Positions 1 to 64,000 of a DNA stretch of 64,000 nucleotides are shown piece by piece. Where the stretch lies: the NCBI GenBank assembly GCA_963743885.1, contig CAVURJ010000001.1, forward strand, positions 12,949 to 76,948. Reading direction: 5' to 3'. Each line of letters begins with the position of its first letter. Position 1 is the first letter of the stretch. The notes beneath the pieces were generated by a model. It worked only from the letters and a program-made list of their open reading frames with translations. It did not search any database and was not told where the DNA came from. This DNA comes from Candidatus Moraniibacteriota bacterium (lineage in GTDB: Bacteria > Patescibacteriota > Minisyncoccia > Moranbacterales > UBA1568). Made by a program: the position numbers and the translations under genes.

Positions 1-174
1 CAGCTCCGTCTGCAGGCAGCACTCAAGATGCGCATCGACAGCCAAATCGGTCAGATCGAGCTCCAGAAGAAGCTCGATACCCCAGTCAGTCAGAACGGCA
101 TCGGCCTCCACAGGCGCACTGCCGAGAAGATCGTCCGCGAAGTCGAAATCATCATGCTCCTCAAATATAGCTAA
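1..174 (+). CDS. 3' end of an upstream gene (C-terminal fragment, product unknown), truncated by window start
   Basis: The reading frame is open from nt 1 to TAA at 172-174 (...KIVREVEIIMLLKYS*). No start codon lies inside the window. Confidence 0.25.
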   Translation, partial: QLRLQAALKMRIDSQIGQIELQKKLDTPVSQNGIGLHRRTAEKIVREVEIIMLLKYS

Positions 175-210
175 CTAGCTTCACTAGCTGCCTTAGCTTC
201 ATTAGCTTTT
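150..210. repeat. array of about five TAGCT-containing octamers upstream of the four-helix-bundle gene; an inverted AGCTAA array sits at 586-618
   Basis: Sequence reads ctaACTAGCTtcaCTAGCTgccTTAGCTtcaTTAGCTttt. At the gene's 3' end the complementary motif is repeated four times: aAGCTAAaaaAGCTAAaAGCTAAcgaAGCTAAag. Confidence 0.5.
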
Positions 211-606
211 ATGATAAACGGCTACAGACAACTCATCGTCTGGGAAAAATCAAAACAGCTCGCTATCGCTGTTTATGAACTGACGGAAAAGTTCCCGAGA
301 GAAGAAATTTTCGGAATAACCTCACAGATGCGACGCTGCGCCATTTCAATCCCCTCTAATATAGCTGAGGGAAGAATGCGTGGGACAAGGAAGGATTTTC
401 TTTCTTTTTTGCGCATAGCCTACGGATCAGGGGCTGAACTAGAAACACAATTGGAGATATCGAGAGAAATCTTCAAGAAAACCAAAACGAACTATACGCA
501 TGTAAACCTGCTTCTTGAAGAGACCATGAAAATGCTCAATGTTATGATAAGAAGGATGAATCCCGAGTACTCACAAGCTAACGAAGCTAAAAAAGCTAAA
601 AGCTAA
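211..606 (+). CDS. four-helix-bundle protein (23S rRNA intervening-sequence protein family, TIGR02436-like)
   Basis: 131 aa. The N-terminus YRQLIVWEKSKQLAIAVYELTEKFPREE...SQMRRCAISIPSNIAEG is typical of this family. I recognise it from memory, not from a search. Confidence 0.7.
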   Translation: MINGYRQLIVWEKSKQLAIAVYELTEKFPREEIFGITSQMRRCAISIPSNIAEGRMRGTRKDFLSFLRIAYGSGAELETQLEISREIFKKTKTNYTHVNLLLEETMKMLNVMIRRMNPEYSQANEAKKAKS

Positions 607-619
607 CGAAGCTAAAGAA

Positions 620-1810
620 ATGCGTTTCTTCGACCTCCTCAAACTGTCGCTTCGAATGTTCAAGGCCCGCACCATGCGGACGCTCCTTACTATCCTCGGC
701 ATGTCAGTCGGCATCGCAGCCATCATCTTCCTCGTTTCCTTCGGCTACGGCCTCCAGCGGACACTGCTCCAGAAGATCACGACTTCCGACGCGCTCGTCA
801 GCCTCGACGTCACCGCGGGCAAGGAAGGTGGGCCCGACAAACTCGATAGCACTGCTATCGACGACCTACGCCTCATCCCAGACGTAACAGACGTCATCCC
901 AGTCCTCGAGCTCGCCGGCCAAGGCCGTTTCGACGGGATCACGCTTGATATCAATACCGTCAGCTCCGAAGCTTCACTCCTCAAGATTGAAGGTCTCAAG
1001 GTCACGGAGGGACGACTCCTCGACAAAGGCGAGACTCAAGGCATCGTCATCACCACAGCTGTCGCACAGGTCTTCAATACGACCCCGGACAAGATGATCG
1101 GCCGCCCGGTTGACCTGACCCTCTTCCGCGACAAGGATAGCACCGGCAAGGAATCATCCTATAGTCCAGGCAAGCCATACACTATCGTCGGCGTCGTCTC
1201 GGGTGAAGAGAACATCGTCTACCTCCCGATCGCATCGCTTTCCGGATTCCAGATCGAAAGCTACACCAAGCTCAAGGTGAAATGCCAGTCGACTGGCGTC
1301 ATGGGCCAGGTCCGCAGCGAAGTGGAGAATCGCGGCTTCATCGCCTCGTCCATCTCCGAGACCATCGACCAGGCCAACAAAGTCTTCCGCGCCGTCCAGA
1401 TCGTCCTCATGGTCTTCGGCATGATCGCGCTCATCGTCTCGGCTATCGGTATGTTCAACACCATGACCATCGCCCTCCTCGAGCGTACTGAGGAGATCGG
1501 CATCATGAAGGCCATCGGCGCCTCACGCGGCAGCATCTCACTCATGTTCATTATGGAATCAACGCTCATGGGCTTCCTTGGCGCCTTAGGTGGCGTCGTC
1601 CTTGGTATCATCGAAGGTCAGGTGCTCAATATCCTTATCAATGCCGTCGCGACCCGCTTCGGCGGCGAATCCGTCAGCCTCTTCTACAGTCCACTCTGGT
1701 TCATCTCGACCGTCATCGGCTTCGGCGCCTTCGTCGGATTCTTGACCGGCCTCTTCCCGGCCCGCAAGGCCTCAAGCATCGATACCCTCGAAGCACTCCG
1801 ATACAAGTAG
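620..1810 (+). CDS. ABC transporter permease, FtsX/MacB-like (periplasmic domain plus C-terminal 4-TM FtsX domain)
   Basis: 396 aa. N-terminal TM helix, large extracytoplasmic domain, and a C-terminal FtsX-type TM bundle (MKAIGASRGSI...). There is no ATPase gene downstream, so the partner is presumably upstream of the window. Confidence 0.8.
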   Translation: MRFFDLLKLSLRMFKARTMRTLLTILGMSVGIAAIIFLVSFGYGLQRTLLQKITTSDALVSLDVTAGKEGGPDKLDSTAIDDLRLIPDVTDVIPVLELAGQGRFDGITLDINTVSSEASLLKIEGLKVTEGRLLDKGETQGIVITTAVAQVFNTTPDKMIGRPVDLTLFRDKDSTGKESSYSPGKPYTIVGVVSGEENIVYLPIASLSGFQIESYTKLKVKCQSTGVMGQVRSEVENRGFIASSISETIDQANKVFRAVQIVLMVFGMIALIVSAIGMFNTMTIALLERTEEIGIMKAIGASRGSISLMFIMESTLMGFLGALGGVVLGIIEGQVLNILINAVATRFGGESVSLFYSPLWFISTVIGFGAFVGFLTGLFPARKASSIDTLEALRYK

Positions 1811-1851
1811 AAAACGTATTACGTATATCGTAGTATGTATCACGTATAAAT

Positions 1852-1881
1852 AAGCAGCGGATCATCCGCTGCTTATTTTTT
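1852..1881 (+). terminator. rho-independent terminator of the permease gene
   Basis: The hairpin aagcagcgg-atcat-ccgctgctt is followed by atttttt. Confidence 0.75.
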
Positions 1882-1964
1882 ACCCATAGAAAAACCCGCC
1901 GATACAACACGTGGAGAGTTTCTCTACGCCTGTTGCGGCGGGTTGGTAGGAACGAGCTGATTTC

Positions 1965-2285
1965 TCAGCTGCCCCCAGTGATAGGTTCGTCCGAAGACGT
2001 GACCACGAGACCTTCAAGCACTGTGGTTTTCAGACACCTGGGATGCCAGCACTTCTGTACCACATACGGATGCATACGACTGGGACCGTAACTGAAATCT
2101 GGCGTCTCATCGTGGATCTGCACCGTCAGCCGACTACCGCACTTGGGACAGTGTTGGAAGCCACCGGCAGAATGAATCACAGCAGCGATGAAGACAGTGA
2201 ATGCAAACAAGCAAACAGCAACCTGCAACAGTCCGAACAGCAAAGTCACAATGGCAGCAATCAGCAGAATAAACAGGAACGGCAT
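1965..2285 (-). CDS. hypothetical small membrane protein with a zinc-ribbon-like Cys cluster
   Basis: 106 aa. Hydrophobic N-terminal half, then CPKCGSRL...CWHPRC. Confidence 0.35.
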   Translation of the reverse strand: MPFLFILLIAAIVTLLFGLLQVAVCLFAFTVFIAAVIHSAGGFQHCPKCGSRLTVQIHDETPDFSYGPSRMHPYVVQKCWHPRCLKTTVLEGLVVTSSDEPITGGS

Positions 2286-2380
2286 GATGACCCCCTCGGG
2301 AATGAACCAAAAAGATAAAGAATTGGTTGTTAATGCACTTCAAAAGAATATAGCATATTTTTATCATTCTGTCAATATTA

Positions 2381-2407
2381 CGTAATAAAAACGGCTCAAA
2401 AGAGCCG
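2381..2407 (-). terminator. intrinsic terminator downstream of the P-type ATPase gene (minus strand)
   Basis: cggctc-aaaa-gagccg hairpin. The T-run is on the minus strand (aataaaaa on plus). Confidence 0.55.
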
Positions 2408-2534
2408 CTATATCCAAACCTATCCTCCCTTAACTCTATCTTTGCCCTGTACTCTTTACCCTCTCTGTCTTTCTACACCCTAAACCCTATCATCTATACC
2501 CTGCCCTTTCTACACCCTAACCCCTATCCCCTGT

Positions 2535-4304
2535 TCAGTACGTCGAGCGAAGCGCATTGACGATCACAATGACGTCGATGACCTCCTGGAGGATGGCGCC
2601 ATAGAGCGGCGGTATATAGCCAGCCGAAGCGATGAGCATACCAGCCGATGAAAGCCCGATGCCAAGCATGATGCTCTGGAACGCGACGTGGTAGGAGCGG
2701 CGGCCGATATGCACCGCATCGCGGATGAGCCAAGCGTCGCGGCCGAGGATAGCAACATCCGCTGCCTCGATTGACGCACTGTTCTCCGTGCCCGAAAAGA
2801 CGATGCCAACATCAGCGAGCGCCAGCGCCGGCGCGTCGTTCATGCCATCCCCGATCATACCAACCAGCTCCCCCTCTCCTTGATAACGCTTAACCAGTGT
2901 CGTCTTCTTTTCTGGGCTGCAATCAGCGTAGATCGGGATCCGAAAATGCCCGAAGATGCGCTCAGCATTCGCTTTGCGATCACCAGTCAATATACCAAGG
3001 CTATAGCCACGCTCCCTGAGATAATCGAAGACCTTGGCGCTCCCTGCCTTGAGCTCGTCATCGAAATAGAAGCGGGCGATCCGATGTTCGCCCGAGAGCA
3101 GATCCACAACGATGCCATTATCCTTTGCATCTTCCGCTTTCACGATGCCATAACGCTGGCCAGCAATCGTCCCGAAGATACCCTTCCCGATGACCTCTTC
3201 CACATCCTCGGCGAAGAACCGTTCCTCACCATGCACCGCGTGCGCCTCAATGAACGCCTTGGCAAGCGGATGGAAAGAGTGCCACTCGAGCGCCGCCGCG
3301 AGCGCGAGCGCCCCATCCTTATCGATATGCTTGTCAGACAGCTCGATCCGCTCGAGGTGCGGCACGCCGAGCGTGAGCGTCCCGGTCTTGTCGAAGAAGA
3401 AACGCTTGGTCCGCGCTAGAAGCTCGAGCGCGTACGGGCCCTTGATGATAATATTCTTGCGCGCTGCCTTGTTAAGCCCGCCGATAAAGGAGAGCGGCGC
3501 CGCGATGAGGAGTGGGCACGGCGTCGCGATGACGAGCACCGCCAAGAACCGTCCCCAATCCCCGGAAACGGCATATGCCGCAAAAGCGACTGCCAAAGAA
3601 AATACCGTAAAATAGCCATTATATCGTTCCGCGAGACGCCCCAGAGGCGACGGATGCGTCTTGCCCTCTTCGACCAGGCCCAAGATCCGTCGGTAGCTCG
3701 AATGCTCGAAGTCGCCCTTCACGCGAAGCTCCGCCGTCTCACCGACGTTGATGATGCCGCCCTTGAGGAGCGTGCCATGCTCATAGACGACCGGCTCCAT
3801 CTCGCCCGTCAGGTTCGCCTCATTGAAGAGGCCTTTCTCCGAAACAAGTGTCCCATCAATAGCGATCATCTCGCCGCGCTTCACAATGATGACATCGCCC
3901 GGACGCGCGTCCTGGAGCGCTACATTCTCCGTACCCTGCCCAACCTTCCGAAGCACCGTCTTCGGGATATTCTCGAAAAGGCCACGAAGCGTCTTTTCTG
4001 CCCGCGTCGTGCCATACTTCTCGAGCGCCGCCGAGACCGCCACCATGAGCGCCACGACCGCACCCGGCAGCATCTCGCCGAGTGTGAGTGACAGTGCAAG
4101 CGCGATGAACGCCAGATAATCGAGGTTCCACTTCTTCATCCGCAGACGCTCCCATGATTCCCATGCGAGAGATATGAGTCCGGCCGCGATCATGGCTGCA
4201 TAAGCAATCGCGGAATCCGTAGCCAAAGCAAATATGAGCACGATCGCAAGTACAATCGGAAAATGAAACTCTCGACTCTTCAGGATATCAAATACGGATA
4301 TCAT
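2535..4304 (-). CDS. P-type cation-transporting ATPase, P1B-like (CPx motif), without an N-terminal HMA domain
   Basis: 589 aa. Phosphorylation motif FFFDKTGTLT, hinge GDGMNDAPALA, and TM CPx motif ATPCPLLIAAP. Confidence 0.85.
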   Translation of the reverse strand: MISVFDILKSREFHFPIVLAIVLIFALATDSAIAYAAMIAAGLISLAWESWERLRMKKWNLDYLAFIALALSLTLGEMLPGAVVALMVAVSAALEKYGTTRAEKTLRGLFENIPKTVLRKVGQGTENVALQDARPGDVIIVKRGEMIAIDGTLVSEKGLFNEANLTGEMEPVVYEHGTLLKGGIINVGETAELRVKGDFEHSSYRRILGLVEEGKTHPSPLGRLAERYNGYFTVFSLAVAFAAYAVSGDWGRFLAVLVIATPCPLLIAAPLSFIGGLNKAARKNIIIKGPYALELLARTKRFFFDKTGTLTLGVPHLERIELSDKHIDKDGALALAAALEWHSFHPLAKAFIEAHAVHGEERFFAEDVEEVIGKGIFGTIAGQRYGIVKAEDAKDNGIVVDLLSGEHRIARFYFDDELKAGSAKVFDYLRERGYSLGILTGDRKANAERIFGHFRIPIYADCSPEKKTTLVKRYQGEGELVGMIGDGMNDAPALALADVGIVFSGTENSASIEAADVAILGRDAWLIRDAVHIGRRSYHVAFQSIMLGIGLSSAGMLIASAGYIPPLYGAILQEVIDVIVIVNALRSTY

Positions 4305-4316
4305 GATGATTTTTTG

Positions 4317-5774
4317 TTAAATGATTTTCTTTTTATTAGCTGCTGGATCAACAAGGTGATTTCGTAGCGGATTGCCGTTCTTGTACGCACGAATCCGAAT
4401 CTCATCGGCCTGAAGGCGCTCCTCAAGCGCCTCTATCTCCCGATCCTCACGACGCACCTGCCGAAGCAGCCAAAAGAACGCCGCCCCAAACATACCAGAA
4501 ATGAATAGGACACCGCCGAAAAGATAAAGAAAGAGATTGCTCGGCGAACCGGCAGCCATCCGGAGCATATCCCAGCGCGTATCAACCGACAATCCTGCCT
4601 GCCGGAGCTCAGCGCACCGATTAAAGTACGGCTCCAGCCGTTCGAGCGCCCCGAATCCGCTGTTCGTCCCCGAAGCAGCAGCCATGAAAGATGCCTCAGC
4701 GCTCTCGCAACGCTTCGCTGAGAACTGGAGGAACCCTTCCCGGAAACGCTGCCCGTATACGCCCTCCTCCGGAGCGATCCGCATCTCATCGGCCGCCGTA
4801 CGGAGGATATCGATCGGAAGCGCGAAGGCGAAGTTGTCGCCCGACACCTGGTCAAACCCACTCGTCTGAAAAGTAATGATACCCACGGCCTCGCCAGCAT
4901 CATTCAAGAGCGGCCCACCGCTCGAGCCCTCTGATACCTTGGCATCAGTCTGGAATATCCGGAAGCTCCGATCGGATGACTGCTTGATAGCACTCACGAC
5001 ACCCTCAGTAAAAGTCGCCTCGGCCGGATCATTCCGGTTAGCCTCGGCGGTCGCCGGAAACCCGAAGATAAAGGCTTTCCTTCCGACTGACAAGTCTTCC
5101 GAGCGGCCCAAGCGGAGCGCCGGCAAACCAGTCTCGGCAATCCGTATGATGGCGATATCGCGCTCATCATCGAGGAAACGATCATTCACGGAAATGATTT
5201 CAGCCGGATACCCCTCAGCCATCAGATCCGCGATGCGGGTCTTGTCCGATCCGGGCCGGAGCACCGCCACCTCATGATGGAGATCGAAAGTGCTGTGATC
5301 GATGACGTAGCGGAGCACCTCGCGCGTGAAGCGCTCACCCTCCTCAGAATCAATGAAGGACCCGAGCTCCTCCTCGGAAAGGAAGAGCGCATTCTCGAAC
5401 ATCGCCGAAAGCGCGCTCTCGGATGCGAGGGACTGTTTGACTGTCTCCTGCGAAACGACATGGGCGTTGGTAGCGATAGAGCCGTCAGAGTGGATGACGA
5501 AGCCGCTCCCTGAAAGATACTCATCGACCTCTACTTCGGTATACTCATCCGGAATAACCGCCACGAAGCGCTTCCGAATATCCACCTTGACCGCCGGGAC
5601 CTTCGCCGTACCGGACACATGTTCGGCGATACGGACCACTGACGGCTTGGCCAAATCAGCGAGCGCCTCTTCTGGTAGTGCAGACGGCTGCGCCAAAACC
5701 GGAAATATCGGAAAGCCGGAGAGGACCATCACGAAAACCGCCAGGATGCTGTTTGTCTTTATCTGGGGTGCCAT
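4317..5774 (-). CDS. secreted trypsin-like serine protease (S1 family, HtrA-like catalytic domain) with C-terminal TM helix and coiled-coil tail
   Basis: 485 aa. Signal peptide. Catalytic-triad context HVV(H)...DIAII(D)...GSSGGPLL(S). No clear PDZ domain. The C-terminal hydrophobic segment is followed by a charged helix. Confidence 0.7.
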   Translation of the reverse strand: MAPQIKTNSILAVFVMVLSGFPIFPVLAQPSALPEEALADLAKPSVVRIAEHVSGTAKVPAVKVDIRKRFVAVIPDEYTEVEVDEYLSGSGFVIHSDGSIATNAHVVSQETVKQSLASESALSAMFENALFLSEEELGSFIDSEEGERFTREVLRYVIDHSTFDLHHEVAVLRPGSDKTRIADLMAEGYPAEIISVNDRFLDDERDIAIIRIAETGLPALRLGRSEDLSVGRKAFIFGFPATAEANRNDPAEATFTEGVVSAIKQSSDRSFRIFQTDAKVSEGSSGGPLLNDAGEAVGIITFQTSGFDQVSGDNFAFALPIDILRTAADEMRIAPEEGVYGQRFREGFLQFSAKRCESAEASFMAAASGTNSGFGALERLEPYFNRCAELRQAGLSVDTRWDMLRMAAGSPSNLFLYLFGGVLFISGMFGAAFFWLLRQVRREDREIEALEERLQADEIRIRAYKNGNPLRNHLVDPAANKKKII

Positions 5775-5831
5775 AGGAGTGTTTCAATTGTAGCATAAAA
5801 AAGAGAGGTTTAATCCCATCTTCCCACCCTC

Positions 5832-5857
5832 ATCTCTCATCTTCTTCGTCTATCCCC
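5832..5857. repeat. CT-rich dispersed motif TCTCTCATCTTCTTCRTCTATCCCCT (copy 1 of 3)
   Basis: The same ~26-mer recurs at 11511-11536 and, for 20 nt, at 26061-26080. Related CCCTGTACCCTAT / CCCTAAACCC modules lie at 2470-2532, 5853-5880 and, reverse-complemented, at 10969-11003. Confidence 0.5.
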
Positions 5858-5886
5858 TGTACCCTATTACCTCTACCCTACCCATA

Positions 5887-5916
5887 TTGACAGATTATTA
5901 GTTTATAAGTAAACTA
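5887..5916 (+). promoter_or_regulatory. sigma70-like promoter of the marR-MFP-RND operon with an overlapping palindromic operator
   Basis: TTGACA (5887-5892), 17-bp spacer, TAAACT (5910-5915). The inverted repeat TAGTTTA-taag-TAAACTA (5899-5916) overlaps the -10 element. It lies 28 bp upstream of the marR start. Confidence 0.5.
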
Positions 5917-5943
5917 TCCATACATGAACTAATCATACGCTCT

Positions 5944-6435
5944 ATGAACACCCCGTGCCGTTTCGAAAAAGCCGACATCGCCTCGCCGATATTCTGTGCC
6001 TGGACCAGGCTCGAATCCCTCGCTCAACGTCATGTCTTCGGACGCGTCGGGCTGAGCTCATCGAGCTTCAAGATCCTCGCCCTGATCGCTCGCAGACGCT
6101 CAATCACCCCAAGCGATATCCTCGCCGAACTCGAGATTACCAAGTCCAACCTGAGCCAGCGACTGCGCGCCCTCGAAGAGAAGCGCCTCATCAAGCGCTC
6201 TCGGGCAGGCATATCAGACGACCGCCGCAAAGTCGCTTTCCTGATTACTCCAGCCGGAGAACGCAAGCTCCGTGAAGCAGCCCTCGTCGCCAAACAAGCC
6301 GGCCTCTCCTTTGAAAAAGACTTCACCAAAGAGGAGATCAAGCATCATCGGGCATTCTTCACAAAACTCCTCATTCTGCTCGACCAGAAAGAACAAGAGC
6401 TCAAGAAACAGCCGAAAAAAGCCATAACCAAGTAA
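5944..6435 (+). CDS. MarR-family transcriptional regulator
   Basis: 163 aa. Winged-HTH region ITPSDILAELEITKSNLSQRLRALEEKRLIKRSR...DRRKVAFLITPAGE. Confidence 0.8.
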   Translation: MNTPCRFEKADIASPIFCAWTRLESLAQRHVFGRVGLSSSSFKILALIARRRSITPSDILAELEITKSNLSQRLRALEEKRLIKRSRAGISDDRRKVAFLITPAGERKLREAALVAKQAGLSFEKDFTKEEIKHHRAFFTKLLILLDQKEQELKKQPKKAITK

Positions 6436-6450
6436 TAACCACCCTATCCT

Positions 6451-7536
6451 ATGAACAAACGCTTCCTTATCGCTACAGCCCTCGCTCTGATTCTCGGCGG
6501 ACTCGCCTTCTTTTTCTCCCGGGAAGAGTCTTCTCCGGAAAAGACCTCAGCTAATCAGACAAACGCCCCGCTTGCTGTTCGGACCGAAAGCGTCGCTGAA
6601 AGACAGTCCTCGTCTTTCCATTTCTCCTACCCCGGCACCGTCTCAAACGAAGGCGAAGCTACACTTACCGCGCAAGTCTCCGGCACGATCGTCTCGGCCG
6701 ACCTCGCCCTCAATAGATATGTCAGTGCCGGACAGACGCTCTATACTATCGACGAAACCGGTACAAGCCTTGGATCGAAGGGTGGTACACAGAGCGCCGA
6801 CCTCCAGAGCGCTGCTCTCTCGCTTGAAAACGCCAAAAAAGCCTACCAGGAAGCCGTCCGGAACGACCATCAGGAAGGCACGAGTGCTTCGGAAAGCGCC
6901 AAGATCCAGGCCCGAAACAGCCGCGATATGGCTGAGATCGCCTACGCATCGCTCCGCGACAAACGCTTCGTGAAGAGTCCGATAGCCGGAACTGTCACCA
7001 TCAAGCATGCTTCTGTCGGTGATACCGTCTCGGCCGGGACGCCGCTTGCGACCGTGAGCCGCGGCAAAAAAGTCGTGCGATTCTTCGTACATGACACAGA
7101 ACATCTGCTCCTCACCCCGGGCCAAGAGATTTCTTTCAGCAAGAATGCCGACGGCCAGGACGCCATCGTGGGCAAGCTCCTCCGCGTCGCCCAGACTGCC
7201 GACCCTGAAAGCCGGCGCTTCCTCGCCGAAGCGGAAAGTGCTGATCCGCGCTTCAAGAAATTTGCGAGCGGATCCGTCGTCACTGTATCTGCATCCGTCA
7301 CTCGGGTAGCCCCGGCTGGAAGTTTCTTCCTTCCCCTCTCCGCAGTGCTCCGCGACCAGAGCGGCGCTGCCGTGCTCGCTTATGACGATGGCCAGGCCAA
7401 GCGCCTTCCGGTCGATATCCGGAGCATCGATGGCGAGACAGTCGAGCTCTCCGGATTGAATGATACCGCGACCCGTATCATCATGACGGACGTCAAGCGC
7501 CTCAAAGAAGGTGATGCCATCACGCTCAAACAGTAA
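6451..7536 (+). CDS. efflux RND periplasmic adaptor subunit (membrane fusion protein, HlyD family)
   Basis: 361 aa. N-terminal TM anchor, lipoyl-like hairpin motifs (LTAQVSGTIVSADL...; VKSPIAGTVTIKHASVGDTVSAGTPLATV), C-terminal beta-barrel region. Confidence 0.7.
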   Translation: MNKRFLIATALALILGGLAFFFSREESSPEKTSANQTNAPLAVRTESVAERQSSSFHFSYPGTVSNEGEATLTAQVSGTIVSADLALNRYVSAGQTLYTIDETGTSLGSKGGTQSADLQSAALSLENAKKAYQEAVRNDHQEGTSASESAKIQARNSRDMAEIAYASLRDKRFVKSPIAGTVTIKHASVGDTVSAGTPLATVSRGKKVVRFFVHDTEHLLLTPGQEISFSKNADGQDAIVGKLLRVAQTADPESRRFLAEAESADPRFKKFASGSVVTVSASVTRVAPAGSFFLPLSAVLRDQSGAAVLAYDDGQAKRLPVDIRSIDGETVELSGLNDTATRIIMTDVKRLKEGDAITLKQ

Positions 7537-10500
7537 CTCATCTGGTTTCTTTCCCTTTATGCCTACTACACCGGAACACCGCGACCCATCCTCGGACTCC
7601 CGCTACCTCGATACGCTCACCTTCGACCCGGAGCTGAAGCAGGGTTTCCTCAATTTCTTCGTGACCCGCACGCGCGTCGTCATCCTCTTGATCATCCTCC
7701 TCTCCGGCTGGGGTATCTACGCTTACAATATCCTCCCGCGCGAATCGAACCCAGAGGTCAAGATCCCTATCGCCATCGTCTCCGCCGTCCTCCCTGGCGC
7801 CTCACCGAGCGACGTCGAAGAGCTCGTCACCAAAAAGATCGAGACCGAAGTCTCTTCGCTCAAAGGTGCAAGCAAAGTGACTTCGACATCATCCAACTCC
7901 GTCTCGGTCACGAGCATCGAATTTGAAGCAAGCGAAAATCTCGACGATGCCATCCGCCGCGTCCGCGATGCCGTCAACACCGTCGCTCCGGACCTGCCAG
8001 CCGAAGTCGAGACACCGACCGTCTCCGAGATCTCCTTCGATGACCAGCCGATTCTCACGATGGTCCTCACTGGCCCCTACGACGGCTTCACACTGCGCGA
8101 ACACGCCAAAACGCTCCAGGATGAGCTCGAAAAAGTCCCTGATGTCCGCGACGTGACGCTCTCGGGCGGCGATGAGGTGGAATTTTCCATCGCCTACGAC
8201 CCCGCCAAACTGGCAGTCTACGGGCTCTCGGCGGATGCCGCCAATAACGCCGTACGAAGCGCCAATATCGCCGTCCCCGGCGGCAATTTCGACGGACAAG
8301 AATTCGTCTACCCCATCCGTTCCGACGGTCGCTTCTTCGACGCGCAGGCACTCGGCGACACTCCAATCCAAAAGACAAGAAGCGGCGCTATCATCTCCCT
8401 CCGCGATATCGCAACCGTCGAGGAACGCGCCATCAAACGCACGGCACTCTCCCGCCTCTCCATCAGCGGCAGCACCCCGGAAAACGCCGTCACTATCGAT
8501 ATTGTCAAGAAAACCGGCGGCTCGATCATCGATATCGCCGACACATCGAAGAAGACCGTGGCCGATCTTCTCGCCACCTTCCCGAGCGGCATGAAGACCG
8601 ATATCACTGTCGACCTCTCGGACCAGATCAGTAATGACTTCACGCAACTCAGTCACGACTTCCTCATCACCGTCACGCTCGTCGTCATCACACTCATCCT
8701 CTTGGTCGGGCTCAAGGAGGCACTCATCGCCGGCCTCACTATCCCACTCGTCTTCTTCGCAACCTTCGGGACGATGATGCTCACCGGCACCTCGCTCAAC
8801 TTCCTCTCGCTCTTCTCGCTCCTCCTCGCACTCGGCCTCCTGGTCGATGACGCCATCGTGGTCGTTTCCGCCACCAAGCAATACCTGCGCACTGGCAAGT
8901 TCACACCGGAAGAGGCGGTACTCCTTGTGCTCCGCGACTTCAAGGTCGTACTCCTCACCACGACTCTCGCCACCACCTTCGCTTTCATGCCGCTCCTCCT
9001 CTCGAGTGGCATCATGGGAGAGTTCATCAAATCCATCCCGATCACCGTCTCAATCACGCTCATCTCCTCGCTCATCATCGCCATCGTCATCAACCATCCT
9101 CTCGCGGCTGCCCTCGAGCGCATCCGCTTCACCCGAGGCCTCTTCTCCGCACTCGCGCTCCTCGCCCTCGCTGTCGGTCTTATCGCCATCGTGTCCCTCT
9201 CGGGCATCGCCCGCTTCGCACTCGCGGCTGCTTCATTCGCCGCCTTCTTCCTCCTCATCCGCTACCGCTACCAGAGGGGTGGCGAGGCAGTCCTCAAGCA
9301 CAACGAACTCCTCGTCGAAAAAGAGCGCACGAGCGACGCCCTCATCAAAGAAAAGCTCTCTCACCAAATCAGCGACGAAGCCCACTTCATGAACCGTCTC
9401 ATGCACGGTATCGTCCGCATCGACCACTTCATCCCGCTCTATGAGCGCTGGCTCCGCTACACCCTCTCGACCAAGAAGCGCCGTCTCACGGTCGTTCTCG
9501 GCACCGTGGCCCTCTTTGTCGCGACCGCTCTCCTCCCTATCACTGGCATCGTGAAATCCGAGTTCTTCCCTGCTTCCGACGAAGAGCTTCTCTACATCAA
9601 TATCACCGCCCCGATCGGGCTGAAGCTTGAGAAAACCGATGTCATCGTGCGAGAGGTCGAAAAGACACTCCTCACCTACCCGGAAATCAAAAACTTCTCC
9701 ACCGTCGTCGGCCGCTCTTCCTCGGGCGATGGCCTCGGTAGCGGCAGCTCCTCCACGCATGTCGGGAGCATCACCGTCAAACTAACCAAGCCCGATGACC
9801 GTGACATCACCTCCTACGACCTCGCGACTGAGATCCGCGACGAGCTCGCTCCGATACGTGAAGCCGACATCACCGTCTTTTCTCCCTCAGGCGGACCGCC
9901 GGCCGGCGACGCTTTTGAAGCCCAGATACGTGGCGAAGACCTGAACGAACTCTCGCGCATCGCAGGCGATCTCAAGGATATCCTCGCGACGATCCCCGGC
10001 GTGACCGGCATCGAAGTCTCACTCAAGGAAGCCCCCGCTGAATACACCTTCACGCTCGATCCTGCCCGCATGGAGCTCTATGGCCTGGACGCTGCCTCTG
10101 TGGGCTCGACGCTGCGCATGGCTGTCTCCGGCACCGAGATCACCAAAGTCATCCGTGATACCGACGAAATCAAAGTTATCGCCCGCTTCGATGAGCGCGC
10201 GCTTCCGACGCTCCAATCGCTCCAGAACCTTCAGATCATCAACCAATCCGGTACGCCAGTCTACCTCAAAGACGTCGCGACTATCGAGCTCAAGCCGTCC
10301 GTCAACGCCATCACGCGCATCGATGAAAAACGCGTCGTGAAGCTCTCCTCCGACGTCATCGGCGACACCAACGCCCAAGAGCTCCTCAAAGCCTTCCAGG
10401 ACAAAGTCGCCGCAAGCTACACACTCCCAGACGGCTATACCTTGAGCTACGGCGGCGAAAACGAAGAGAATACAGAATCAGTGCAGTCCATCCTCAGGGC

Positions 10501-10978
10501 CATGATCATCGCGGCGGTCCTCATCGTCTCGACCCTCGTCATCCAGTTCAACTCTTTCCGCAAAGCACTCCTCGTGCTCGTCACACTCCCCCTCGCGCTC
10601 ATCGGCGTCTTCATCGGCCTCGCGCTCTTCCAGGTGCCGCTCTCCTTCCCAGGACTCATCGGTATCCTCGCCCTCTTCGGCATCGTCGTGAAGAACGCCA
10701 TCATCCTGGTCGACAAGATCAACATCAACCTGACGGTCGGCATCCCCTTCGAGGAAGCCATCGTCGATGCCGGCAAGTCGCGGCTCGAAGCGATCTTCAT
10801 CACGTCGTTCTGCACCATCCTCGGCATCATCCCGATCACGCTCTCGAACGCCCTGTGGCAGGCGCTCGGCTCGGCCATCATCTTCGGACTGATGTTCTCC
10901 TCCTTCCTCACGCTCTTCATCATCCCGGTCCTCTACCGGATGCTTGCAAGCACGAGAGAGAAGGCAGATAGGGTTTAG
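7511..10978 (+). CDS. efflux RND transporter permease (AcrB/HAE family), 12 TM
   Basis: 1155 aa. Two large periplasmic loops and the repeated TM bundle. The start is uncertain: GTG at 7511 overlaps the MFP gene, and ATG at 7559 is the alternative. Confidence 0.9.
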   Translation: MMPSRSNSNSSGFFPFMPTTPEHRDPSSDSRYLDTLTFDPELKQGFLNFFVTRTRVVILLIILLSGWGIYAYNILPRESNPEVKIPIAIVSAVLPGASPSDVEELVTKKIETEVSSLKGASKVTSTSSNSVSVTSIEFEASENLDDAIRRVRDAVNTVAPDLPAEVETPTVSEISFDDQPILTMVLTGPYDGFTLREHAKTLQDELEKVPDVRDVTLSGGDEVEFSIAYDPAKLAVYGLSADAANNAVRSANIAVPGGNFDGQEFVYPIRSDGRFFDAQALGDTPIQKTRSGAIISLRDIATVEERAIKRTALSRLSISGSTPENAVTIDIVKKTGGSIIDIADTSKKTVADLLATFPSGMKTDITVDLSDQISNDFTQLSHDFLITVTLVVITLILLVGLKEALIAGLTIPLVFFATFGTMMLTGTSLNFLSLFSLLLALGLLVDDAIVVVSATKQYLRTGKFTPEEAVLLVLRDFKVVLLTTTLATTFAFMPLLLSSGIMGEFIKSIPITVSITLISSLIIAIVINHPLAAALERIRFTRGLFSALALLALAVGLIAIVSLSGIARFALAAASFAAFFLLIRYRYQRGGEAVLKHNELLVEKERTSDALIKEKLSHQISDEAHFMNRLMHGIVRIDHFIPLYERWLRYTLSTKKRRLTVVLGTVALFVATALLPITGIVKSEFFPASDEELLYINITAPIGLKLEKTDVIVREVEKTLLTYPEIKNFSTVVGRSSSGDGLGSGSSSTHVGSITVKLTKPDDRDITSYDLATEIRDELAPIREADITVFSPSGGPPAGDAFEAQIRGEDLNELSRIAGDLKDILATIPGVTGIEVSLKEAPAEYTFTLDPARMELYGLDAASVGSTLRMAVSGTEITKVIRDTDEIKVIARFDERALPTLQSLQNLQIINQSGTPVYLKDVATIELKPSVNAITRIDEKRVVKLSSDVIGDTNAQELLKAFQDKVAASYTLPDGYTLSYGGENEENTESVQSILRAMIIAAVLIVSTLVIQFNSFRKALLVLVTLPLALIGVFIGLALFQVPLSFPGLIGILALFGIVVKNAIILVDKININLTVGIPFEEAIVDAGKSRLEAIFITSFCTILGIIPITLSNALWQALGSAIIFGLMFSSFLTLFIIPVLYRMLASTREKADRV

Positions 10979-11024
10979 GGGATAGGGTACAGGGTATAGA
11001 AAGAAAAAAGAGAGCGACAAAAAG

Positions 11025-11045
11025 ACCCCTTGCTAGGGGTTTTTT
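11025..11045 (+). terminator. rho-independent terminator of the RND operon
   Basis: acccct-tgct-aggggt followed by ttttt. Confidence 0.7.
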
Positions 11046-11107
11046 GTTCTGCTATGCTGAGCCGGAACAGAAGTCCCTTCACAACCCGAGACGACAAGGA
11101 ACTCACT

Positions 11108-11458
11108 ATGAAAACCCTATTACGCGGCATCTGCAACGGAGCAATAATCACCTTCTCTGACCGCTATGTACTCTTCCTGCTGGCTGCTGTTGTCGGATTA
11201 TCCATCTGGCAATATTCCTGGATCAGTGTTACCCTGCTGCCATTCCTGGCAAGCCATCCGACCTACGTGCTCGTCCCTATCGTTCTTTTCATCGTCAGCG
11301 CCATAGGCATAGGAAAATTCATCGAAGAAGTCGAAGACTACCATGGCATTGATCCTCTGTTCTGTTTTTACGCGTTCTTCATAGGCCTTGTTGCCCTCGT
11401 CTTTTACTGCTGGGCATTGGCAAGCTACGTCTCAATAACGATCACAGTCCCCAGCTGA
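11108..11458 (+). CDS. hypothetical integral membrane protein
   Basis: About 116 aa with 3-4 predicted TM helices. I prefer the start MKTLLRG, preceded by aaggaactcact, because the longer ORF from 11030 would overlap the terminator. Confidence 0.45.
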   Translation: MKTLLRGICNGAIITFSDRYVLFLLAAVVGLSIWQYSWISVTLLPFLASHPTYVLVPIVLFIVSAIGIGKFIEEVEDYHGIDPLFCFYAFFIGLVALVFYCWALASYVSITITVPS

Positions 11459-11478
11459 CAAATCATGCAAAACCAAAA

Positions 11479-11509
11479 CCGATATGGAATTCCATATCGG
11501 TCTTTTTTT
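11479..11509 (+). terminator. terminator (perfect 22-bp palindrome plus T-run)
   Basis: ccgatatggaattccatatcgg followed by tcttttttt. Confidence 0.75.
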
Positions 11510-11651
11510 ATCTCTCATCTTCTTCATCTATCCCCTCTCATCTCTTATCCCGCTCCCCTTTCTCGCCTCGCTTTCGCTCCGTCGAAGCGGGTCCAAGAGG
11601 AGCCCTGCCTGCCGGTAGGCAAGTGGCTCGTCTGCGAGACTGAGGGGTTCT

Positions 11652-12392
11652 CTACTTCTCAGCAATCTCCACGCTCTTCACAACGACCGGCGTGACTGGA
11701 GAGGATCCCTCGCCGCCCGCCTTGGTCGGCGCATCAGCGATGGTGTCGACAGCCTCGAGGCCCGAGACGACATGGCCGAAGATCACATAGTTCGGCGGAA
11801 GCGGATAATCCTTGTGCATGATGAAGAACTGGCTACCGTTGGTATCCGGACCGGCGTTCGCCATCGCGATCGTGCCGCGGGTATACTGCCCCGTAAACGG
11901 CTCGTCATCGAAGCGGTAGCCCGGGCCGCCCATGCCCGTCCCCTGTGGATCTCCACCCTGGATCATGAAGCCAGGAATCGTCCGATGGAAGATCGTCCCA
12001 TCATAGAACTTCTCACGAGCAAGGAACACGAAATTGTTGACTGTGATCGGCGTCGCTGCTGCTGCGAGCTCCACCACGATATCGCCTTGGTCCGTATGGA
12101 GTGTCGCGGTATACTGCTTCTTCGCATCGATCGTCATTGCTGGTGCCTGCATATAGGTCTTTCCTTTTAGAGAATTATCCGCCTGGACCGGCGGCGTCTG
12201 CTTCGCCTGGCTCTTCGCCTCGGCTGGTTTGTCTGCCGTCTTGTCGGCAGGCTTATCAAACGTCAGCCCCGACCCCTCGGACGATTTCTCAGTCCGTACC
12301 TCCGGCGTATCCATCGAACATCCCGCAAGCGCGATGCCGCCGATGATTGCCACTGCTATCTTTTTTCTCATACGCGTCTTTGTTACTAGCAC
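11652..12392 (-). CDS. cyclophilin-type peptidyl-prolyl cis-trans isomerase, lipoprotein
   Basis: 246 aa. Lipobox IALAGCS. Cyclophilin core FHRTIPGFMIQGGDP...GPGYRFDDE...GTIAMANAGPDTNGSQFFI. Confidence 0.85.
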   Translation of the reverse strand: MLVTKTRMRKKIAVAIIGGIALAGCSMDTPEVRTEKSSEGSGLTFDKPADKTADKPAEAKSQAKQTPPVQADNSLKGKTYMQAPAMTIDAKKQYTATLHTDQGDIVVELAAAATPITVNNFVFLAREKFYDGTIFHRTIPGFMIQGGDPQGTGMGGPGYRFDDEPFTGQYTRGTIAMANAGPDTNGSQFFIMHKDYPLPPNYVIFGHVVSGLEAVDTIADAPTKAGGEGSSPVTPVVVKSVEIAEK

Positions 12393-12438
12393 ACTCCCAT
12401 CAGTATACTACATTCCCACGCACATGATACCGTTACCA

Positions 12439-12467
12439 TTGACAAGCAGCTAAAAAGGGTGTATAAT
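12439..12467 (+). promoter_or_regulatory. near-consensus sigma70 promoter (TTGACA-17 bp-TATAAT)
   Basis: TTGACA 12439-12444 and TATAAT 12462-12467, with no CDS downstream. The hexamers are verifiable by inspection. Whether this organism's sigma factor prefers them is an inference. Confidence 0.55.
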
Positions 12468-12473
12468 GGTATA

Positions 12474-12608
12474 CAGAAGTGCATAAAGCTAATTCGTCCA
12501 CAAAACCCGCCTGGTGGCAGTTGGGACGTAGTGCCCATAGTGGATTGGATATCTTGAAGCGCTTAAGGGCCTGTCTGAAACATTAGACAGGTCCTAGATT
12601 TTTTTTAA
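12474..12608 (+). ncRNA. candidate ~135-nt small RNA (promoter-to-terminator unit), identity unknown
   Basis: The transcript would start ~7 nt after the -10 element and end at the hairpin cctgtct-gaaacatt-agacagg followed by a T8 run at 12570-12608. It contains no ORF. I recognise no Rfam family by eye. Confidence 0.3.
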
Positions 12609-12794
12609 AAGCCTTTACCCTGTTACAAATCCACGAAAGATTTTCGATAACCGCCAACCCGAAGGCGAAGCCGCCTATCAGCTCTACCATTACACAACGC
12701 AAGCCCCTGCCTGATTTGTAATAGGGCTCCTGCCAAAAGTTGCCCTACCGAAAGCACGGCAATCGCCTTACAGAGATTCACTTCAAAAAAAGCC

Positions 12795-12823
12795 TTGACT
12801 TTTCCCATTTTTTGCGCTATACT
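12795..12823 (+). promoter_or_regulatory. second sigma70-like promoter (TTGACT-17 bp-TATACT)
   Basis: TTGACT 12795-12800 and TATACT 12818-12823. Confidence 0.5.
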
Positions 12824-12842
12824 TAAGAAGTTGAGAAGTGGA

Positions 12843-12884
12843 AACGGGTGAGAGATGTCATAATCTCGCCCGTTTTCTTTTTTC
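12843..12884 (+). terminator. attenuator-like intrinsic terminator about 20 nt downstream of the promoter
   Basis: 11-bp stem acgggtgagag / ctctcgcccgt (one G-U pair), 10-nt loop, followed by ttttcttttttc. Confidence 0.5.
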
Positions 12885-12935
12885 ATCAAGTCCCTTTAAA
12901 AAAGCCTCGGGACAGGCAAAAACAAAAAAGACGTA

Positions 12936-13115
12936 TGACAGAAGTACGTATGGAAGACACCCCAGTGGTGTCAGAGTGTTCGGGCCCTGATTGCCCGAAG
13001 TGCGCCAAAGCGGCTGCAGAAGCCGAGGAGTCAGAGAACACGAACTTCGCGTTCCTCCTCGCGATGCTCCCGGTGATCGCACTCACCTTCTTCGGACAGG
13101 CAGGACTCTTGTAAA
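12936..13115 (+). CDS. hypothetical tail-anchored small protein (59 aa) with a C-x4-C-x2-C motif
   Basis: MTEVRMEDTPVVSECSGPDCPKCAKAAAEAEESENTNFAFLLAMLPVIALTFFGQAGLL. Single C-terminal TM helix. Coding status uncertain. Confidence 0.35.
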
Positions 13116-13142
13116 AAAGACCCTCCCCTCTCCAACAAAAAA

Positions 13143-13169
13143 CCGCCCTACTAAAAGGGTGGTTTTTTT
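13143..13169 (+). terminator. rho-independent terminator
   Basis: ccgccct-actaaa-agggtgg (one G-U pair) followed by ttttttt. Confidence 0.65.
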
Positions 13170-13199
13170 ATTCTTCTCTTTCTTATCTATCACAATAAC

Positions 13200-13440
13200 A
13201 GGTACTGAGACCCAGAACCAGCCTGCCAGCCAAGCCGCCTCGATTCGAGTCAAAGCGGGCCCGCCTAACCGGCGAGGCTGGCCGCGGAATAACGGGTATT
13301 GCACCGCGGGACAAGCCCCGCATTACAGACAAGCTTCACTTGCCTTCCCCGCAGCAAGCTGCAGGGTATTGACCCGATTTTACCTGCGCTCCGTTCGGAA
13401 ACAAAAGTAAACTTTTGTTTCACTCACTACACTTGGTAAT
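13200..13440. ncRNA. candidate structured GC-rich RNA of about 240 nt, bounded by two terminators; identity unresolved
   Basis: No ORF. Nested complementary segments: ccagcc (13231) pairs with ggctgg (13274); cgcc-uaacc-ggcg hairpin; a perfect 10-bp hairpin gaaacaaaag-taaa-cttttgtttc (13399-13422). Weak resemblance to RNase P P4 strands (gagucaaagcgggcc; acagacaagcuu), not conclusive. Confidence 0.3.
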
Positions 13441-13471
13441 AAAACGATCCGCCAGCTGGCGGATCGTTTTT
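13441..13471. terminator. bidirectional terminator: perfect 26-bp palindrome aacgatccgccagctggcggatcgtt flanked by A-run and T-run
   Basis: aaa on the 5' side and ttt on the 3' side. The core atccgccagctggcggat is repeated at 47078-47095. Confidence 0.7.
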
Positions 13472-13559
13472 AGGGTCCAGGACTTGCCTACCCGAATCGC
13501 TACGCGAATCGTTGCGGGCGGGCTCCGGGGTAAATACCATTTATTTTCTAACTAAAATC

Positions 13560-14189
13560 TCAATCCTTCACTTTCCGGTAGTAGATACCAACGTCAGCGA
13601 TCCACTTCTTCACGCTCTCTGAGGTATGGGCCGAGCAGTTCCAGCCGCATTTCCAGACGATGAGCTCTTCTGGCGTATCAAACTCGTACTTCTTGACGAA
13701 GGTATCGATACGGCCGCCGACGACGCCCACGGCTTCCTCCGGACTGCCGAAGCAGCCGTGCCCCATAGCGATGCCACGCGAGCCTGCACCACGATAGCCC
13801 CAGTAGTTGTAGCAATCCTTGCCGTCCTCATCGACCGGCACGCGCTTACCCCAGTTACTTTCCTTCTTGGCAATGCCGACGAGAAAGGCAGCGGTCGTCT
13901 GGTCATACCGGGAGATGGATCGGGACATCCGTTCGATCGGAAAGCCAACGACGACCTTGTTCACGCGGCGCTCGAGCGCGGCATGAGGATCCGGAGCAGC
14001 GAAGACCGGTCCAGGGTCGAGCGAGACACGGAGCGTCGCACCATAGAGAGCCGTGGTCACAACGAAGCTTATGGCGATGAAGGCCACATAAGCGCCACGC
14101 GACGAGATAGCGAGCGGACGCGCGAGAAAAGCCTCGAACCGATCAAGCGCTCTTTGGATGATATTCTGATGTTTCTTTTTCTGTGTCAT
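13560..14189 (-). CDS. membrane-anchored peptidoglycan hydrolase, GH73 N-acetylglucosaminidase-like
   Basis: About 209 aa. N-terminal TM helix. Motifs AKKESNWGKR and CYNYWGYRG resemble the Glucosaminidase (FlgJ/GH73) family signatures ESGWG and NNLFGIK. Start taken at MTQKKK. Confidence 0.5.
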   Translation of the reverse strand: MTQKKKHQNIIQRALDRFEAFLARPLAISSRGAYVAFIAISFVVTTALYGATLRVSLDPGPVFAAPDPHAALERRVNKVVVGFPIERMSRSISRYDQTTAAFLVGIAKKESNWGKRVPVDEDGKDCYNYWGYRGAGSRGIAMGHGCFGSPEEAVGVVGGRIDTFVKKYEFDTPEELIVWKCGWNCSAHTSESVKKWIADVGIYYRKVKD

Positions 14190-14292
14190 AGGTGAGAAAA
14201 TGGCTTGAACAAGTAAAAAAGCGAGCACCCGGACGGCACCCGCTTCTTTAGTTCTACATACAGTATAGCACTTTTCCGGCCGAAAATCAAGC

Positions 14293-15642
14293 CTATCTCA
14301 CCTGAAGCGTCCCGCGGTACATGCCCATCGAACAACTGAAGGGTATCTTGCCAGCGCGAGTCGGCGTGAACTCGATGATGTTCTCTCCGGGTTTGAGACG
14401 GCGCTCAATGCCGAGCTCAGGGATGACAAATGACGACGCGCAACTATATGAATCCTCCGAATTGATGATGAGGCGCACCGGTACGCCGGCCGTGAGCTCG
14501 GGCAACGTGCTCGGGTGATAGCCGTCCGCATCCTGCGTCATGCGGATGACCTGGGCATCACCAGATGTGGTAGGATCCGTCGCCGCGGCAGGACTCTGGT
14601 CTCCACTCCATCCGAAGAGGTGCCAAGCGTTCCCAATATTCCAAAGGCCAAACGCGATAAGGACGACCGCGATGATCGCGAAGAAGACCCGGCGCATCCC
14701 GCCTTGGATTGCTGTGCCCAAACCACCGAACGCGAGCAGCCCTGGCATCGTACCGAGCGCGAAGACCGCCATGATAATCGCGCCAGCGAAAGTATCACCG
14801 AGTGTAATGACGGAAAGCTGCACTGCCTGTGTGAAACCGCACGGAAGAAAGAACGTGAGAGCGCCGGAAAGGAGGGCGCCGCGATGCGAATACCCGGCTC
14901 CGTCGTGGCGGCCTGCGCCAAGCATCCGGCTGATGGCTTTCGGCAGAGTGAATGAAAAATGGCTCAAACGAGGGAAAATATCCGAGAGCTGAAGACCGAT
15001 GAGCAGCATGACAAGACCGACCAAAAGGGTCAAAAAAGCCGTCGCGGAAAGTGAAAGCTGGAGCCGTTCGCCGAAGAGCCCAAGGAGAGCACCAAAGAAC
15101 GCGAAGCCGCCGACGCGTCCGGTATTGAACCAGAGTTGTGGGATGAATTTGTCACGGAAAGAGCGCTCGGGATGAAGCTCGCTGTAGCGGGCTGCGACGC
15201 CGAGCACGAGGCCGCCGACAATCGCCGCACAGGTAGAGATACCAGCTGCGAGACCAATCAGGAACACGAGGCCGAGTCGGGAGAGATCGAGCGTCTCGGA
15301 TCCGAAGGAAGCCGAGAGCCAGCCGAGATGGCCGAGCGCGAGGTATCCGACGAAGACAAGCGCGATCGCGAAGAGTGCCGCGACATATGCTTCGAGCTCG
15401 CGCGAGACGAGCGGTAGATGCCCTGCAGCATCTGCCACTGTATAGCCGGCCGTCTCAATGACAGCCCGCACCGCCTCTTCATCGGGCGCAGTACCGTCCG
15501 AGGCGATGATGATCGTCCCAGTCCTGTGGTTGGCTTCGGCCCGAGTGACATGCGCGATCTTTGCGAGCTCGCCTTCAAGCGTCAGTTCGCACGAGCGGCA
15601 GTGCATCCCAGAAACGAATATCTTTTGTTGTGGCATAAGCAA
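14293..15642 (-). CDS. fusion protein: N-terminal heavy-metal-associated (HMA) domain, TauE/SafE-type permease, C-terminal cupredoxin-like domain
   Basis: 449 aa. GMHCRSC (GMxCxxC) at the N-terminus. A 7-8 TM core. The C-terminal ...SYSCASSFVIPELGIERRLKPGENIIEFTPTRAGKIPFSCSMGMYRGTLQV matches the Cupredoxin_1 pattern. Confidence 0.65.
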   Translation of the reverse strand: MLMPQQKIFVSGMHCRSCELTLEGELAKIAHVTRAEANHRTGTIIIASDGTAPDEEAVRAVIETAGYTVADAAGHLPLVSRELEAYVAALFAIALVFVGYLALGHLGWLSASFGSETLDLSRLGLVFLIGLAAGISTCAAIVGGLVLGVAARYSELHPERSFRDKFIPQLWFNTGRVGGFAFFGALLGLFGERLQLSLSATAFLTLLVGLVMLLIGLQLSDIFPRLSHFSFTLPKAISRMLGAGRHDGAGYSHRGALLSGALTFFLPCGFTQAVQLSVITLGDTFAGAIIMAVFALGTMPGLLAFGGLGTAIQGGMRRVFFAIIAVVLIAFGLWNIGNAWHLFGWSGDQSPAAATDPTTSGDAQVIRMTQDADGYHPSTLPELTAGVPVRLIINSEDSYSCASSFVIPELGIERRLKPGENIIEFTPTRAGKIPFSCSMGMYRGTLQVR

Positions 15643-15699
15643 AAAGAAAAGTGGTACAGAAAGTATACCACATTCCCTCTTTCAAGCTCTTTTCTTGGC

Positions 15700-15759
15700 C
15701 TACAATCCAATCCCCTCAAGAAACATCTTCTTCGCAAGGCCGCGGAGCTGGCGGCTATT
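15700..15759. repeat. 60-bp perfect direct repeat, copy A (intergenic)
   Basis: ctacaatccaatcccctcaagaaacatcttcttcgcaaggccgcggagctggcggctatt is identical to 17982-18041. Confidence 0.9.
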
Positions 15760-15777
15760 ACCGAAGAGAATACAAAT

Positions 15778-16527
15778 TTATACCGTCTTCCAAATCATCT
15801 TGAAAATGCTCTTCTGAAGATCAGCAATAGATTGGTCGCGGATGAGAACACCTATCAACGTCCGAAACGAGATAAGCGCTATCGTATCGCCATAGATAAT
15901 GAGGTCAGTCTCGAAACGGAACCCCTCCGGTAGGACCTTGCTCTTCACGAAGTTATCGTACTGCTTCAGCTTGAGATGTGCCCTGGCTGCTTCGGAACGC
16001 TCAACCAAATTATAAAGCCGGCCACCGTTCTCATAGAGACGTGTAAGGAGAGCATCGTTCTGTTCTAGGGTAAATACCCCGTAGAACTTCTCAGGCGTGA
16101 AGAACGAATAAACATCCTTGTGTGTCTCGACGATCTGCCGATAGACATCCAAAAGTCCCTCGCGCCCCTCATAAAACGCTACCGTCGGATGCGACGATGC
16201 GAGCGCATAGAGCGATTCGAGCTCAGGCAGACATTCCCCTGCTACCCGACGCTTTTCCCGGATTACCGCTTCCTCACGATCGAGGTTATGGAGCAGCTTC
16301 TTCGGGTGCTCCGGAATATACAGTGTCCTCTTCTTGCGCACCGTCTGGGAGACCAGTCCGCCTTCAAGAAGCGCGTCGATATATTCGTACGCGGTCGTAC
16401 GCTTGATTCCCGCCTCGCGCGCGATATCAGACACCGTGGCCTCGCCAAGCCGAAGCACGGCTGCATAGGCGTCCGCCTCTTTGCCGGAGAGCCCGATCCG
16501 TTCCAGTTTTTTCAACAAGCTTTCCAT
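15778..16527 (-). CDS. TrmB-family transcriptional regulator
   Basis: 249 aa. N-terminal wHTH ...LSGKEADAYAAVLRLGEATVSDIAREAGIKRTTAYEYIDALLEGGLV... plus a C-terminal TrmB-type domain. Confidence 0.7.
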   Translation of the reverse strand: MESLLKKLERIGLSGKEADAYAAVLRLGEATVSDIAREAGIKRTTAYEYIDALLEGGLVSQTVRKKRTLYIPEHPKKLLHNLDREEAVIREKRRVAGECLPELESLYALASSHPTVAFYEGREGLLDVYRQIVETHKDVYSFFTPEKFYGVFTLEQNDALLTRLYENGGRLYNLVERSEAARAHLKLKQYDNFVKSKVLPEGFRFETDLIIYGDTIALISFRTLIGVLIRDQSIADLQKSIFKMIWKTV

Positions 16528-16703
16528 GCCCCCATCCTACGCGCATTTCAAAAAGTGTCAACTATTTCCGTCACATTTTTACTCTATACGTATATTTATT
16601 GGCTTTTATAAGCATAAAACATATCATCAGTACGTATCTATTTTGCGTATTCCCATAAAGATACGTACCCTATCAGCAGATTCGTTCGGGAGCCGCGCTC
16701 CCT

Positions 16704-17225
16704 TTGACAACCAAGGAGATCGGGATGAAAATCGAAACCATTGGAAGCAACAAGGAATATGTGAGTCTCCCTTGCGGAAGAATCATCGCGAATATCCTCC
16801 GCGTAAGCGAGAATGACTACAAAACATGGAGGCGCACGGAAATTCTCGAGGAATTTTCATTCTTTGTTGGTTCTATTCTCTTTATCACCATTCTTTTGGT
16901 ATTTTTGTGGCACCTCGCGATACTGGATCGACCTGTCGTGCATGTGGAAAATACGATCAGCGGCATTCTCTCCGCCCTCGTTAAGGGAGTGTTTTTCGGT
17001 TTCCTTTTCATAGTATTGCTTACGTCCGCTGGCTTAAGCAGTCTTATGGGGCCACCCCTCATCGCATCACTTCGTATTAGAAGAAAACGAAAGGAATTTC
17101 TCCTAAATATCGGCCGGGCTGACATCGATTGTGAAAAAGTGAGTTCATATCTCTGCGATTCCATCACAAAAGGTGACGGGTATTTGATTATCGCCAAAGG
17201 GCAATCTATAGAAAGTCAGATATAA
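16704..17225 (+). CDS. hypothetical membrane protein (AT-rich insert)
   Basis: 173 aa, 3 TM helices. Lower GC than its surroundings. Alternative start at MKIETIG (16727). Confidence 0.4.
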   Translation: MTTKEIGMKIETIGSNKEYVSLPCGRIIANILRVSENDYKTWRRTEILEEFSFFVGSILFITILLVFLWHLAILDRPVVHVENTISGILSALVKGVFFGFLFIVLLTSAGLSSLMGPPLIASLRIRRKRKEFLLNIGRADIDCEKVSSYLCDSITKGDGYLIIAKGQSIESQI

Positions 17226-17235
17226 GGAGATAAAC

Positions 17236-17904
17236 ATGCCAGACAGCATCGCAATGCTCAACCGTCTCGTGTCCAAAACCGTCGCGAGCGACAAAAAAAA
17301 TGCCGCCCACCAAGCGGAAACCGACTTGAAATCCGCCGAATACCTCTGTGAGCTTAGTACATTCGAAGCCAATGCCAAACTTCTCCGCACAAAGCTCCGG
17401 CTCGAAGGCATCACACCGCTTAGCATCCTGCCCCACGCAGTTTGGGGAAAACTCTGCACTCATGCCGGAGGGTTCCTCCGATTCGATGTCCTGGTCGATA
17501 CGCAAGAGCAGAAAAAGAAGCTCGTCGCAGGAAAGATAGTGCGAGGCATCCAGAAAAAACCAGAGGGGACTGGGAACGGAAAACTGGATTTCGTTATCTT
17601 TTCAGGAATGTTTGCTCTTTGTATCATCAGTATAGTGTGCGGGATGGTTCTCTTTTCGAAACCATCGATTTACACAGCATGGAGCATAACATGGTGCCTC
17701 CTTATTTTCATCCTCCCTCAAGGAACACTCGAACTCATAGGACAAAGAAGGCTTCAAAAGACCCTGCGGACCGAGAAGAATTCCGTCGTCTACGTGACCG
17801 AGGGGTGCCGTGGGGCGGCGGTAGCGATCATCGCAAAGTGGGGAGAATTCCCCATCGAACAGACGGTGATCGACGAGGTTCTGGACTCAACCCTCTCCAT
17901 CTAA
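17236..17904 (+). CDS. hypothetical membrane protein (AT-rich insert)
   Basis: 222 aa. Central pair of TM helices. RBS aaggagataaac precedes the start. Confidence 0.45.
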   Translation: MPDSIAMLNRLVSKTVASDKKNAAHQAETDLKSAEYLCELSTFEANAKLLRTKLRLEGITPLSILPHAVWGKLCTHAGGFLRFDVLVDTQEQKKKLVAGKIVRGIQKKPEGTGNGKLDFVIFSGMFALCIISIVCGMVLFSKPSIYTAWSITWCLLIFILPQGTLELIGQRRLQKTLRTEKNSVVYVTEGCRGAAVAIIAKWGEFPIEQTVIDEVLDSTLSI

Positions 17905-17981
17905 GAACGGCAACAAGACAAATACGCGCGAAGGAAGTTCCATCTCCCTTCGCGCTTTTTTCTTATATTCCACTAAGATAT

Positions 17982-18041
17982 CTACAATCCAATCCCCTCA
18001 AGAAACATCTTCTTCGCAAGGCCGCGGAGCTGGCGGCTATT
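17982..18041. repeat. 60-bp perfect direct repeat, copy B (the last 19 codons plus stop of the pseudouridine synthase gene)
   Basis: Identical to 15700-15759. It encodes ...LRGLAKKMFLEGIGL* on the minus strand. Confidence 0.9.
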
Positions 18042-18692
18042 GCCCGGCTTCAGTGCACCGAGATAGATGCCCATGACACGCACGCGGGTCAACCGCTCGA
18101 CGGTCATACGGGCCTCCGAGAGCATGCGACGGATCTGATGCTTCTTGCCTTCAGTCAAAATAATAGAGAGCGTGTGCGGACCAGCGACCGTCACTTTCTT
18201 TGCCTTGAGCCACTCACCTTCGCTCTTGACGCCCTCCTCGAGCACTTTCTTCGCCAGAGGCGGAATATCTTCGCGAACGATCACCTCGTATTCCTTCTCG
18301 TGCTTGAAGCGCGGATGGAGTAGACGATCCGTCACGCGACCATCATCCGTCAGAATGATCAGTCCTTCCGATGCCTTGTCGAGACGGCCCACTGGAAACA
18401 AACCTGGAAAACCGGCCACTTCGGCGATGGATCGCTCATTCCCCTGCGGCGAATGTGTGATGATGCCGCGCGGCTTGTAATAGGCGATATACGTAAACTC
18501 CTTCTCTTGGGGCGTCAGGCTGCCAGAGACTTCCACAGTATCGGACTCCTCTACCTTGCTGCCAAGCTCGGCTTTCTTTCCGTTGATGCGCACTTTCCCA
18601 GATGTGATGAGATCATCGGCTCCGCGGCGCGTCGAAAACCCCTTGATCGCCAGGTAGCGATTGATGCGGATAGGATAGGTAATTTCTTCCAT
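17982..18692 (-). CDS. rRNA pseudouridine synthase, RsuA/RluB family (S4 domain plus catalytic domain)
   Basis: 236 aa. The S4 domain is RINRYLAIKGFSTRRGADDLITSGKVRINGK. The catalytic motif VGRLDKASEGLIILTDDG contains the catalytic Asp. Confidence 0.85.
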   Translation of the reverse strand: MEEITYPIRINRYLAIKGFSTRRGADDLITSGKVRINGKKAELGSKVEESDTVEVSGSLTPQEKEFTYIAYYKPRGIITHSPQGNERSIAEVAGFPGLFPVGRLDKASEGLIILTDDGRVTDRLLHPRFKHEKEYEVIVREDIPPLAKKVLEEGVKSEGEWLKAKKVTVAGPHTLSIILTEGKKHQIRRMLSEARMTVERLTRVRVMGIYLGALKPGNSRQLRGLAKKMFLEGIGL

Positions 18693-18699
18693 ACAGGTA

Positions 18700-18890
18700 T
18701 CAAGTTTGTAAAGTTTGTAAAGTCATCAAGTTCATAAAGTCTTTCAAGTTTATAAAGTCTGTAAAGTTTGTAAAGTCATCAAGTTTGTAAAGTCATCAAG
18801 TTTGTAAAGTTTGTAAAGTTATAAAGCAGAGACCCTCCGAATCAAATTATTCTTTGCTTTATAAACTTGATAACTTTCAACTTTATAAAC
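18700..18890. repeat. tandem array of about 11 copies of the 9-bp unit T(T/C)TGTAAAG, some spaced by TCATCAAG, followed by inverted copies
   Basis: caagTTTGTAAAGTTTGTAAAGtcatcaagTTCATAAAG...TTTGTAAAGtcatcaagTTTGTAAAGTTTGTAAAGTTATAAAG. Inverted copies (ctttataaacttgataactttcaactttataaac) lie at 18855-18890. The same inverted motif recurs at 19405-19430. Confidence 0.8.
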
Positions 18891-18894
18891 TCAA

Positions 18895-19290
18895 TTAATC
18901 GTTGTAGCACTTGTCGCAGCGGCAGCCCATTTCCTTGAGCGCCTCGAAATAATCACGGCCATAGTTGTAGTGGAGCTCTTCACCGGCTTTGATATTCTTC
19001 TTCGCAACGATGAAGATGCGACCGCGGCGGTTGATCGCCTCGCAATTCGGGCGGCAGGAATGGTTGATGTAGCGGGCGGTATTCCATCGCGGGCTGCCGT
19101 CGATATCCCAGCGACTGTTCACGTTGAAGATATAGAGGTTGCTCACCGTATCCTTGGCAGGAATGCGATGACCCACGTACTCGATGATGGTCGTCCCCTT
19201 CTTGATATCGATATCGGCGTACAGTCCGAGGCCCGCGCTTGAGCGCTTGACCTTGAGATGCTTCGGGTGCTCGTGCTTCTCTTGCTTCAT
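18895..19290 (-). CDS. SET-domain protein (putative lysine methyltransferase) with post-SET Cys cluster
   Basis: 131 aa. NHSCRPNCEA...ELHYNYG...CRCDKC. Confidence 0.8.
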   Translation of the reverse strand: MKQEKHEHPKHLKVKRSSAGLGLYADIDIKKGTTIIEYVGHRIPAKDTVSNLYIFNVNSRWDIDGSPRWNTARYINHSCRPNCEAINRRGRIFIVAKKNIKAGEELHYNYGRDYFEALKEMGCRCDKCYND

Positions 19291-19442
19291 ACGTTTCTTC
19301 GTCGTTTGTTACAGAAGAAAAGTATAGCACGAGTTGTCAGAAAAATCAAGCCTAACGAACCGACCTAGAAACAAAATCAGATTCTTCTAAGAGTTTCTCT
19401 TCTGCTTTACAGACTTGATAACTTTAAACCTGACACACTCAA

Positions 19443-20561
19443 TCATTTCCTCTCCAGCGTGATGACGACGATTTCCGGCGTATTACCCACGCGCATGGCC
19501 GGCCCCCAGGTTCCGACGCCGTTCGTCGTATAGATGGAATAGTCACCGATAGTGCGGAGCCCGTAGTCGAACCCGTGGTAGACGAGGCGCGTGATGAAAT
19601 TGAACGGATATTGCTGGCCCTTATGCGTATGGCCGGAGAGCTGGAGGCTCACGCCCTGCTTGGCAAACTCCTCAACGTAGATTGGCGGATGATAGAGGAG
19701 AATAATCGGCTGGCCAGCAAACCGCGGCTTGAGCGCGAGGAATTTCTCCGGCGTGCCATCGACGGTCCCGTATTCTGGACAACTAATTCCGATCACTCCA
19801 ATACCGCCGAGATCAGCCATCTCGCCGTCGAGAACCTGGATGCTGGTGTTCTGAAGAGCGTCCCGAGATTTTCCAACTCCGAGATACGTCTCGTGGTTGC
19901 CTGTGACGAAGAACGTCCCGCGCGACGGGCGGAGATCCCGGAGTGGGAGCACGAGATCATCGAGCATCCCATCCATACCGTCGAAGAGATCACCCGTAAT
20001 GAAGACCGCTTCCGGCTGCACAGCATTCACCTGATCGACAACCGACTGGAGGAAATCAGCCCGGTAGACGCTCCCGAGATGGACATCAGAGAGCTGTACG
20101 ACCCGCTTGCCCTGCCACTCTTCCGGCAAATCCTTGATCTCTACCGTGACTTCTTTCAACTGCGGATGGAAAGCGTTCCAAGCGCCGTAGATGGAGACGA
20201 GGCCCGCGATGACGATAAGCACTGATCCGATCACGGGCAGAGATGCCTCGAAGTGGACTATCTTTCCGATGAGGACGACCACCCACAAAGCGAGGAACGC
20301 GAGCACGAGATTAGTCAGGACCCCGAGCCACCACCCGGCGACGAGGTAGAGAAAGCGGATCGTCTGGTATTCGAAGAGATGCACCAGGACCGACGCCAGG
20401 ATGAAACTTATCGAGAGGAAGAGGAGCAAACCGAAAAGTACTGTCCGCTGCCCGGAAGAAAGCGCCGGAAATATCCTCGTGAGCGAGAAATACACGAACG
20501 CGTGCGCGGAGAGAAGAATCGTCTCAGCAAGGAGGAGGAAAATAATCATCTGGATACGCAT
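19443..20561 (-). CDS. membrane-anchored calcineurin-like metallophosphoesterase
   Basis: 372 aa. Four N-terminal TM helices. Phosphoesterase motifs LSDVHLG, ITGDLFDG, GNHE, GHTH. Confidence 0.85.
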   Translation of the reverse strand: MRIQMIIFLLLAETILLSAHAFVYFSLTRIFPALSSGQRTVLFGLLLFLSISFILASVLVHLFEYQTIRFLYLVAGWWLGVLTNLVLAFLALWVVVLIGKIVHFEASLPVIGSVLIVIAGLVSIYGAWNAFHPQLKEVTVEIKDLPEEWQGKRVVQLSDVHLGSVYRADFLQSVVDQVNAVQPEAVFITGDLFDGMDGMLDDLVLPLRDLRPSRGTFFVTGNHETYLGVGKSRDALQNTSIQVLDGEMADLGGIGVIGISCPEYGTVDGTPEKFLALKPRFAGQPIILLYHPPIYVEEFAKQGVSLQLSGHTHKGQQYPFNFITRLVYHGFDYGLRTIGDYSIYTTNGVGTWGPAMRVGNTPEIVVITLERK

Positions 20562-20569
20562 ATGGGTAA

Positions 20570-20755
20570 GTAACCGTTCAAAATCTCATGTCTCGAGAAA
20601 ACGTTCGGGTTTCGAGATGAAAACATTGAAGAGATGAGGAAGGCTACATTCGTAACCTGACGAGTCTTGAAAGGTTTTCAGCCGAAACCCGGATGTTTTA
20701 TCAGACAAGCATGATTCTTTTTTATTTTATGAGCGGTGAGAGTTTGAACGGTTAC
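20570..20755. repeat. long imperfect inverted repeat (potential ~180-nt stem-loop) in a divergent intergenic region
   Basis: gtaaccgttcaaa (20570-82) is the reverse complement of tttgaacggttac (20743-55). Inner arms cgagaaaacgttcgggtttcgag (20593-615) and ttttcagccgaaacccggatgtttt (20675-99) are also near-complementary. Confidence 0.6.
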
Positions 20756-20848
20756 TCAAGTTATCTGCCCATATGGTAACACGAAGCCGTTGCGCCGGAA
20801 AACCGGGCCAGACCGTACTACGGAGGTAACCGCTAAGCATCCGGTACT

Positions 20849-21070
20849 ATGAACAAAGCCATCGCTGTCATCATCACGCTCGCCACGCTCGGAGCGGCCA
20901 CCTATCTCCTCTCCCGTAACTCAGGAAATGCCCAGACCGCGGCCATATCAGCGGATACCCAAACAGCCGGACAGACAGCCTCCCAGGCGACGGGAAACGG
21001 TAACCAGTACCGCTACGGGCAACAGAATACAGCCCGGCCAAATCCATCAGCTACCACCCAGACAAGCTAA
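20849..21070 (+). CDS. hypothetical small secreted Gln/Thr-rich protein
   Basis: 73 aa. Signal peptide MNKAIAVIITLATLGAATYLLS, then a low-complexity QTA-rich tail. Confidence 0.4.
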   Translation: MNKAIAVIITLATLGAATYLLSRNSGNAQTAAISADTQTAGQTASQATGNGNQYRYGQQNTARPNPSATTQTS

Positions 21071-21077
21071 CTTGTCT

Positions 21078-21110
21078 AAAAAAAACATCCTCTTTCTGAG
21101 GATGTTTTTT
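21078..21110. terminator. bidirectional terminator
   Basis: A-run, then catcctc-tttct-gaggatg, then tttttt. Confidence 0.75.
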
Positions 21111-21123
21111 GTATTCAACAAAA

Positions 21124-21438
21124 CTACTTTCCCGGTTTCTCGCCATCGAGACGACGGATCAGGTCGCGCATGTAGTACATGCCGGCGAACAAGAAGAATG
21201 CGGCGAGAAGCTTGACGATGCGGAGCGCGATAGCCCAGGCTGCGTCCTCGTACGTCACCGGCAGCGTCTCGAGCCCGCCTGCGACGATGAGGCAGACGAG
21301 TGCCACGGAAAGGAGCTTGTACGAGAGATCGAGCTCAAGCTCGACACGCCAGACGATGCCGATCACATAGACGAGCGTCACACACAGGAAGATACCCGTG
21401 AAGAGCGAGAGGACTGAGAGGATGATATCGGTGTTCAT
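21124..21438 (-). CDS. hypothetical 3-TM membrane protein
   Basis: 104 aa. Confidence 0.45.
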   Translation of the reverse strand: MNTDIILSVLSLFTGIFLCVTLVYVIGIVWRVELELDLSYKLLSVALVCLIVAGGLETLPVTYEDAAWAIALRIVKLLAAFFLFAGMYYMRDLIRRLDGEKPGK

Positions 21439-22847
21439 GGTTTCGCCACCCCCTTTCTCTTCGGGCTGATGAGACCGATCGCCGCCAGATGGCGCTCAGT
21501 GACATGCCGGATATGATGCATATAGAGCCAGTATTCGCGGATGAAGAGGAGCAGAAAGAGGATAAGGAGTGAGAGGAGCAGAAAGAAGATCGTCCCCAAG
21601 AAGCTCGCCACTTCATAGTACGTCACCTCGGCGTTCTCACTGAAACGAATGAGCGGCCAAGCACGAATACCGATCACTGCCTCGCGGCTCACGATACGCC
21701 CGCCATGAGCTGCATCAATTCGGATACGGTACGTCCCAGGCTCGAGTGAGAGCGGCGCTTTCCGATCCATACGAAGCGATGATCGGCCGGAACCGTCGAC
21801 CGGTGCGCCGAGACCACGGATCTCTTTGCCGGACGCATCGAGGATGAAGCTTGAAAATACGGTCCCTTCAGGAAATGCCGCGCCCGTACTCACGATGGCG
21901 ATATCGAGCGGATCACCTTGGAAAGCGAATTCTGCACCATTGTTCACACGAATGGTGAATCCGATACCGATACCCGGAATGACACTCCCCGACTGCCCAA
22001 CACCAGAACCAGTGGCAGCATCCCCCCCACTACCGCTGCCATCATTCGCATCTCCATCACGCGTCCGGAAGATGAAGCTGTCCGTCGCTGTCCGGGACGG
22101 GTCATTCGGATCGGTGATTGTCACGGAGAGAATGTGATTGCCGTTCTCGAGACGAACCGGCGGAATCCATGAGAAGTAGCCGTTCCCATTGGCGACGATA
22201 TCCGCCTCTATGGAAGGGTTGGTCATAGCGATTCTGACAAGCGCATCTGCGATATTGGTCGTACCGGTCACCTGCGGTCGGGTACGGTCCATGACGATAC
22301 CAGTACGATCGGAAGCGACAGATCGGCCGCCGAGCGTCTCGATCGTCACAGTCGCTGGGGGCAGAATATTGGGGCAATCGAGCGCCGTCGCAGAGACCGG
22401 GGCAGAGACAGCACTACCAGGCGCCATCGGGCCATAGGCTGTGATGATATAGGCATAGGTCGCGTTGGGGACGACGGCCGTATCGACGTACTGCGAGACG
22501 GTCACGCCGGTCGAAAGTGGCAGGCTATCGCGCTCGATATCCCAGGTATCAGTCGCGGCATCATTCGCCCAGTCGAGATTGATACGTGGTGCGCCCGAGA
22601 CACAGACCGGTGTCGCTATGATGACAGGCTGCGCCGGCGGACCGAGCACGACCGCTGTGACAGTGATGATATCATCAGCGAGCGCCGAGATACGCTTGGT
22701 AATATCATTCCGGAAGAAATCCGGTCCGAGCGCGAAGCCGAAGCCGAGATAGGCGGCGAATGAGAAAAAGGCGGCCCAGAAATGGAGCCGTGCGAGCCGC
22801 TTGAGTGATGGAGATGACCGATGGCGCATAAGAGCGTATCTCGACAT
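21435..22847 (-). CDS. hypothetical secreted/surface protein with Ig-like or FN3-like beta domains and a C-terminal TM anchor
   Basis: 470 aa. N-terminal signal/TM helix. Beta-rich Thr/Val repeats (ATVTIETLGG...; ILSVTITDPNDP). C-terminal hydrophobic segment. Stop/start overlap with the upstream gene. Confidence 0.45.
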   Translation of the reverse strand: MSRYALMRHRSSPSLKRLARLHFWAAFFSFAAYLGFGFALGPDFFRNDITKRISALADDIITVTAVVLGPPAQPVIIATPVCVSGAPRINLDWANDAATDTWDIERDSLPLSTGVTVSQYVDTAVVPNATYAYIITAYGPMAPGSAVSAPVSATALDCPNILPPATVTIETLGGRSVASDRTGIVMDRTRPQVTGTTNIADALVRIAMTNPSIEADIVANGNGYFSWIPPVRLENGNHILSVTITDPNDPSRTATDSFIFRTRDGDANDGSGSGGDAATGSGVGQSGSVIPGIGIGFTIRVNNGAEFAFQGDPLDIAIVSTGAAFPEGTVFSSFILDASGKEIRGLGAPVDGSGRSSLRMDRKAPLSLEPGTYRIRIDAAHGGRIVSREAVIGIRAWPLIRFSENAEVTYYEVASFLGTIFFLLLSLLILFLLLFIREYWLYMHHIRHVTERHLAAIGLISPKRKGVAKP

Positions 22848-22901
22848 GAATTTTGAGATCCACTCTAGCTATTTTAGCACATATAACGACGTTTTGCGGC
22901 G

Positions 22902-23717
22902 TCAATGCGCGTGCCGGAAACGATAGAAGGCTGCTCCAGCAAAGCAGAGCGCAAGTAGCATAACGATCGTGGCGCCGGCCGGCAAATCGAAGAAGAACGA
23001 TACGAGGATGCCAGAAAAGACGGATGCAACCGCAAAAGCGACTGAGAGCGCCATCGCGCGCGAGAAGCGCCGAGCCGCCTGAAGCGCCGCGACCGGCGGC
23101 AGGATGAGGAGCGCCGAGACCAGCATGACGCCGACTACCTTGATCGAGAGGACGACCGTGATCGCCGTAAGGAGCGCGAGAAGCGTATTGATCGTCTTGG
23201 TATGTACGCCGCTGACCGCCGCGTATTCCTCATCGAAGGTCATCGAGAAGAGATCCCAGTACAAAAGGACGAGCGAGAGGAGGACGACTACCGAGAGGCC
23301 GACGGAAAGCCAGACCTCCCCTGCACCAATCGCCAGGATGTTGCCGAAGAGGTAGCTGAAGAGATCGACATTAAAGCCGCCGGACAGACTCGCGAACAAG
23401 ATACCGGACGCGATGCCGATGGCTGAAACGATGCCGATGGCAGCATCACCATAGAGCCGCGCCTTCTCGGAAAGCCTGAGGATGAGAACGGAGCCGAGCA
23501 TCACGATCGGAATCGCGACCGCGAGCGGATAGACACCAGCGAAAAGGCCGAGTGCAAGCGCACCGAAGCTCACATGCGAGAGCCCGTCGCCGATGAGCGA
23601 CATCTTGCGAAGCACGAGGAACATGCCGAGCGCCGCACAGGCGACCGCCACGAAGAGTCCCGCGAGAAAGGCTCGCTGGATGAAAGAATAGCCGGCAAAT
23701 GCGATCAGATCATGCAT
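22902..23717 (-). CDS. znuB: metal (Zn/Mn) ABC transporter permease
   Basis: About 271 aa, 8 TM helices, ABC-3 family look. The start MHDLIAF overlaps the znuC stop (ATGCATGA). Confidence 0.8.
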   Translation of the reverse strand: MHDLIAFAGYSFIQRAFLAGLFVAVACAALGMFLVLRKMSLIGDGLSHVSFGALALGLFAGVYPLAVAIPIVMLGSVLILRLSEKARLYGDAAIGIVSAIGIASGILFASLSGGFNVDLFSYLFGNILAIGAGEVWLSVGLSVVVLLSLVLLYWDLFSMTFDEEYAAVSGVHTKTINTLLALLTAITVVLSIKVVGVMLVSALLILPPVAALQAARRFSRAMALSVAFAVASVFSGILVSFFFDLPAGATIVMLLALCFAGAAFYRFRHAH

Positions 23718-24429
23718 AGTCGTGATGATGTGTGATGCGGTGCTCATGGAGGAATGCCTCGGCATCACCGAAATACGCGACTTTTCGATCGATCACGAGG
23801 AGCTTGGTCGCATAGCGGCCGACATAGTCCATATCGTGCGTCACGATAGCGACCGTGATACGCTGCTCGCGGTTGAGTGCCTTGAGGAGCGCGAAGAATT
23901 CCTCACGTGACTCCGGATCAAGCGCGGTCGACGGCTCATCGAGGAGAAGAAGCTCCGGTCGATTCACAAGCGCACGAGCCAGAAGCACGCGCTGCTGCTG
24001 GCCGCCTGAGAGTTCGGAGAATGGCCGCGAAGCGAGATCCTCCACGTCAAGGAGCGCGAGCGCCTCTCGAGCCATCACTCGGTCATCCGAACGGAGACGC
24101 TTCGGAAAAGAACGGTCCGCCATAAGCCCGGTCAGGACCACCTCTTCGGCGCTTGCTGGAAAGAGCGGATTGACGGAAACGTTCTTCTGCGGCAGATAGC
24201 CGATACGCGAACGGCCGGCAGCGAGCGGCGCCAGGTCGCCGAAGAACCGCATCTCGCCGGAAACGGTCGGAGTGATACCAAGAAGCGCCTTGAGGAGCGT
24301 CGTCTTGCCAGCGCCATTGGGCCCCGTGATACAGACGAACTCGCCCGAAGCTACGGAGAAAGTGACATCCTTCAGGATATCGCTTCCGCCCAGGCGGACC
24401 GTCAGTCCAATGACATCAATTGCTTGCAT
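23710..24429 (-). CDS. znuC: metal ABC transporter ATP-binding protein
   Basis: About 239 aa. Walker A GPNGAGKTT, signature LSGGQQQRV, Walker B LLLLDEP. Start MQAIDVIGL at 24429. The 391-aa track ORF is an artefactual N-terminal extension. Confidence 0.85.
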   Translation of the reverse strand: MQAIDVIGLTVRLGGSDILKDVTFSVASGEFVCITGPNGAGKTTLLKALLGITPTVSGEMRFFGDLAPLAAGRSRIGYLPQKNVSVNPLFPASAEEVVLTGLMADRSFPKRLRSDDRVMAREALALLDVEDLASRPFSELSGGQQQRVLLARALVNRPELLLLDEPSTALDPESREEFFALLKALNREQRITVAIVTHDMDYVGRYATKLLVIDRKVAYFGDAEAFLHEHRITHHHDYA

Positions 24430-24442
24430 GTATGTGCACTCA

Positions 24443-25387
24443 TTATCTAGAACACCCCAGACCCTCGCTGAGATGAGCGAGATTCTCTTCCATAATGGAG
24501 AGGAAGGATACGCTTCCATTATAGTCCTCTTTTGCGATATTGTGAGCGGCATTGAGAAGCAGGAGCTTGGCTCCGGTCTCTGAGGCGATAGTCTCGGCGA
24601 TCTTCGGGCTCGCGAGCTCTTCATAGAAGACTGTGCCGATATGCTCGCGCCGAATCTGCTCGACCATGGCCGCGAGATCCTTCGCGCTCGGTTCAGCATC
24701 CGGAGCGATCCCCTGCGCTGCCATGTATTCAAGTCCGTAACGATGCGCCAGATACCCGAACGCATAGTGTCCACCATAGACAATCGTCTTCGACTGACAA
24801 GAAGCGAGTGTTGTACGGTACTCCGTATCGAGCGCTGCGAGCTTGCTGCTATAGGCCTCGGCATTCGTCCGGTATGCTGTCGCATGTGCTGGATCCTTCT
24901 CGGCGAATGCTTCCGCTATGGATGACGCTATCTTGGCCGCATTGTCGAAATCGAGCCAGATATGCGGATCCATCGATCCAGCAGGTTCGTCTTCATCATG
25001 AAAAACACTCGCGATCATTCCTATCCCAGCGCTCGCATCGACGACACGCACGCCCCTCCCGAGAGCGGACGCTGCAATATCGACTGCCCACAGCTCCATA
25101 ACCTCTCCGGTGTAGACGAAGACATCGGACTGGTCGATCCTCATAATATCGCTCGGCTTCGGATCGAAGGCATGCGACTCAACCCCCGGCGGCAGAAGGA
25201 GCGCCACATCGACATACTCGCCGCCGATTGCCTTGGCGAAGTCATAGAGTGGAAACAGCGTCGTAACGACGGAAATCTTCTTCTGTCCGTCCTCCGTATC
25301 CGGCTGACCAGAACCGCCGAATACGACATATCCGCCGATGGCAGCTACCACTAGAATGACGGCTGCGATAATAAACTTCTTATCCAT
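24443..25387 (-). CDS. znuA: metal ABC transporter substrate-binding protein (TroA/ZnuA cluster 9)
   Basis: 314 aa. N-terminal anchor helix. Conserved His/Asp metal-site context (HAFDPKP; DPHIWLD). Confidence 0.85.
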   Translation of the reverse strand: MDKKFIIAAVILVVAAIGGYVVFGGSGQPDTEDGQKKISVVTTLFPLYDFAKAIGGEYVDVALLLPPGVESHAFDPKPSDIMRIDQSDVFVYTGEVMELWAVDIAASALGRGVRVVDASAGIGMIASVFHDEDEPAGSMDPHIWLDFDNAAKIASSIAEAFAEKDPAHATAYRTNAEAYSSKLAALDTEYRTTLASCQSKTIVYGGHYAFGYLAHRYGLEYMAAQGIAPDAEPSAKDLAAMVEQIRREHIGTVFYEELASPKIAETIASETGAKLLLLNAAHNIAKEDYNGSVSFLSIMEENLAHLSEGLGCSR

Positions 25388-25414
25388 ATCCCCTTCTCCT
25401 AAAGATTGATTACC

Positions 25415-25840
25415 TTATGAACACTTGCCACACAACCCGAAGAACTCAAACGAATGATCCAGAATTCTAAACCCTTCTTTCTTCGCGATCCGCTGTTCCT
25501 CACCGCACAAGCTCCCCTCTAGGCGGATATCACGGACATCGCCACACGAGACGCAGGTCAGGTGATGGTGATGCTCCCCGACAAGTTCATAAAGCGCGAC
25601 ATCGTTCCGAAGCGTCAGTTCCTTGACGTATCCAGAGCGTTTGAGTGATTCAAGCTCCCGGTAAACAGTCGTTTTGTTGAAGGCCTTCCCTGCGAGACTG
25701 GCCCGCTCGAGCAGCACTGCGACCGATACCGGCTTCCCTGCCAATTCGAGCGACAGAAGGATCGCTTCACGCGCCGCCGACCGGCGGAATCCGGCCGCCC
25801 GCATCTTCTCAAGGATGGCTGCGACTCTCTGAGAGATCAT
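25415..25840 (-). CDS. zur: Fur-family metalloregulator, probably Zur
   Basis: About 141 aa from MISQRV. C-terminal HHHHLTCVSCG...C..C metal sites. First gene of the zur-znuACB operon. Confidence 0.75.
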   Translation of the reverse strand: MISQRVAAILEKMRAAGFRRSAAREAILLSLELAGKPVSVAVLLERASLAGKAFNKTTVYRELESLKRSGYVKELTLRNDVALYELVGEHHHHLTCVSCGDVRDIRLEGSLCGEEQRIAKKEGFRILDHSFEFFGLCGKCS

Positions 25841-25875
25841 ATCCCCTGCTTTACGGCTTATGTAATCCCATATTA

Positions 25876-25892
25876 ATGCAACCGAGTTGCAT
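25876..25892. promoter_or_regulatory. candidate Zur operator: 7-3-7 palindrome ATGCAAC-cga-GTTGCAT
   Basis: Perfect inverted repeat 36 bp upstream of the zur start (minus strand). Confidence 0.4.
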
Positions 25893-26060
25893 CTGTCAAG
25901 AGACAAGAAAAAAACCGCCTTAGGGCGGCACTCTATATATAGAGATATCAGCATATTTCTACCCCTCCTTCTTTCCATCCCTGTATCCTCCATCACTTAT
26001 CCATTATCTTTTATCTTCCCCGACTATTCCCCATCACTTATCACTCATCTATTATCTCTT

Positions 26061-26080
26061 ATCTTCTTCATCTATCCCCT
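26061..26080. repeat. CT-rich dispersed motif copy (ATCTTCTTCATCTATCCCCT)
   Basis: Matches 11517-11536 exactly, and 5838-5857 with one mismatch. Confidence 0.5.
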
Positions 26081-27365
26081 ACTCATATCGAAGCGCTTCG
26101 AGGGCATGGATCTTGGCGGCACGGATAGCCGGGAAGATGCCAGTGACGAGCCCAAGCATGAAGATGAAGATAGCAATCGAGATGACGAAGACAGATGGCA
26201 TCTCAACAAAGTCCGTCGGCGAGACACCATACCGACCAGCCATCACGTTGATGCCGATATTGATACCCTTGGCTGCCGCATAACCGAAGGCGAGACCGAT
26301 ACCGCCGCCAAAGAAACTGATGAGGAACGCCTCGAAGATGAACATCTTGAAGATATCAGTACGCTTCGTCCCGAGCGCCTTCAGGATGCCGACCTCCTTA
26401 GTGCGCTGGAGGAGCGAGATACTCAAGGTATTGAGCATACCCATGGCGGAGATGGACATGATGATGACGCCGAAGACGACAAGCACAGCCCGGACGATGG
26501 AGAAGAAGGCATTGATATCAGCGACCGTATCGACGACGCTCTCCGTAACGAAGGCCGTCTGCTCGATACCGAGGCGCACCGGCTCGATGGACGCTTCATC
26601 CTTCACATGCACCTTGGCGAACTGGCCAGCCACCTTGCCGTAGCGCTTGCGGACCTCATCGATCGGGATATAGGCATAGACGGCATCATCCTTGGACTGG
26701 TCCCTCAGGATACCGGCGATGACGAGACGGCCTTCGGTAGCGATATCCGCTTCGTTTTTCGGCACCTCATCGACATCGGCAAGCATATCGGCCGTCACCA
26801 CGCCGGTGTACTCAATCTCCTTGCCCACTGCGTCTTCCGGATTGCCAAAGCCGAGGAGCTCGGCCAATTTCGGCGTGATAAGGATGGATCGACTTTCCGC
26901 GAACAGCTTATCGCGAAGCTCCTGAGAAGCATCGGATCGGGCCAGGTCGAGATAGTGCCGACTCACGGCATTGATGACGACATCCGTCTGCGCCTCGCCA
27001 TTGAAGAACTTGCCGCCGATTGAAGCGCGTACCTCTACCTGATCGATGCCCTCAATATTGGAAATGCGCTCAAGCGTCGTCTTATCGAGAAGCGCGAAGC
27101 TCTCGAGACTCTTATTGCTCACGTCGATGATATCGATCGGGTTGTTGTCGGTGACCTCGCGGATGACCATCCCCTGCACACCGAAGCCGAGCGAGATGAG
27201 GAGCGTGATGATACCGATACCAATGGCGACGCCACCAATGGTCAGCATCGAGCGCATCCGGTTCGAGAACATGTTGCGATACCCGATGAAAAGAATCGTC
27301 GAGAGACGCATATGTGCGAACGGCTCCGAGCCATCGCGACTGTCTTTCAGAAATGGGATCTTCAT
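26079..27365 (-). CDS. ABC transporter permease, FtsX/MacB-like
   Basis: 428 aa. N-terminal TM, extracytoplasmic domain, C-terminal FtsX 3-TM bundle. Start overlaps the upstream ATPase gene. Confidence 0.8.
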   Translation of the reverse strand: MKIPFLKDSRDGSEPFAHMRLSTILFIGYRNMFSNRMRSMLTIGGVAIGIGIITLLISLGFGVQGMVIREVTDNNPIDIIDVSNKSLESFALLDKTTLERISNIEGIDQVEVRASIGGKFFNGEAQTDVVINAVSRHYLDLARSDASQELRDKLFAESRSILITPKLAELLGFGNPEDAVGKEIEYTGVVTADMLADVDEVPKNEADIATEGRLVIAGILRDQSKDDAVYAYIPIDEVRKRYGKVAGQFAKVHVKDEASIEPVRLGIEQTAFVTESVVDTVADINAFFSIVRAVLVVFGVIIMSISAMGMLNTLSISLLQRTKEVGILKALGTKRTDIFKMFIFEAFLISFFGGGIGLAFGYAAAKGINIGINVMAGRYGVSPTDFVEMPSVFVISIAIFIFMLGLVTGIFPAIRAAKIHALEALRYE

Positions 27366-28144
27366 ACGGTTTCTGTTCCAGTTTCACTCCTATCTTCCGA
27401 TGGCGTCTCTTCGCCCATATCGTCCTCGATCGCATCGATGGAATGCTGGTTGACGATGTCCGACGTGATCCGGCCATCCACCATATTAACGATACGCGAG
27501 CCGAACTTATACTGGTCGATGTTGTGCGTAACCATCATGATGGTGATGCCGAACTTCCTCGAGATATCACGAAGGAGCGTCATGAGCGTCTCACCGGCCT
27601 TGAGATCAAGGTTGCCAGTCGGCTCATCCGCGATGATGAACTTCGGGTTGAGGAGAAGCGACCGGGCGAGCGCGATACGCTGCTGCTGGCCACCAGAAAG
27701 ATCGTACGGGCGATGATTGGCCCACTCCCCCATACCGACGAGCTCGATCAGCTTGGCCGCATCTGGAATGCTCTCGTTAAAAGTCTTGCCGCCGATAACG
27801 CCCGGGATAGCGATATTCTCGATGACGGTAAGCGACTTGATCCAGAACGGCTGCTGCGGGATGAAACCGATATTTTTGTTCCGGAAATTCGCGCGCCACT
27901 CCTTGGTCTTGGCCCAGATATCATCCTTCTCGATGAAGACCGTGCCTTCAGTCGGATTTTCCAGACCGTAGACTGAGTGGAGCAGTGTCGATTTGCCGCA
28001 GCCGGACGGCCCGACGAGCAACACAAACTCGCCTCGATGCACTTCGAGGTCGATACCATGAAGCACCGCGATATCCTGCGTGCCCACATGGAAGCTCTTC
28101 TTGAGCCCTACTACCCTGATAACGACTTCCTTCTCTTCTGGCAT
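27362..28144 (-). CDS. ABC transporter ATP-binding protein (MacB/LolD-like)
   Basis: 260 aa. Walker A GPSGCGKST, signature LSGGQQQRIALAR, Walker B IIADEPTGNLD. Confidence 0.9.
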   Translation of the reverse strand: MPEEKEVVIRVVGLKKSFHVGTQDIAVLHGIDLEVHRGEFVLLVGPSGCGKSTLLHSVYGLENPTEGTVFIEKDDIWAKTKEWRANFRNKNIGFIPQQPFWIKSLTVIENIAIPGVIGGKTFNESIPDAAKLIELVGMGEWANHRPYDLSGGQQQRIALARSLLLNPKFIIADEPTGNLDLKAGETLMTLLRDISRKFGITIMMVTHNIDQYKFGSRIVNMVDGRITSDIVNQHSIDAIEDDMGEETPSEDRSETGTETV

Positions 28145-28197
28145 ACTGCCGATTCACCGATTACCCTCCTAAGTAACTGTCCACATTCTCATCGCCA

Positions 28198-31100
28198 CTA
28201 ATTCCCGTTCAATCTCGCAATCCATCCGAAATTATTGAGGAACGTCCTCGTGATCACTTCGGTTGCATTGGCCTTGGACTGCTCTACCGGCACCGTTGCC
28301 GCATCCGATACTGTCTTATTGCCGGCTTCGTCGGTCGCCTCAATCTGATAGCTGTAGACATCGCCCGCCTCGGCCGGAATAGTGATCAGATGGTAGGTAT
28401 TGAGCGAATCGTCGCTCGTCGACTGTTCGAAGGACTTGGTGACAATGCCCTTGGCATAGGCCACATGAAGCCGAGACGGCTCGTCGGTCTCGATCTTGAT
28501 ATAGACGTTCGCCTGCGCGGCGGCACCGCGACCAGAGACGCGTCCCATCGCCTTGTTGGAGACGATTTTCGGCGGGCGCGAGTCAGTGCGCGTCGTAATC
28601 TTCTGCTCATACGGAGTCGCCTGAATGGCATACTGATCCTTACCGGTGACAGTGACCACATACTCCACCGCCGGATCGAGATCCGTGATCTCTGCAGCGT
28701 GCTCCGTCCCCAGGTCTTCTGTCAGATACGTACCCGTACCGCCAGCCACTGATTTGTAGTATACCAGAGTCGACGTCGGCACATTGGTCTTGTACGCGAT
28801 GGTAATGGTCGGCAGGTCGACATTCTCCTTGTTCTCAATGAGCACATCAGACACGACCGGCTCTTCCGGCGTCGAGAAGGAATACTCATCCGATGAGAAC
28901 GTATTGAGATCACCATCGATACAGCTAATCTGCACACGGTATGACGAGGCTGGAGAAAGCTGATCGATCTGCTGCACGTGTCCCGATCCACCCGTCTCTT
29001 CCTCGATAGTAAACGAACCGTACTCGAGGGTACACGTAGCACTCACATTGGTCTCCCATTTCACGTAGGCCGTATTGAGCTTGATATCGGTCACGGTCAC
29101 TTCCGAAATGACCGGCGGCGGCAGCGTCTCAAACGTGCTAATCTCAGACGTGCCGATGTTGCCGTCCGGATCGATATACTTCACACGATAGTAATACTTG
29201 GTCCCGGCATCCAAGCCCTTGGTGATGACCTCATGCGTCGTCACCGAATCCACCTGGCCAGTCGTCTCACCGAGCGAGATGGCCTTGCCATACTCAATGA
29301 ACGAGCTCGCGACACGATCCGTAGCCCATTTAAATGTCGCCTGATACGACTGCGTCACATAGCTCGGTGTACCAACAAGCTTCGGCGCCGTCGTATACTT
29401 GCCGGTCGGAATGATCGAGACCGTCGACGAAGCGGCTGAGTAGTTACTCGTCTTGTCCTTGGACTTCACATAGTAGTAGTACAACCGGCTCTCAAGCGTC
29501 GTATCGCCGGAAGGCAAGAGAATCTCGCCGGAGTCCACGTACGCGCTACCCGTCGTCTTGGCGATCTCAGTGAATGAGACGTTATCATCGGAACGATAGA
29601 TCACGAAGCCGTCGAAGTTGGCCTGATCGATGCCGTCCGGACGTGCCCACTTAATGGCGATGCCGTACTTAGAATTCTCACGATCGGACGTATCGAAGAT
29701 CTGCACGTTGCCCGGGATCGGTGGATTGCTCGTATCAGCCGTGAACGGGATGACGGCGTAGTTGCCGTACTCGATATTGCCCGCCTCATCCTCAGCGACT
29801 ACGAAGAAGAGATTCTCGCCCTTCTGGGTGGCGAAGGCGCTCGGTCCAGCCGATTCAATAGTGGTTGAGACGGAGTTGTTGGCTGTCGGCAGCACATTGA
29901 CCGCATAATGATACACCAGCCCGGTCGGATCGCCAGCGAACGATGACGGCTGGTCCCACGAGAAGGAGAATGAGTTCTCAGTCGAGGTCGCTGGACTCAC
30001 AGCAAGGTTCTGCGGCGGCGTCGGAGCGCTCGCGCTGAAATAGTATTCCTGCATGAGCGACGCCGAAGCGTTGCCAGCGCCATCCACAGCCCGCAAGTAA
30101 AACTTGTTCTTGCCGGACTGATAGGCGCCAACGATATGATCGACATTCGGGAGCGCGAGCGACACCTGGGCGGTATCGGTGATATCGATCCAGGTATCTG
30201 TCACATCGCCATCCGTGCGGTACTGGAGCTTGGTAATGCCGGAGAAAAGATCGGATGCATCAGCTGCCCAAAGGAAGGTGTAATTGTCGGATGCTGTATA
30301 ACCGGTCGGAGTGACAGAGATGGTCGACGGCGCGGACGGCGCGATATTGTCGAATTTGTATGTGAACGCGGCATACGGCGTCGCCGGGGTCATGCCAGCA
30401 TTGTCCTCCGCCGAAATGCGGAGGTAATAGGTCTGTCCAGCCGAAAGCGTCCCGGCGGTATACGTGGTACCGGTCTGGAAAGTGACTGGGTCCCCATTCA
30501 CATCGGTACCGAAATACACATAGTAGCCAGCGATGCCGGAACCACCGACACCGTCTGTCGCACCCCCGACCGCGTCAGCTGCCGGCCACTCAAAGTGTGG
30601 CGCCACATGGTTGTACCAGGTATTTGCTGTGATAGATGCTGTCTTAGCGGCCGACGAATATGCGGAAACAGCGCTCGGATTGGTCGGCACTGCCATATCC
30701 TGATAGTAACTCACCGAATAACTTGCGACTGTCGGCGAGAAGATGCGATCAGATGATGAGAGATTCGCACGCACCTGGATATAGCCGTCCGGATCGGAAT
30801 TGATCTTGAACGCATGCGACGTGCCGATGGTCTGCTCATTGGACACCGCCACCCACTCGGACCAGGCAGCGCCATCCGGTGATGTGCGCGTCTCGAAGGA
30901 AACGAACGTGTTGTCCGGCTCAGTATAATCGACGGTCAGATTGCCCCACTTGTAGACCGAGACGAGATTGATCGCTTCCGAGGTATACGTGCCGGTCTTC
31001 TGGAAGCCGGTGCCATTACCCGATGAACTCACCACGTAGCTATAGAGGCCGTCCGGATACGAATTGGTACCATTACCAGCAGAAACCCAGTGGCGGCTAC

Positions 31101-34100
31101 TTGTATTCGTGATGAAACCACCGACATTGACCTGGGCTGGAATAGCAGTCACAGATGCCCACGTACCAGCAAGGCCATCCGCGATACGATACCGGTAGAT
31201 ATCAGCTGTATTGGTACCATGCGTCACATAGAGGTAGCCATCGCCGCCATCCACGATGCCGCCGCCAGTATTGATGGTGGCTGGAAGGTTCGGCAAAGTC
31301 GCCCAGGCTTCCGGGGATGGTGTGTAACGATAGATAGTATTAGTACCGCCACGCATCGAATAGATGTAGCCGCCACTGTACACCATACTTCCGCCAGTCG
31401 TTGGGAGGAGCGAAGCATTGGCGAGGAGTGCCGCCGACCAGCGCGATCCAGCGACCGCATTGAGATCATAACGCCACCAGGTGCTCGTACCGGTACCGCG
31501 CGTCAAATAGATATAACGCGATCCATCATAGGTCATGCTCGAACCAGCACCCACCGGGAGCGGCGGCTGATCAAGCGTGAGCTCGGTCCAGACATTGGTC
31601 GCGACATCGTACTTGTAGAAATAATCGCCCTTGCCGCTCGCGCGTGAGATACGGAGCGTGCCCGGCGAATAATAGATCTCATCGCGATCAGTCGCGTAGA
31701 CCATCGACACGCCGCCATTGTTGGCATCTTGCCAACCCCAAGCACCGACTGGCAGCCGCGCGAGATCGGTCGTTGTACCAGACGCCGCATCATAACGCAC
31801 GAAGAGATTATCATAACCGCCACGGGTCATATAGATATTATCGCCGCCATCCCCTACACCATACGCGCCATAGGTGAACGGGAAGTACGATGATCCTCCG
31901 GGGATAGACGGGCCGAAGAAGCCCTTATTCGGGGTCTCCCAGGAAGACTCGGCAATATTGTAGCGATAAACGTTGGTCGTACCAGCGCCACGCGTCGCGT
32001 AGATATAGCCGCTATAGATGACCTGTGCCGCGCCCTGATCAAAGCCGACCGGGGTATCCGGCAGCTGTGACCACTCGTTCGTGCCGACATCATAACGGAA
32101 GTAGTTGTCGATACGGTTGCCACGCGTCACATAAATATTGTCGGTCTCTGTATCGTAGGCGATACTGCCACCGGTATAGACACCGACCGGTGCCTGAGCG
32201 AGCACCGTCCAGGTATTGGCCGTCTCACCGTACGCTGCATCCGTCGCGATGGAATACTTGGCAAGATACGGATAGTAATTGCCCTGGATGACATAGATAT
32301 TGTTACGACCGTCATAGGCGCTATCCGACCCGTAGCTGGTCATCTGACCATCGGCGGCGTTCGGATTGCCGAACTGTGCGTTCGCCCGGGCTGACCAGCT
32401 GTCATTCACCGTATCATATCGATAGAAAGCATCGTCGCTGCCCGGCAGGCCATAGATATAGCGCGACCCGTCATAAGCGAGCGAGCCGCCAATATAGAAG
32501 TTCTTCGGCGCGCTCGAGACGGCCGACCACGTACCAGCCGCGATATCGTACTTCCAGAAAGTCGGCAGGTTGTTACCCTGCGTCGCATAGAGATAGCCTT
32601 CTGCGCCAGCAACGATTGATCCACCATAACTCACAATGGCTGGCGTCGATGTAAGCGTCGTCCAGGTATCAGTCGACGGCGTGTAACGGTAGAATCCGGT
32701 CTGTCCGCCGCCACGGAGCACATAGATATAGTCGATGCCACCATACGTCGCCTTGACCGCATCACCACCATAATTGATGGTGCCCGTCGCATACGTGAGA
32801 CGCGACTGATTCCAGAAGCCCGAACCAGAGGCGAGCGAGAGGCGGAGCGCATCTGGCACATCGGATGCAGAAACATTCTCGAGCGTACCGGCTGAGAAAT
32901 GCGCCTGAGTCGTCTTGGTCTCGATAAGCGCCGGGGAGACGCCGGCATAGACATACGTGAAGGCAGCATATGCGGAGGCACTCACGTTGCCGTTGCCGTC
33001 TTTCGTCTTGATGCGGAGGTAGTACGTGCCAGCATCCATCGCACGATTGACCTCATACGTCGCTCCTGCCTGATATGAACCATCTGTCTCCGGATCGGCA
33101 CTCGCATTTGGACCGAAATACACGTAGTACCCAGAGACACCCGCCTCCGGGCTCGAAGCACCCGAGAATGAGAAGTATGGATGCTCATACGGATAGGATT
33201 GCCCCGAAGACAGCGTCGTTCCTCCACTCACTGAATAGGCGTTCACTGCTGTCGGGTTGGTCGGCAACGTATCGGAATTATTGTACGTGATGTCATAATC
33301 ATAGACCGTTGGTGTGCTCGCGCCATCCGTCGTCGAAAGCGTAATGCGCACTTGGATGTATCGCTGGGCTGGCGACGCGATCGTCGTACCCGAGACCGCC
33401 TCCCATGACGACCATGACGAAGCATCTGTGCTCGTGCGTGTCTCATAGACAATCGCGGTATTGGCCGGCGTCGCATCAGTCGCCTCAAACGATACCCAGT
33501 TCGAAGCCTGCGATACATCAATTGCCTCACTCATGTACACGCCTGAGGCGGTAAAGTTTTGTGCGCCCGCGGTATAGCTCCACATGTCGGTCGTCCCCTG
33601 GCCCGTGAGCGCATAGAAAGAGCTCCCGCCCGCATATTCGATATTGGCGCCATTGTACGGGCCGCGACCATAGAGGTACTTCTGGTTCGACGGCAGGAGC
33701 CGCCACGTATCGGTCGAAATGGTGTACTCCCATGTCTCGTCTTTGTAGAGACCGGCGAGCGCATAGATCTTGCCATTTGCATGGGTCAGATCCGTACCGT
33801 AGTACTGATTGAACGGCGTCGAAGCAACCTCGGACCAGGTGCCGGCCACAGTGTCGTACTTGAGAAACACCGTCTCACCATCACCCATCGTAGCGAAAAG
33901 ATTCGTCCCGTCCGAGACGAGCCGAGCACCGGCGTAAGCACTATACGTGACACCGCTCACGGTTATCGCAGCATTCGTCGTCCAAGCAAGCGTCGCACTA
34001 TTCGGACTACTATAGAGCGTCGAGGTACCGATGCCGCGAAGTACATAGACCCGGTCATTAGAAGCATTGTACGCCGCACTCGTGCCGTGCGATCCGGTCG

Positions 34101-36135
34101 CAGGCAGCACCGTCATCGCGGCCCACGTATTGGTCGAGATGGTATAGCGATAGAACGTCGTTGTGCTATTGCCAAGCGGATAATAGATATAGTCCCCAAC
34201 GAGCGTACCGGTCGTATCCTGCGTCGGCACCAACGGAAGACTTGCGAGTGTCGTCCACGTATTGGATGCCACATTGTAGCGATAGAAGCCGGCTGTCCCG
34301 CCGCGCACCGCATAGACGTACGAGCCGGCGCCGGTCACGCCGTTCCAAAGCAGATCACTGCCCGTCCCCATCGTGATGGTATTATTCACCACCTGCTGCG
34401 GACCAACCCAATCCCCGGTCGTCCCGAGCGCCGGATCAAACTTCCAGAAGTCATACGTGCCGGATGAACGAAGCACGTAAAACTGGCCATCGGATTCATT
34501 ATAGGAAATCGGCACGTTATCCGCCGTCGCCGGAGCAGTATTGAGTACTGTCCAGGTATTGCTCGCGATAGTATACCGCAGGAAGGCATTAGTAGCCGCC
34601 GAGCGCATGTAGTAGATATGGCCGTTGGCATACGCGCCCTTCTGATTACCATTGAAGAGATAGCCAGACGTGATATTTGCCATCGCTGACCAGGTGTTCG
34701 TCGCGATACTGTACCGGTAAAAGGTCAGTGTGTTGCCACCACGCGGCGTATAAAGATAACCGTCCTCGCCATAGACCAGGCTCGCACCAGTCGAAGCTGA
34801 TCCCGAGATTGGCGCGAGCGACTGCCACTCGCCGGCCGAGACATCATAACGCCAAAAGTCCGTACTGCCATTGCCACGAAGCACATACGGATCCGTCCCA
34901 TCGAAGCCGATGCTGCCACCGGTCCAGATGGTATCGAGGAGATCCGGCAACGCCGCCCACGTATCCGTCGCCGTATCGTAGTGATAAAACTTCTTCGAAT
35001 AGCCGCCGAGGATGGCATAGATACCGTCCGCTCCGTCCGAGACCATGCTCGATCCGTAATACGCTGGGAAGGGCAGATCACCAAGCTCCGTCCATTCATT
35101 GAGCACGGAATCATACTTCCAAAAGGCCTTGTCGGCGTAACCGCGCATCACATAAAGATCGCTCCCGACAAAAGCCGAGCTTGATCCCTGGCCGATGGAA
35201 TCCGGCGGCTGCGTCCACGTGCGAGCGGCCCAGGTGCCCTGCGAAGCGAGCTGTATCGCATCCGTAGAACTATCAAGCGAAACATCCGTAACTGCACCAC
35301 GTCCCCACTCCGCCTCGGTGCTCACCGACTTCGTGAACGGAGCGCCAGAAACATTCATCCCCCAGATATAGACCATCGCGACCGCTGTGATCGCGACGCC
35401 ACCACGCCATGAGAGCGCGCGGACAAGACGGAGCATCCCGAGCAACTTACGGCCGGAAAATCCGAACGCTGTACGAATCGTCTTGTGCCGATGATACGAC
35501 CGGCCATAGCTTTCCTTACGTGAGACTTCGTAGCGCGTAAGGAATTCTCCAAGGTCTTTCGCATCAATAGGCAGCTCTACCTTCGGCTCCTCTCGAGCGA
35601 AGAATGTCTCATGGAAATCAGCCTGCTGCCGCTTGAAAAATCGAGAAAAATCCGCCTTCAATCGGCTCACTGTCGCAGAAATATCTGGTTTCTTCCAAGA
35701 CTTCCGGGCTGGGCGCGGCAGGACAACCCGCTTGATTGCCGGCTGATAGCTCATCCATCGCCTCGTACGACGAGAAAGCTCTGTCTCCTCATCGAGTGAT
35801 CCACACTCCCATGCGATTGCTTTCTTCTTTCGATTTTCCTTAGCAGCAATCGTCTTTTTGAGGGCCGCAAAAGACGGCGCTTCGGCACCGGATAATACGT
35901 TCTTTTTCGCTTGTGTTTTTGCCTTTCCGATCATTTCCGAATCCGTGAGAGAATGCACCAAAACAAAAGATCTTTCCTCTCCAGAATGACGCGCAAAAAA
36001 CGCAAAAAATCCGGACGATCTTCCACTTATGATTATAACACTTTTTTCCCAGCAAGAAAGCAAAAAAACAACCAAAAGAAACGCCCTTCCGGGCAACAAA
36101 AACCATCTCAGCATCACATGAACGACAGACGACAA
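28198..36135 (-). CDS. giant extracellular repeat protein (2645 aa): N-terminal anchor, many Kelch/beta-propeller-like blades, FN3/Ig-like modules towards the C-terminus
   Basis: Dozens of ~50-aa repeats of the form ...G(T/S)xDFWRYDxxxxxWxxL... (FYRYSIATNTWSAM; FWKYDIAAGTWSAVS; and others). C-terminal beta-sandwich repeats (PPVISEVTVTDIKLNTAYVKWETN...). The true start is probably internal: a TM helix lies near aa 240. Confidence 0.7.
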   Translation of the reverse strand: MSSVVHVMLRWFLLPGRAFLLVVFLLSCWEKSVIIISGRSSGFFAFFARHSGEERSFVLVHSLTDSEMIGKAKTQAKKNVLSGAEAPSFAALKKTIAAKENRKKKAIAWECGSLDEETELSRRTRRWMSYQPAIKRVVLPRPARKSWKKPDISATVSRLKADFSRFFKRQQADFHETFFAREEPKVELPIDAKDLGEFLTRYEVSRKESYGRSYHRHKTIRTAFGFSGRKLLGMLRLVRALSWRGGVAITAVAMVYIWGMNVSGAPFTKSVSTEAEWGRGAVTDVSLDSSTDAIQLASQGTWAARTWTQPPDSIGQGSSSAFVGSDLYVMRGYADKAFWKYDSVLNEWTELGDLPFPAYYGSSMVSDGADGIYAILGGYSKKFYHYDTATDTWAALPDLLDTIWTGGSIGFDGTDPYVLRGNGSTDFWRYDVSAGEWQSLAPISGSASTGASLVYGEDGYLYTPRGGNTLTFYRYSIATNTWSAMANITSGYLFNGNQKGAYANGHIYYMRSAATNAFLRYTIASNTWTVLNTAPATADNVPISYNESDGQFYVLRSSGTYDFWKFDPALGTTGDWVGPQQVVNNTITMGTGSDLLWNGVTGAGSYVYAVRGGTAGFYRYNVASNTWTTLASLPLVPTQDTTGTLVGDYIYYPLGNSTTTFYRYTISTNTWAAMTVLPATGSHGTSAAYNASNDRVYVLRGIGTSTLYSSPNSATLAWTTNAAITVSGVTYSAYAGARLVSDGTNLFATMGDGETVFLKYDTVAGTWSEVASTPFNQYYGTDLTHANGKIYALAGLYKDETWEYTISTDTWRLLPSNQKYLYGRGPYNGANIEYAGGSSFYALTGQGTTDMWSYTAGAQNFTASGVYMSEAIDVSQASNWVSFEATDATPANTAIVYETRTSTDASSWSSWEAVSGTTIASPAQRYIQVRITLSTTDGASTPTVYDYDITYNNSDTLPTNPTAVNAYSVSGGTTLSSGQSYPYEHPYFSFSGASSPEAGVSGYYVYFGPNASADPETDGSYQAGATYEVNRAMDAGTYYLRIKTKDGNGNVSASAYAAFTYVYAGVSPALIETKTTQAHFSAGTLENVSASDVPDALRLSLASGSGFWNQSRLTYATGTINYGGDAVKATYGGIDYIYVLRGGGQTGFYRYTPSTDTWTTLTSTPAIVSYGGSIVAGAEGYLYATQGNNLPTFWKYDIAAGTWSAVSSAPKNFYIGGSLAYDGSRYIYGLPGSDDAFYRYDTVNDSWSARANAQFGNPNAADGQMTSYGSDSAYDGRNNIYVIQGNYYPYLAKYSIATDAAYGETANTWTVLAQAPVGVYTGGSIAYDTETDNIYVTRGNRIDNYFRYDVGTNEWSQLPDTPVGFDQGAAQVIYSGYIYATRGAGTTNVYRYNIAESSWETPNKGFFGPSIPGGSSYFPFTYGAYGVGDGGDNIYMTRGGYDNLFVRYDAASGTTTDLARLPVGAWGWQDANNGGVSMVYATDRDEIYYSPGTLRISRASGKGDYFYKYDVATNVWTELTLDQPPLPVGAGSSMTYDGSRYIYLTRGTGTSTWWRYDLNAVAGSRWSAALLANASLLPTTGGSMVYSGGYIYSMRGGTNTIYRYTPSPEAWATLPNLPATINTGGGIVDGGDGYLYVTHGTNTADIYRYRIADGLAGTWASVTAIPAQVNVGGFITNTSSRHWVSAGNGTNSYPDGLYSYVVSSSGNGTGFQKTGTYTSEAINLVSVYKWGNLTVDYTEPDNTFVSFETRTSPDGAAWSEWVAVSNEQTIGTSHAFKINSDPDGYIQVRANLSSSDRIFSPTVASYSVSYYQDMAVPTNPSAVSAYSSAAKTASITANTWYNHVAPHFEWPAADAVGGATDGVGGSGIAGYYVYFGTDVNGDPVTFQTGTTYTAGTLSAGQTYYLRISAEDNAGMTPATPYAAFTYKFDNIAPSAPSTISVTPTGYTASDNYTFLWAADASDLFSGITKLQYRTDGDVTDTWIDITDTAQVSLALPNVDHIVGAYQSGKNKFYLRAVDGAGNASASLMQEYYFSASAPTPPQNLAVSPATSTENSFSFSWDQPSSFAGDPTGLVYHYAVNVLPTANNSVSTTIESAGPSAFATQKGENLFFVVAEDEAGNIEYGNYAVIPFTADTSNPPIPGNVQIFDTSDRENSKYGIAIKWARPDGIDQANFDGFVIYRSDDNVSFTEIAKTTGSAYVDSGEILLPSGDTTLESRLYYYYVKSKDKTSNYSAASSTVSIIPTGKYTTAPKLVGTPSYVTQSYQATFKWATDRVASSFIEYGKAISLGETTGQVDSVTTHEVITKGLDAGTKYYYRVKYIDPDGNIGTSEISTFETLPPPVISEVTVTDIKLNTAYVKWETNVSATCTLEYGSFTIEEETGGSGHVQQIDQLSPASSYRVQISCIDGDLNTFSSDEYSFSTPEEPVVSDVLIENKENVDLPTITIAYKTNVPTSTLVYYKSVAGGTGTYLTEDLGTEHAAEITDLDPAVEYVVTVTGKDQYAIQATPYEQKITTRTDSRPPKIVSNKAMGRVSGRGAAAQANVYIKIETDEPSRLHVAYAKGIVTKSFEQSTSDDSLNTYHLITIPAEAGDVYSYQIEATDEAGNKTVSDAATVPVEQSKANATEVITRTFLNNFGWIARLNGN

Positions 36136-36323
36136 TATATGGCCTATACAAGCCTCAAATTACAAATTTCATGACGCTGGATTATCAATTATCAATTTTT
36201 CAATGTGATCCACCAATCGAAGATACGAGAAACTATACCCCAGACTCTTCCCATAGAGCCGAAAAAAGACTAGGATAGGATGGTAATTTGTCCCGTACGC
36301 GGGATTTTTGATTAGCAAAGATT

Positions 36324-38045
36324 ATGTTCATGAAACTCATACCATTCCTCTCCTGGGTCCGGACCTACGATAGGAAGAAATTCGTCGCCGACCTCTCGGC
36401 CGGACTAACAGTCGCTGTCATCCTCGTCCCCCAGGCCATGGCCTATGCTATGCTTGCCGGCTTGCCGCCGGTCTACGGTCTCTACGCCGGTCTCATCGGC
36501 GCCGGCGTCGCCGGACTTTTCGGTAGTTCGACCCAGCTTTCGACTGGTCCCGTCGCCATCGTAAGCTTCCTCGTCCTCACCTCGCTCACGCCATTTGCGG
36601 CTCCAGAAAGCGAAAATTTCATCAGTCTCGCCATCCTCCTTGCACTCTTGGTCGGCCTCGTACAACTCCTCATGGGCGTGTTCCGCCTCGGCTTCATGAT
36701 GAGTTTCGTCTCGCACGCGGTCGTCGTCGGCTTCACCAATGCTGCCGCGCTCATCATCGCCTCGACCCAGATCCCGAGTCTCCTCGGCATCAAGGTCGGC
36801 CAGCACGAACTCGTCTTCGAGACCTTCATCGATATCGCACGGAACCTTCCGACGACTCATCTCCCAACTGTCGCCATAAGCGTTGCCGCCATCGCCGCAC
36901 TCCTCATCCTCCGCCGGATCCACAAAGCTTTCCCTGCCGCCCTCGTTATCGTCGTCACCTCCATCCTCGCTTCCTCATACTTCGATTTCGAAGCGCTCGG
37001 TATCAAAGTCGTCGGTGCCGTCCCGAGCGGCATCCCCTTCCCGGCGCTCCCAGCCTTCTCATTCGATATGGCAAGCGATCTCCTCGGCACCGCGCTCATC
37101 ATCAGCATCATCGGATTCATGGAAGCCTTTGCCATAGCCAAATCCTTGGCTGCCAAGCGGAAAGAGAAGATCGATGTGAATCAAGAACTCATCGGTCAGG
37201 GACTCGCCAACATGGCCGTCTCGCTCTTCCGCGGCTATCCTGTGAGCGGCTCCTTCTCGCGAAGCGCCGTCAACAATCTCGCCGGCGCGCAGACCGGCAT
37301 GGCTGGAGCCTTCGTCAGCCTCTTCGTCCTCCTCGCACTCCTCTTCGTCGCGCCGTATCTCTACGCACTGCCGAAGGCCGTGCTCGCCGCGATCGTCATC
37401 GTCGCCGTCATCGGACTGGTTGATATCCGCGAACTCAGCCATCTCTGGAAGACTACACGCTCCGACGGCGCCGTTGCTGTCGCCACCTTCGGCTTCGCCT
37501 TCCTCATGAAGCCGGACTACGCTATCTTCATCGGCATCATCCTCTCGCTCATGCTCTTCCTCCGGAAAACCATGCGTCCCGATCTCGCTATCCTCGGCCG
37601 CGATGAAGAACGTCATGCCTTCGCTGATATCAAGAACGATCCGGCCGCACGCACCTGCCCATACATGACGCTCGTCCGACCGGACCGTGCGCTCTACTTC
37701 GCAAACATCGACGCGACCCTCGAAAGTGCTGAGCGGATCATCGCCGAATGTACACCAAAGATCTTCATCGTCGACGGCGAAGCAGTCAACTTCATCGACG
37801 CCACCGCTATCGAGGCACTCGGGCGCTTCATCCGCGAAAAGGAAGAGGCTGGACTCCGCATCCTCTTCATCAATCTCAAAGAAGACGTACGTGCGACCTT
37901 CCGCCGAGCCAGCATGGACGATTTCCTCGAGAAAAATGCCTCTATCATGGGAAAAAGCGCCGCTATCGCCGCCGGCAAAGCCCTTCTCCCCGCCGAGTGC
38001 TGCGCGACCTGCACCGCCCGCGTCTTCCAGGAATGCAAGAAGTAA
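36324..38045 (+). CDS. SulP-family anion transporter with C-terminal STAS domain
   Basis: 573 aa. N-terminal motif ADLSAGLTVAVILVPQAMAYAMLAGLPPVYGLYA. The STAS region is at the C-terminus. Confidence 0.9.
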   Translation: MFMKLIPFLSWVRTYDRKKFVADLSAGLTVAVILVPQAMAYAMLAGLPPVYGLYAGLIGAGVAGLFGSSTQLSTGPVAIVSFLVLTSLTPFAAPESENFISLAILLALLVGLVQLLMGVFRLGFMMSFVSHAVVVGFTNAAALIIASTQIPSLLGIKVGQHELVFETFIDIARNLPTTHLPTVAISVAAIAALLILRRIHKAFPAALVIVVTSILASSYFDFEALGIKVVGAVPSGIPFPALPAFSFDMASDLLGTALIISIIGFMEAFAIAKSLAAKRKEKIDVNQELIGQGLANMAVSLFRGYPVSGSFSRSAVNNLAGAQTGMAGAFVSLFVLLALLFVAPYLYALPKAVLAAIVIVAVIGLVDIRELSHLWKTTRSDGAVAVATFGFAFLMKPDYAIFIGIILSLMLFLRKTMRPDLAILGRDEERHAFADIKNDPAARTCPYMTLVRPDRALYFANIDATLESAERIIAECTPKIFIVDGEAVNFIDATAIEALGRFIREKEEAGLRILFINLKEDVRATFRRASMDDFLEKNASIMGKSAAIAAGKALLPAECCATCTARVFQECKK

Positions 38046-38160
38046 CACAAGTTTCTACTTCAAGAAAAATCACTCCCTAGTGGGGAGTGATTTTCTTTTA
38101 TACTCCGACGACCGTGTATCATCAAAACCAGCGTGGTGATGACTTAGCTCTTTCGTAGCG

Positions 38161-39249
38161 CTACTCGCCGTACTCTTTGTGGCTATACTTTTTCAAACCC
38201 TTTTTCGCTTTTTTTAAAAACTTACCGAACTGTCGGCCCTTTTGTCTCTTTTCAAGCTCCGTCATTTCATAATGACCGGATTCTTTCTTCAAATTGATGT
38301 AGTTGGAATATCTCTCTCCATCCAGCTTGCCCGACTGTACCGCTGACAATACTTCGCAATCAGGTTCACTGACGTGCGTGCAGTCGGCAAATTTGCATTT
38401 TTCCGCCAAGGCCGCTATTTCCTCGAAGAGACCGCTTATGCCGGCATTCACATCCGTCACCCCCACTTCCCGCACTCCGGGATTGTCTATTACGATGCCA
38501 CCGTTTTCCAAAAAATACATTTCTCTCGCGGTCGTCGTGTGTTTCCCTCGGCCCGAATGCGCTCCGATCTCGCCGGTCTGTATCTTGCCTCCGCCAAGCA
38601 GCTTGTTGATCAAAGAGGATTTTCCGACACCGGACGAACCGAGAAAGCAGTAGGTCTTGCCTTTTTCTATATATTCTTTCAACGCATCCAGCCCCTCATC
38701 GGAAAAAGCGCTGGTCACAATGATATCAATATCCTTGAGCCTCTCTTGTATCTGGGCGAGCTTTGAATCCAGGTCTTCTTTGGAGATCAGATCTATCTTG
38801 TTGAAGACAATAGCAGGCTGTATCCCTCCATCACGCGCTATGGAAAAATATCTTTCAAAACGATTCAGATTATAGTCCCGATCAGCCGACTCGATAACCA
38901 GGGCGACATCAATATTTGCCGCTATGACCTGGATCTCATCTTTGCCGCTCCGCTTTCTTTTCATCACCGTCTTCCTCGGCAAGATACTCTCTATGACAGC
39001 TTTCTTCTCTTCCACTTCGGAAATGACCACCCAATCACCGACGGCCGGATAATCCTCCCTAGAGACAGCCTTGAAAATACGCTTGCCGGTTATTTTCGCC
39101 AGATATTCTCCGCGAGTACTTCTGACTTCATATATTCCCCTCCGTTCAGCGGTTACCCGGGCAACCTGAAAAACATCCAACCCAAGCCTCACACGCTCAG
39201 ACTCGAAAAAATCATCCCAACCCAGATCTTCCCTGTTCATAATATCCAT
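38161..39249 (-). CDS. rsgA: ribosome small-subunit-dependent GTPase A
   Basis: 362 aa. OB fold at the N-terminus. Circularly permuted GTPase motifs (NKIDL, then GSSGVGKSSLIN). C-terminal zinc finger CKFADCTHVSEPDC. Confidence 0.85.
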   Translation of the reverse strand: MDIMNREDLGWDDFFESERVRLGLDVFQVARVTAERRGIYEVRSTRGEYLAKITGKRIFKAVSREDYPAVGDWVVISEVEEKKAVIESILPRKTVMKRKRSGKDEIQVIAANIDVALVIESADRDYNLNRFERYFSIARDGGIQPAIVFNKIDLISKEDLDSKLAQIQERLKDIDIIVTSAFSDEGLDALKEYIEKGKTYCFLGSSGVGKSSLINKLLGGGKIQTGEIGAHSGRGKHTTTAREMYFLENGGIVIDNPGVREVGVTDVNAGISGLFEEIAALAEKCKFADCTHVSEPDCEVLSAVQSGKLDGERYSNYINLKKESGHYEMTELEKRQKGRQFGKFLKKAKKGLKKYSHKEYGE

Positions 39250-39314
39250 ATCCTCTATTCTACCATCAAAGCCCCGTATACCCTCTCCCAGGGAAAGAGG
39301 AGTATACTGATTCT

Positions 39315-40637
39315 ATGAACAAATTTCTTCGTTTTCTCCCAGCCGGAAGCATTTTTTTGGCAATCACCACCTTCCTCTCCTACGGGACAGGACTCTGGCG
39401 CGATCGAATATTCGCCCAGAGTTTTGGCGCATCCCGAACATTGGATGCTTACAATGCCGCTTTCTTGCTGCCTGATCTCCTTTTCAATATCTTCATCGCC
39501 AGCGGCATCGCCGCAGCTTTCGTCCCCATCGTTACCGACCTCCTGAAGTCTGATCAAAAAAGAGCCGCGGAGTACCTAAGCACAGTGATCAGTGGGGCTA
39601 CAGGAGCCATGGCCCTCTCCGCCACTCTCATTATCGTGTTCGCCGGACAAATCAGCAGCTTGGTAGCTCCAGGCTTCCAGCCGGAAGATCAGCTCATGGT
39701 GGCCAGGCTGCTCCGTACCCTCGCCCTCTCCCCCCTCCTCTTCGGCGCTTCCAACGCCTTAGGAGCGCTCCTTATCGTCAAACGACGCTTCCTCTATTAT
39801 GGACTGTCTCCGGTACTCTATAACCTCGGTATCATTTTTGGCACCCTCTTCCTCTCTTCTCGCTACGGCATCATGGGGGCGGCCTGGGGAACGCTTCTCG
39901 GAGCACTCCTCCACCTTCTCGTACGGATATTCGACGTTCTCCGTTCCGGCTTCACATGGCACTGGGGGTTTTTCCCTTCACGACCAGAATTTAAGAAGAC
40001 GCTTTCTCTTATGGTGCCCAAGATGCTCGGCCACCCAGTGGAGCTCGCTACCTTTTGGATCTTCACCATCATCGCCTCGCATCTTGAGGCGGGCTCCGTC
40101 GCCGTTCTCAATTTCGCCAGAAACTTTGCGAGTGTCCCCGTAAGCCTGATCGGCATTACCGTCGCCACCACTACCTTTCCTCTCTTGACCCAGACCCTCG
40201 CCGATGGCGCCATGAAGGCTTTCCGTAAAACACTGAGGACATCTTCCTGGATCATTTTTGGCGGAAGCGCGTTGGCAGCTGTTATTATTTTTCTCATCCG
40301 CGAGCCCCTCGTCCGCATCGTCTTGGGTGGCGGAGCATTCGACCAAGCAAGCGTCCTTCGAACCGCCCTAGTCCTAGGGGTATTCACTCTCGCTATCCCC
40401 ACCGAATCCTTGATACACCTTCTGGCCAGGGCCTTCTACGCAACCAAAAATACGCTCATTCCCGTTGTCCTCAGCCTCATCGGCCTGATTGTCGCGGTTA
40501 CCGTCGCTTTCTCTTTCACTCCGCGTCTTGGTATTATCGCTCTACCGCTTGCTTTTTTCTTGGGAAGCCTCGCCAAGCTCTCCTTCCTTCTCCTCTTTTT
40601 GCCCAGGCGCCTGCGAAAAGTAGAAAATATCACATAA
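39315..40637 (+). CDS. murJ: lipid II flippase MurJ/MviN family (MOP superfamily)
   Basis: 440 aa, about 12-14 TM helices. MurJ-like N-terminus ...RDRIFAQSFGASRTLDAYNAAFLLPDLLFNIFIASGIAAAFVPI. Confidence 0.65.
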   Translation: MNKFLRFLPAGSIFLAITTFLSYGTGLWRDRIFAQSFGASRTLDAYNAAFLLPDLLFNIFIASGIAAAFVPIVTDLLKSDQKRAAEYLSTVISGATGAMALSATLIIVFAGQISSLVAPGFQPEDQLMVARLLRTLALSPLLFGASNALGALLIVKRRFLYYGLSPVLYNLGIIFGTLFLSSRYGIMGAAWGTLLGALLHLLVRIFDVLRSGFTWHWGFFPSRPEFKKTLSLMVPKMLGHPVELATFWIFTIIASHLEAGSVAVLNFARNFASVPVSLIGITVATTTFPLLTQTLADGAMKAFRKTLRTSSWIIFGGSALAAVIIFLIREPLVRIVLGGGAFDQASVLRTALVLGVFTLAIPTESLIHLLARAFYATKNTLIPVVLSLIGLIVAVTVAFSFTPRLGIIALPLAFFLGSLAKLSFLLLFLPRRLRKVENIT

Positions 40638-40722
40638 CCTCTTCCTAGTATCCCTATCGACTACCGGTTTTTCTCTTGCTACACTATGGGCACCTTCGCT
40701 CTCCACACCACTATTCAAAACT

Positions 40723-41487
40723 ATGCGCTTTAAAAAACTGGCCATCATTCTCATTCTTCTCATAGCGATCACGGGCGGCGCGATGATGTTCTCTCTGTAT
40801 GAGAAAAGAACCGCTTCCCCGCAACCGCTCATACCTCTCTCATCCCTCCCGGAAGCCCAGCCATTTTCTCCTTCACCAAATCCCCTTCCGACCGAATCAC
40901 CCAAAGAGCTCCCGGAAAAATTTTTGCTTCAAGTCCCCTTCACTCCACAAGCCCCTACCGGAAACTGGGATGAGATGCATGGAGAGGCCTGCGAAGAGAC
41001 CAGCGCCCTCATGGCTGCTGCGTACTTTGCCGGCGATACCAGAGCGGTTTTGCCTGCAGCGGAAGTAGAGAAGCAATTGGCCGATCTGACCGCCTGGCAA
41101 GAAAAACGCTTTGGGTATTCACTGGATTCTACCGCCGAAGAAACAGCAGAGATGATTCGCTCCGTCTATCATCTCAAGACTGAGCTGGTCGCTGATTTCA
41201 CGGAACAAGATATCAAAAAAGCACTGGCCGCGGGCCACGTCATCATCGTCCCTCTAAGCGGACGCGAGCTCGGCAATCCCTACTTCCGCCAGCCCGGACC
41301 AATCTATCATATGATCGTCATCCGCGGGTATACCGAGGCAGAGCTCATCACCAACGACCCCGGGACAAAGCGCGGCGAAAACTATCCGTATTCCTTTGCC
41401 ACGATTAAGAACGCCGGCGCTGACTGGAATCATACTACTGGTACGATCGACGATGGAAAATCCATTATGATCGTCGTCTCAAAGTAA
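40723..41487 (+). CDS. membrane-anchored C39-like (papain-fold) cysteine peptidase domain protein, paralog 1
   Basis: 254 aa. N-terminal TM helix. Peptidase_C39_2-like pattern: VPFTPQAP..W.......CEETSALMAAAYF (Cys), ...YHMIVIRGY (His), ...NDPG. Confidence 0.6.
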   Translation: MRFKKLAIILILLIAITGGAMMFSLYEKRTASPQPLIPLSSLPEAQPFSPSPNPLPTESPKELPEKFLLQVPFTPQAPTGNWDEMHGEACEETSALMAAAYFAGDTRAVLPAAEVEKQLADLTAWQEKRFGYSLDSTAEETAEMIRSVYHLKTELVADFTEQDIKKALAAGHVIIVPLSGRELGNPYFRQPGPIYHMIVIRGYTEAELITNDPGTKRGENYPYSFATIKNAGADWNHTTGTIDDGKSIMIVVSK

Positions 41488-41497
41488 TCATCATCCT

Positions 41498-42166
41498 ATG
41501 TTTTTTCTCACGCTTCCCAGACTCCTCTTCCTCCTTCTGACACCGGTCCTCGTAACAGGAGCCGTCGTTTACGAGGTTGTGGAGAGTAAGCCCCGCCCAG
41601 CCACTTTTTCTCTTGCCGTCCCCTTCACGACCCAAGCTCCAGACGGTGTGTGGGAGAATAATGCAAACTGTGAAGAAGCGAGTGCACTCATGGTAAGCGC
41701 TTTTCTCGCGGGCGATACCAGAGAGGATATCCCTACATCTGAAGCCAAGCGCGCTCTTGACGCTCTGGTCCGCTGGGAGCGCTCCAATCTCGGTTACCAT
41801 GTCGACACCGGTATCGGAGAGATAGGCGCGATGATAGAGGCAAATTTTGATCTTACGACCGAAGAGCTCGTCGACTTCACGGAAGATGATTTGAAACAAG
41901 AACTCCTCGAAAATCATGTCATCATTCTTCCAGTCAATCTGAAGCTTCTCGGAAGTGCAAAGTACCAAGGAGCAGGCAATGATTACCACGTCGTCGTCAT
42001 CCGAGGGTATACAGAGACCGACTTTGTAGTGAATGACCCCGGGACCACCAGCGGCAAAAATAATCTCTACTCATTTGCCACGATCCAAAGCGCTGCTGCT
42101 GATTGGGACAATGCAAACCGAAAACTGAACTCGGACAGGAAAGCAGTTCTTGTCGTTTCAAAGTAG
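41498..42166 (+). CDS. C39-like cysteine peptidase domain protein, paralog 2
   Basis: 222 aa. Same architecture, ~45% identical to the upstream gene (CEEASALMVSAFLAGDTR...YHVVVIRGYTE...NDPGT). Confidence 0.6.
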   Translation: MFFLTLPRLLFLLLTPVLVTGAVVYEVVESKPRPATFSLAVPFTTQAPDGVWENNANCEEASALMVSAFLAGDTREDIPTSEAKRALDALVRWERSNLGYHVDTGIGEIGAMIEANFDLTTEELVDFTEDDLKQELLENHVIILPVNLKLLGSAKYQGAGNDYHVVVIRGYTETDFVVNDPGTTSGKNNLYSFATIQSAAADWDNANRKLNSDRKAVLVVSK

Positions 42167-42232
42167 CTCTGCTCTCATCGTCCTTGCCCCACTTCTTGGA
42201 TACTCGCCCACCCTACTCGATACAAACAAAAA

Positions 42233-42257
42233 CAGCACCTTCTTGGGTGCTGTTTTT
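42233..42257 (+). terminator. rho-independent terminator after the peptidase pair
   Basis: cagcacc-ttcttg-ggtgctg followed by ttttt. Confidence 0.7.
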
Positions 42258-42344
42258 ACTTACTACTCCACATGTTGGACGAAGTAAGAACCTATATATT
42301 GAGAGAATCGAGCAATAAAATCCAGGCCTAAGACTTTTATTCTA

Positions 42345-42611
42345 CTAATTTTCGGGAATTGAGATAACACCAGCTTTAAAGCCAAAAAAACTAAACATCT
42401 CCTCATTAAGACTCTCCACGCCCTTATCATCGTTTTGTTTAACCCGCTCCCTTTCCAATAGCTGCGTAGTGAACCCTTTCTTTGAAAAAAGAAAACCACC
42501 TTCAATCAAGTTTTTCGTATCAAAAGGCATCTGTCCATCAGGCCCAGTGTTTCTTACAACATAGGGACTTTCCAGGTACCTACTATCTTGCTCTCTGTTT
42601 ATAGTATTCAT
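42345..42611 (-). CDS. hypothetical 88-aa protein, translationally coupled to the SDH-family protease (island gene)
   Basis: Its start lies 3 nt after the protease stop. AT-rich codon usage unlike the host genes. Confidence 0.4.
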   Translation of the reverse strand: MNTINREQDSRYLESPYVVRNTGPDGQMPFDTKNLIEGGFLFSKKGFTTQLLERERVKQNDDKGVESLNEEMFSFFGFKAGVISIPEN

Positions 42612-42613
42612 AG

Positions 42614-43750
42614 CTATATAGTTGGTGTTGAAACAGGTGCTGGAAGATCAACTTTCCGCCAACCCGTATTTAATACAACTACATTACCATTAAACTGCAT
42701 ATCCAGTTTTCTTTGGATTAGTATTCTATTTTTTGCATAAAACTCCGATGAAACTCTCAGGCTTTCCAAGAAAGCATGTTTTAATTCTATCTCAATTGTA
42801 GGAAGAACCACGTTGAGTTGCTCTTGCATATAGTTCTGTAGCAACTGAAAAACTAATTGCTGGTTATTAGAAATCTGCGGTGGAATATTGATAGGAGGAG
42901 GCGACTGAAGAAGCGGAGCGGCATTTGGATCCCTCAGGTACTCAGCCAATGGATCAAATGGCATACGAGTCTTGATTTCTGATTCAAAATCCATGTGGAT
43001 ATCCCACATCATTTTTTCCAATTCTATGTCTGGCGTTATTACATTCAACCCTATTTCTTCTGCTTCTTTCCTTCCAAGAGCATGCCCATGGCTGAAAAAA
43101 CTCTTATTGAGCTTAGTTGCAATTGCATGAGCTTGTGATTTTTTTTCAGGGTCTATCATGTGCATTTGGAGCATTTTTTCCCCAATAGCTATCGATAATG
43201 AGGAAGAGCGTTTTGCAAAGCCAAGAGCTGTTGGCTCTACAACTTCACATAATTTCTCAAATGCACTTTTAATGTACTCCTGTTCCGTAATACCGGCCTC
43301 TTCTCGAACAAAACTTAAAAATGAAGCTACATCTTCATATCCAAACTCTTGAGTTGTACCATCTTTTTTTCTTGTTTTTATTTGTGGGTCTATTGGTCCT
43401 AAACAACCATACGGACCCATGACAATTTCATCGGCGCCAAGAGCTAAAAGAGTGGCCGCACTAAATGCTGAATGAGGTACCAAAACATTTACCTTTTTGA
43501 AGGATGAGCGGAGAAGTGAGATTACTCTCCAAGAAGTCAGGGGGTCTCCGCCGGTTGATTCTATAAGTAAGTCAATCGCAGTCTCCGGTGTCTTTGTTAT
43601 AGCCTGTATCTGATCAATAAACTCATCAATCACATCGCCTGCCATAGCCGCAGCAGCACCTCGTCTTTGAGAGGTAACATAAGTAACCAAAGGATTACCC
43701 CTCTTTGCTTCAATCTTCTTGTATAATTCAGCTCTTTCTGCAATTGCCAT
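42614..43750 (-). CDS. ClpP/SppA-fold serine protease of the SDH (serine dehydrogenase proteinase, S49-like) family
   Basis: 378 aa. ...LVTYVTSQRRGAAAAMAGDVIDEFIDQI...IESTGGDPLTSWRVISLLRSSFKKVNVLVPHSAFSAATLLALGADEIVMGPYGCLGPIDPQ matches the family core. The C-terminal ~150 aa are unassigned. Confidence 0.6.
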   Translation of the reverse strand: MAIAERAELYKKIEAKRGNPLVTYVTSQRRGAAAAMAGDVIDEFIDQIQAITKTPETAIDLLIESTGGDPLTSWRVISLLRSSFKKVNVLVPHSAFSAATLLALGADEIVMGPYGCLGPIDPQIKTRKKDGTTQEFGYEDVASFLSFVREEAGITEQEYIKSAFEKLCEVVEPTALGFAKRSSSLSIAIGEKMLQMHMIDPEKKSQAHAIATKLNKSFFSHGHALGRKEAEEIGLNVITPDIELEKMMWDIHMDFESEIKTRMPFDPLAEYLRDPNAAPLLQSPPPINIPPQISNNQQLVFQLLQNYMQEQLNVVLPTIEIELKHAFLESLRVSSEFYAKNRILIQRKLDMQFNGNVVVLNTGWRKVDLPAPVSTPTI

Positions 43751-43811
43751 GTAGATTCTTTAGTAATTGAATTATACCGAAATGTAGTGTAAAGTAAAGT
43801 GAAGTGAAAAT

Positions 43812-43991
43812 ATGGAAATGAAAGATGCTTTTTACACTACAGAAGAACTGGCAACTAAGCTAAAGCTGAATGTCATGACGATTTACCGCTATATTAAAGC
43901 CGGAAAGTTAAAAGCCCATAAAATCGGCAAAGAGTACCGAATTGACCGGATCGAATTCGAAAGATTCATAAAAAGCACGGAAACGAAATGA
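43812..43991 (+). CDS. excisionase/MerR-like HTH DNA-binding protein (59 aa)
   Basis: MEMKDAFYTTEELATKLKLNVMTIYRYIKAGKLKAHKIGKEYRIDRIEFERFIKS. Its stop overlaps the next start (ATGA). Confidence 0.6.
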   Translation: MEMKDAFYTTEELATKLKLNVMTIYRYIKAGKLKAHKIGKEYRIDRIEFERFIKSTETK

Positions 43992-45673
43992 GCAAGAAAA
44001 CTCAGACTCAAAAAATTCTACCATGGGAAAACGGCGAGTTAGAAACTCTTCTTCAGGGATTAATTGCTCATGGGTCGGAAGTAGCAAAAGTAGATTTCAA
44101 AACAGAAATCGCAATCAACACTCCGGAACAAAAGGCTGACCTACTCAAAGACATCATTGCTATTGCTAACACCTATGACGATAACTATGACGATCATGGG
44201 TTTATTATTTATGGAGTGAAAGCAAAAACTATAACCGGCATTTCTCAAACAGAAGTTGACGTTGATAAATTTCAAAACAACATAGAACAGCTTCTCAAAA
44301 CATATATCTCCCCAATGCCACAGATATATGTAATCGGGTTTGAAACCGCCTCTGGAGAAAAATGGGGGGCTATTGTGATACCTCCACGCAATAGCAAGCC
44401 ACACATGTTTTTCAAGGAATTATCTTGCCAAGATAAATCACGTATGCGAAGGAAAGGCGAATGGTTCGTTCGCCGAGGATCAACAACCGACCCGGGCCTT
44501 CCAGAAGATCTCGCTATTATCACTCAAAAACAGATAGAGCTAAGCCTCGAGCCATTACGAGACAGTATCCGAAGTCTTCAGATTCGTATTGCCAAAACAG
44601 AAGAACAGTACAACAGCGCCTTATTCAAACTGGTTGAGCGCGCACTTTCAGCTCTTCCAGAAAGTACTCAAAGCAGGTCGGAAGAGAAAAAAGAGGAAAT
44701 TGGCTCTGATATTGAAATAGCTCTTGGAATGGATCTTCCCGCTCGCCTCAAGCAAAAACTAAAAACTCCGACGGATAAAATAGCTGAGGACCTGATAACG
44801 GAAGCGAAAAAGATTCGTGAAATGATTGATGGTCCATCTTCTGGTATCCCCTGGACACCACAACCCAACAACCCCGATGAAAACAAACGAATTATTAACG
44901 AACTTGAAGAAAAAACCCGGGCCTTCCAAATATCAGTAGCAACAATCCTTCTAAACGATCATAAGGGTATTTATACCGATGCTCTTTTGCGTGCGATAAA
45001 AATACTCGCAAGAATGGTAGATGTGCCCAATGGCATTGCCTTTAATAGGATTGGTACGGCACTAAGATACTATCCGCTCGGATTGATTATATATACGATC
45101 TTTATTTTTGGAGTTGCTGCAAATAAGCCAGAAATACTAAGAAAGGTACTTGATCTTCCGGTAAAAGGCCGTCGAGCAGGCACAAGTGCGCACATAACAG
45201 ATATTTTCTTTTTTTGGTATGAGGCAAAGGCTCTGTTCAATGACGCATTTGCTCAAAGGTGGTGCGAACCAATAGGCCAAAGGATACGGCAAGTAATGAC
45301 TGACCATGTCAGTGATTTGCTTACTGAACTTACCGAACCAGAGTATTTTTTCAGAGGCGAATTTGTTCTCGCATTAACGCGCATTGATAAACTAACCGGG
45401 GACGGCGAAAATATTGATCGCAGGGTGCCCTTGCCAGGTCTCTACCTCTACCTTAATGAAGTACACGATATCGTAACTGATTTTCTTATCGAACATCCCA
45501 GCTGGTTTGAAAAATTCTATACTCAACCAATAAGCGAAATTCTTGATACATTTGACTGCAATGCAGATAAAATGGTCTCTCCGGGTTGCTTTGGTTCAGG
45601 GCTTCATAGCCTCAAAACCTCAAAAATATACCAGGACTCGTTACAAAAAAAGACTGTGGCGGCGCCAAAATAG
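43988..45673 (+). CDS. AlbA_2/Schlafen-like N-terminal domain protein with a ~400-aa uncharacterised C-terminal region
   Basis: 561 aa. N-terminal ...GSEVAKVDFKTEIAINTPEQKADLLKDIIAIANTYDD...GFIIYGVK fits the AlbA_2 (Schlafen-group) pattern E..EfK....ia.aN..GG.i.iGv. AT-rich. Confidence 0.55.
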   Translation: MSKKTQTQKILPWENGELETLLQGLIAHGSEVAKVDFKTEIAINTPEQKADLLKDIIAIANTYDDNYDDHGFIIYGVKAKTITGISQTEVDVDKFQNNIEQLLKTYISPMPQIYVIGFETASGEKWGAIVIPPRNSKPHMFFKELSCQDKSRMRRKGEWFVRRGSTTDPGLPEDLAIITQKQIELSLEPLRDSIRSLQIRIAKTEEQYNSALFKLVERALSALPESTQSRSEEKKEEIGSDIEIALGMDLPARLKQKLKTPTDKIAEDLITEAKKIREMIDGPSSGIPWTPQPNNPDENKRIINELEEKTRAFQISVATILLNDHKGIYTDALLRAIKILARMVDVPNGIAFNRIGTALRYYPLGLIIYTIFIFGVAANKPEILRKVLDLPVKGRRAGTSAHITDIFFFWYEAKALFNDAFAQRWCEPIGQRIRQVMTDHVSDLLTELTEPEYFFRGEFVLALTRIDKLTGDGENIDRRVPLPGLYLYLNEVHDIVTDFLIEHPSWFEKFYTQPISEILDTFDCNADKMVSPGCFGSGLHSLKTSKIYQDSLQKKTVAAPK

Positions 45674-45883
45674 CGTTAGACACAAATAATCGAGCTCTGC
45701 GAGACAAAAATAGAGACAGTAGGGTAAGTTTAGTGTGGTTTTCAAAAAGCAGAAAAGGGGCCAGGTACTTTTTTTTAGGCTTCCCTTACAATTGTACTCC
45801 CTCCAACAAAAAAACACACCCTTACGGATGTGTCTTTTCTTTATGCTCCGGCGATAGGATTCGAACCTATGACCAAGTGATTA

Positions 45884-46425
45884 CATGTGATCCTCTTGTT
45901 TCCAAGACGCATGGACTATATCATCTCCATCGCACATTGCATTAGGAGTGAGGCGCTTCGACTTTTTGCAAAGCCTACTCTCTTGCGAGATAGTCTCTGA
46001 ACCTTCCCTCTCGGGCTTGGCTGCTGATTACCATAATCGCGCTGAACGATCTTAGGCTTCCAGCAATTCACCTCATTTATCACTTTCGGATTTCTCCGAA
46101 AGGCTGCGTAGTTTTTCATGCTCCTCCCTGTGGCAATTCGCGCATATCAGGGTGCATTTTTTCAGTTCTTTCTCAATCCGCTCCCAACTTCTTGTCAGGC
46201 CATCTTGAGATATACCGAAATCTTTCCTTCCATCAATATGATGGAATTCAAGAGCACCGAAACAGCGATTATACCCACAGCGGGAGCATTTTCCGCCTTT
46301 GTATTCGATAGCGCGCAGTCGCATCATCTTACGACGCTTTGCAACGGCCCGCTTCAAATACTCTCGACGGTCAGCATAGGTTCTTGTGTCTGGCATACAT
46401 AAATAAGTATACCACACATGTTTCC
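45884..46425 (-). other. group I (IC3-like) self-splicing intron within tRNA-Asn
   Basis: The 5' exon ends in U and the intron ends in G (omega-G, ...CACAUG|UAA...). The 3' core carries the P7/J6-7 hallmark sequences UUCAGAGACUA and GAUAUAGUCC, a P8-like hairpin CUCUCGCAAGAGAG, and a P9 hairpin GUCUUGG-AAA-CAAGAGGA. The ORF sits near the 5' end, in the P1/P2 region. Confidence 0.75.
46073..46417 (-). CDS. HNH homing endonuclease encoded inside the group I intron
   Basis: 114 aa. CSRCGY...FHHIDG...CANCH, an HNH motif with two CxxC pairs. GTG start is 6 nt after the 5' splice site; an internal Met (MPDTR) is the alternative. Confidence 0.7.
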   Translation of the reverse strand: MWYTYLCMPDTRTYADRREYLKRAVAKRRKMMRLRAIEYKGGKCSRCGYNRCFGALEFHHIDGRKDFGISQDGLTRSWERIEKELKKCTLICANCHREEHEKLRSLSEKSESDK

Positions 46426-46618
46426 ACAGTCACCTGCTCTACCACTGAGCTACGCCGGAATATTCTGTTGTCAAATCGCCCTTTTGGACGATGGCGTCAT
46501 TGTACGCGAAAAGAAAGAAAAAGGCAAGAGAAAGCCCCTGCTTCGCACGGAAGACAGGGGACTTGAGAGATCGGGAAACGTTACCCGAAGGCGAGAACGA
46601 CTTGACCGTGAACAGGTA

Positions 46619-46939
46619 TCAAATCGGCAGCGGCCGTTGACCGAAATTCATCGGGAAAAACGGCGCCACTTCCGGCTGATAAGCATCGTCGCCGAGGGCA
46701 GACTTGAGGACGAACGACGGCTCATCGGATACGGCGCCGGCCATGCACGCGAGCGTCTTTTCGGCTTCAACCGTATTGAGCTTCTGAAGCGCGTATCCGG
46801 TATGGACGATCACATAGTCACCGACCCTGATACCGTCAACCAATGCGAGTGAAACCTCTTTCTGCACGCCATCCATGTCGACGATGGCGCCACCGCCGGC
46901 CGTCAGACTGGCTACTTTCACAGGTATTGCGAGACACAT
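46619..46939 (-). CDS. hypC: [NiFe] hydrogenase maturation factor HypC/HybG family
   Basis: 106 aa. Hallmark N-terminus MCLAIP, then ...VDGIRVGDYVIVHTGYA. Confidence 0.8.
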   Translation of the reverse strand: MCLAIPVKVASLTAGGGAIVDMDGVQKEVSLALVDGIRVGDYVIVHTGYALQKLNTVEAEKTLACMAGAVSDEPSFVLKSALGDDAYQPEVAPFFPMNFGQRPLPI

Positions 46940-47033
46940 GATGTGCTCCTTTTCGTAAGAACTACAGGGAAAATACCCTTCTGAAGCTAGTATATCAAAT
47001 CCCCTGTTTTTCCGATATACTATGAAAAGTCCT

Positions 47034-47059
47034 GGATTCCCGCCTTCGCGGGAATGACA
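47034..47059. repeat. REP/MITE-like hairpin element ggattcccg-ccttc-gcgggaatgaca
   Basis: Palindrome followed by ATGACA. Related copies lie at 47566-47592 (reverse orientation), 47603-47629 and 54204-54230. Confidence 0.6.
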
Positions 47060-47077
47060 GAAGAATAAAACTAACGA

Positions 47078-47095
47078 ATCCGCCAGCTGGCGGAT
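47078..47095. repeat. 18-bp perfect palindrome ATCCGCCAGCTGGCGGAT (second copy)
   Basis: Identical to the core of the bidirectional terminator at 13441-13471. Confidence 0.7.
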
Positions 47096-47115
47096 AAAAA
47101 GCTACAAGCTACCGT

Positions 47116-47496
47116 ATGATTATCCACATCTTTGGCAACCCGGACCTCCCCGAGGATGCTCTCCCGGTCCGGCTCATGCCACGCCTCGAAGCCGCCTTCC
47201 CAGATATCCGCTTCCGCCTGACCGACCCCAATGAGCTCGATCTGCCGAAGCCCGGCGAAGATTTCCTCGCCATCGATACGGTCGATGGACTGAAAGACGT
47301 CCGTGAGATCGGCGTCGATGAGATCGCGGCACAGAAAGCCCGCTCCACCGCCCATGACTACGACTTCGCTTCCTGGCTCCTCCTCGCACAGAAGCTCCGT
47401 CCCGGGCTCCATGCCCACATCATCGGCATCCCCATGGAGACCGATGAAGCATCAGCTCTTGCCGAGCTCATCCCGCTGATCAAACAGCTCGACTAA
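47116..47496 (+). CDS. hydrogenase maturation endopeptidase (HycI/HybD/HoxW family)
   Basis: 126 aa. Family pattern IFGNPDLPED (GN...DD-like metal-ligand region)...LAIDTVDG...THDYDFASWL...IIGIPME, with spacing consistent with the Asp/Asp/His Ni-binding triad. Confidence 0.55.
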   Translation: MIIHIFGNPDLPEDALPVRLMPRLEAAFPDIRFRLTDPNELDLPKPGEDFLAIDTVDGLKDVREIGVDEIAAQKARSTAHDYDFASWLLLAQKLRPGLHAHIIGIPMETDEASALAELIPLIKQLD

Positions 47497-47503
47497 AAGA
47501 CAA

Positions 47504-47535
47504 AGCCGCCCTCCGATGTGTTGGGCGGTTTTTTC
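47504..47535 (+). terminator. rho-independent terminator after the maturation protease gene
   Basis: agccgccc-11 nt-gggcggtt followed by tttttt. Confidence 0.7.
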
Positions 47536-47565
47536 ATGTGCTTTGAATTACGAAACCCTTTTTTC

Positions 47566-47629
47566 TGTCATTCCGGCCTCCGAGCCGGAATCTAGAAGAA
47601 CTGGATCCCGGGTCAAGCCCGGGATGACA
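47566..47629. repeat. two adjacent REP/MITE-like hairpin elements, one in reverse and one in forward orientation
   Basis: tgtcattccggc-ctccga-gccggaatc (47566-47592), then ggatcccggg-tcaa-gcccgggatgaca (47603-47629). Confidence 0.6.
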
Positions 47630-47645
47630 AAGATAAACTAGGTTA

Positions 47646-48947
47646 CTATATCTCTCTCAGCTTGAGCTTGAGGAAATGCGAAGCGCAGCTCATGCACGGA
47701 TCATAAGCACGGATGATCTTCTCGCACTCGAGCGAAAGTGCATCATGATCCATCGAAAGATTCTCCTGGATGAACTTGCCGAGGTCGGCCTCGATTGTGA
47801 TCTGGTTCTGACCGGTCGGAACAATCACCTCGCCGCGAAGCACTACGCCCTTCTCATCGGTCTCATACTTGTGATAGAGCGTACCGCGCGGCGCTTCGAC
47901 GACGCCGACGCAGACCGTCGCCTTGGGCACGACATGCTGGAGCGGCTCCTTGACGAATGTCCACTTCGAAAGAATGTCCAACGCCTCATCCACGCTATGA
48001 AGCATCGCGATCGCCTGGGCGAGATTGTTGTGATAGACATCGTGCGATGGGAACTTCTTGAGCGCCTCTGCGGCATCACGACGGGTGTCTGGATGAAGCG
48101 TCTCTTGTGAGAGATTGATGCGCGCGAGCGCGCCCACGCGATACGCCTGACCATCAAACTTGTAACCGGACGCTTCCGAATACGGGATAACGACACGCTC
48201 GAGATGGTCGCGATAACCGCTCTCATCAGCCACTTTTCCGTTCATATCCCAGAGCTCGCCTTCGAAATAGGAAAACGGATTGGCCTTGAGCGCGATGTAG
48301 TTGGTCTCGCGCACCAGCGAGAATGGGCAGTTCATGAAGATATCGATGGCACGAAGCACCGCCGGACGGATTTCCTTGAGCTCTTCGATCGAGTGTTTCA
48401 TCTCCTCCGCCTCCGGCACGTGCGCGAAACCGCCCGGCATAAGAAACGGCGCATGCACGCTCCGGCCGCCAGCCAAGATCGCTAGATGATTGCCAGCTCC
48501 CTTGATCTCAAAGGCGTCATGAAGTACCTGGTGCTCGGCCGGGTCGCTCTCATCAAACTCAAGGAGCGAATCCTTGCCGTACATATCCGGCATCACGAAC
48601 ATATACAGATGGAGCGCGTGGTCGCGGAGGATGAGACCATGGTACGTGAGGGCACGGAGCGCCTTGGTCTGTTCGGTCGGTACGAGGCCGAAACCTTTCT
48701 CGATCGCCTCGATGCTTGCCATGAGATGCGCATTGGAACAGGTGCCGCAGATACGGGAAAGAAGCTGCGGGATGGCCATGATTGGCTTGCCGACCATCGC
48801 CTGCGTGAAGAAACGCTTGTACTCATTGATAGCGAACTGCACGGATTCTACCTTGCCGTCGCTTATGAGCACGTCGAGACCGGCCGAGCCTTCGATCTTG
48901 GTGATCTCCTTGATGCTGAACCTGCTGTGATCAGATACCTGGTGCAT
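47646..48947 (-). CDS. [NiFe] hydrogenase large subunit (cytoplasmic group 3-like)
   Basis: 433 aa. N-terminal Ni-binding motif RICGTCSNAH. C-terminal motif DPCMSCASH. Confidence 0.9.
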   Translation of the reverse strand: MHQVSDHSRFSIKEITKIEGSAGLDVLISDGKVESVQFAINEYKRFFTQAMVGKPIMAIPQLLSRICGTCSNAHLMASIEAIEKGFGLVPTEQTKALRALTYHGLILRDHALHLYMFVMPDMYGKDSLLEFDESDPAEHQVLHDAFEIKGAGNHLAILAGGRSVHAPFLMPGGFAHVPEAEEMKHSIEELKEIRPAVLRAIDIFMNCPFSLVRETNYIALKANPFSYFEGELWDMNGKVADESGYRDHLERVVIPYSEASGYKFDGQAYRVGALARINLSQETLHPDTRRDAAEALKKFPSHDVYHNNLAQAIAMLHSVDEALDILSKWTFVKEPLQHVVPKATVCVGVVEAPRGTLYHKYETDEKGVVLRGEVIVPTGQNQITIEADLGKFIQENLSMDHDALSLECEKIIRAYDPCMSCASHFLKLKLREI

Positions 48948-48992
48948 ATTACCAAAAAGTTACAAGAGACAAGTTACAAGAAACAAAAAATG

Positions 48993-49493
48993 CTACTCGG
49001 CTTTCTCTAAAGCCGGGACGATACCGAATTCCACGAGCGCGTCGTTCACGACCTTCACGAACGCGGCCTCCTGCATCGGGCAGCCATTCACTGCGGCATC
49101 CACCGTGATGATCTCATCGAGCCTCTTCGCTTTCTTCCCATAGTGGAACTTCTCCAGAAGGAAACTAATCTTCTTCTCCACTTCCTCGGGGAATTCGTTC
49201 CGCTGCGTGGAGAAATTGCCAGCCACGGCGCACGAGCCGATCGCGACCACCTTCTTCGCTAGGCGGCGGATCTCAAGCAATTTTTCTTCCTGATCCGGCG
49301 CGGCGATCGCCCCCTCGACGAACGCAACATCCATCTCATCCATCACATTCTTTGACTTGAGCACCTTGGCGTAGCGGATATCGAGAAGCGGCAGCCACTC
49401 CTGATAGTGGTCATTCAAGATCTCGGTAAACATGACCGTACTATCCTCGCAGCACGAGAACGAGAACCAGCCGATACGAAGCTTCTTGCCCAT
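48993..49493 (-). CDS. [NiFe] hydrogenase small subunit (NuoB-like FeS subunit)
   Basis: About 166 aa from MGKKLRIGWFSFSCCEDS...GSCAVAG. Confidence 0.85.
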   Translation of the reverse strand: MGKKLRIGWFSFSCCEDSTVMFTEILNDHYQEWLPLLDIRYAKVLKSKNVMDEMDVAFVEGAIAAPDQEEKLLEIRRLAKKVVAIGSCAVAGNFSTQRNEFPEEVEKKISFLLEKFHYGKKAKRLDEIITVDAAVNGCPMQEAAFVKVVNDALVEFGIVPALEKAE

Positions 49494-49525
49494 AGATTCA
49501 AAAAAGAATTTATTATGCCTCCATT

Positions 49526-49559
49526 GTAACACAAAACCCCGCCTATCAGACGGGGTTTG
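49526..49559 (-). terminator. terminator of rpoD (minus strand)
   Basis: ccccg-cctatcaga-cgggg, flanked so that the minus-strand reading is followed by uuuguguu. Confidence 0.6.
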
Positions 49560-49605
49560 TTCATTGCTCTTTGTTCACTGTTCCTTGCTCCCTGCTCACT
49601 GACCC

Positions 49606-51000
<1,395 letters not shown>

Positions 51001-51084
51001 AAGATTACTGACAAATATTCAGACGACGAAAGGCGGATGAAGACCCGCCGGATACCGTATCATAGCAGTTTTACCGGAAATCCG

Positions 51085-52896
51085 CTACTTCTCCGAGGAG
51101 ACTTTCACGAATTCCGCGAGCAGCCCCTTCTCTGCTTCCCGATCGCCAAGTTTCCTCGCCGCATAGATCGCCCGCTCGAGAGAGACAAGCTTTTCGCGCC
51201 GCGTCACCTCCCGCGTCAGATCCTCAAGGTACCGCTTGGCCATCGCCACCATGATACCGGACCGCTCTTCCTCTGGAGCGTTGGCCACCTCCGGCGTCTC
51301 AAGTGCTCGGAATGAGAGCCTCGCGGCATCCTGCTTCTTCGCCGTATCCTCAATGAGCGACAAGGGATCGCCTGCTCCAGCCTGGATAACGAAGAAAGAA
51401 AGCGGGTGCTGCCCTATCCATGTCTTCGTCTCCAGATCAGCAGATGGGTCATCGAGCACCGTCCGGACTAGCGGCTCCGCGATAGCGAGACCGATCAGCT
51501 CCTCGCGTAGAAGCTCCGAACGCTTGCCGAACACATGCGCATTCCTGATCGGATCCTCCACCTTCGCCGCCGGCTGATACGGAAGATCCCGACGTTGCTT
51601 CGCATCGAACGCAGCATTCACGACACCGATGACGATGCGCTCCTCCGTCCCAATCTCCCGGGCGAGCTCCTTGATCCAATGGGCGCGCTCGATCGGATTC
51701 TTCACAACCGCGAGAAACCCCGCATACTCATCGACGATCTTGCGCTTGCCTTCCGGCGTCGTCCGATCATGTAAAGCGAGGACAGCATCGAGAAAATACC
51801 GAGGCGCCGGCACCGATGCTGCTACCGACTCCCGGAGCTTCTCCGGACTTTCCTTGCCCATATCCGCTGCGTCCTTGCCCGAAGGAATAGCGACGAGAGT
51901 CACCGACATTTCCTTTTCTAGAGCCGCTTCCGCGCTCTTGCGGGCCGCCTTCTGACCGGCACCGTCCATATCGAAGAAAAGCTTGAGATCGTTACCATAG
52001 CGCTTCATGAGCGTGAGCTGCTCATCAGTGAGCGCCGTCCCGGATACCGCTACGGTATTGCCGATCCCAGCCTGGTGCATCGCGATGACATCCATATTCC
52101 CCTCGACGATCACTGCTCCACCTGCCTGCTTCATCGCCTGCTTGGCCAGATACAGTCCATAGAGCGCCCGGCTCTTGTGATACACCGCCGTCTCGGGAGT
52201 ATTGATATACTTGGCCTGCGATTCATCTCCTCCCGGCGCCACGCGTGCCGAATAGCCGATCACCCGGCCGAAGATATCGAGGATTGGAAACATGATGCGG
52301 TCACGAAAACGGTCATACTGTCCGTTACCACCTTCTTTCTTGATCGCCATGCCGGCATGCTCGATCTCATCCAGCCGATATCCCTTATCGACCAGAAACT
52401 CCAGCATGTGCCGCCAGCCGTCAGGCGCATAGCCAAGCCGGAACGTCTTGATACTCTCATCGGAAAGCCCGCGTCCACGGAGATACTCAAGGATCTTTCC
52501 CTTACCAGGCCCATCCCAGAGCTGCTTCTCATAGAACTTCGTCGCGAGCTCGAGCAGATCGAAGATACGGTCCTTCTCTTCCTTGTTCTCCTTGGCCGCA
52601 CCGCTGTTGTATTCTGGCAACTCCACGCCGGCACGCTCAGCGAGCATCCGGAGCGCCTCCTTGAACTCGAGTCCTTCGATCTCCATCACAAACGCGAAGA
52701 CATCGCCACCCTTGCCGCAGCCGAAGCAGTGCCACATGTTCTTCTCCTCGTTCACCATGAAAGACGGCGTCCGCTCCTGATGGAACGGGCAACAAGCCTT
52801 CCAGTGCACCCCGGACTTCGTGAGCTGGACGTACGATCCGATGAGCTCGACGATATTGAGACGCGCCTTGATTTCGTCTGTAGTTCCCGCACTCAT
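51085..52896 (-). CDS. dnaG: DNA primase
   Basis: 603 aa. Zinc ribbon CPFHQERTPSF...CFGCGKGGD. TOPRIM motifs EGNMDVIAMHQAG and DMDGAG. Confidence 0.9.
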   Translation of the reverse strand: MSAGTTDEIKARLNIVELIGSYVQLTKSGVHWKACCPFHQERTPSFMVNEEKNMWHCFGCGKGGDVFAFVMEIEGLEFKEALRMLAERAGVELPEYNSGAAKENKEEKDRIFDLLELATKFYEKQLWDGPGKGKILEYLRGRGLSDESIKTFRLGYAPDGWRHMLEFLVDKGYRLDEIEHAGMAIKKEGGNGQYDRFRDRIMFPILDIFGRVIGYSARVAPGGDESQAKYINTPETAVYHKSRALYGLYLAKQAMKQAGGAVIVEGNMDVIAMHQAGIGNTVAVSGTALTDEQLTLMKRYGNDLKLFFDMDGAGQKAARKSAEAALEKEMSVTLVAIPSGKDAADMGKESPEKLRESVAASVPAPRYFLDAVLALHDRTTPEGKRKIVDEYAGFLAVVKNPIERAHWIKELAREIGTEERIVIGVVNAAFDAKQRRDLPYQPAAKVEDPIRNAHVFGKRSELLREELIGLAIAEPLVRTVLDDPSADLETKTWIGQHPLSFFVIQAGAGDPLSLIEDTAKKQDAARLSFRALETPEVANAPEEERSGIMVAMAKRYLEDLTREVTRREKLVSLERAIYAARKLGDREAEKGLLAEFVKVSSEK

Positions 52897-53042
52897 ATAC
52901 TCCCGTGAAGCAATATTGGATTCTTTCCCTTAGAGTAGCGCTAAATGGCTCTAAAAAGCAAGAAAAAACATCTCTTTAATAGAAATAGGGAAGAAAAACC
53001 CTTACCATACCATTTTCCGACTCTCTTAATCCTCTTTTTATT

Positions 53043-53080
53043 TGTACATATTTTACTACGACCGTAGTAAAATATGTACA
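53043..53080. promoter_or_regulatory. 38-bp perfect palindrome (copy 1), between the PaaX-like gene and the dnaG start
   Basis: tgtacatattttactacg-ac-cgtagtaaaatatgtaca. Confidence 0.7.
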
Positions 53081-53127
53081 CGAGCAAAGACAAGAAAACG
53101 AGAGTCGTAACAAGAAATCATCGGCAA

Positions 53128-53808
53128 CTACTTGAGACCGAACTCCTTCTTAAGCCAGTCATTATTCTCTATCTCCCCTGCCACGATATAGACAAGCTCT
53201 TTCCCCATCTTGTACTGAGCCTTGAGCAGCGCTATGACCCGCTCACACTCATACGGATACACCCACACGCTCTCCTGAAGCTTCACAAAACCAAATGAGC
53301 GCATATCCTCACGAGCATGATCCCTGAGGTGCCGCTTCTTCTCTTCAATATCAAAAATAACTATCCGCCATTTCCCATCCCAGCGCCAACGCTTGAGCGA
53401 TCGCTCTTTCAGCTGATACCGAAGCAATTCTTGCCGACCCTTTTCTGTCAGCCGAACCACTGTTTCACCATCTCTTAGAAAGATAGTCACCATCCCTCGA
53501 CGAGCAAGGCGTTTCACGGCTTCTCGAGCGAAAGCCTCAGAATAATAGCGCCGATGAAGCTTTTTCCCGCGCTTCTCAAATATTTTCACTGCCTGCACGA
53601 TATTCGGCGCTGCAAGTGCAATCGTCATCAAACCAGCAACTGCCACAGCCCCAAGCAAAGCCGACCCTACAAGACCATACGGGAGACGCTCCTTCTTTTC
53701 CTGCTTTCTTATCGATTTTCCCTGCCGATTCTTACTATCATCCGAAGTCGACTTTTCACTTTTCGAACCAGTTTTTTTCTTACCTGTTTCCATATGATTT
53801 ATTTTCAT
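53128..53808 (-). CDS. PaaX-like (PaaX_C domain) putative transcriptional regulator
   Basis: About 226 aa from MKINHMETG. C-terminal ...WRIVIFDIEEKKRHLRDHAREDMRSFGFVKLQESVWVYP resembles PaaX_C. The longer track ORF to 53952 would read through the upstream palindrome. Confidence 0.5.
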   Translation of the reverse strand: MKINHMETGKKKTGSKSEKSTSDDSKNRQGKSIRKQEKKERLPYGLVGSALLGAVAVAGLMTIALAAPNIVQAVKIFEKRGKKLHRRYYSEAFAREAVKRLARRGMVTIFLRDGETVVRLTEKGRQELLRYQLKERSLKRWRWDGKWRIVIFDIEEKKRHLRDHAREDMRSFGFVKLQESVWVYPYECERVIALLKAQYKMGKELVYIVAGEIENNDWLKKEFGLK

Positions 53809-53856
53809 ACGTCTTATTTTTTGTATTATACTACCTCCTCGTGCCACCCATCTCTC

Positions 53857-53894
53857 TGTACACATTTTACTACGGTCGTAGTAAAATGTGTACA
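53857..53894. promoter_or_regulatory. 38-bp perfect palindrome (copy 2), about 50 bp upstream of the PaaX-like gene start
   Basis: tgtacacattttactacg-gt-cgtagtaaaatgtgtaca. It differs from copy 1 only at symmetric positions and at the centre. Confidence 0.7.
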
Positions 53895-54082
53895 GTACAG
53901 AAAAAAAACGGTGGGGTGGTATTACTGGTGAGAAATAGAGGGAATAGCACAACGAGAGGAAGATTTATACTTAGTGAATCTCCCACAGGCTTACGCTCAG
54001 TGGTTTTTTGATATTCAAACAGCATAGCTGTTTGCCACACTTAAGTGCGAAGTGCCCCCATCCAACGGGCTTACGCCCGGGG

Positions 54083-54110
54083 ATTTGTACACACTATTAA
54101 GAAAATCTCC
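54083..54110. terminator. bidirectional terminator
   Basis: aaaatctcccg-ataaaa-cgggagatttt flanked by A-run and T-run. Confidence 0.75.
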
Positions 54111-54203
54111 CGATAAAACGGGAGATTTTTGACTTATTATGCCGCTCTTCCTGCCTGCTGGTAGGCATGGGATGCGGGATCCAGGTTTTCTTTCCGAATC
54201 TTT

Positions 54204-54230
54204 GGATCCTGGGTCGAGCCCGGGATGACC
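54204..54230. repeat. REP/MITE-like hairpin element ggatcctggg-tcga-gcccgggatgacc
   Basis: Same family as 47034, 47566 and 47603. It lies adjacent to an 18-mer cctgcctgctggtaggca (54150-54167) that recurs at 11604-11621 with one mismatch. Confidence 0.6.
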
Positions 54231-54247
54231 ATTCGACAGACTCATGG

Positions 54248-55036
54248 TCATTTATTCCCGACGATGACGAGGATATCGGTGCCGGGGTTCGCTTCGCCCT
54301 CAGGCAGCGTACCAACCATGCCGCCAAGGCTCTCAGCTATGCTCTTGGCCAGATCAGCATGCTTACCGGACAGGTCAATGACGAGATTCCCCTGGTAATC
54401 ATTCTTCGCGGCCTTCTCCTTCGCCACCACTTCGGTATCCGCAAACGCAGCCTTGATGTCGCTCTCAAGCGTGTTCGTTACCCCTACTTTCGTAGAACCA
54501 TTATAGAGAGCTACCGTTACATGCGTAACCTCGGAAGTCGCCTCAGAGGTACTCTGTTCCGACACCGGAGCGATAGGAGTAGTCTCGGTCGCAGGCGCAG
54601 ATGTTTGTGTTGGCTGTTGGCTATTGGCTACTCCCTGGTTCACATTGACCGTCGTCACATCGACGATCTTCTTCGTGCTCGGACGATAGAGGATTGCCCG
54701 ACCGCTATTGGTATAGATGAGCACCTTATCGCCATTCTCTGCCCGCTGGAAAAAAGGCTGCTCTGCGAGCTTCTCCCGATCGGTCACAGTCGCCAGGGTC
54801 GGAGTCTCCCCCGTCGGCAGTTCGAGCACATCCCCGATAGTCTTGGTCAGATTCGCTATCTCATCGCTCTCCGCAGCAGGCACGGCATGCTTGTACTGAT
54901 AGTAGAAGTATCCCGCAACACCGAAAGAAATCAGAAGGAGGAACACCAAAACAACGATGACCGGCAAAGCCCGGTTCGAATGCACGATGGCAACCGGCTC
55001 GGCTGCTATTGATTTTTGTTTCACTGCCCGAGGCAT
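54248..55036 (-). CDS. hypothetical N-terminally anchored exported protein
   Basis: 262 aa. A single TM helix after a short cytoplasmic tail. The C-terminal domain is unassigned. Confidence 0.45.
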   Translation of the reverse strand: MPRAVKQKSIAAEPVAIVHSNRALPVIVVLVFLLLISFGVAGYFYYQYKHAVPAAESDEIANLTKTIGDVLELPTGETPTLATVTDREKLAEQPFFQRAENGDKVLIYTNSGRAILYRPSTKKIVDVTTVNVNQGVANSQQPTQTSAPATETTPIAPVSEQSTSEATSEVTHVTVALYNGSTKVGVTNTLESDIKAAFADTEVVAKEKAAKNDYQGNLVIDLSGKHADLAKSIAESLGGMVGTLPEGEANPGTDILVIVGNK

Positions 55037-55111
55037 TGTGTTTCCGTATGAATACTTCTTCTGCCATTATACTCCACCAGAGAAACAATCAGCAAGAGAA
55101 AAAGGGGTATG

Positions 55112-56113
55112 CTAGTACTGCTCATCAATCTTATCGTAGATGAACTTCGAGATATCAGCAATCGATTGCTTGAGCTCTTCCGTATTATGCCCACGTGTCA
55201 TGATACAGGCCAGATACGGATGGTCAGGAAAATACACAATGCCGCAGTCATGGAGCTGTCGCTCCACATTACCCGTCCCGGCCTCACCGAACTTGTGGGC
55301 TATAGCGACGTCAGATGGCACCCCAGCCACCAGCCCGTCATTAAAATCTGTCGATGCGAGAAGAGCGATCGCCTTCTCTGAATTTTCACGTGAAAGATAC
55401 GAGCTATTGAACAGTATGCGGAAGAATCCGGCATATTCCTTGACGGTCAGCTTGGCTTCCTGGTTCGCCAAAACATCGTCTCCGACACCGAGCATCGCGA
55501 AAAGCTCCTGTATCCTCTCAATCGGAAGATGGCTCGTCAGGATCCCAAGCGCCTGATTATCGGAATAGATAATCATCCGACGAATCAGCTCCTCCACCGT
55601 ATATGACTGTCCAGGAACTAGCTCTTCACGCGGCGTAATCGTCTGATTGATACCGAAGTCGCGCGGTCCGTTATATAATATTTCAGTCGCCAAAAGCCCC
55701 GGCTTGGATTCAGACCAACGATAATACACCATCATGACCGGCACCTTGAGAAGCGACGCTGGAAAGAATTCCCCTCCCTCGCCGACACCGAACGTCGGCC
55801 CGTTGTTCAGATCACGGAAATACACGGCTGCGCTGGAAAACGAGCTCTTCCCCTTCAGCGCCGAAACGAACTCCTCAAGCGCATCATGGAAGTTTTCCTT
55901 ACGGGCATCGATAGATCCCTCAGCTACCTCACACTCAAGCAACGGGTTGATATACTTATAATTACCAGCCTGCCTTACCTGCTTGGATGCGCTTTCCTTT
56001 TTCTCATATAGCCATCCGCTCATCGGATCGCTAGCAAAAAATCCACAAATAGCGCCTATAAAAAAAATCCCGAGCGCTATTAAAGAATGTCTACGATTCA
56101 CAATCATACTCAA
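55112..56113 (-). CDS. class A beta-lactamase-like serine hydrolase, membrane-anchored
   Basis: 333 aa. SxxK (ASLLK), SDN loop (YSDNQA), KTG-like triad (HKFGEAG). N-terminal TM helix. Confidence 0.65.
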   Translation of the reverse strand: MSMIVNRRHSLIALGIFFIGAICGFFASDPMSGWLYEKKESASKQVRQAGNYKYINPLLECEVAEGSIDARKENFHDALEEFVSALKGKSSFSSAAVYFRDLNNGPTFGVGEGGEFFPASLLKVPVMMVYYRWSESKPGLLATEILYNGPRDFGINQTITPREELVPGQSYTVEELIRRMIIYSDNQALGILTSHLPIERIQELFAMLGVGDDVLANQEAKLTVKEYAGFFRILFNSSYLSRENSEKAIALLASTDFNDGLVAGVPSDVAIAHKFGEAGTGNVERQLHDCGIVYFPDHPYLACIMTRGHNTEELKQSIADISKFIYDKIDEQY

Positions 56114-56133
56114 ATCACGCCATCAAAAACCTT

Positions 56134-56601
56134 TTACCTCGAAACCGAAATCTCGCTCTCGACCTCCGGATTGCAAGCGCGGACAGTCACGATATTATTA
56201 CTGTCCAATTCTACCATATAACCCGTCCTCGCGGCATTTCCATCCCTCGGATCAAAAGGAATGTCTTTAAGGTATCTTGCCAAATCGGTGCTCAGATCAA
56301 GACAGCCATCCACATTCGATGTCGTGCACCCATGGATATCCGTAAATATACATCCCCCGGATTCCGTTCCAAGCTGTCGCCCTGGATTTTCAACTCCAGA
56401 AGGGAACTGCCCCTTATTATCGATAACGTATTGGGCGATTGCTGTTGATATCGACTCTATATCGGCATGACGTCTTGCATCCCGAGCATCCTGAAACCGC
56501 TTCAGTGGATCAAGCGCAACCACGACGACCGTCGCCAAAACAGCAATGATGCCGATGACGAGAAGGATCTCAATAAGAGTGAACCCCGAACGATTTTTCA
56601 T
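56134..56601 (-). CDS. type IV pilin / pseudopilin (prepilin N-terminal methylation domain)
   Basis: About 155 aa from MKNRSGFTLIEILLVIGIIAVLATVVVVAL, the class III signal peptide with G|F cleavage site and Glu+5. Confidence 0.7.
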   Translation of the reverse strand: MKNRSGFTLIEILLVIGIIAVLATVVVVALDPLKRFQDARDARRHADIESISTAIAQYVIDNKGQFPSGVENPGRQLGTESGGCIFTDIHGCTTSNVDGCLDLSTDLARYLKDIPFDPRDGNAARTGYMVELDSNNIVTVRACNPEVESEISVSR

Positions 56602-56822
56602 GAAGCTTGTCGTTACAGGAAGATTGTGAGGCGAAGCCGCTTCCGCGGCAGGATCTTGCCCGGGCAGTACACTCTCTCGAAAATCGTACGGGGTGAAGCC
56701 TTTTTGATTTTTTCGCATACAAAAACAGCAGAATCTACGCATAGGATAGCAGTTTTCCCGTTATTTTCCAAGAAAAACACGCTCGAGATGAGCGTGTTTC
56801 CAATATTCATCACACGGATACC

Positions 56823-59800
56823 TTACAGCGCGGGCTCTGCCGGCAAAACTTCGGTGGTGGCACCCACCTCGGTATTCGGCACCTCAACCGACGGGGCCGA
56901 TTCCTCAACGAATGGCGCCGGACCAGGGACGGTCGTATCCACAGCGGGCAGCGGCACTATCTGATCGGCTTCTTCGGTCTCCTTCTCTTCCTCAGAAACG
57001 CTCACATTTGCCTTCTTCACAGCGACAGCCACCCACGAGAACCGAAGATCGGCCGGGGCTTTCTGATTGAGGACGATCGTAAAGCCGTCCTTCCCCTTCT
57101 CCGTCACGATATACTTCATATCCGCCGCGAAGACCGTATCAAGATACTCTTGCTCCACGAGCGCAATATCCGCCCGGAGATCCTTGTCCGCCTCATCATC
57201 GAGAAGCGGCGAGACATCATTTGTCATGCTGACCGCGACGATCGGCTGCCGCTCATACGCCGTACCGAACGGCACACGAACCTTTCGCTCCCCCTTCTTG
57301 ATAACCGCAAATCCGGCCGTATCCGATCCGAAAGTCGGCGCCTGCTCAAAGGTCGTCTTGCCACTGAAGACGGCATCCCCGATGAAGGAGGCGAGCTTCG
57401 AGAAGACCGTCTCACCGGCGAATTCCGCATCTCCGCCGATCCGAAGTGCTCCCGCGACCGAAAGCTTGCCCAGGATGCTGCCGTCCATCTGGACGACGAA
57501 CGAATCGACAGACAGCTTCTTCATGGCGATAGAGAGCTGTTCCTTCACGACGCTTGCGGCTTCCGAAGAACCATTCTGGGCTCCCGCTGCCGCTTCCAGT
57601 CCGGCATACTTCTCTTCCAGGCTGCCGATCTGATCAGTGAAGATCTGGAGACCCTCGATCGAGTCCGCCTTGATACTCTTGGCAAAGATCTGGTCGGCAT
57701 AGAGCGTCGGGGTGATCACCTCGTCCGAAGCTGCCACGCGACCCGTGAAGATCTCCGACGGAGCCATATTTTTCTTCTCGTTCTCATCGCGGACCGTCTT
57801 CAGGAACGCTAGGATCTTCTCCTCCTTGGTCGGTTCTGCTGCTGCCAGACGGATACTTGCTGCATCACCGGCATCCAGCCCGCTCACAGCGGCATCCGCA
57901 GAAGCATCAGAAACGATGCCTGCCTGATCCAGAGATTCCTTTTGCTGCATCGCCAATTCGACCGGCATGCCGGAATAATCAGCCAGATTGACGAAAACCA
58001 TGGCCGTACCGCAAAGAGCATCTTCTCCCAGCCCATACTCTATCGGACACTGTGCGAAATCTCCAGGGACCGGATCATTCAAAACCTGTCCGATTACCCG
58101 TCCAGCCTGCGTCGCTCTCATGGCATAACCGGAAACAGTCGACGCCGTCAACCGCTCACCGGCAGCTGGCCAGCCATTTTGGTTGGTCACCTTGACAGGA
58201 ACCCGTCCGACAAGAGCGATAGGATAACTGTTTTCCGCCTCTGTGCCGAGAATGATGCCTGGCTGTGTCGCCACAACGCCGATCACATCGCGCTGGTATG
58301 CGCCAGTCGTCCGTTTTACCCCCGCATCAAGAGACGTGTCGACAGAGACCAGTTCTCCCGCTTCAAGCGATTCGTTAGAATAATATCTTTCTGCCAAGTC
58401 TGCCCCGCCCAACACTCCAGTATCCGGCGACGTGCCAAGAAGGCCATCGACGAGAAGCTCTTTCTGAATGGAATCAATATTCGTTATGATCTGGTCAATC
58501 GACTGGTCAAAACTCTCATCTTCACGACCGATCCAAACGCCGGCGAGAGAACCGAAGACGACAGCATCTTCAGCGACGCTGATCGAGGTAACATCATCGA
58601 AGTCCGTCCCCGTCCATTCCGTCCCGCCGTCATCGGTTTTTTCTGAATCGCCATGGAAAACATCAGTGATATACCCGCTGCCATACCCTTGGAAGACGCT
58701 GACGCCGCCGCCATCGGCCCCATCGCTCGTTCCGACATACCTCTCTCGCATTTTCCCTAGGAAATTCGTGTCCGTAACCGCGACTGAAGTCACCGTATTA
58801 CTCGAACCATACAACTGCTCCGGAATTATCTCGAAGTCAGATGTTGTATCTGGTGTTGTAGAAAACGCCGGCGAAACAGTCAGTGTCGTAGCTGTATTGC
58901 CTGTTACCCGCCTCGTTTGACCGACACCGGTATCACTCGTGATTTCAACTATGGAGCCAGCGAACTGATTCAATACCCAAGCCTCCCCGGAATCGCCGAT
59001 TGTCGTCGAGGTAGCAGTTGTCGCATCCGTAACACGCACCGAGCTATGCCGAAGCGCCTGGACTCCATCATTATACATACGACGCGCCTGGGCCTGCGTA
59101 AGCGTATCAGACGTTGTGGCACCGCCGCCTGCAAAGTAGACATCATCAATCTGTCCGTCCCAGAAGTTTCCGCCAGCTGCACCAGATCCGTCAGCTCCTA
59201 TCGTAAGGATGTTTCCGGAAAGCGTCGCAGTTGCAGCCAGCGTAGTATCACAGGCCACTGCCAATCGCCCATCAATATAGAGACAGAGCGCGGCATCGGT
59301 GTTTACCGCCGTGACGTTGTGCCATTGATTGTCATTGTACGCTAGCGTCGAAGTCACCGAGTCATCGTATGCGGCTGTCGCAGCTGTATCCTGAATACCG
59401 AAGATGATGTTGCCCGTAGAACTCATTTCAATGGTGTAGCCGATGCCCTCTGCACCGCCCAACGTCGGGTAGCGCTTATCAACCAGGACATCGGTGCCCG
59501 CCATAGCCGTCGGATGCTTGAACCACAACGACACGTGGAACGAGATGGCGGCCGTATCAAAATCAGTATCCACATCGCAAGTACCATCATTGTTGGCGTC
59601 AGAACAGAGGAACTGCGAGGTACCATTGAAAGACAGTCCCGTCCCACGCACGCCATTCACGCCGTAGGTCGGTGCGACTTCCGGCTCCAGCACGCTGTTC
59701 CGAATGGTAGAGTCAACCAAATCACCGGTCGTCTCATTGAATGAAAACATCCCGCGTGGAGTTCCTGACATATACGGCGTGATGCGGTTCGTATCATAAA

Positions 59801-62800
59801 ATTTCGACCAGCCGATGACCGTACCGGAAGGAGCGTTCACATCATGGATTTCCGTCAGTCCTTGGCTATGCCCGACATAAACAACGTCTGCCTTGGCAGT
59901 ATCAGCCGTACCTTCCGCGTATGTTTCACGCTCAAGCACCCACATCGCGTCAGCGGTAGTCGCGACGGTTGGCGCGGTTTTAAAGGCATTCGGAAGGTTT
60001 CCGGTCGCCTCATCCCATATATCGTCAGGCCCCGCATCGTTAGCAACGGACGTTTCGATATCGTTGTAGCGCTCTATTTCAGCAAGCGTTTCATTTACGA
60101 GATAAAGCCTGCCACGACGCGTAACCCAGACCTGGTTTATATCATCCGTCGTAGCGCCATCGGCATACCGCAGCACTCTTCCTGAGGTCATGTTTATGAC
60201 TTGAGCGGCATCATCCGTCGCGACAGCGATGAAAAGGTTTCCATTAAGCGGACCACCGTTCGTCTGAGTGATGCTCGATCCATACATATTGGCGCCATGG
60301 ATATCATTGACAACGTTGCTGAATATCGAGAGCGCCGTAATCGCACCGGACGAATACGCGACAACCGTATTGCGGCTCGCAATATTCTTATCTCCGTTTG
60401 TACGATCCACAGAATCAAAATTCTGGATCCGATCGTTATAAAAGTCAATCGCATACATGCCTGTCGGCGATGATCCTTTGGTTCCGACATACACCACGCC
60501 GTTTATTCCGAACACGCTCGATGGGTCATTATTGGTATTCGTACCGAGCGCACACGGTCCAGTCACGCAGCTTCCAGCCGCATCCTGGTCGAATTTCATC
60601 CACATGCTCCCGTCTTGAGCATCGAAGATATACATTGCCGAAGTAGTCGCAACAAGAATAGCTTTCCTCGGAAAGGCTGCCCGTCCACATCGGTCATCAG
60701 TGAGCGCGCATGCATCACCAGGACCATCATCTTTCGTTTCGACATACCAACTCGCACCCTGAACAGATGGATTATTGATCCATGCTCCTCCATCGCTATC
60801 ACGAGTCGTATCGTATACGAACACTGATTGGATGTTAGCAAGCGCCGTATGGTCATTTAAGCCCTTCCGTAAATAATCACCGTACACAACAGCATCCCCC
60901 CGGCTCGTTGCGCTGCCGATTTGGAGCTTTGTCGTATTCGTTACTCCATTATAGGCGGCGATATTTTCGGTACCGATACCGACAGCCCCGTTGCCATCCA
61001 CGATAAATGGTGTCGTATCGCCAGAGGCATCATCAATACGGAGACCATTGCCTATCCCACGGTTATCTACCTTGATAGCATCATTGGCAATACCAGTATT
61101 GAGCTGCTCCACGCCGAACGTGAAGGCACTGTCCGTACCAGCAGAAGCTGGGTTGCTCACGATGATAGAATCTTGCGTCCCATCCAAAGTGATGGTCTGA
61201 TTGCCAGCCGCACCAGTATTATACGTACCGGCCAGATCAGCGCCGCTGCCACCAGCGATCGTACATTCTGTCTGGCTGCCGCTATCCGTACATGTGACAC
61301 CGGCGCCGAGGAAGGCGAGCGTGGTGCGCGAGGTGAGCGATGTCGTCTCGTCTTTGACCAGGTTGTAACCGCTCCCTACGCCGCCGACAGTCGTCCAGCC
61401 TGATCCATTGTACGTGATGAGCTGATTGCCGGCCGCATCCCAAGCAAGATAGCCTTCGCCGGACGTCGGGCTTGATGGCGAAGCAGAAGCGGCGTTCGGC
61501 AGGCGGAGACCTTGGTTAGCTGTCGTACCGTGCGTGATGAGCGCTAGATCGACAAAAGCTGCGGAAGCCGCAGAAATAGACTGGCTCGCCGAAAGGCTGA
61601 TGCCACCATTCGCCGTCAGCACACCAGCCAAAGTCAAAGCACCGGTCGAAGCGACGAAGTCGGTACCGGTGTTGCCAATGTTCGTGAGGATATTGGTATT
61701 AGCATCGATGGTACCCGAGAGCGTATGAGCACCGACCGTATCGGTCGACGCATCAAAGGTGATACCGCCGTTCGCGGCGATGGCACCAGAAGACGTAATG
61801 CCGGCTACGGCCGTAATAACACCCGAACTATCAACTTGGAAAAGATCGCCATTCCCCACAGTGAAAAGCGCTGCGGGAGTGGTATCGCCAACACCGACGT
61901 TGCCACCCGAAAGGATGGTCACTTTATCAGTATCATTCGTCTTGATAGCGAAATTATGATTAGTCGCCGTGCCGACATACCCGCCATTGGGATTCAACGA
62001 TCCAAGCTCCGTCTCTATATTCGACGAATTCTCCCTCACGACGAAGTTGACTGCAGCACCGCCACTAGCAAGGCCCTGGATATACGTCATAGCGGGATTG
62101 ACGAGCGCCTCATACGATGTCCCGGTACCAAGCACGCCAAAAGCGGCGTATCCAGCCGATGTTGTATTGATACCGACAAATCCGCCGTTGAAGACGGCAG
62201 CATAATTCGCATCCGCGCCGCTCACATTGACGTAAAGACCCGTATTGGTCGAAGTACCACCAGTATCCCCGGTCAAACTTATATACTGGCCATAATTATT
62301 AATCGTACCGCCCGTCGCGCCGGTCCGTGTAACAGTCGTGTAATCCCCGTAGGTCGTATCGGTGCCGGTCGTAACGATACCCGTATCAGAGACAGTATTG
62401 GTGGAACCATACTCCGTACCGGCAGTTGTGCTCGTCGAAGCCAGATTGAGGTCAAGGATGGCATCTGGCGTCGCATCACCGAGGCCAAGCCGGAAATTGG
62501 TATTATCCCAAAAGAACTGCCCATTATTTTGATTAAGAACACCGGAAGCCCCAGCAAAGAGGACAGAGCCCTCCGTAGCCGAGGTAATCGATCCGCCGAT
62601 ACTCATGCCTCCGCCCGAGAGTGTCGTCCACGCGGTGCCATTGTAGGTGATGAGCTGATTGCCGGCCGCATCCCAAGCAAGATAGCCTTCGCCTGAGGTT
62701 GGATTGGATGGCGTAGCTGATGCAGCGTTCGGCAAGCGGAGACCTTGATTGGCCGTCGTGCCATGCGTGACCGAAGCAAGATCGATGAACGAGGCTGCTC

Positions 62801-64000
62801 CGCCAGTGAGCGACTGGCTCGCTGCGAGACTGATGCCTCCGTTCGCCGTCAAGACACCGGCCAAGGTCAAAGCGCCGGTCGAAGCGATGAAGTCGGTGCC
62901 GGTGTTGCCGATATTCTCGAGGATATTTGTATTGGCATCAAGCGTTCCAGAGAGCGTATGAGCACCGACCGTATCGGTCGAAGCATCGAAGGTGATGCCG
63001 GCATTAGCGGCGATAGCCCCTGTGGAGGTGATGCCTACCACAGCAGCGATGGCGCCGGAAGAGTTCACCTGGAAGAGGTCGCCGCTACCGACCGTAAGGA
63101 GGGCGGCCGGGGTGCTATCGCCGATACCAGTATACCCCGTTGAAAGAATAGTAACCTTCGCAGTATTGCTCGGGCCAATCATAGTGGAATTAGCCGTACC
63201 ATTGGTAATACCATTACCAAAGGCGGACGCATTGAGAGCCGAAACAGTGTTGCCGTAACCGAAAGCCGAAGCGTTATCACTAGTGGAAGTGTTGTTTGCG
63301 CCAATCGCTATAGCATAACCGGCCGTCGTCGCAGTATTGCCATATCCTACCGCAACGGTCCGATCATATGTCGCGACGTTATTGGATCCAACAGCAGTCG
63401 CATTCGCATTCCAAGCGCTGTTACCATACCCAGCATTAAGCGCAAGACTCGTACTCCCTATACTAACCATGCCCGGACCGATAGCCACAGCTCCCCCTTG
63501 GAAACTGGCAGCATAATTCGTATCCGCCCCTGAAACGTCTACATACAAGCCGTAGTTAGTCGAAGTGCCGCCCGTATCACCAGTAACCGAGATGTATTGG
63601 CCATAATTATTGACCACAGCCGTTCCTCCTGTTCCAGTCCTCGTGACGGTGGTATAGCCGCCATACGTAGAATCAGTACCACTTGTAACAACACCGGTAT
63701 CAGAGATGGTATTCGTAAAGCTATATTCCGTACCAGCAGTCGCATTCGTCGATACCAGGTTGAGATCGAACACGGCATCCGGTGTCGTATCCCCAAGCCC
63801 GAGGCGATGATTGGCCAGGTCGTAATAGAAGGATGTATTGTCGCTGGACAGTGCTCCGTTCGTGGTTGCAAAAACGACAGACCCTACGGTCGGAGCGAAC
63901 CAGGTCGGAGCACCGGCACCGCCTGAGACGAGAGCAAGGCCGGAGTTGGCATTAGCCGCCAGGACGGAAAGGGCTGAAGCCGTAGAATAAACGATGCCTC
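56823..64000 (-). CDS. giant secreted repeat protein (more than 2390 aa, 5'-partial: the ORF remains open to the window edge) with three or more tandem ~290-aa repeats, a LamG/ConA-like domain and a C-terminal beta-rich region
   Basis: The track start at 63773 is a GTG inside a repeat. The upstream in-frame translation (...FYYDLANHRLGLGDTTPDAVFDLNLV) continues the repeat seen twice internally (NFRLGLGDATPDAILDLNLAST...). LamG-like segment LSFNGTSQFLC...WHNVTAV...LYIDGRL. Confidence 0.7.
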   Translation of the reverse strand, partial: GIVYSTASALSVLAANANSGLALVSGGAGAPTWFAPTVGSVVFATTNGALSSDNTSFYYDLANHRLGLGDTTPDAVFDLNLVSTNATAGTEYSFTNTISDTGVVTSGTDSTYGGYTTVTRTGTGGTAVVNNYGQYISVTGDTGGTSTNYGLYVDVSGADTNYAASFQGGAVAIGPGMVSIGSTSLALNAGYGNSAWNANATAVGSNNVATYDRTVAVGYGNTATTAGYAIAIGANNTSTSDNASAFGYGNTVSALNASAFGNGITNGTANSTMIGPSNTAKVTILSTGYTGIGDSTPAALLTVGSGDLFQVNSSGAIAAVVGITSTGAIAANAGITFDASTDTVGAHTLSGTLDANTNILENIGNTGTDFIASTGALTLAGVLTANGGISLAASQSLTGGAASFIDLASVTHGTTANQGLRLPNAASATPSNPTSGEGYLAWDAAGNQLITYNGTAWTTLSGGGMSIGGSITSATEGSVLFAGASGVLNQNNGQFFWDNTNFRLGLGDATPDAILDLNLASTSTTAGTEYGSTNTVSDTGIVTTGTDTTYGDYTTVTRTGATGGTINNYGQYISLTGDTGGTSTNTGLYVNVSGADANYAAVFNGGFVGINTTSAGYAAFGVLGTGTSYEALVNPAMTYIQGLASGGAAVNFVVRENSSNIETELGSLNPNGGYVGTATNHNFAIKTNDTDKVTILSGGNVGVGDTTPAALFTVGNGDLFQVDSSGVITAVAGITSSGAIAANGGITFDASTDTVGAHTLSGTIDANTNILTNIGNTGTDFVASTGALTLAGVLTANGGISLSASQSISAASAAFVDLALITHGTTANQGLRLPNAASASPSSPTSGEGYLAWDAAGNQLITYNGSGWTTVGGVGSGYNLVKDETTSLTSRTTLAFLGAGVTCTDSGSQTECTIAGGSGADLAGTYNTGAAGNQTITLDGTQDSIIVSNPASAGTDSAFTFGVEQLNTGIANDAIKVDNRGIGNGLRIDDASGDTTPFIVDGNGAVGIGTENIAAYNGVTNTTKLQIGSATSRGDAVVYGDYLRKGLNDHTALANIQSVFVYDTTRDSDGGAWINNPSVQGASWYVETKDDGPGDACALTDDRCGRAAFPRKAILVATTSAMYIFDAQDGSMWMKFDQDAAGSCVTGPCALGTNTNNDPSSVFGINGVVYVGTKGSSPTGMYAIDFYNDRIQNFDSVDRTNGDKNIASRNTVVAYSSGAITALSIFSNVVNDIHGANMYGSSITQTNGGPLNGNLFIAVATDDAAQVINMTSGRVLRYADGATTDDINQVWVTRRGRLYLVNETLAEIERYNDIETSVANDAGPDDIWDEATGNLPNAFKTAPTVATTADAMWVLERETYAEGTADTAKADVVYVGHSQGLTEIHDVNAPSGTVIGWSKFYDTNRITPYMSGTPRGMFSFNETTGDLVDSTIRNSVLEPEVAPTYGVNGVRGTGLSFNGTSQFLCSDANNDGTCDVDTDFDTAAISFHVSLWFKHPTAMAGTDVLVDKRYPTLGGAEGIGYTIEMSSTGNIIFGIQDTAATAAYDDSVTSTLAYNDNQWHNVTAVNTDAALCLYIDGRLAVACDTTLAATATLSGNILTIGADGSGAAGGNFWDGQIDDVYFAGGGATTSDTLTQAQARRMYNDGVQALRHSSVRVTDATTATSTTIGDSGEAWVLNQFAGSIVEITSDTGVGQTRRVTGNTATTLTVSPAFSTTPDTTSDFEIIPEQLYGSSNTVTSVAVTDTNFLGKMRERYVGTSDGADGGGVSVFQGYGSGYITDVFHGDSEKTDDGGTEWTGTDFDDVTSISVAEDAVVFGSLAGVWIGREDESFDQSIDQIITNIDSIQKELLVDGLLGTSPDTGVLGGADLAERYYSNESLEAGELVSVDTSLDAGVKRTTGAYQRDVIGVVATQPGIILGTEAENSYPIALVGRVPVKVTNQNGWPAAGERLTASTVSGYAMRATQAGRVIGQVLNDPVPGDFAQCPIEYGLGEDALCGTAMVFVNLADYSGMPVELAMQQKESLDQAGIVSDASADAAVSGLDAGDAASIRLAAAEPTKEEKILAFLKTVRDENEKKNMAPSEIFTGRVAASDEVITPTLYADQIFAKSIKADSIEGLQIFTDQIGSLEEKYAGLEAAAGAQNGSSEAASVVKEQLSIAMKKLSVDSFVVQMDGSILGKLSVAGALRIGGDAEFAGETVFSKLASFIGDAVFSGKTTFEQAPTFGSDTAGFAVIKKGERKVRVPFGTAYERQPIVAVSMTNDVSPLLDDEADKDLRADIALVEQEYLDTVFAADMKYIVTEKGKDGFTIVLNQKAPADLRFSWVAVAVKKANVSVSEEEKETEEADQIVPLPAVDTTVPGPAPFVEESAPSVEVPNTEVGATTEVLPAEPAL
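61411..63000. repeat. intragenic tandem duplication of about 1.23 kb at roughly 85-90% identity (61411-61770 versus 62641-63000 are near-identical)
   Basis: gtacgtgatgagctgattgccggccgcatcccaagcaagatagccttcgcc... occurs at both positions. The protein repeats ~290 aa. Confidence 0.8.

Follow-up and report, generated by a model that had tools for sequence, protein, structure and literature searches.

A tRNA-Asn(GUU) gene split between positions 35 and 36 by an IA-like, HNH ORF-bearing group I intron in a Moranbacteria-like Patescibacterium

A split tRNA-Asn gene

The window, i.e. the whole 64-kb stretch of DNA analysed here, contains a tRNA-Asn(GUU) gene in two exons, with an intervening group I intron of 542 nt that harbours an ORF for an HNH endonuclease. 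All features described below lie on the minus strand, and coordinates refer to the window. The 5' exon (46426..46459; 34 nt, tRNA positions 1-35) ends with ...GACUGU, U35 being the -1 nucleotide of the 5' splice site. The 3' exon (45846..45883; 38 nt, positions 36-73) reads UAAUCAC...GGAG, has G73 as discriminator and does not encode CCA. A first-pass annotation had placed the two halves at 46459-46426 and 45883-45846, separated by 542 nt on the minus strand, and had described the joined halves as a cloverleaf. The coordinates are exact, and the 72-nt spliced sequence is recognized by ARAGORN as a canonical tRNA-Asn(GTT). With introns allowed, ARAGORN found the gene independently in the unspliced DNA as tRNA-Asn (gtt) i(35,542). 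This call, the terminal G of the intron and a wobble pair at U35 in P1 all agree with the insertion at 35/36 that the annotation had given. The predicted ligated junction at 35/36 joins ...GGUGACUGU to UAAUCACU..., which would restore the anticodon loop CU-GUU-AA. In its default mode, ARAGORN reported no tRNA across the whole window, and no second tRNA gene was found in the 64 kb with introns allowed either.

For comparison, 80 loci encoding relatives of the ORF were fetched independently; they are the basis of all architecture and covariation counts given here. A tRNA-Asn gene split at the same site is present in 79 of them, with the ORF inside the intron in 76, and the remaining locus is cut off by a contig end. 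As 79/80 independently fetched loci hold an equally split tRNA-Asn, chance is excluded. An assembly artefact was ruled out as well, the architecture being identical on 79 independent contigs, and protein-dependent (archaeal-type) tRNA splicing was rejected as an explanation of the split. Those relatives of the window's RpoD protein that bear names are all from Moranbacteria. The evidence supports assignment of the locus as the tRNA-Asn(GUU) gene of a Moranbacteria-like Patescibacterium, split between U35 and U36.

The group I intron

The intron (45884..46425) begins with GGAAAC and ends with ...CACAUG, its terminal G lying at position 45884. Its assignment to group I, proposed from the letters alone, is borne out by Rfam model RF00028, which matches 45892-46127(-) with 84.7 bits (E = 4.1e-20; gathering score 50 bits) over the whole model (1-253). 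The 627-nt, and thus longer, intron of a close relative (L001) scores below the gathering score of this model. [quoted passage not shown]

We derived a helix map of the intron by hand and then tested it by covariation across the 80 loci. P2 is a hairpin, UUUCGG-AGAAAU-CCGAAA(G) (46083..46101), that is paired in 92% of cases and shows double changes in 6/6 pairs. The following segment (46022..46074) comprises the 5' strand of P3 (46074-46069; P3 is 92.5% paired), P4 (46065-46060 with 46027-22; 99.8% paired, 5/6 compensatory) and the enclosed P5 hairpin. It is followed by the P6/P6a hairpin (46002..46020; 94% paired, 5/5 compensatory) and by J6/7 plus the 5' strand of P7 (CAGAGACUA, 45991..45999). 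The latter pairs with 45918-45914 to form the guanosine-binding helix, for which we obtained 99.8% pairing versus 2-42% for slid controls. Between P7 and the 3' strand of P3 lie two GCAA-capped hairpins (45960..45990), P7.1 (UCUC-GCAA-GAGA; 88.5% paired) and P7.2 (GGCUUU-GCAA-AAAGUC; 70% paired, 6/6 compensatory), where the intron has a 33-nt insertion relative to RF00028. The next segment (45913..45955) contains the 3' strand of P3 (45955-45950), the P8 hairpin (45948-45925) and the 3' strand of P7 (AUAGUCC, 45919-45913), and the P9 hairpin UCUUG-GAAA-CAAGA (45894..45907; 89% paired, 5/5 compensatory) completes the map. Overall, P2, P3, P4, P6, P7, P8 and P9 show 89-100% canonical pairing among 80 distinct homologous introns, versus 2-60% for slid partners, with compensatory double changes in most pairs of these helices. 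The P3-P9 core of RF00028 is thus present in full, including the guanosine-binding P7 and the P3/P7 pseudoknot topology. Since P7.1 and P7.2 hairpins are the hallmark of subgroup IA, we term the intron IA-like, an assignment based on these hairpins rather than on subgroup covariance scoring.

The internal guide sequence, i.e. the 3' strand of P1, is GCAGCC (46102..46107), about 320 nt into the intron, and pairs with the exon sequence GACUGU. A search for the longest stretch complementary to the exon end was confounded by GCAGCCAA, a conserved P4'/P6 motif; the alignment gave GCAGCC. In the window, P1 has a G.U wobble at U35 and an AxC mismatch (A31) at the fifth pair. The pairs U.G, G-C, U-A and C-G are invariant wherever the residues are aligned (76-77 of 80 sequences), whereas at the fifth pair 55 sequences have G-C and 20/80, including the window, have AxC. 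The last nucleotide of the intron is G in 80/80 sequences. The two marks of group I splice sites, a U.G wobble between exon and guide in P1 and a terminal intron G, are accordingly both found here. No P10 pairing is evident in the window intron.

The HNH endonuclease ORF

The ORF (46073..46396; ATG at 46396, TGA ending at 46073) encodes 107 amino acids plus stop and lies in the loop of P1, at intron nucleotides 30-353 of 542. It occupies the 5' 60-65% of the intron, in keeping with the "5' two-thirds" of the first-pass annotation. At its 3' end, the last 12 sense codons and the stop codon share sequence with the guide, P2 and J2/3, and the UGA reaches two nucleotides into P3.

The HNH identity proposed there is supported by a conserved motif, PF01844 matches among relatives, a profile match to an HNH domain and the predicted fold. 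The window protein itself scores 20.4 bits against PF01844 (E = 5.7e-4), just under the gathering cutoff of 21.4 bits, and 27 of 35 close family members match this model with E-values of 0.01 or better (best 7.5e-6). A profile of the family matches the solved HNH domain of a group II intron maturase (8.7e-5) and McrA (0.016). The motif CxxC...HH...CxNCH...H is conserved across the family, with C37, C40, H52, H53, C85, N87, C88 and H89 invariant and H93 nearly so. An AF2 model (pLDDT 83.6) shows two strands (49-53 and 81-85) and a helix (86-105), and the catalytic His/Asn/His and two CxxC zinc-binding pairs are found on this beta-hairpin plus helix. About 26 of the top 30 Foldseek hits in the PDB are HNH nucleases, with E-values (0.27 or worse) that are individually non-significant. 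The 107-aa HNH (beta-beta-alpha-metal) protein is most likely a homing endonuclease for intron-less tRNA-Asn genes.

The ORF is under strong purifying selection, with a median dN/dS of 0.07 over codons 1-95 (dS 0.8-2). The HNH-bearing form of the intron is present in over 560 species-level genomes, with more than 1,700 protein clusters, and the HNH family spans many lineages while being tied, in 79/80 loci, to one site (35/36) of one tRNA, tRNA-Asn. In three loci, a free-standing HNH gene is located beside an ORF-less intron in tRNA-Asn.

Candidate expression signals

A sigma-70-like promoter for the pre-tRNA (46499..46527; TTGCCT, 17 nt, TACAAT), some 40 nt ahead of tRNA position 1, is predicted by consensus match only. 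A terminator-like hairpin with a U-run (45808..45839) follows 7 nt past the 3' end of the tRNA. It was not listed by the consensus scan for promoters and terminators, but was seen by eye and is supported by RNAfold (-17.4 kcal/mol).

A candidate internal promoter for the endonuclease gene spans 46406..46433, with the -35-like hexamer GTGACT, a 16-nt spacer and an extended -10 element TG-G-TATACT that ends 9 nt before the ATG. The GTGACT corresponds to nucleotides 28-33 of the tRNA anticodon arm, and this arm supplies the -35-like hexamer in the clade of the window. In 42/72 loci, an extended -10 box of the TGnTATAAT type is conserved at 6 or 9 nt ahead of the ATG, versus 9.3 loci on average and at most 19 with shuffled leaders, and a Shine-Dalgarno core is present in 0/72 loci. 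It is conceivable from these signatures, though on balance somewhat doubtful, that the endonuclease would be translated neither from the pre-tRNA nor from the excised intron, but from a leaderless or near-leaderless mRNA started at a promoter of its own within the intron.

Relation to known introns

An ORF-bearing intron at 35/36 of tRNA-Asn had struck the first-pass annotation as unusual, a view that does not hold in light of the literature. Group I intron-split bacterial tRNA genes were catalogued by Williams (bioRxiv 2020, 10.1101/2020.01.27.920355), the catalogue that Nakagawa et al. credit for the class "Asn.4Ug"; the class, HNH-bearing members included, was characterized experimentally in 2025-26. 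For introns at 35/36 of Patescibacteria tRNA-Asn and tRNA-Asp, Nakagawa et al. (mSystems 2026, PMC13011429; preprint 10.1101/2025.07.03.662931) reported precise in vitro self-splicing. The ligated tRNA was sequenced for both tRNA-Asn and tRNA-Asp, and a terminal G-to-C mutant served as negative control (PMC13011429). In the same study, 25/28 such introns were classed as IA, and HNH genes were found in four tRNA-Asn introns. The host tRNA, tRNA-Asn(GUU), and the position between 35 and 36 are those of Asn.4Ug, and the window intron is a further example of this published class, not a discovery. It shares with the published Asn 35/36 introns the tRNA, site, phylum and IA-type core with P7.1/P7.2, as well as the ARAGORN/tRNAscan blind spot and, with some members, a PF01844 HNH gene; there is no difference in kind.

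The closest published relative is GCA_016699425.1 (Table S3, PMC13011429), a different genome with an identical 5' exon, and 87 of 107 identical residues in the HNH protein (81%). In its first 365 nt, its intron has 78.5% nucleotide identity to the window intron; it measures 574 nt compared to 542 nt here, and the split gene is the only tRNA-Asn of this complete genome. The intron validated in vitro (GCA_016700035.1) is ORF-less and comprises 234 nt; its core is about 73% identical to that of the window intron over 99 aligned columns.

[quoted passage not shown] They are self-splicing ribozymes of subgroup IC3, mostly ORF-less and 200-300 nt long, whereas the window intron is IA-like, inserted at 35/36 and equipped with an endonuclease gene. 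The Synechocystis tRNA-fMet intron is also a group I intron that sits in the anticodon loop of a bacterial tRNA and contains an ORF; its product, the homing endonuclease I-Ssp6803I, is of the PD-(D/E)XK type and is directed at the tRNA gene that lacks the intron. The endonuclease fold (PD-(D/E)XK versus HNH), host tRNA, insertion position and intron subgroup all differ from those of the window intron; PD-(D/E)XK genes in tRNA-fMet introns are also mentioned in PMC13011429. The combination of an IA-type ribozyme and an HNH-family endonuclease in one unit is known from the phage introns with I-HmuI (SPO1), I-TwoI (Twort) and I-PfoP3I (cyanophage Pf-WMP3, PMC3428280). In these mobile units the HNH enzyme is typically a nicking one. 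Whereas these phage introns split genes for proteins and encode larger endonucleases equipped with additional DNA-binding domains, the window intron resides in a cellular tRNA gene and encodes a minimal HNH protein of 107 aa.

Alternative explanations

Shifting both splice sites by 2 nt would yield a tRNA-Thr(UGU) with an intron at 33/34, ACU being joined to UGUAAUC. This register likewise gives a 7-nt anticodon loop, it is what ARAGORN calls for about half of the homologous loci, and tFind assigns it to several published cases. In the window, such an intron would end in A (...AUCACA/UGUAA), which breaks the terminal-G rule, and the guide GCAGC would place an A opposite U33, while its G opposite U35 forms the wobble seen in 76/80 sequences, that is in all with aligned residues. 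The tRNA body carries U1-A72 and G73 in the window and in 80/80 homologues; these are features of bacterial tRNA-Asn, unlike tRNA-Thr. Global identity of the spliced tRNA to E. coli tRNA-Asn and tRNA-Thr (52 vs 53 of 73 positions) does not discriminate between the two. Moreover, the ligated product sequenced by Nakagawa et al. has the 35/36 junction (PMC13011429), and the spliced tRNAs matched intron-less tRNA-Asn at 84-100% identity in their BLAST searches. Given the terminal-G rule, the identity elements of the tRNA body and the P1 wobble at U35, we regard the Thr register as excluded in the window, with at most a marginal probability left to it.

Could the locus nevertheless be a decaying relic, i.e. 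a tRNA-Asn pseudogene with a non-splicing intron, complemented by a functional intron-less copy elsewhere in the genome? The visible part of the genome amounts to 64 kb, P1 carries the AxC mismatch and P10 shows no obvious pairing, all of which would suit this idea. It is very improbable, as every core helix is intact, the Rfam score is far above threshold, the ORF is intact with a dN/dS of about 0.07, promoter-like and terminator-like signals flank the gene, and the AxC mismatch is common to a quarter of the homologues. In the published census, almost all Patescibacteria genomes had just one tRNA-Asn gene, and genomes that combine an intron-bearing with an intron-less copy of one anticodon are rare (PMC13011429); in the closest published relative, the sole copy is the split one. 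A dN/dS of about 0.07 for an endonuclease gene in a probably fixed single-copy tRNA gene is stronger constraint than the classical homing cycle predicts after fixation. This, together with the overlap of the ORF with P1 and P2, raises the question if the protein has been domesticated and no longer homes, serving e.g. as a splicing helper (maturase) or as a nuclease with another role needed by the host. HNH proteins are not known to act as maturases. The occurrence of the family in many lineages, always at the same tRNA-Asn site, together with free-standing HNH copies adjoining intron-bearing tRNA-Asn genes, fits ongoing mobility. ORF-less introns of the same class also self-splice in vitro free of protein (PMC13011429). 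We consider domestication unlikely, though less so than a relic. We favour, with high confidence, a functional tRNA-Asn(GUU) gene interrupted by a mobile IA-type group I intron with an HNH endonuclease.

Proposed splicing and homing pathway

For this functional gene with its mobile intron, we infer the following scheme for splicing of the window copy, homing and essentiality as the sole tRNA-Asn. The gene would be transcribed from its own promoter to its own terminator. In the precursor RNA, the guide GCAGC(C) would pair with exon ...(A)CUGU to form P1, the U35.G wobble setting the 5' splice site. The P3-P9 core including P7.1/P7.2 would fold, and exogenous guanosine would attack after U35. 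The terminal intron G (45884) would then enter the P7 site and the exons would be ligated, giving the loop CU-GUU-AA. With no P10 pairing in evidence, exon alignment is probably aided by the anticodon stem. The HNH product of the ORF would cut or nick intron-less tRNA-Asn genes around CUGU/UAA, with repair spreading the intron. That Asn decoding in the host depends on splicing, as the first-pass annotation had stated, is plausible. The 64-kb window holds no other tRNA, and the split gene is the sole tRNA-Asn in the closest published relative.

Implications

Standard tools report no tRNA-Asn at this locus, and intron-aware tools often label homologous genes as tRNA-Thr. Because the split tRNA-Asn is missed or mislabelled in this way, inferences on genome completeness and codon usage in Patescibacteria can be misled. 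An organism with a reduced genome probably relies on RNA-catalysed splicing to decode its Asn codons, a point already published and tested. To this we add an explicit helix map, which places the ORF in the loop of P1 and shows its overlap with the guide sequence and P2, and evidence that purifying selection on the endonuclease is strong and that its spread is far wider than the published survey of complete genomes suggested. We further add two leads on intron movement and expression, the free-standing HNH copies and the leaderless-promoter signature. The spread over more than 560 genomes, the free-standing copies and the conserved -10-like box may go beyond the 2026 paper. If the leaderless reading is true, then this signature, combined with wide spread, selection and free-standing HNH genes, would describe an element that is actively mobile and carries an expression module of its own, in contrast to the rare, mostly immobile introns pictured in that paper.

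The split tRNA-Asn gene

The minus-strand tRNA-Asn(GUU) gene is present as two halves, a 5' half at 46459-46426, reading UCCGGCGUAGCUCAGUGGUAGAGCAGGUGACUGU, and a 3' half at 45883-45846, reading UAAUCACUUGGUCAUAGGUUCGAAUCCUAUCGCCGGAG. ARAGORN reads the 72 nt obtained by joining them as a tRNA-Asn(GTT) that folds into a normal cloverleaf. When allowed to consider introns, it recovered the same gene from the unspliced sequence, as tRNA-Asn (gtt) i(35,542); at default settings it reported no tRNA across the entire 64-kb window. The Rfam group I intron model RF00028 (gathering score 50) matched full-length at 45892-46127 of the minus strand with 84.7 bits and E = 4.1e-20, and was the sole above-threshold Rfam match within the window. 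The first-pass annotation had placed the halves and their junction correctly, and the Rfam search bears out its assignment to the group I introns; the observation holds, and its interpretation is supported.

A sigma-70-like promoter (TTGCCT, 17 nt, TACAAT; 46527-46499, minus strand) precedes the tRNA gene, and downstream of the gene a hairpin (-17.4 kcal/mol) leads into a U-run. The neighbours are ordinary chromosomal genes (murJ, a ClpP-like protease, a Schlafen/AlbA_2 protein, hypC, the NiFe-hydrogenase large subunit, rpoD and dnaG). A 561-aa Schlafen/AlbA_2-domain protein (43988-45673, plus strand) flanks the split gene on one side, hypC and the NiFe-hydrogenase large-subunit gene (46619-48947, minus strand) on the other. 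The close relatives of RpoD that are named below "bacterium" all belong to Candidatus Moranbacteria/Moraniibacteriota (Patescibacteria/CPR); the host genome is Moranbacteria-like.

Intron structure

The helices were mapped manually, using the Rfam alignment together with the sequence itself (all positions on the minus strand). P1 forms between exon GACUGU and the guide sequence GCAGCC (46107-46102), and contains a G.U pair at U35 and an A31xC mismatch. The guide sequence is followed by P2 (46101-46083), P3 (46074-69 with 45955-50), P4 (46065-60 with 46027-22, enclosing P5), P6 (46020-46002), P7 (45995-91 with 45918-14), P8 (45948-25), P9 (45907-45894) and the terminal intron G at 45884. The P7 strands named in the first-pass annotation agree with this map. 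Relative to the Rfam model, 33 nt are inserted between P7 and the P3 3' strand, folding into two hairpins capped by GCAA; these, P7.1 and P7.2, are the hallmark of subgroup IA.

We examined the helices in an alignment of 80 distinct "mini-introns", each built from the tail of the exon, the final 330 nt of intron sequence and the first part of the 3' exon. Canonical pairing amounted to 99.8% in both P4 and P7, 94% in P6 and P8, 92.5% in P3, 92% in P2, 89% in P9, 88.5% in P7.1 and 70% in P7.2, and controls with slid partners gave 2-60% (up to ~80% for the short P7.1). Most pairs showed double, compensatory changes, in P2 (6/6), P4 (5/6), P6 (5/5), P7.2 (6/6), P8 (4/4) and P9 (5/5). Four P1 pairs are invariant (U35.G, G34-C, U33-A and C32-G), which pins the 5' splice site to the position after U35; at the fifth, 55 sequences have G-C and 20, among them the window, have AxC.

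The 107-codon ORF (46396-46073, minus strand) lies in the P1 loop, at the position within the intron given by the first-pass annotation. Its final 12 sense codons and stop (46073-46110, minus strand) traverse the guide sequence, P2 and J2/3, so that its C-terminal residues end …LRSLSEKSESDK*, and its UGA stop overlaps the first two P3 nucleotides. At nearly all loci the ORF stops 10-60 nt past the guide sequence. The conserved "RSLSEKSES" and "TQLP" tails are probably due to this dual use of one stretch, which also implies that translation of the ORF 3' end and folding of P1/P2 are mutually exclusive on the same RNA.

The HNH protein and its candidate promoter

Residues C37, C40, H52, H53, C85, N87, C88 and H89 are invariant among the ORF relatives. 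The window protein scores slightly under the Pfam HNH cutoff (20.4 versus 21.4 bits), and 27 of 35 relatives match PF01844. Among solved structures, the highest-ranking match to the family profile was an HNH domain from a group II intron maturase (E = 8.7e-5), with McrA next. An AlphaFold model (pLDDT 83.6) matched almost exclusively HNH nucleases (Cas9 HNH, Cap5, T4 endonuclease VII, ZRANB3 and Gme-HNH), at E-values that are not significant. Among close relatives, dN/dS over codons 1-95, which lie upstream of the ORF/ribozyme overlap, had a median of 0.07 (range 0.02-0.13, dS 0.8-2), showing strong purifying selection on the protein.

At 42 of 72 loci, the HNH ATG lies 6 or 9 nt beyond the end of a strict TATAAT-like box, in many cases TGnTATAAT; shuffling the leaders 500 times gave 9.3 on average and never more than 19, and control windows taken inside the ORF gave 1. 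None of the 72 loci has a Shine-Dalgarno core. Such an arrangement of a -10-like box is the standard signature of leaderless genes. The window carries an extended -10-like box, TG-G-TATACT (TGGTATACT; 46414-46406, minus strand), which the scan tool paired with a -35-like GTGACT corresponding to tRNA nt 28-33, in the anticodon arm; box and hexamer together span 46406-46433 (minus strand). Box conservation near the ATG, the missing Shine-Dalgarno core and the leaderless signature suggest a candidate intron-internal promoter that would give rise to a leaderless endonuclease mRNA, with the caveat that these loci are related to one another and their leaders are 70% A+T.

Homologous loci

Relatives of the ORF number more than 1,700, each of ~107 aa, and a scan using one genome per species yielded at least 564 loci, for the most part from Patescibacteria. 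ARAGORN with introns allowed found a split tRNA in 79 of the 80 loci fetched from these, under varying labels: Asn(gtt), Thr(tgt/cgt), Tyr, His, Ser and Pro. On inspection, the junctions were identical throughout (...CUGU|intron...G|UAA...). Uniform re-annotation made 79 of the 80 loci, and the window, tRNA-Asn(GUU) with an intron at 35/36, each sequence having U1-A72, G73 and a terminal intron G; the one locus not fitted (L043) ends at a contig edge. The "Thr" labels are a product of a 2-nt register ambiguity. For the window we could rule out the Thr register, since the intron would then terminate in A.

The loci whose HNH proteins are most similar, L001, L002 and L005 of Moranbacteria, have longer introns of 627-630 nt. 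L001 (1438-2137) stayed below the RF00028 gathering score in the Rfam search, and an additional ~85 nt are probably inserted in its core.

At three loci the HNH homologue lies outside the intron and adjoins a tRNA-Asn(GUU) with a short, ORF-less 35/36 group I intron: L052 (1492-2288; intron of 312 nt), L079 (1501-2140; 193 nt) and L040 (941-1827; 344 nt). In L052 the interval separating HNH gene and tRNA contains a perfect TTGACA/TATAAT promoter. No ghost (duplicated 5') exon was seen upstream of the HNH genes at these three loci. The layout is reminiscent of collaborative homing, or of an intermediate stage of an endonuclease gene invading an intron.

The HNH-bearing tRNA-Asn intron, with over 1,700 protein clusters and at least 564 genomes counted one per species, appears much commoner than the published count from complete genomes, 4 HNH cases among 333 tRNA introns (PMC13011429). 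Contigs carrying it are also labelled, putatively, Omnitrophota, Elusimicrobia, Nitrospira, Limisphaerales, Planctomycetia, Heliobacteriaceae, "Gammaproteobacteria" and others; several "TPA_asm uncultured ..." labels among these look doubtful.

Proposed splicing and homing

According to our proposal, the pre-tRNA would be transcribed from its own promoter, and the exon end and guide sequence would form P1 across a 318-nt loop containing the ORF. The IA core would then fold, an exogenous G would attack after U35, and the terminal intron G would direct exon ligation, restoring the loop CU-GUU-AA. As we saw no convincing P10 pairing in the window intron, the exons are probably held together by the anticodon stem. 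Judging from its family, its strict tie to one site and the purifying selection, the HNH protein most likely drives homing by nicking or cutting tRNA-Asn genes that lack the intron.

Relation to known introns

The first-pass annotation regarded an ORF-bearing intron at 35/36 of tRNA-Asn as unusual, a view that does not hold, since the class has already been published. Williams (10.1101/2020.01.27.920355) described 5,292 bacterial tRNA genes split by group I introns, expanding the four classical types to 21, and is credited by Nakagawa et al. (PMC13011429) with the class "Asn.4Ug" and its occasional "Thr.2Ug" mislabel. Nakagawa et al. (bioRxiv July 2025, 10.1101/2025.07.03.662931; mSystems January 2026, PMC13011429) reported 35/36 introns in 15 tRNA-Asn(GUU) and 3 tRNA-Asp genes among 95 complete Patescibacteria genomes, and likewise met mis-calling as Thr 33/34 by ARAGORN/tFind. 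They assigned 25 of 28 introns at 35/36 to subgroup IA, found HNH (PF01844) endonucleases encoded by four Patescibacteria tRNA-Asn introns, and demonstrated self-splicing in vitro that depended on GTP, for which they sequenced the ligated tRNA and used a terminal G-to-C mutant as control.

One entry of their Table S3, the complete genome GCA_016699425.1 (class Paceibacteria), has a gene whose 5' exon is identical to that of the window. Its intron ORF shares 87 of 107 residues with the window ORF and, like the latter, traverses GCAGCC-UUUCGGAGAAAUCCGA. Its tRNA-Asn counts are 0 by tRNAscan-SE, 1 by ARAGORN and 1 by tFind, with the column order deduced from the alphabetical pattern (PMC13011429); on these counts, the split gene is the only tRNA-Asn copy in that genome. 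The side observations made here are modest leads. The window element therefore adds one case to a class that has already been described and validated by experiment.

Follow-up and report, generated by a model that had tools for sequence, protein, structure and literature searches.

In a Patescibacteria (Moranbacteria-like) genome, a PaaX-like gene upstream of dnaG–rpoD is bracketed by two palindromes which, judging from sequence comparisons across the family, are probably the cognate DNA sites (predicted operators) of its product. An arrangement of palindrome, gene and palindrome is found again and again in this family, which makes binding by the protein itself the most likely function of the palindromes. 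Experiments have, to our knowledge, revealed almost nothing about the transcription factors of Patescibacteria (Candidate Phyla Radiation) or the sites they bind. The family described here is widespread, and its candidate cognate sites are legible straight from the genome because the palindromes bracket the gene. Since a specificity region of the site (positions 13–19) can, in addition, be matched to the recognition helix of the protein, protein–site pairs are ready for gel-shift or DAP-seq analysis. Two observations, the seamless presence or absence of the unit upstream of dnaG–rpoD and the compensated manner in which its palindromes evolve, pose the question of whether such units are accessory regulators that control themselves or a selfish element based on hairpins.

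A direct sequence check of the window (the whole 64-kb stretch of DNA that was analysed) confirmed the two near-identical 38-bp palindromes described in the initial annotation, together with the purely symmetric nature of their differences (Table 1). Each is a perfect 18+2+18 palindrome. The only differences between the copies are a symmetric and compensated change at position 7/32 (T·A against C·G) and an inverted centre, the central dinucleotide being AC in one copy and GT in the other. Palindromes of this kind are not expected by chance: the two 38-mers are the sole matches in the 64 kb to a degenerate 38-mer pattern with up to three mismatches, 100 shuffles give 0.00 by chance, and the longest palindrome arm in shuffled windows is 12. 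The stems are perfect helices of 17–18 bp; as DNA hairpins, the upstream copy reaches −15.1 kcal/mol (z = −8.5) and the downstream copy −13.7 kcal/mol (z = −7.6).

The upstream copy (relative to the minus-strand gene) has arms of 19 bp once the flanking C/G is counted. It ends 63 nt before the annotated ATG and 48 nt before the alternative one, and overlaps a sigma-70-like element, TACACA-17-TAAAAT, on both strands, with the minus-strand match running from 53892 to 53864. The overlap of this palindrome with a promoter-like element suggests autoregulation. The downstream copy begins 47 nt past the stop codon of the PaaX-like gene and holds a promoter-like element directed at dnaG. It had been placed inside the dnaG–rpoD promoter region; the bracketing of the gene stands, but the palindrome lies 82 nt upstream of the dnaG −35 box (52961–52956) and 146 nt upstream of the dnaG ATG, and is thus outside the core promoter.

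Table 1. Coordinates of the PaaX-like gene, its palindromes and the surrounding features in the window.
Feature	Position	Strand	Description
rpoD	49606–51000	−	From the ORF list
dnaG	51085–52896	−	From the ORF list and the Pfam domains of orthologues; rpoD follows dnaG
dnaG promoter-like element	52932–52961	−	TTGCTT-N18-TACTCT; kept with or without the cassette
Accessory unit (approximate)	52962–54100	−	~1.1 kb; missing in close relatives
Downstream palindrome	53043–53080	.	TGTACATATTTTACTACG-AC-CGTAGTAAAATATGTACA; proposed second cognate site
PaaX-like gene	53128–53793	−	221 aa; alternative in-frame start at 53808; database protein P0001 begins at 53793
Upstream palindrome	53857–53894	.	TGTACACATTTTACTACG-GT-CGTAGTAAAATGTGTACA; proposed operator
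Terminator hairpin of the LytR_C-like gene	54101–54130	.	Terminator-like; upstream border of the insert
LytR_C-like gene	54248–55036	−	Upstream of the unit

Across 72 homologous Patescibacteria loci with complete flanks, cognate palindromes of 30–60 bp occur on both sides of the gene in 26 and on one side in nine, and 37 have no such palindrome at the thresholds applied. Palindromes of this class are concentrated around the family genes, with 54 found within 200 bp of them (32.8 kb) versus five in 365 kb elsewhere, a density ~120-fold above that of the rest of the same loci. The family numbers at least 590 loci when each species is represented by a single genome, spread over many different genomic settings and with several paralogues per genome. 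Different paralogues in one genome each have their own palindrome, and sites flank the gene on either side whatever its neighbours, the downstream neighbours being convergent in about a third of the family loci. In two orthologues, L087 and L089, the order LytR_C–palindrome–gene–palindrome–dnaG is kept, and the palindromes have diverged yet are clearly related; the equivalent downstream site is found 35–36 nt past the stop. When the two copies of a locus are compared, the upstream one is the worse in 14 loci and the downstream one in nine (p = 0.40; the L087 row is mis-centred and is to be disregarded). Fourteen tRNAs were counted in 46 of the loci, which by our own estimate is about as expected for small genomes and indicates no enrichment.

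The centre of the site is conserved as CG-GT/AC-CG, GCTATAGC or GCGGCCGC, while the arms are lineage-specific, with positions 6–12 A/T-rich and positions 13–19 variable in the site profile. Distances between recognition helices (residues ~86–98, in the winged helix) correlate with the divergence at positions 13–19 when the rest of the protein is controlled for (partial Mantel r = 0.18, p = 0.0005; phylogenetic non-independence is only partly removed by this test). The same comparison gives r = 0.02 (p = 0.27) for positions 5–12. The operator of E. coli PaaX has been described as TGATTC-N27-GAATCA, that is, two 6-bp inverted repeats about 26–27 bp apart (PMC9493321). The predicted operator in the window contains two inverted hexamers with the same geometry, TGTACA-N26-TGTACA, and positions 13–19 fall where the PaaX hexamers fall. 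The window site differs from that of PaaX in being palindromic over its full 38 bp, not in the hexamers alone, and in having a second copy downstream of the gene.

The encoded protein is probably a truncated, predicted membrane-anchored PaaX-like protein. A basic N-terminal tail is followed by a hydrophobic segment at residues ~40–62 (predicted membrane), a winged helix and a PaaX_M domain at residues ~137–207, and the protein stops about 15 residues beyond this Cas2-like, predicted dimerisation domain. Pfam PaaX_M (PF20803) is matched by the window protein (E = 2.6e-19) and by 48 of the 48 family members, while PaaX_C is matched neither by the window protein nor by any of the 48. The designation "PaaX-like" is therefore justified by the winged helix followed by PaaX_M, the architecture of the PaaX-like superfamily, but it does not extend to PaaX proper: the NCBIfam equivalog TIGR02277 aligns with residues 84–192 only and scores 43.1 bits, far under its cutoff of 264.55, PaaX_C is missing, and no paa genes are present among the neighbours examined. 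In the AlphaFold2 model (pLDDT 77), the winged helix precedes a ferredoxin-like domain, and the closest solved structure is E. coli W PaaX (8a39); weaker matches are the centromere-binding winged-helix proteins AspA and TubR. Kyte–Doolittle hydropathy (19 residues) is 2.13 at residues 41–60, and a hydrophobic segment of transmembrane strength (at least 1.6) is present in all 48 aligned family members.

The second domain also resembles the ferredoxin-fold nucleases Cas2 and VapD, with a beta-alpha-beta-beta-alpha-beta fold in the model and the motif F-D-I ... Q-x-S-V-W. Asp148, located directly after strand beta1, is invariant in the family, and Pfam Cas2 is matched by 38 of the 48 members with E below 0.01. 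Its scores are near, but under, both curated Cas2 cutoffs (TIGR01573, 22 bits versus 24.5; Pfam Cas2, 18 bits versus 23.8), and its domain, in contrast to those of Cas2 and VapD, is fused to a winged helix and a predicted membrane anchor. No Cas1 domain was found among the called neighbours in the loci annotated, no cas1 gene or CRISPR array was noticed in an unsystematic look at the loci examined, and a single-sequence search of solved Cas2 chains with the Cas2-like domain gave no match. Compared with PaaX, the family is devoid of the PaaX_C ligand-binding domain, carries an added hydrophobic anchor and keeps the Asp of the Cas2 catalytic position, which E. coli PaaX does not have in the alignment. 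It extends the PaaX architecture to a short, predicted membrane-anchored form that retains Cas2-like catalytic features. A literature search for this PaaX-like family (PaaX with Cas2-like, Candidate Phyla Radiation, structure or palindrome) found nothing.

From the layout, the co-variation and the geometry, we infer binding, repression and a role for the downstream site. A protein dimer would set its two recognition helices on the outer variable positions 13–19, on either side of the dyad, and the conserved CG core, together with the A/T-rich stretches that separate the hexamers, could add conserved contacts or make the DNA bendable. PaaX represses its own gene from a site at the promoter of that gene. 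Here, a sigma-70-like promoter that reads into the gene is overlapped by the upstream site, and binding there would amount to autorepression. The downstream site would close the unit, its most likely part being that of a second looping anchor, a roadblock or an insulator, and in the window it may add a regulator-controlled promoter upstream of dnaG. Of the earlier proposal that the palindromes are operators of a dimeric PaaX-like regulator, the autoregulatory half is favoured by the family-wide recurrence, the co-variation and the PaaX geometry, while for the half concerning dnaG–rpoD a conserved role found no support.

Several observations count against operators. Perfect symmetry over 36–46 bp is more than a winged-helix dimer needs. 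Often the genes on either side of the downstream copy converge, which leaves no promoter there for an operator to act on. Promoter-likeness is not general either: hexamers inside the L087 palindrome (TTCACA-17-TAAAAT) match at 10 of 12 positions, but L089 has no promoter match at the threshold of the tool, and the first −10 position is T in just 19% of half-sites in the family profile. The 37 of 72 loci without a palindrome, as well as the existence of palindromes without a gene, weigh in the same direction.

The unit itself is accessory, inserted between the terminator of LytR_C and the conserved promoter of dnaG. It consists of ~200 nt of non-coding DNA, palindrome, gene, palindrome and ~80 nt of non-coding DNA, and the neighbours of the PaaX-like gene are LytR_C, a beta-lactamase-like gene, dnaG and rpoD, with all genes at the locus on the minus strand; at the other family loci annotated, the neighbours are unrelated genes. 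The GC content, 0.35–0.40 in the flanks and 0.46–0.52 in the gene versus 0.57–0.62 in dnaG, agrees with its initial description as an AT-rich cassette. Eight of the 11 relatives sampled lack the unit, among them the two nearest in DnaG (88% and 79% identity), and it is hence accessory. In the unit-free relatives the LytR_C terminator is joined straight to the same dnaG promoter; in L094–L097, similarity to the window ends at the LytR_C stop/terminator and restarts at 52961, with the equivalent hairpin abutting the dnaG −35 box. The same promoter element is found in L094–L097, L087 and L089. On the DnaG tree the window is sister to the empty L094 (100% bootstrap), and the patchy presence of the unit takes no fewer than three gains, or no fewer than four clean losses, at one and the same junction. 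The sequence at either end of the unit is T-rich (TTTTCTT-like) and too simple for a target-site duplication to be called.

This patchy distribution, with clean empty sites, is one of the observations behind the alternative that fares best, in which the unit is a selfish element dependent on hairpins or cruciforms, with a protein that recognises folded palindromes for excision, insertion or copying, now or once. Such an element is unlikely. One sign of it is the presence of 13 internal compensated (two-sided) changes between the two copies of a locus, where ~0.4 are expected. These changes point to intrastrand pairing, whether selected or produced by hairpin-templated correction, and not protein read-out alone, and a hairpin-based mechanism is possible on their account. 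The strong hairpin potential, a unit GC under that of the neighbours, the invariant Asp148 together with the Cas2 matches, and the diverse genomic contexts with several paralogues per genome also fit, as do orphan palindromes of the same style: four distinct palindromes with a shared inner 22-mer lie on metagenome contigs without the family gene, and no second paralogue or hidden homologue was found beside them. The logic would resemble that of REP/RAYT or IS200/IS605 but with an unrelated nuclease fold, the Cas2-like domain keeping the Asp at the catalytic position.

Against a selfish element, the palindromes are subterminal, 12–200 nt inside the insert boundaries at distances that vary between orthologues, and none of the eight empty sites carries a solo palindrome or footprint. 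Two proteins found as identical copies in many contigs, mostly from different samples (P0062 in 24 and P0110 in 22), each occur in one single context with invariant palindromes, and recent transposition, seen as identical copies in different contexts, was not detected for either. Only two copies exist in the 64 kb. Carriage by phages or plasmids is essentially nil in the collections searched, with one weak match among 2.9 million viral contigs, none in phage records and one weak match in plasmid records, and scans with Pfam, NCBIfam and PADLOC revealed no HUH/Y1 or recombinase domain. The suggestion that the palindromes are terminal repeats of a small mobile cassette thus survives as far as a lower-GC indel with a patchy distribution, but neither the position of the palindromes at the ends of the unit nor its mobility was upheld. 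Marginally less probable still is a previously unrecognised selfish or semi-mobile module of Patescibacteria, whose protein, a Cas2-fold nuclease fused to a winged helix, would recognise the flanking palindromes in hairpin or cruciform form and use them for seamless excision, insertion or copying. If true, it would explain together why the symmetric changes are compensated, why empty sites are clean, why the LytR_C/dnaG junction is occupied repeatedly and why orphan palindromes exist.

The comparison with known mobile systems follows the same lines. The family resembles REP/RAYT in its single-copy, stably located gene flanked on both sides by cognate palindromic repeats, with one repeat class per paralogue, few intergenic orphans and hairpin-preserving compensatory changes. 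REP sequences occur as tens to hundreds of dispersed copies per genome; in the DNA covered here, the copy number is very low (two in 64 kb, and across related loci about one orphan for every 70 kb). Each palindrome is perfect and has twice the length of a typical REP, and the protein is not a Y1/HUH enzyme. With IS200/IS605 it shares a small unit of about 0.8–1.1 kb with one gene, subterminal hairpin-forming sequences at both ends and seamless unit-free sites. It differs from these elements in having no TnpA/TnpB but a single gene with PaaX_M only, no sign of recent transposition, and palindrome-to-end distances that are not conserved. An integron gene cassette was rejected: attC is an imperfect palindrome with extrahelical bases, located downstream of the ORF in an array next to intI, whereas the palindromes here are perfect, lie on both sides of the gene and form no arrays, with no integrase gene in the neighbourhoods.

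Perfect stems of 17–18 bp would also suit transcripts that carry an RNA hairpin at each end (5´ and 3´) as a stabiliser, terminator or processing site, possibly bound or cut by the Cas2/VapD-like domain, a reading that appears quite improbable. Cas2 and VapD relatives are known ribonucleases, the L080 palindromes have a T-run behind them, as in an intrinsic terminator, and the L087 downstream palindrome is terminator-like on one strand. In the window, however, neither copy is followed by a T-run or U-tract on either strand, which excludes intrinsic terminators there, although some other loci have one. Selection at the RNA level can be rejected on the sense-strand mismatches of imperfect palindromes, which show no G·U-compatible bias (16 G·T/T·G versus 18 A·C/C·A). 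Furthermore, judging by the promoter-like elements, transcription probably starts at the upstream palindrome or beyond it, and the winged helix, whose sequence co-varies with that of the arms, is of the DNA type. No Rfam family was matched by the palindromes or the 200-nt spacer, all the microRNA-like hairpin hits being sub-threshold.

Slightly more improbable again are anchoring or centromere-like sites, through which a winged-helix protein fixed to the membrane would, like AspA or TubR, tether or organise DNA instead of controlling transcription. The family-wide hydrophobic segment and the placement of sites around the gene irrespective of the neighbours are in keeping with such a role, but the membrane topology is predicted from sequence. 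AspA and TubR are likewise small winged-helix proteins that bind a palindromic site beside their own gene, and the winged helix matches them weakly in sequence and fold; these matches (E about 1e-3 to 1e-2) represent generic winged-helix similarity. Unlike them, the family carries a further, Cas2-like domain and is chromosomal, and no partition ATPase/GTPase gene stands beside the family genes in the loci annotated.

As regards dnaG–rpoD, the unit does not look like part of the conserved control of this operon. An action of the regulator on the macromolecular-synthesis operon had been considered, with a comparison of dnaG upstream regions in relatives as the check, and a conserved role of this kind found no support: the promoter is unchanged in the eight of 11 relatives that use it without the unit, the spacing from palindrome to −35 box is unfixed (82 nt in the window versus about 45–50 and about 150 nt in orthologues), and 79 of 80 family loci lie away from dnaG. 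A dedicated dnaG–rpoD regulator, with the downstream palindrome and its dnaG-directed promoter-like element as the operator of that operon, is accordingly very improbable, even though the unit is directly upstream of dnaG–rpoD in this lineage. Conserved synteny with dnaG as a general rule was rejected on the same 80 loci (one genome per species; protein-versus-DNA search with the window DnaG and RpoD), in which dnaG lies downstream at a single one, the distant Nomurabacteria locus L018.

The two palindromes that the initial annotation placed on either side of a PaaX-like gene are present, and the copy at 53857-53894 lies upstream of this gene, since every gene of this region is encoded on the minus strand. 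Between the copies, position 7/32 shows a compensated change (T·A in one, C·G in the other) and the central dinucleotide is inverted. A degenerate pattern allowing three mismatches returned only these two sites in 64 kb, versus 0.00 in shuffles, and palindrome arms in shuffled windows reached a maximum of 12. The remaining long palindromes of the window resemble A-run/T-run terminators. GC content is 0.35-0.40 in the flanks, 0.46-0.52 in the bracketed gene and 0.57-0.62 in dnaG.

Location of the bracketed gene, its neighbours and the palindromes, with orphan palindromes of two metagenome contigs
Feature	Position	Strand	Sequence	Remarks
rpoD	49606-51000	minus		
dnaG	51085-52896	minus		
dnaG promoter-like element	52961-52932	minus	TTGCTT-N18-TACTCT	precedes dnaG in the window
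Downstream palindrome	53043-53080		TGTACATATTTTACTACG-AC-CGTAGTAAAATATGTACA	perfect 18+2+18; 47 nt past the stop of the bracketed gene
Bracketed PaaX-like gene	53128-53793	minus		
Upstream palindrome	53857-53894		TGTACACATTTTACTACG-GT-CGTAGTAAAATGTGTACA	perfect 18+2+18; 63 nt ahead of the ATG (53793)
Orphan perfect palindrome	L084 8192-8227			window's inner 22-mer; contig without PaaX-like gene
Orphan perfect palindrome	L086 4352-4387			window's inner 22-mer; contig without PaaX-like gene

This arrangement recurs across the family, which is widespread in Patescibacteria, with no fewer than 157 protein clusters and 590 loci (genomes one per species). The best 80 of these loci were scanned for palindromes of 30-60 bp in which 0 or 2 nt separate the arms and the core is CG-GT/AC-CG, GCTATAGC or GCGGCCGC. 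Such palindromes numbered 54 within 200 bp of a family gene (32.8 kb) and 5 in the other 365 kb, a density around 120-fold above that of the remaining sequence. Among the 72 loci with complete flanks, 26 carry palindromes on both sides and nine on one side, and some of the others hold weaker copies. The upstream copy ends around 10-90 nt ahead of the start codon, while the downstream copy starts 13-120 nt beyond the stop. The arms vary among loci and among paralogues of the same genome, with the centre being kept; counted from the dyad, positions 6-12 are A/T-rich and positions 13-19 variable. The genes downstream of family loci are unrelated, lie in either orientation and are convergent in about one third of cases, so the downstream palindrome cannot generally serve as an operator of the next gene. 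The family-wide palindrome–gene–palindrome architecture was not found in the searchable literature.

Two loci depart from a simple bracket. L006 holds an array, with three palindromes ahead of the gene, at intervals of around 135-150 bp, and one behind it (2311-2630 and 3620-3655). L080 has three copies (1000-2330), followed by a T-run in the style of intrinsic terminators; there, a block of palindrome, ~110 nt and tRNA-Leu-like sequence is duplicated before and after the gene (87% identity over 158 nt).

The window protein matches PaaX_M ("PaaX central Cas2-like domain"; E=2.6e-19) as the sole above-threshold Pfam domain, and the same scan found no PaaX_C domain. Its NCBIfam scores are 43 bits for the PaaX equivalog, where the cutoff is 264.55, and 22 bits for Cas2, where it is 24.5. 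In an AlphaFold2 model, for which 48 homologues were used (pLDDT 77 overall, >90 across the C-terminal 130 residues), a winged helix with its recognition helix at ~86-98 and its wing at 102-115 precedes a beta-alpha-beta-beta-alpha-beta domain. The closest solved structure is E. coli W PaaX (8a39), with Cas2 chains and small winged-helix proteins ranking below. Invariant residues of the family alignment include Asp148, which closes strand beta1, as well as E151, R157, R161, Q173, S175 and W177; the position of Asp148 is not an Asp in E. coli PaaX, judging from a single alignment. A Pfam Cas2 match (E<0.01) is found in 38 of the 48 family members, and the F-D-I...Q-x-S-V-W motif of the family follows the pattern of Cas2. 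Furthermore, all 48 members contain a hydrophobic segment of transmembrane strength (19-residue Kyte-Doolittle hydropathy 1.76-2.53), bordered on both sides by basic residues, and are predicted to carry a membrane anchor.

The E. coli PaaX site is TGATTC(N27)GAATCA (PMC9493321). By comparison, the outer hexamers of the window palindromes read TGTACA-N26-TGTACA, and the variable positions of the family sites fall exactly at 13-19 from the dyad. Across 40 loci, the distance between recognition helices (residues 80-98) tracks that between site positions 13-19 (partial Mantel r=0.18, p=0.0005, with rest-of-protein distance regressed out and phylogenetic structure partly remaining); no correlation was seen with positions 5-12 (r=0.02, p=0.27), and the wing gave r=0.06. 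The co-variation signal, modest as it is, is located where the binding model predicts it. The upstream palindrome of the window contains TACACA-17-TAAAAT pointing at the gene. In L087, an orthologous cassette, TTCCCA-17-TAAAAT likewise occurs in the upstream copy and TTCACA-17-TAAAAT in the downstream copy (10/12); in the orthologue L089 nothing passed the tool's threshold. Autorepression classically involves a site covering -35 to -10.

Taken with the bracketing, these data favour, by a modest margin over even chances, a self-contained, autoregulated accessory regulator unit, whose nearest known kind is a PaaX-type regulator with a long operator. The long palindromes flanking the gene would be bound by a dimer of its truncated, membrane-anchored PaaX-like product, with specificity set by the outer arm positions. 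The upstream palindrome would double as the promoter; the downstream one might act in looping, insulation or as a roadblock.

One property does not fit a plain operator: perfect symmetry over 36-46 bp is more than a winged-helix dimer requires. Comparing copy with copy within 16 loci, both arms have changed and remain complementary at 22 positions, the T·A/C·G difference of the window among them, against 20 one-sided changes; around 0.4 compensated doubles would be expected under independence, as estimated from the observed divergence. Thirteen of the 22 are internal and free of palindrome-extension bias. Two explanations remain: hairpin-templated correction of quasi-palindromes at replication, or selection for an extruded hairpin or cruciform. 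The former is a known mutational process and would be functionally neutral. The main rival to the regulator unit, a hairpin-dependent selfish element employing the Cas2-like domain, is considered improbable. RNA hairpins are less likely, as the mismatches of imperfect copies show no G·U-compatible bias on the sense strand (16 vs 18) and the constraint therefore acts on DNA. DNA anchoring, to which the predicted membrane segment could point, is also less likely.

The alternative proposed in the initial annotation, terminal repeats of a mobile cassette, holds only insofar as the unit is accessory and has been gained or lost. In L087 and L089 (64-65% protein identity) the order LytR_C–palindrome–gene–palindrome–dnaG–rpoD is kept, with related palindromes, while the PaaX-like gene is missing in all eight relatives sampled through DnaG (59-88% identity). 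At these empty sites the LytR_C terminator hairpin abuts (A)TTTGCTTTTTAGAGCCATTTAGCGCTACTCT, the TTGCTT-N18-TACTCT element, and none of the eight shows a solo palindrome or footprint. Similarity between window and empty sites ends at the LytR_C stop/terminator (~54100) and restarts at 52961, giving a unit of ~1.1 kb. The palindromes lie inside these borders (by ~200 and ~80 nt in the window, 12 and 46 nt in L089) and are not the termini of the unit. Neighbour joining of DnaG places the window beside the empty L094 as its sister (100% bootstrap), followed by the empty L095, and by identity (76-80%) the L089 DnaG falls with the empty L096, L097 and L099; this distribution implies at least three gains at one junction or at least four seamless losses. 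The unit is thus accessory, and its turnover is slow. Two of the family proteins recur in many contigs (24 for one, 22 for the other, mostly from different samples), each in a single context with invariant bracketing palindromes, and viral, phage and plasmid collections contain essentially no family members. There is no sign of current transposition.

Within the inserted unit, the ~200 nt at 53895-54100 are non-coding and matched no Rfam family. They contain an imperfect 26-nt direct repeat (53981-54006/54061-54086, 77% identical) and, beside the terminator, a lone half-site resembling the outer arm (TGTACACAC, 54086-54094).

While a role as operators of the PaaX-like regulator is supported by family bracketing, hexamer geometry and helix/arm co-variation, conserved control of the dnaG-rpoD operon is not, because most relatives use the same promoter without the unit and the palindrome spacing is variable (82 nt to the dnaG promoter in the window, ~45-50 nt in L089, ~150 nt in L087). 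A dedicated dnaG regulator is accordingly less likely; a local effect in the window genome, such as an extra regulator-controlled promoter toward dnaG or a roadblock, is possible. The promoter-like element itself lies ~30 nt ahead of the dnaG start in every Moranbacteria-like relative examined (L094-L097, L087, L089).

A metagenome scan with the inner 22-mer TTTTACTACGNNCGTAGTAAAA recovered four distinct perfect 34-36-bp palindromes on six contigs, none with a family gene. Their central dinucleotide is AT or GC, and the outer arms vary as well; one is ~600 bp from a 23S rRNA gene, on its upstream side, and another follows an RNase P RNA gene at ~120 bp. Regulon sites belonging to related regulators could account for them, as could dispersed copies. 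Further intergenic palindromes of 34-48 bp, with CG-rich or GCTATAGC centres and other sequences, occur a few kb from family genes (L044 5462-5505, L008 3198-3245, L051 888-929 and L053 6321-6354) and may be sites of other paralogues.

Elsewhere in the window, 45835-46420 (minus strand) holds a group I intron (Rfam RF00028, 84.7 bits, 46127-45892), followed by an apparent tRNA 3' half (…GGTTCGAATCC…CGCCGGAGCA). A 114-aa ORF (46073-46417) overlaps the intron and ends in an HNH-like motif, CANCHREEH. ARAGORN called no tRNA in the 64-kb window; the region is probably an intron-split tRNA gene with a homing-endonuclease ORF. Finally, a pilin-like gene (56134-56742) and a beta-lactamase-like gene are preceded by a giant Gly/Thr/Ser repeat-rich ORF of 2316 aa (56823-63773, minus strand); this order is kept in L087 and L095.
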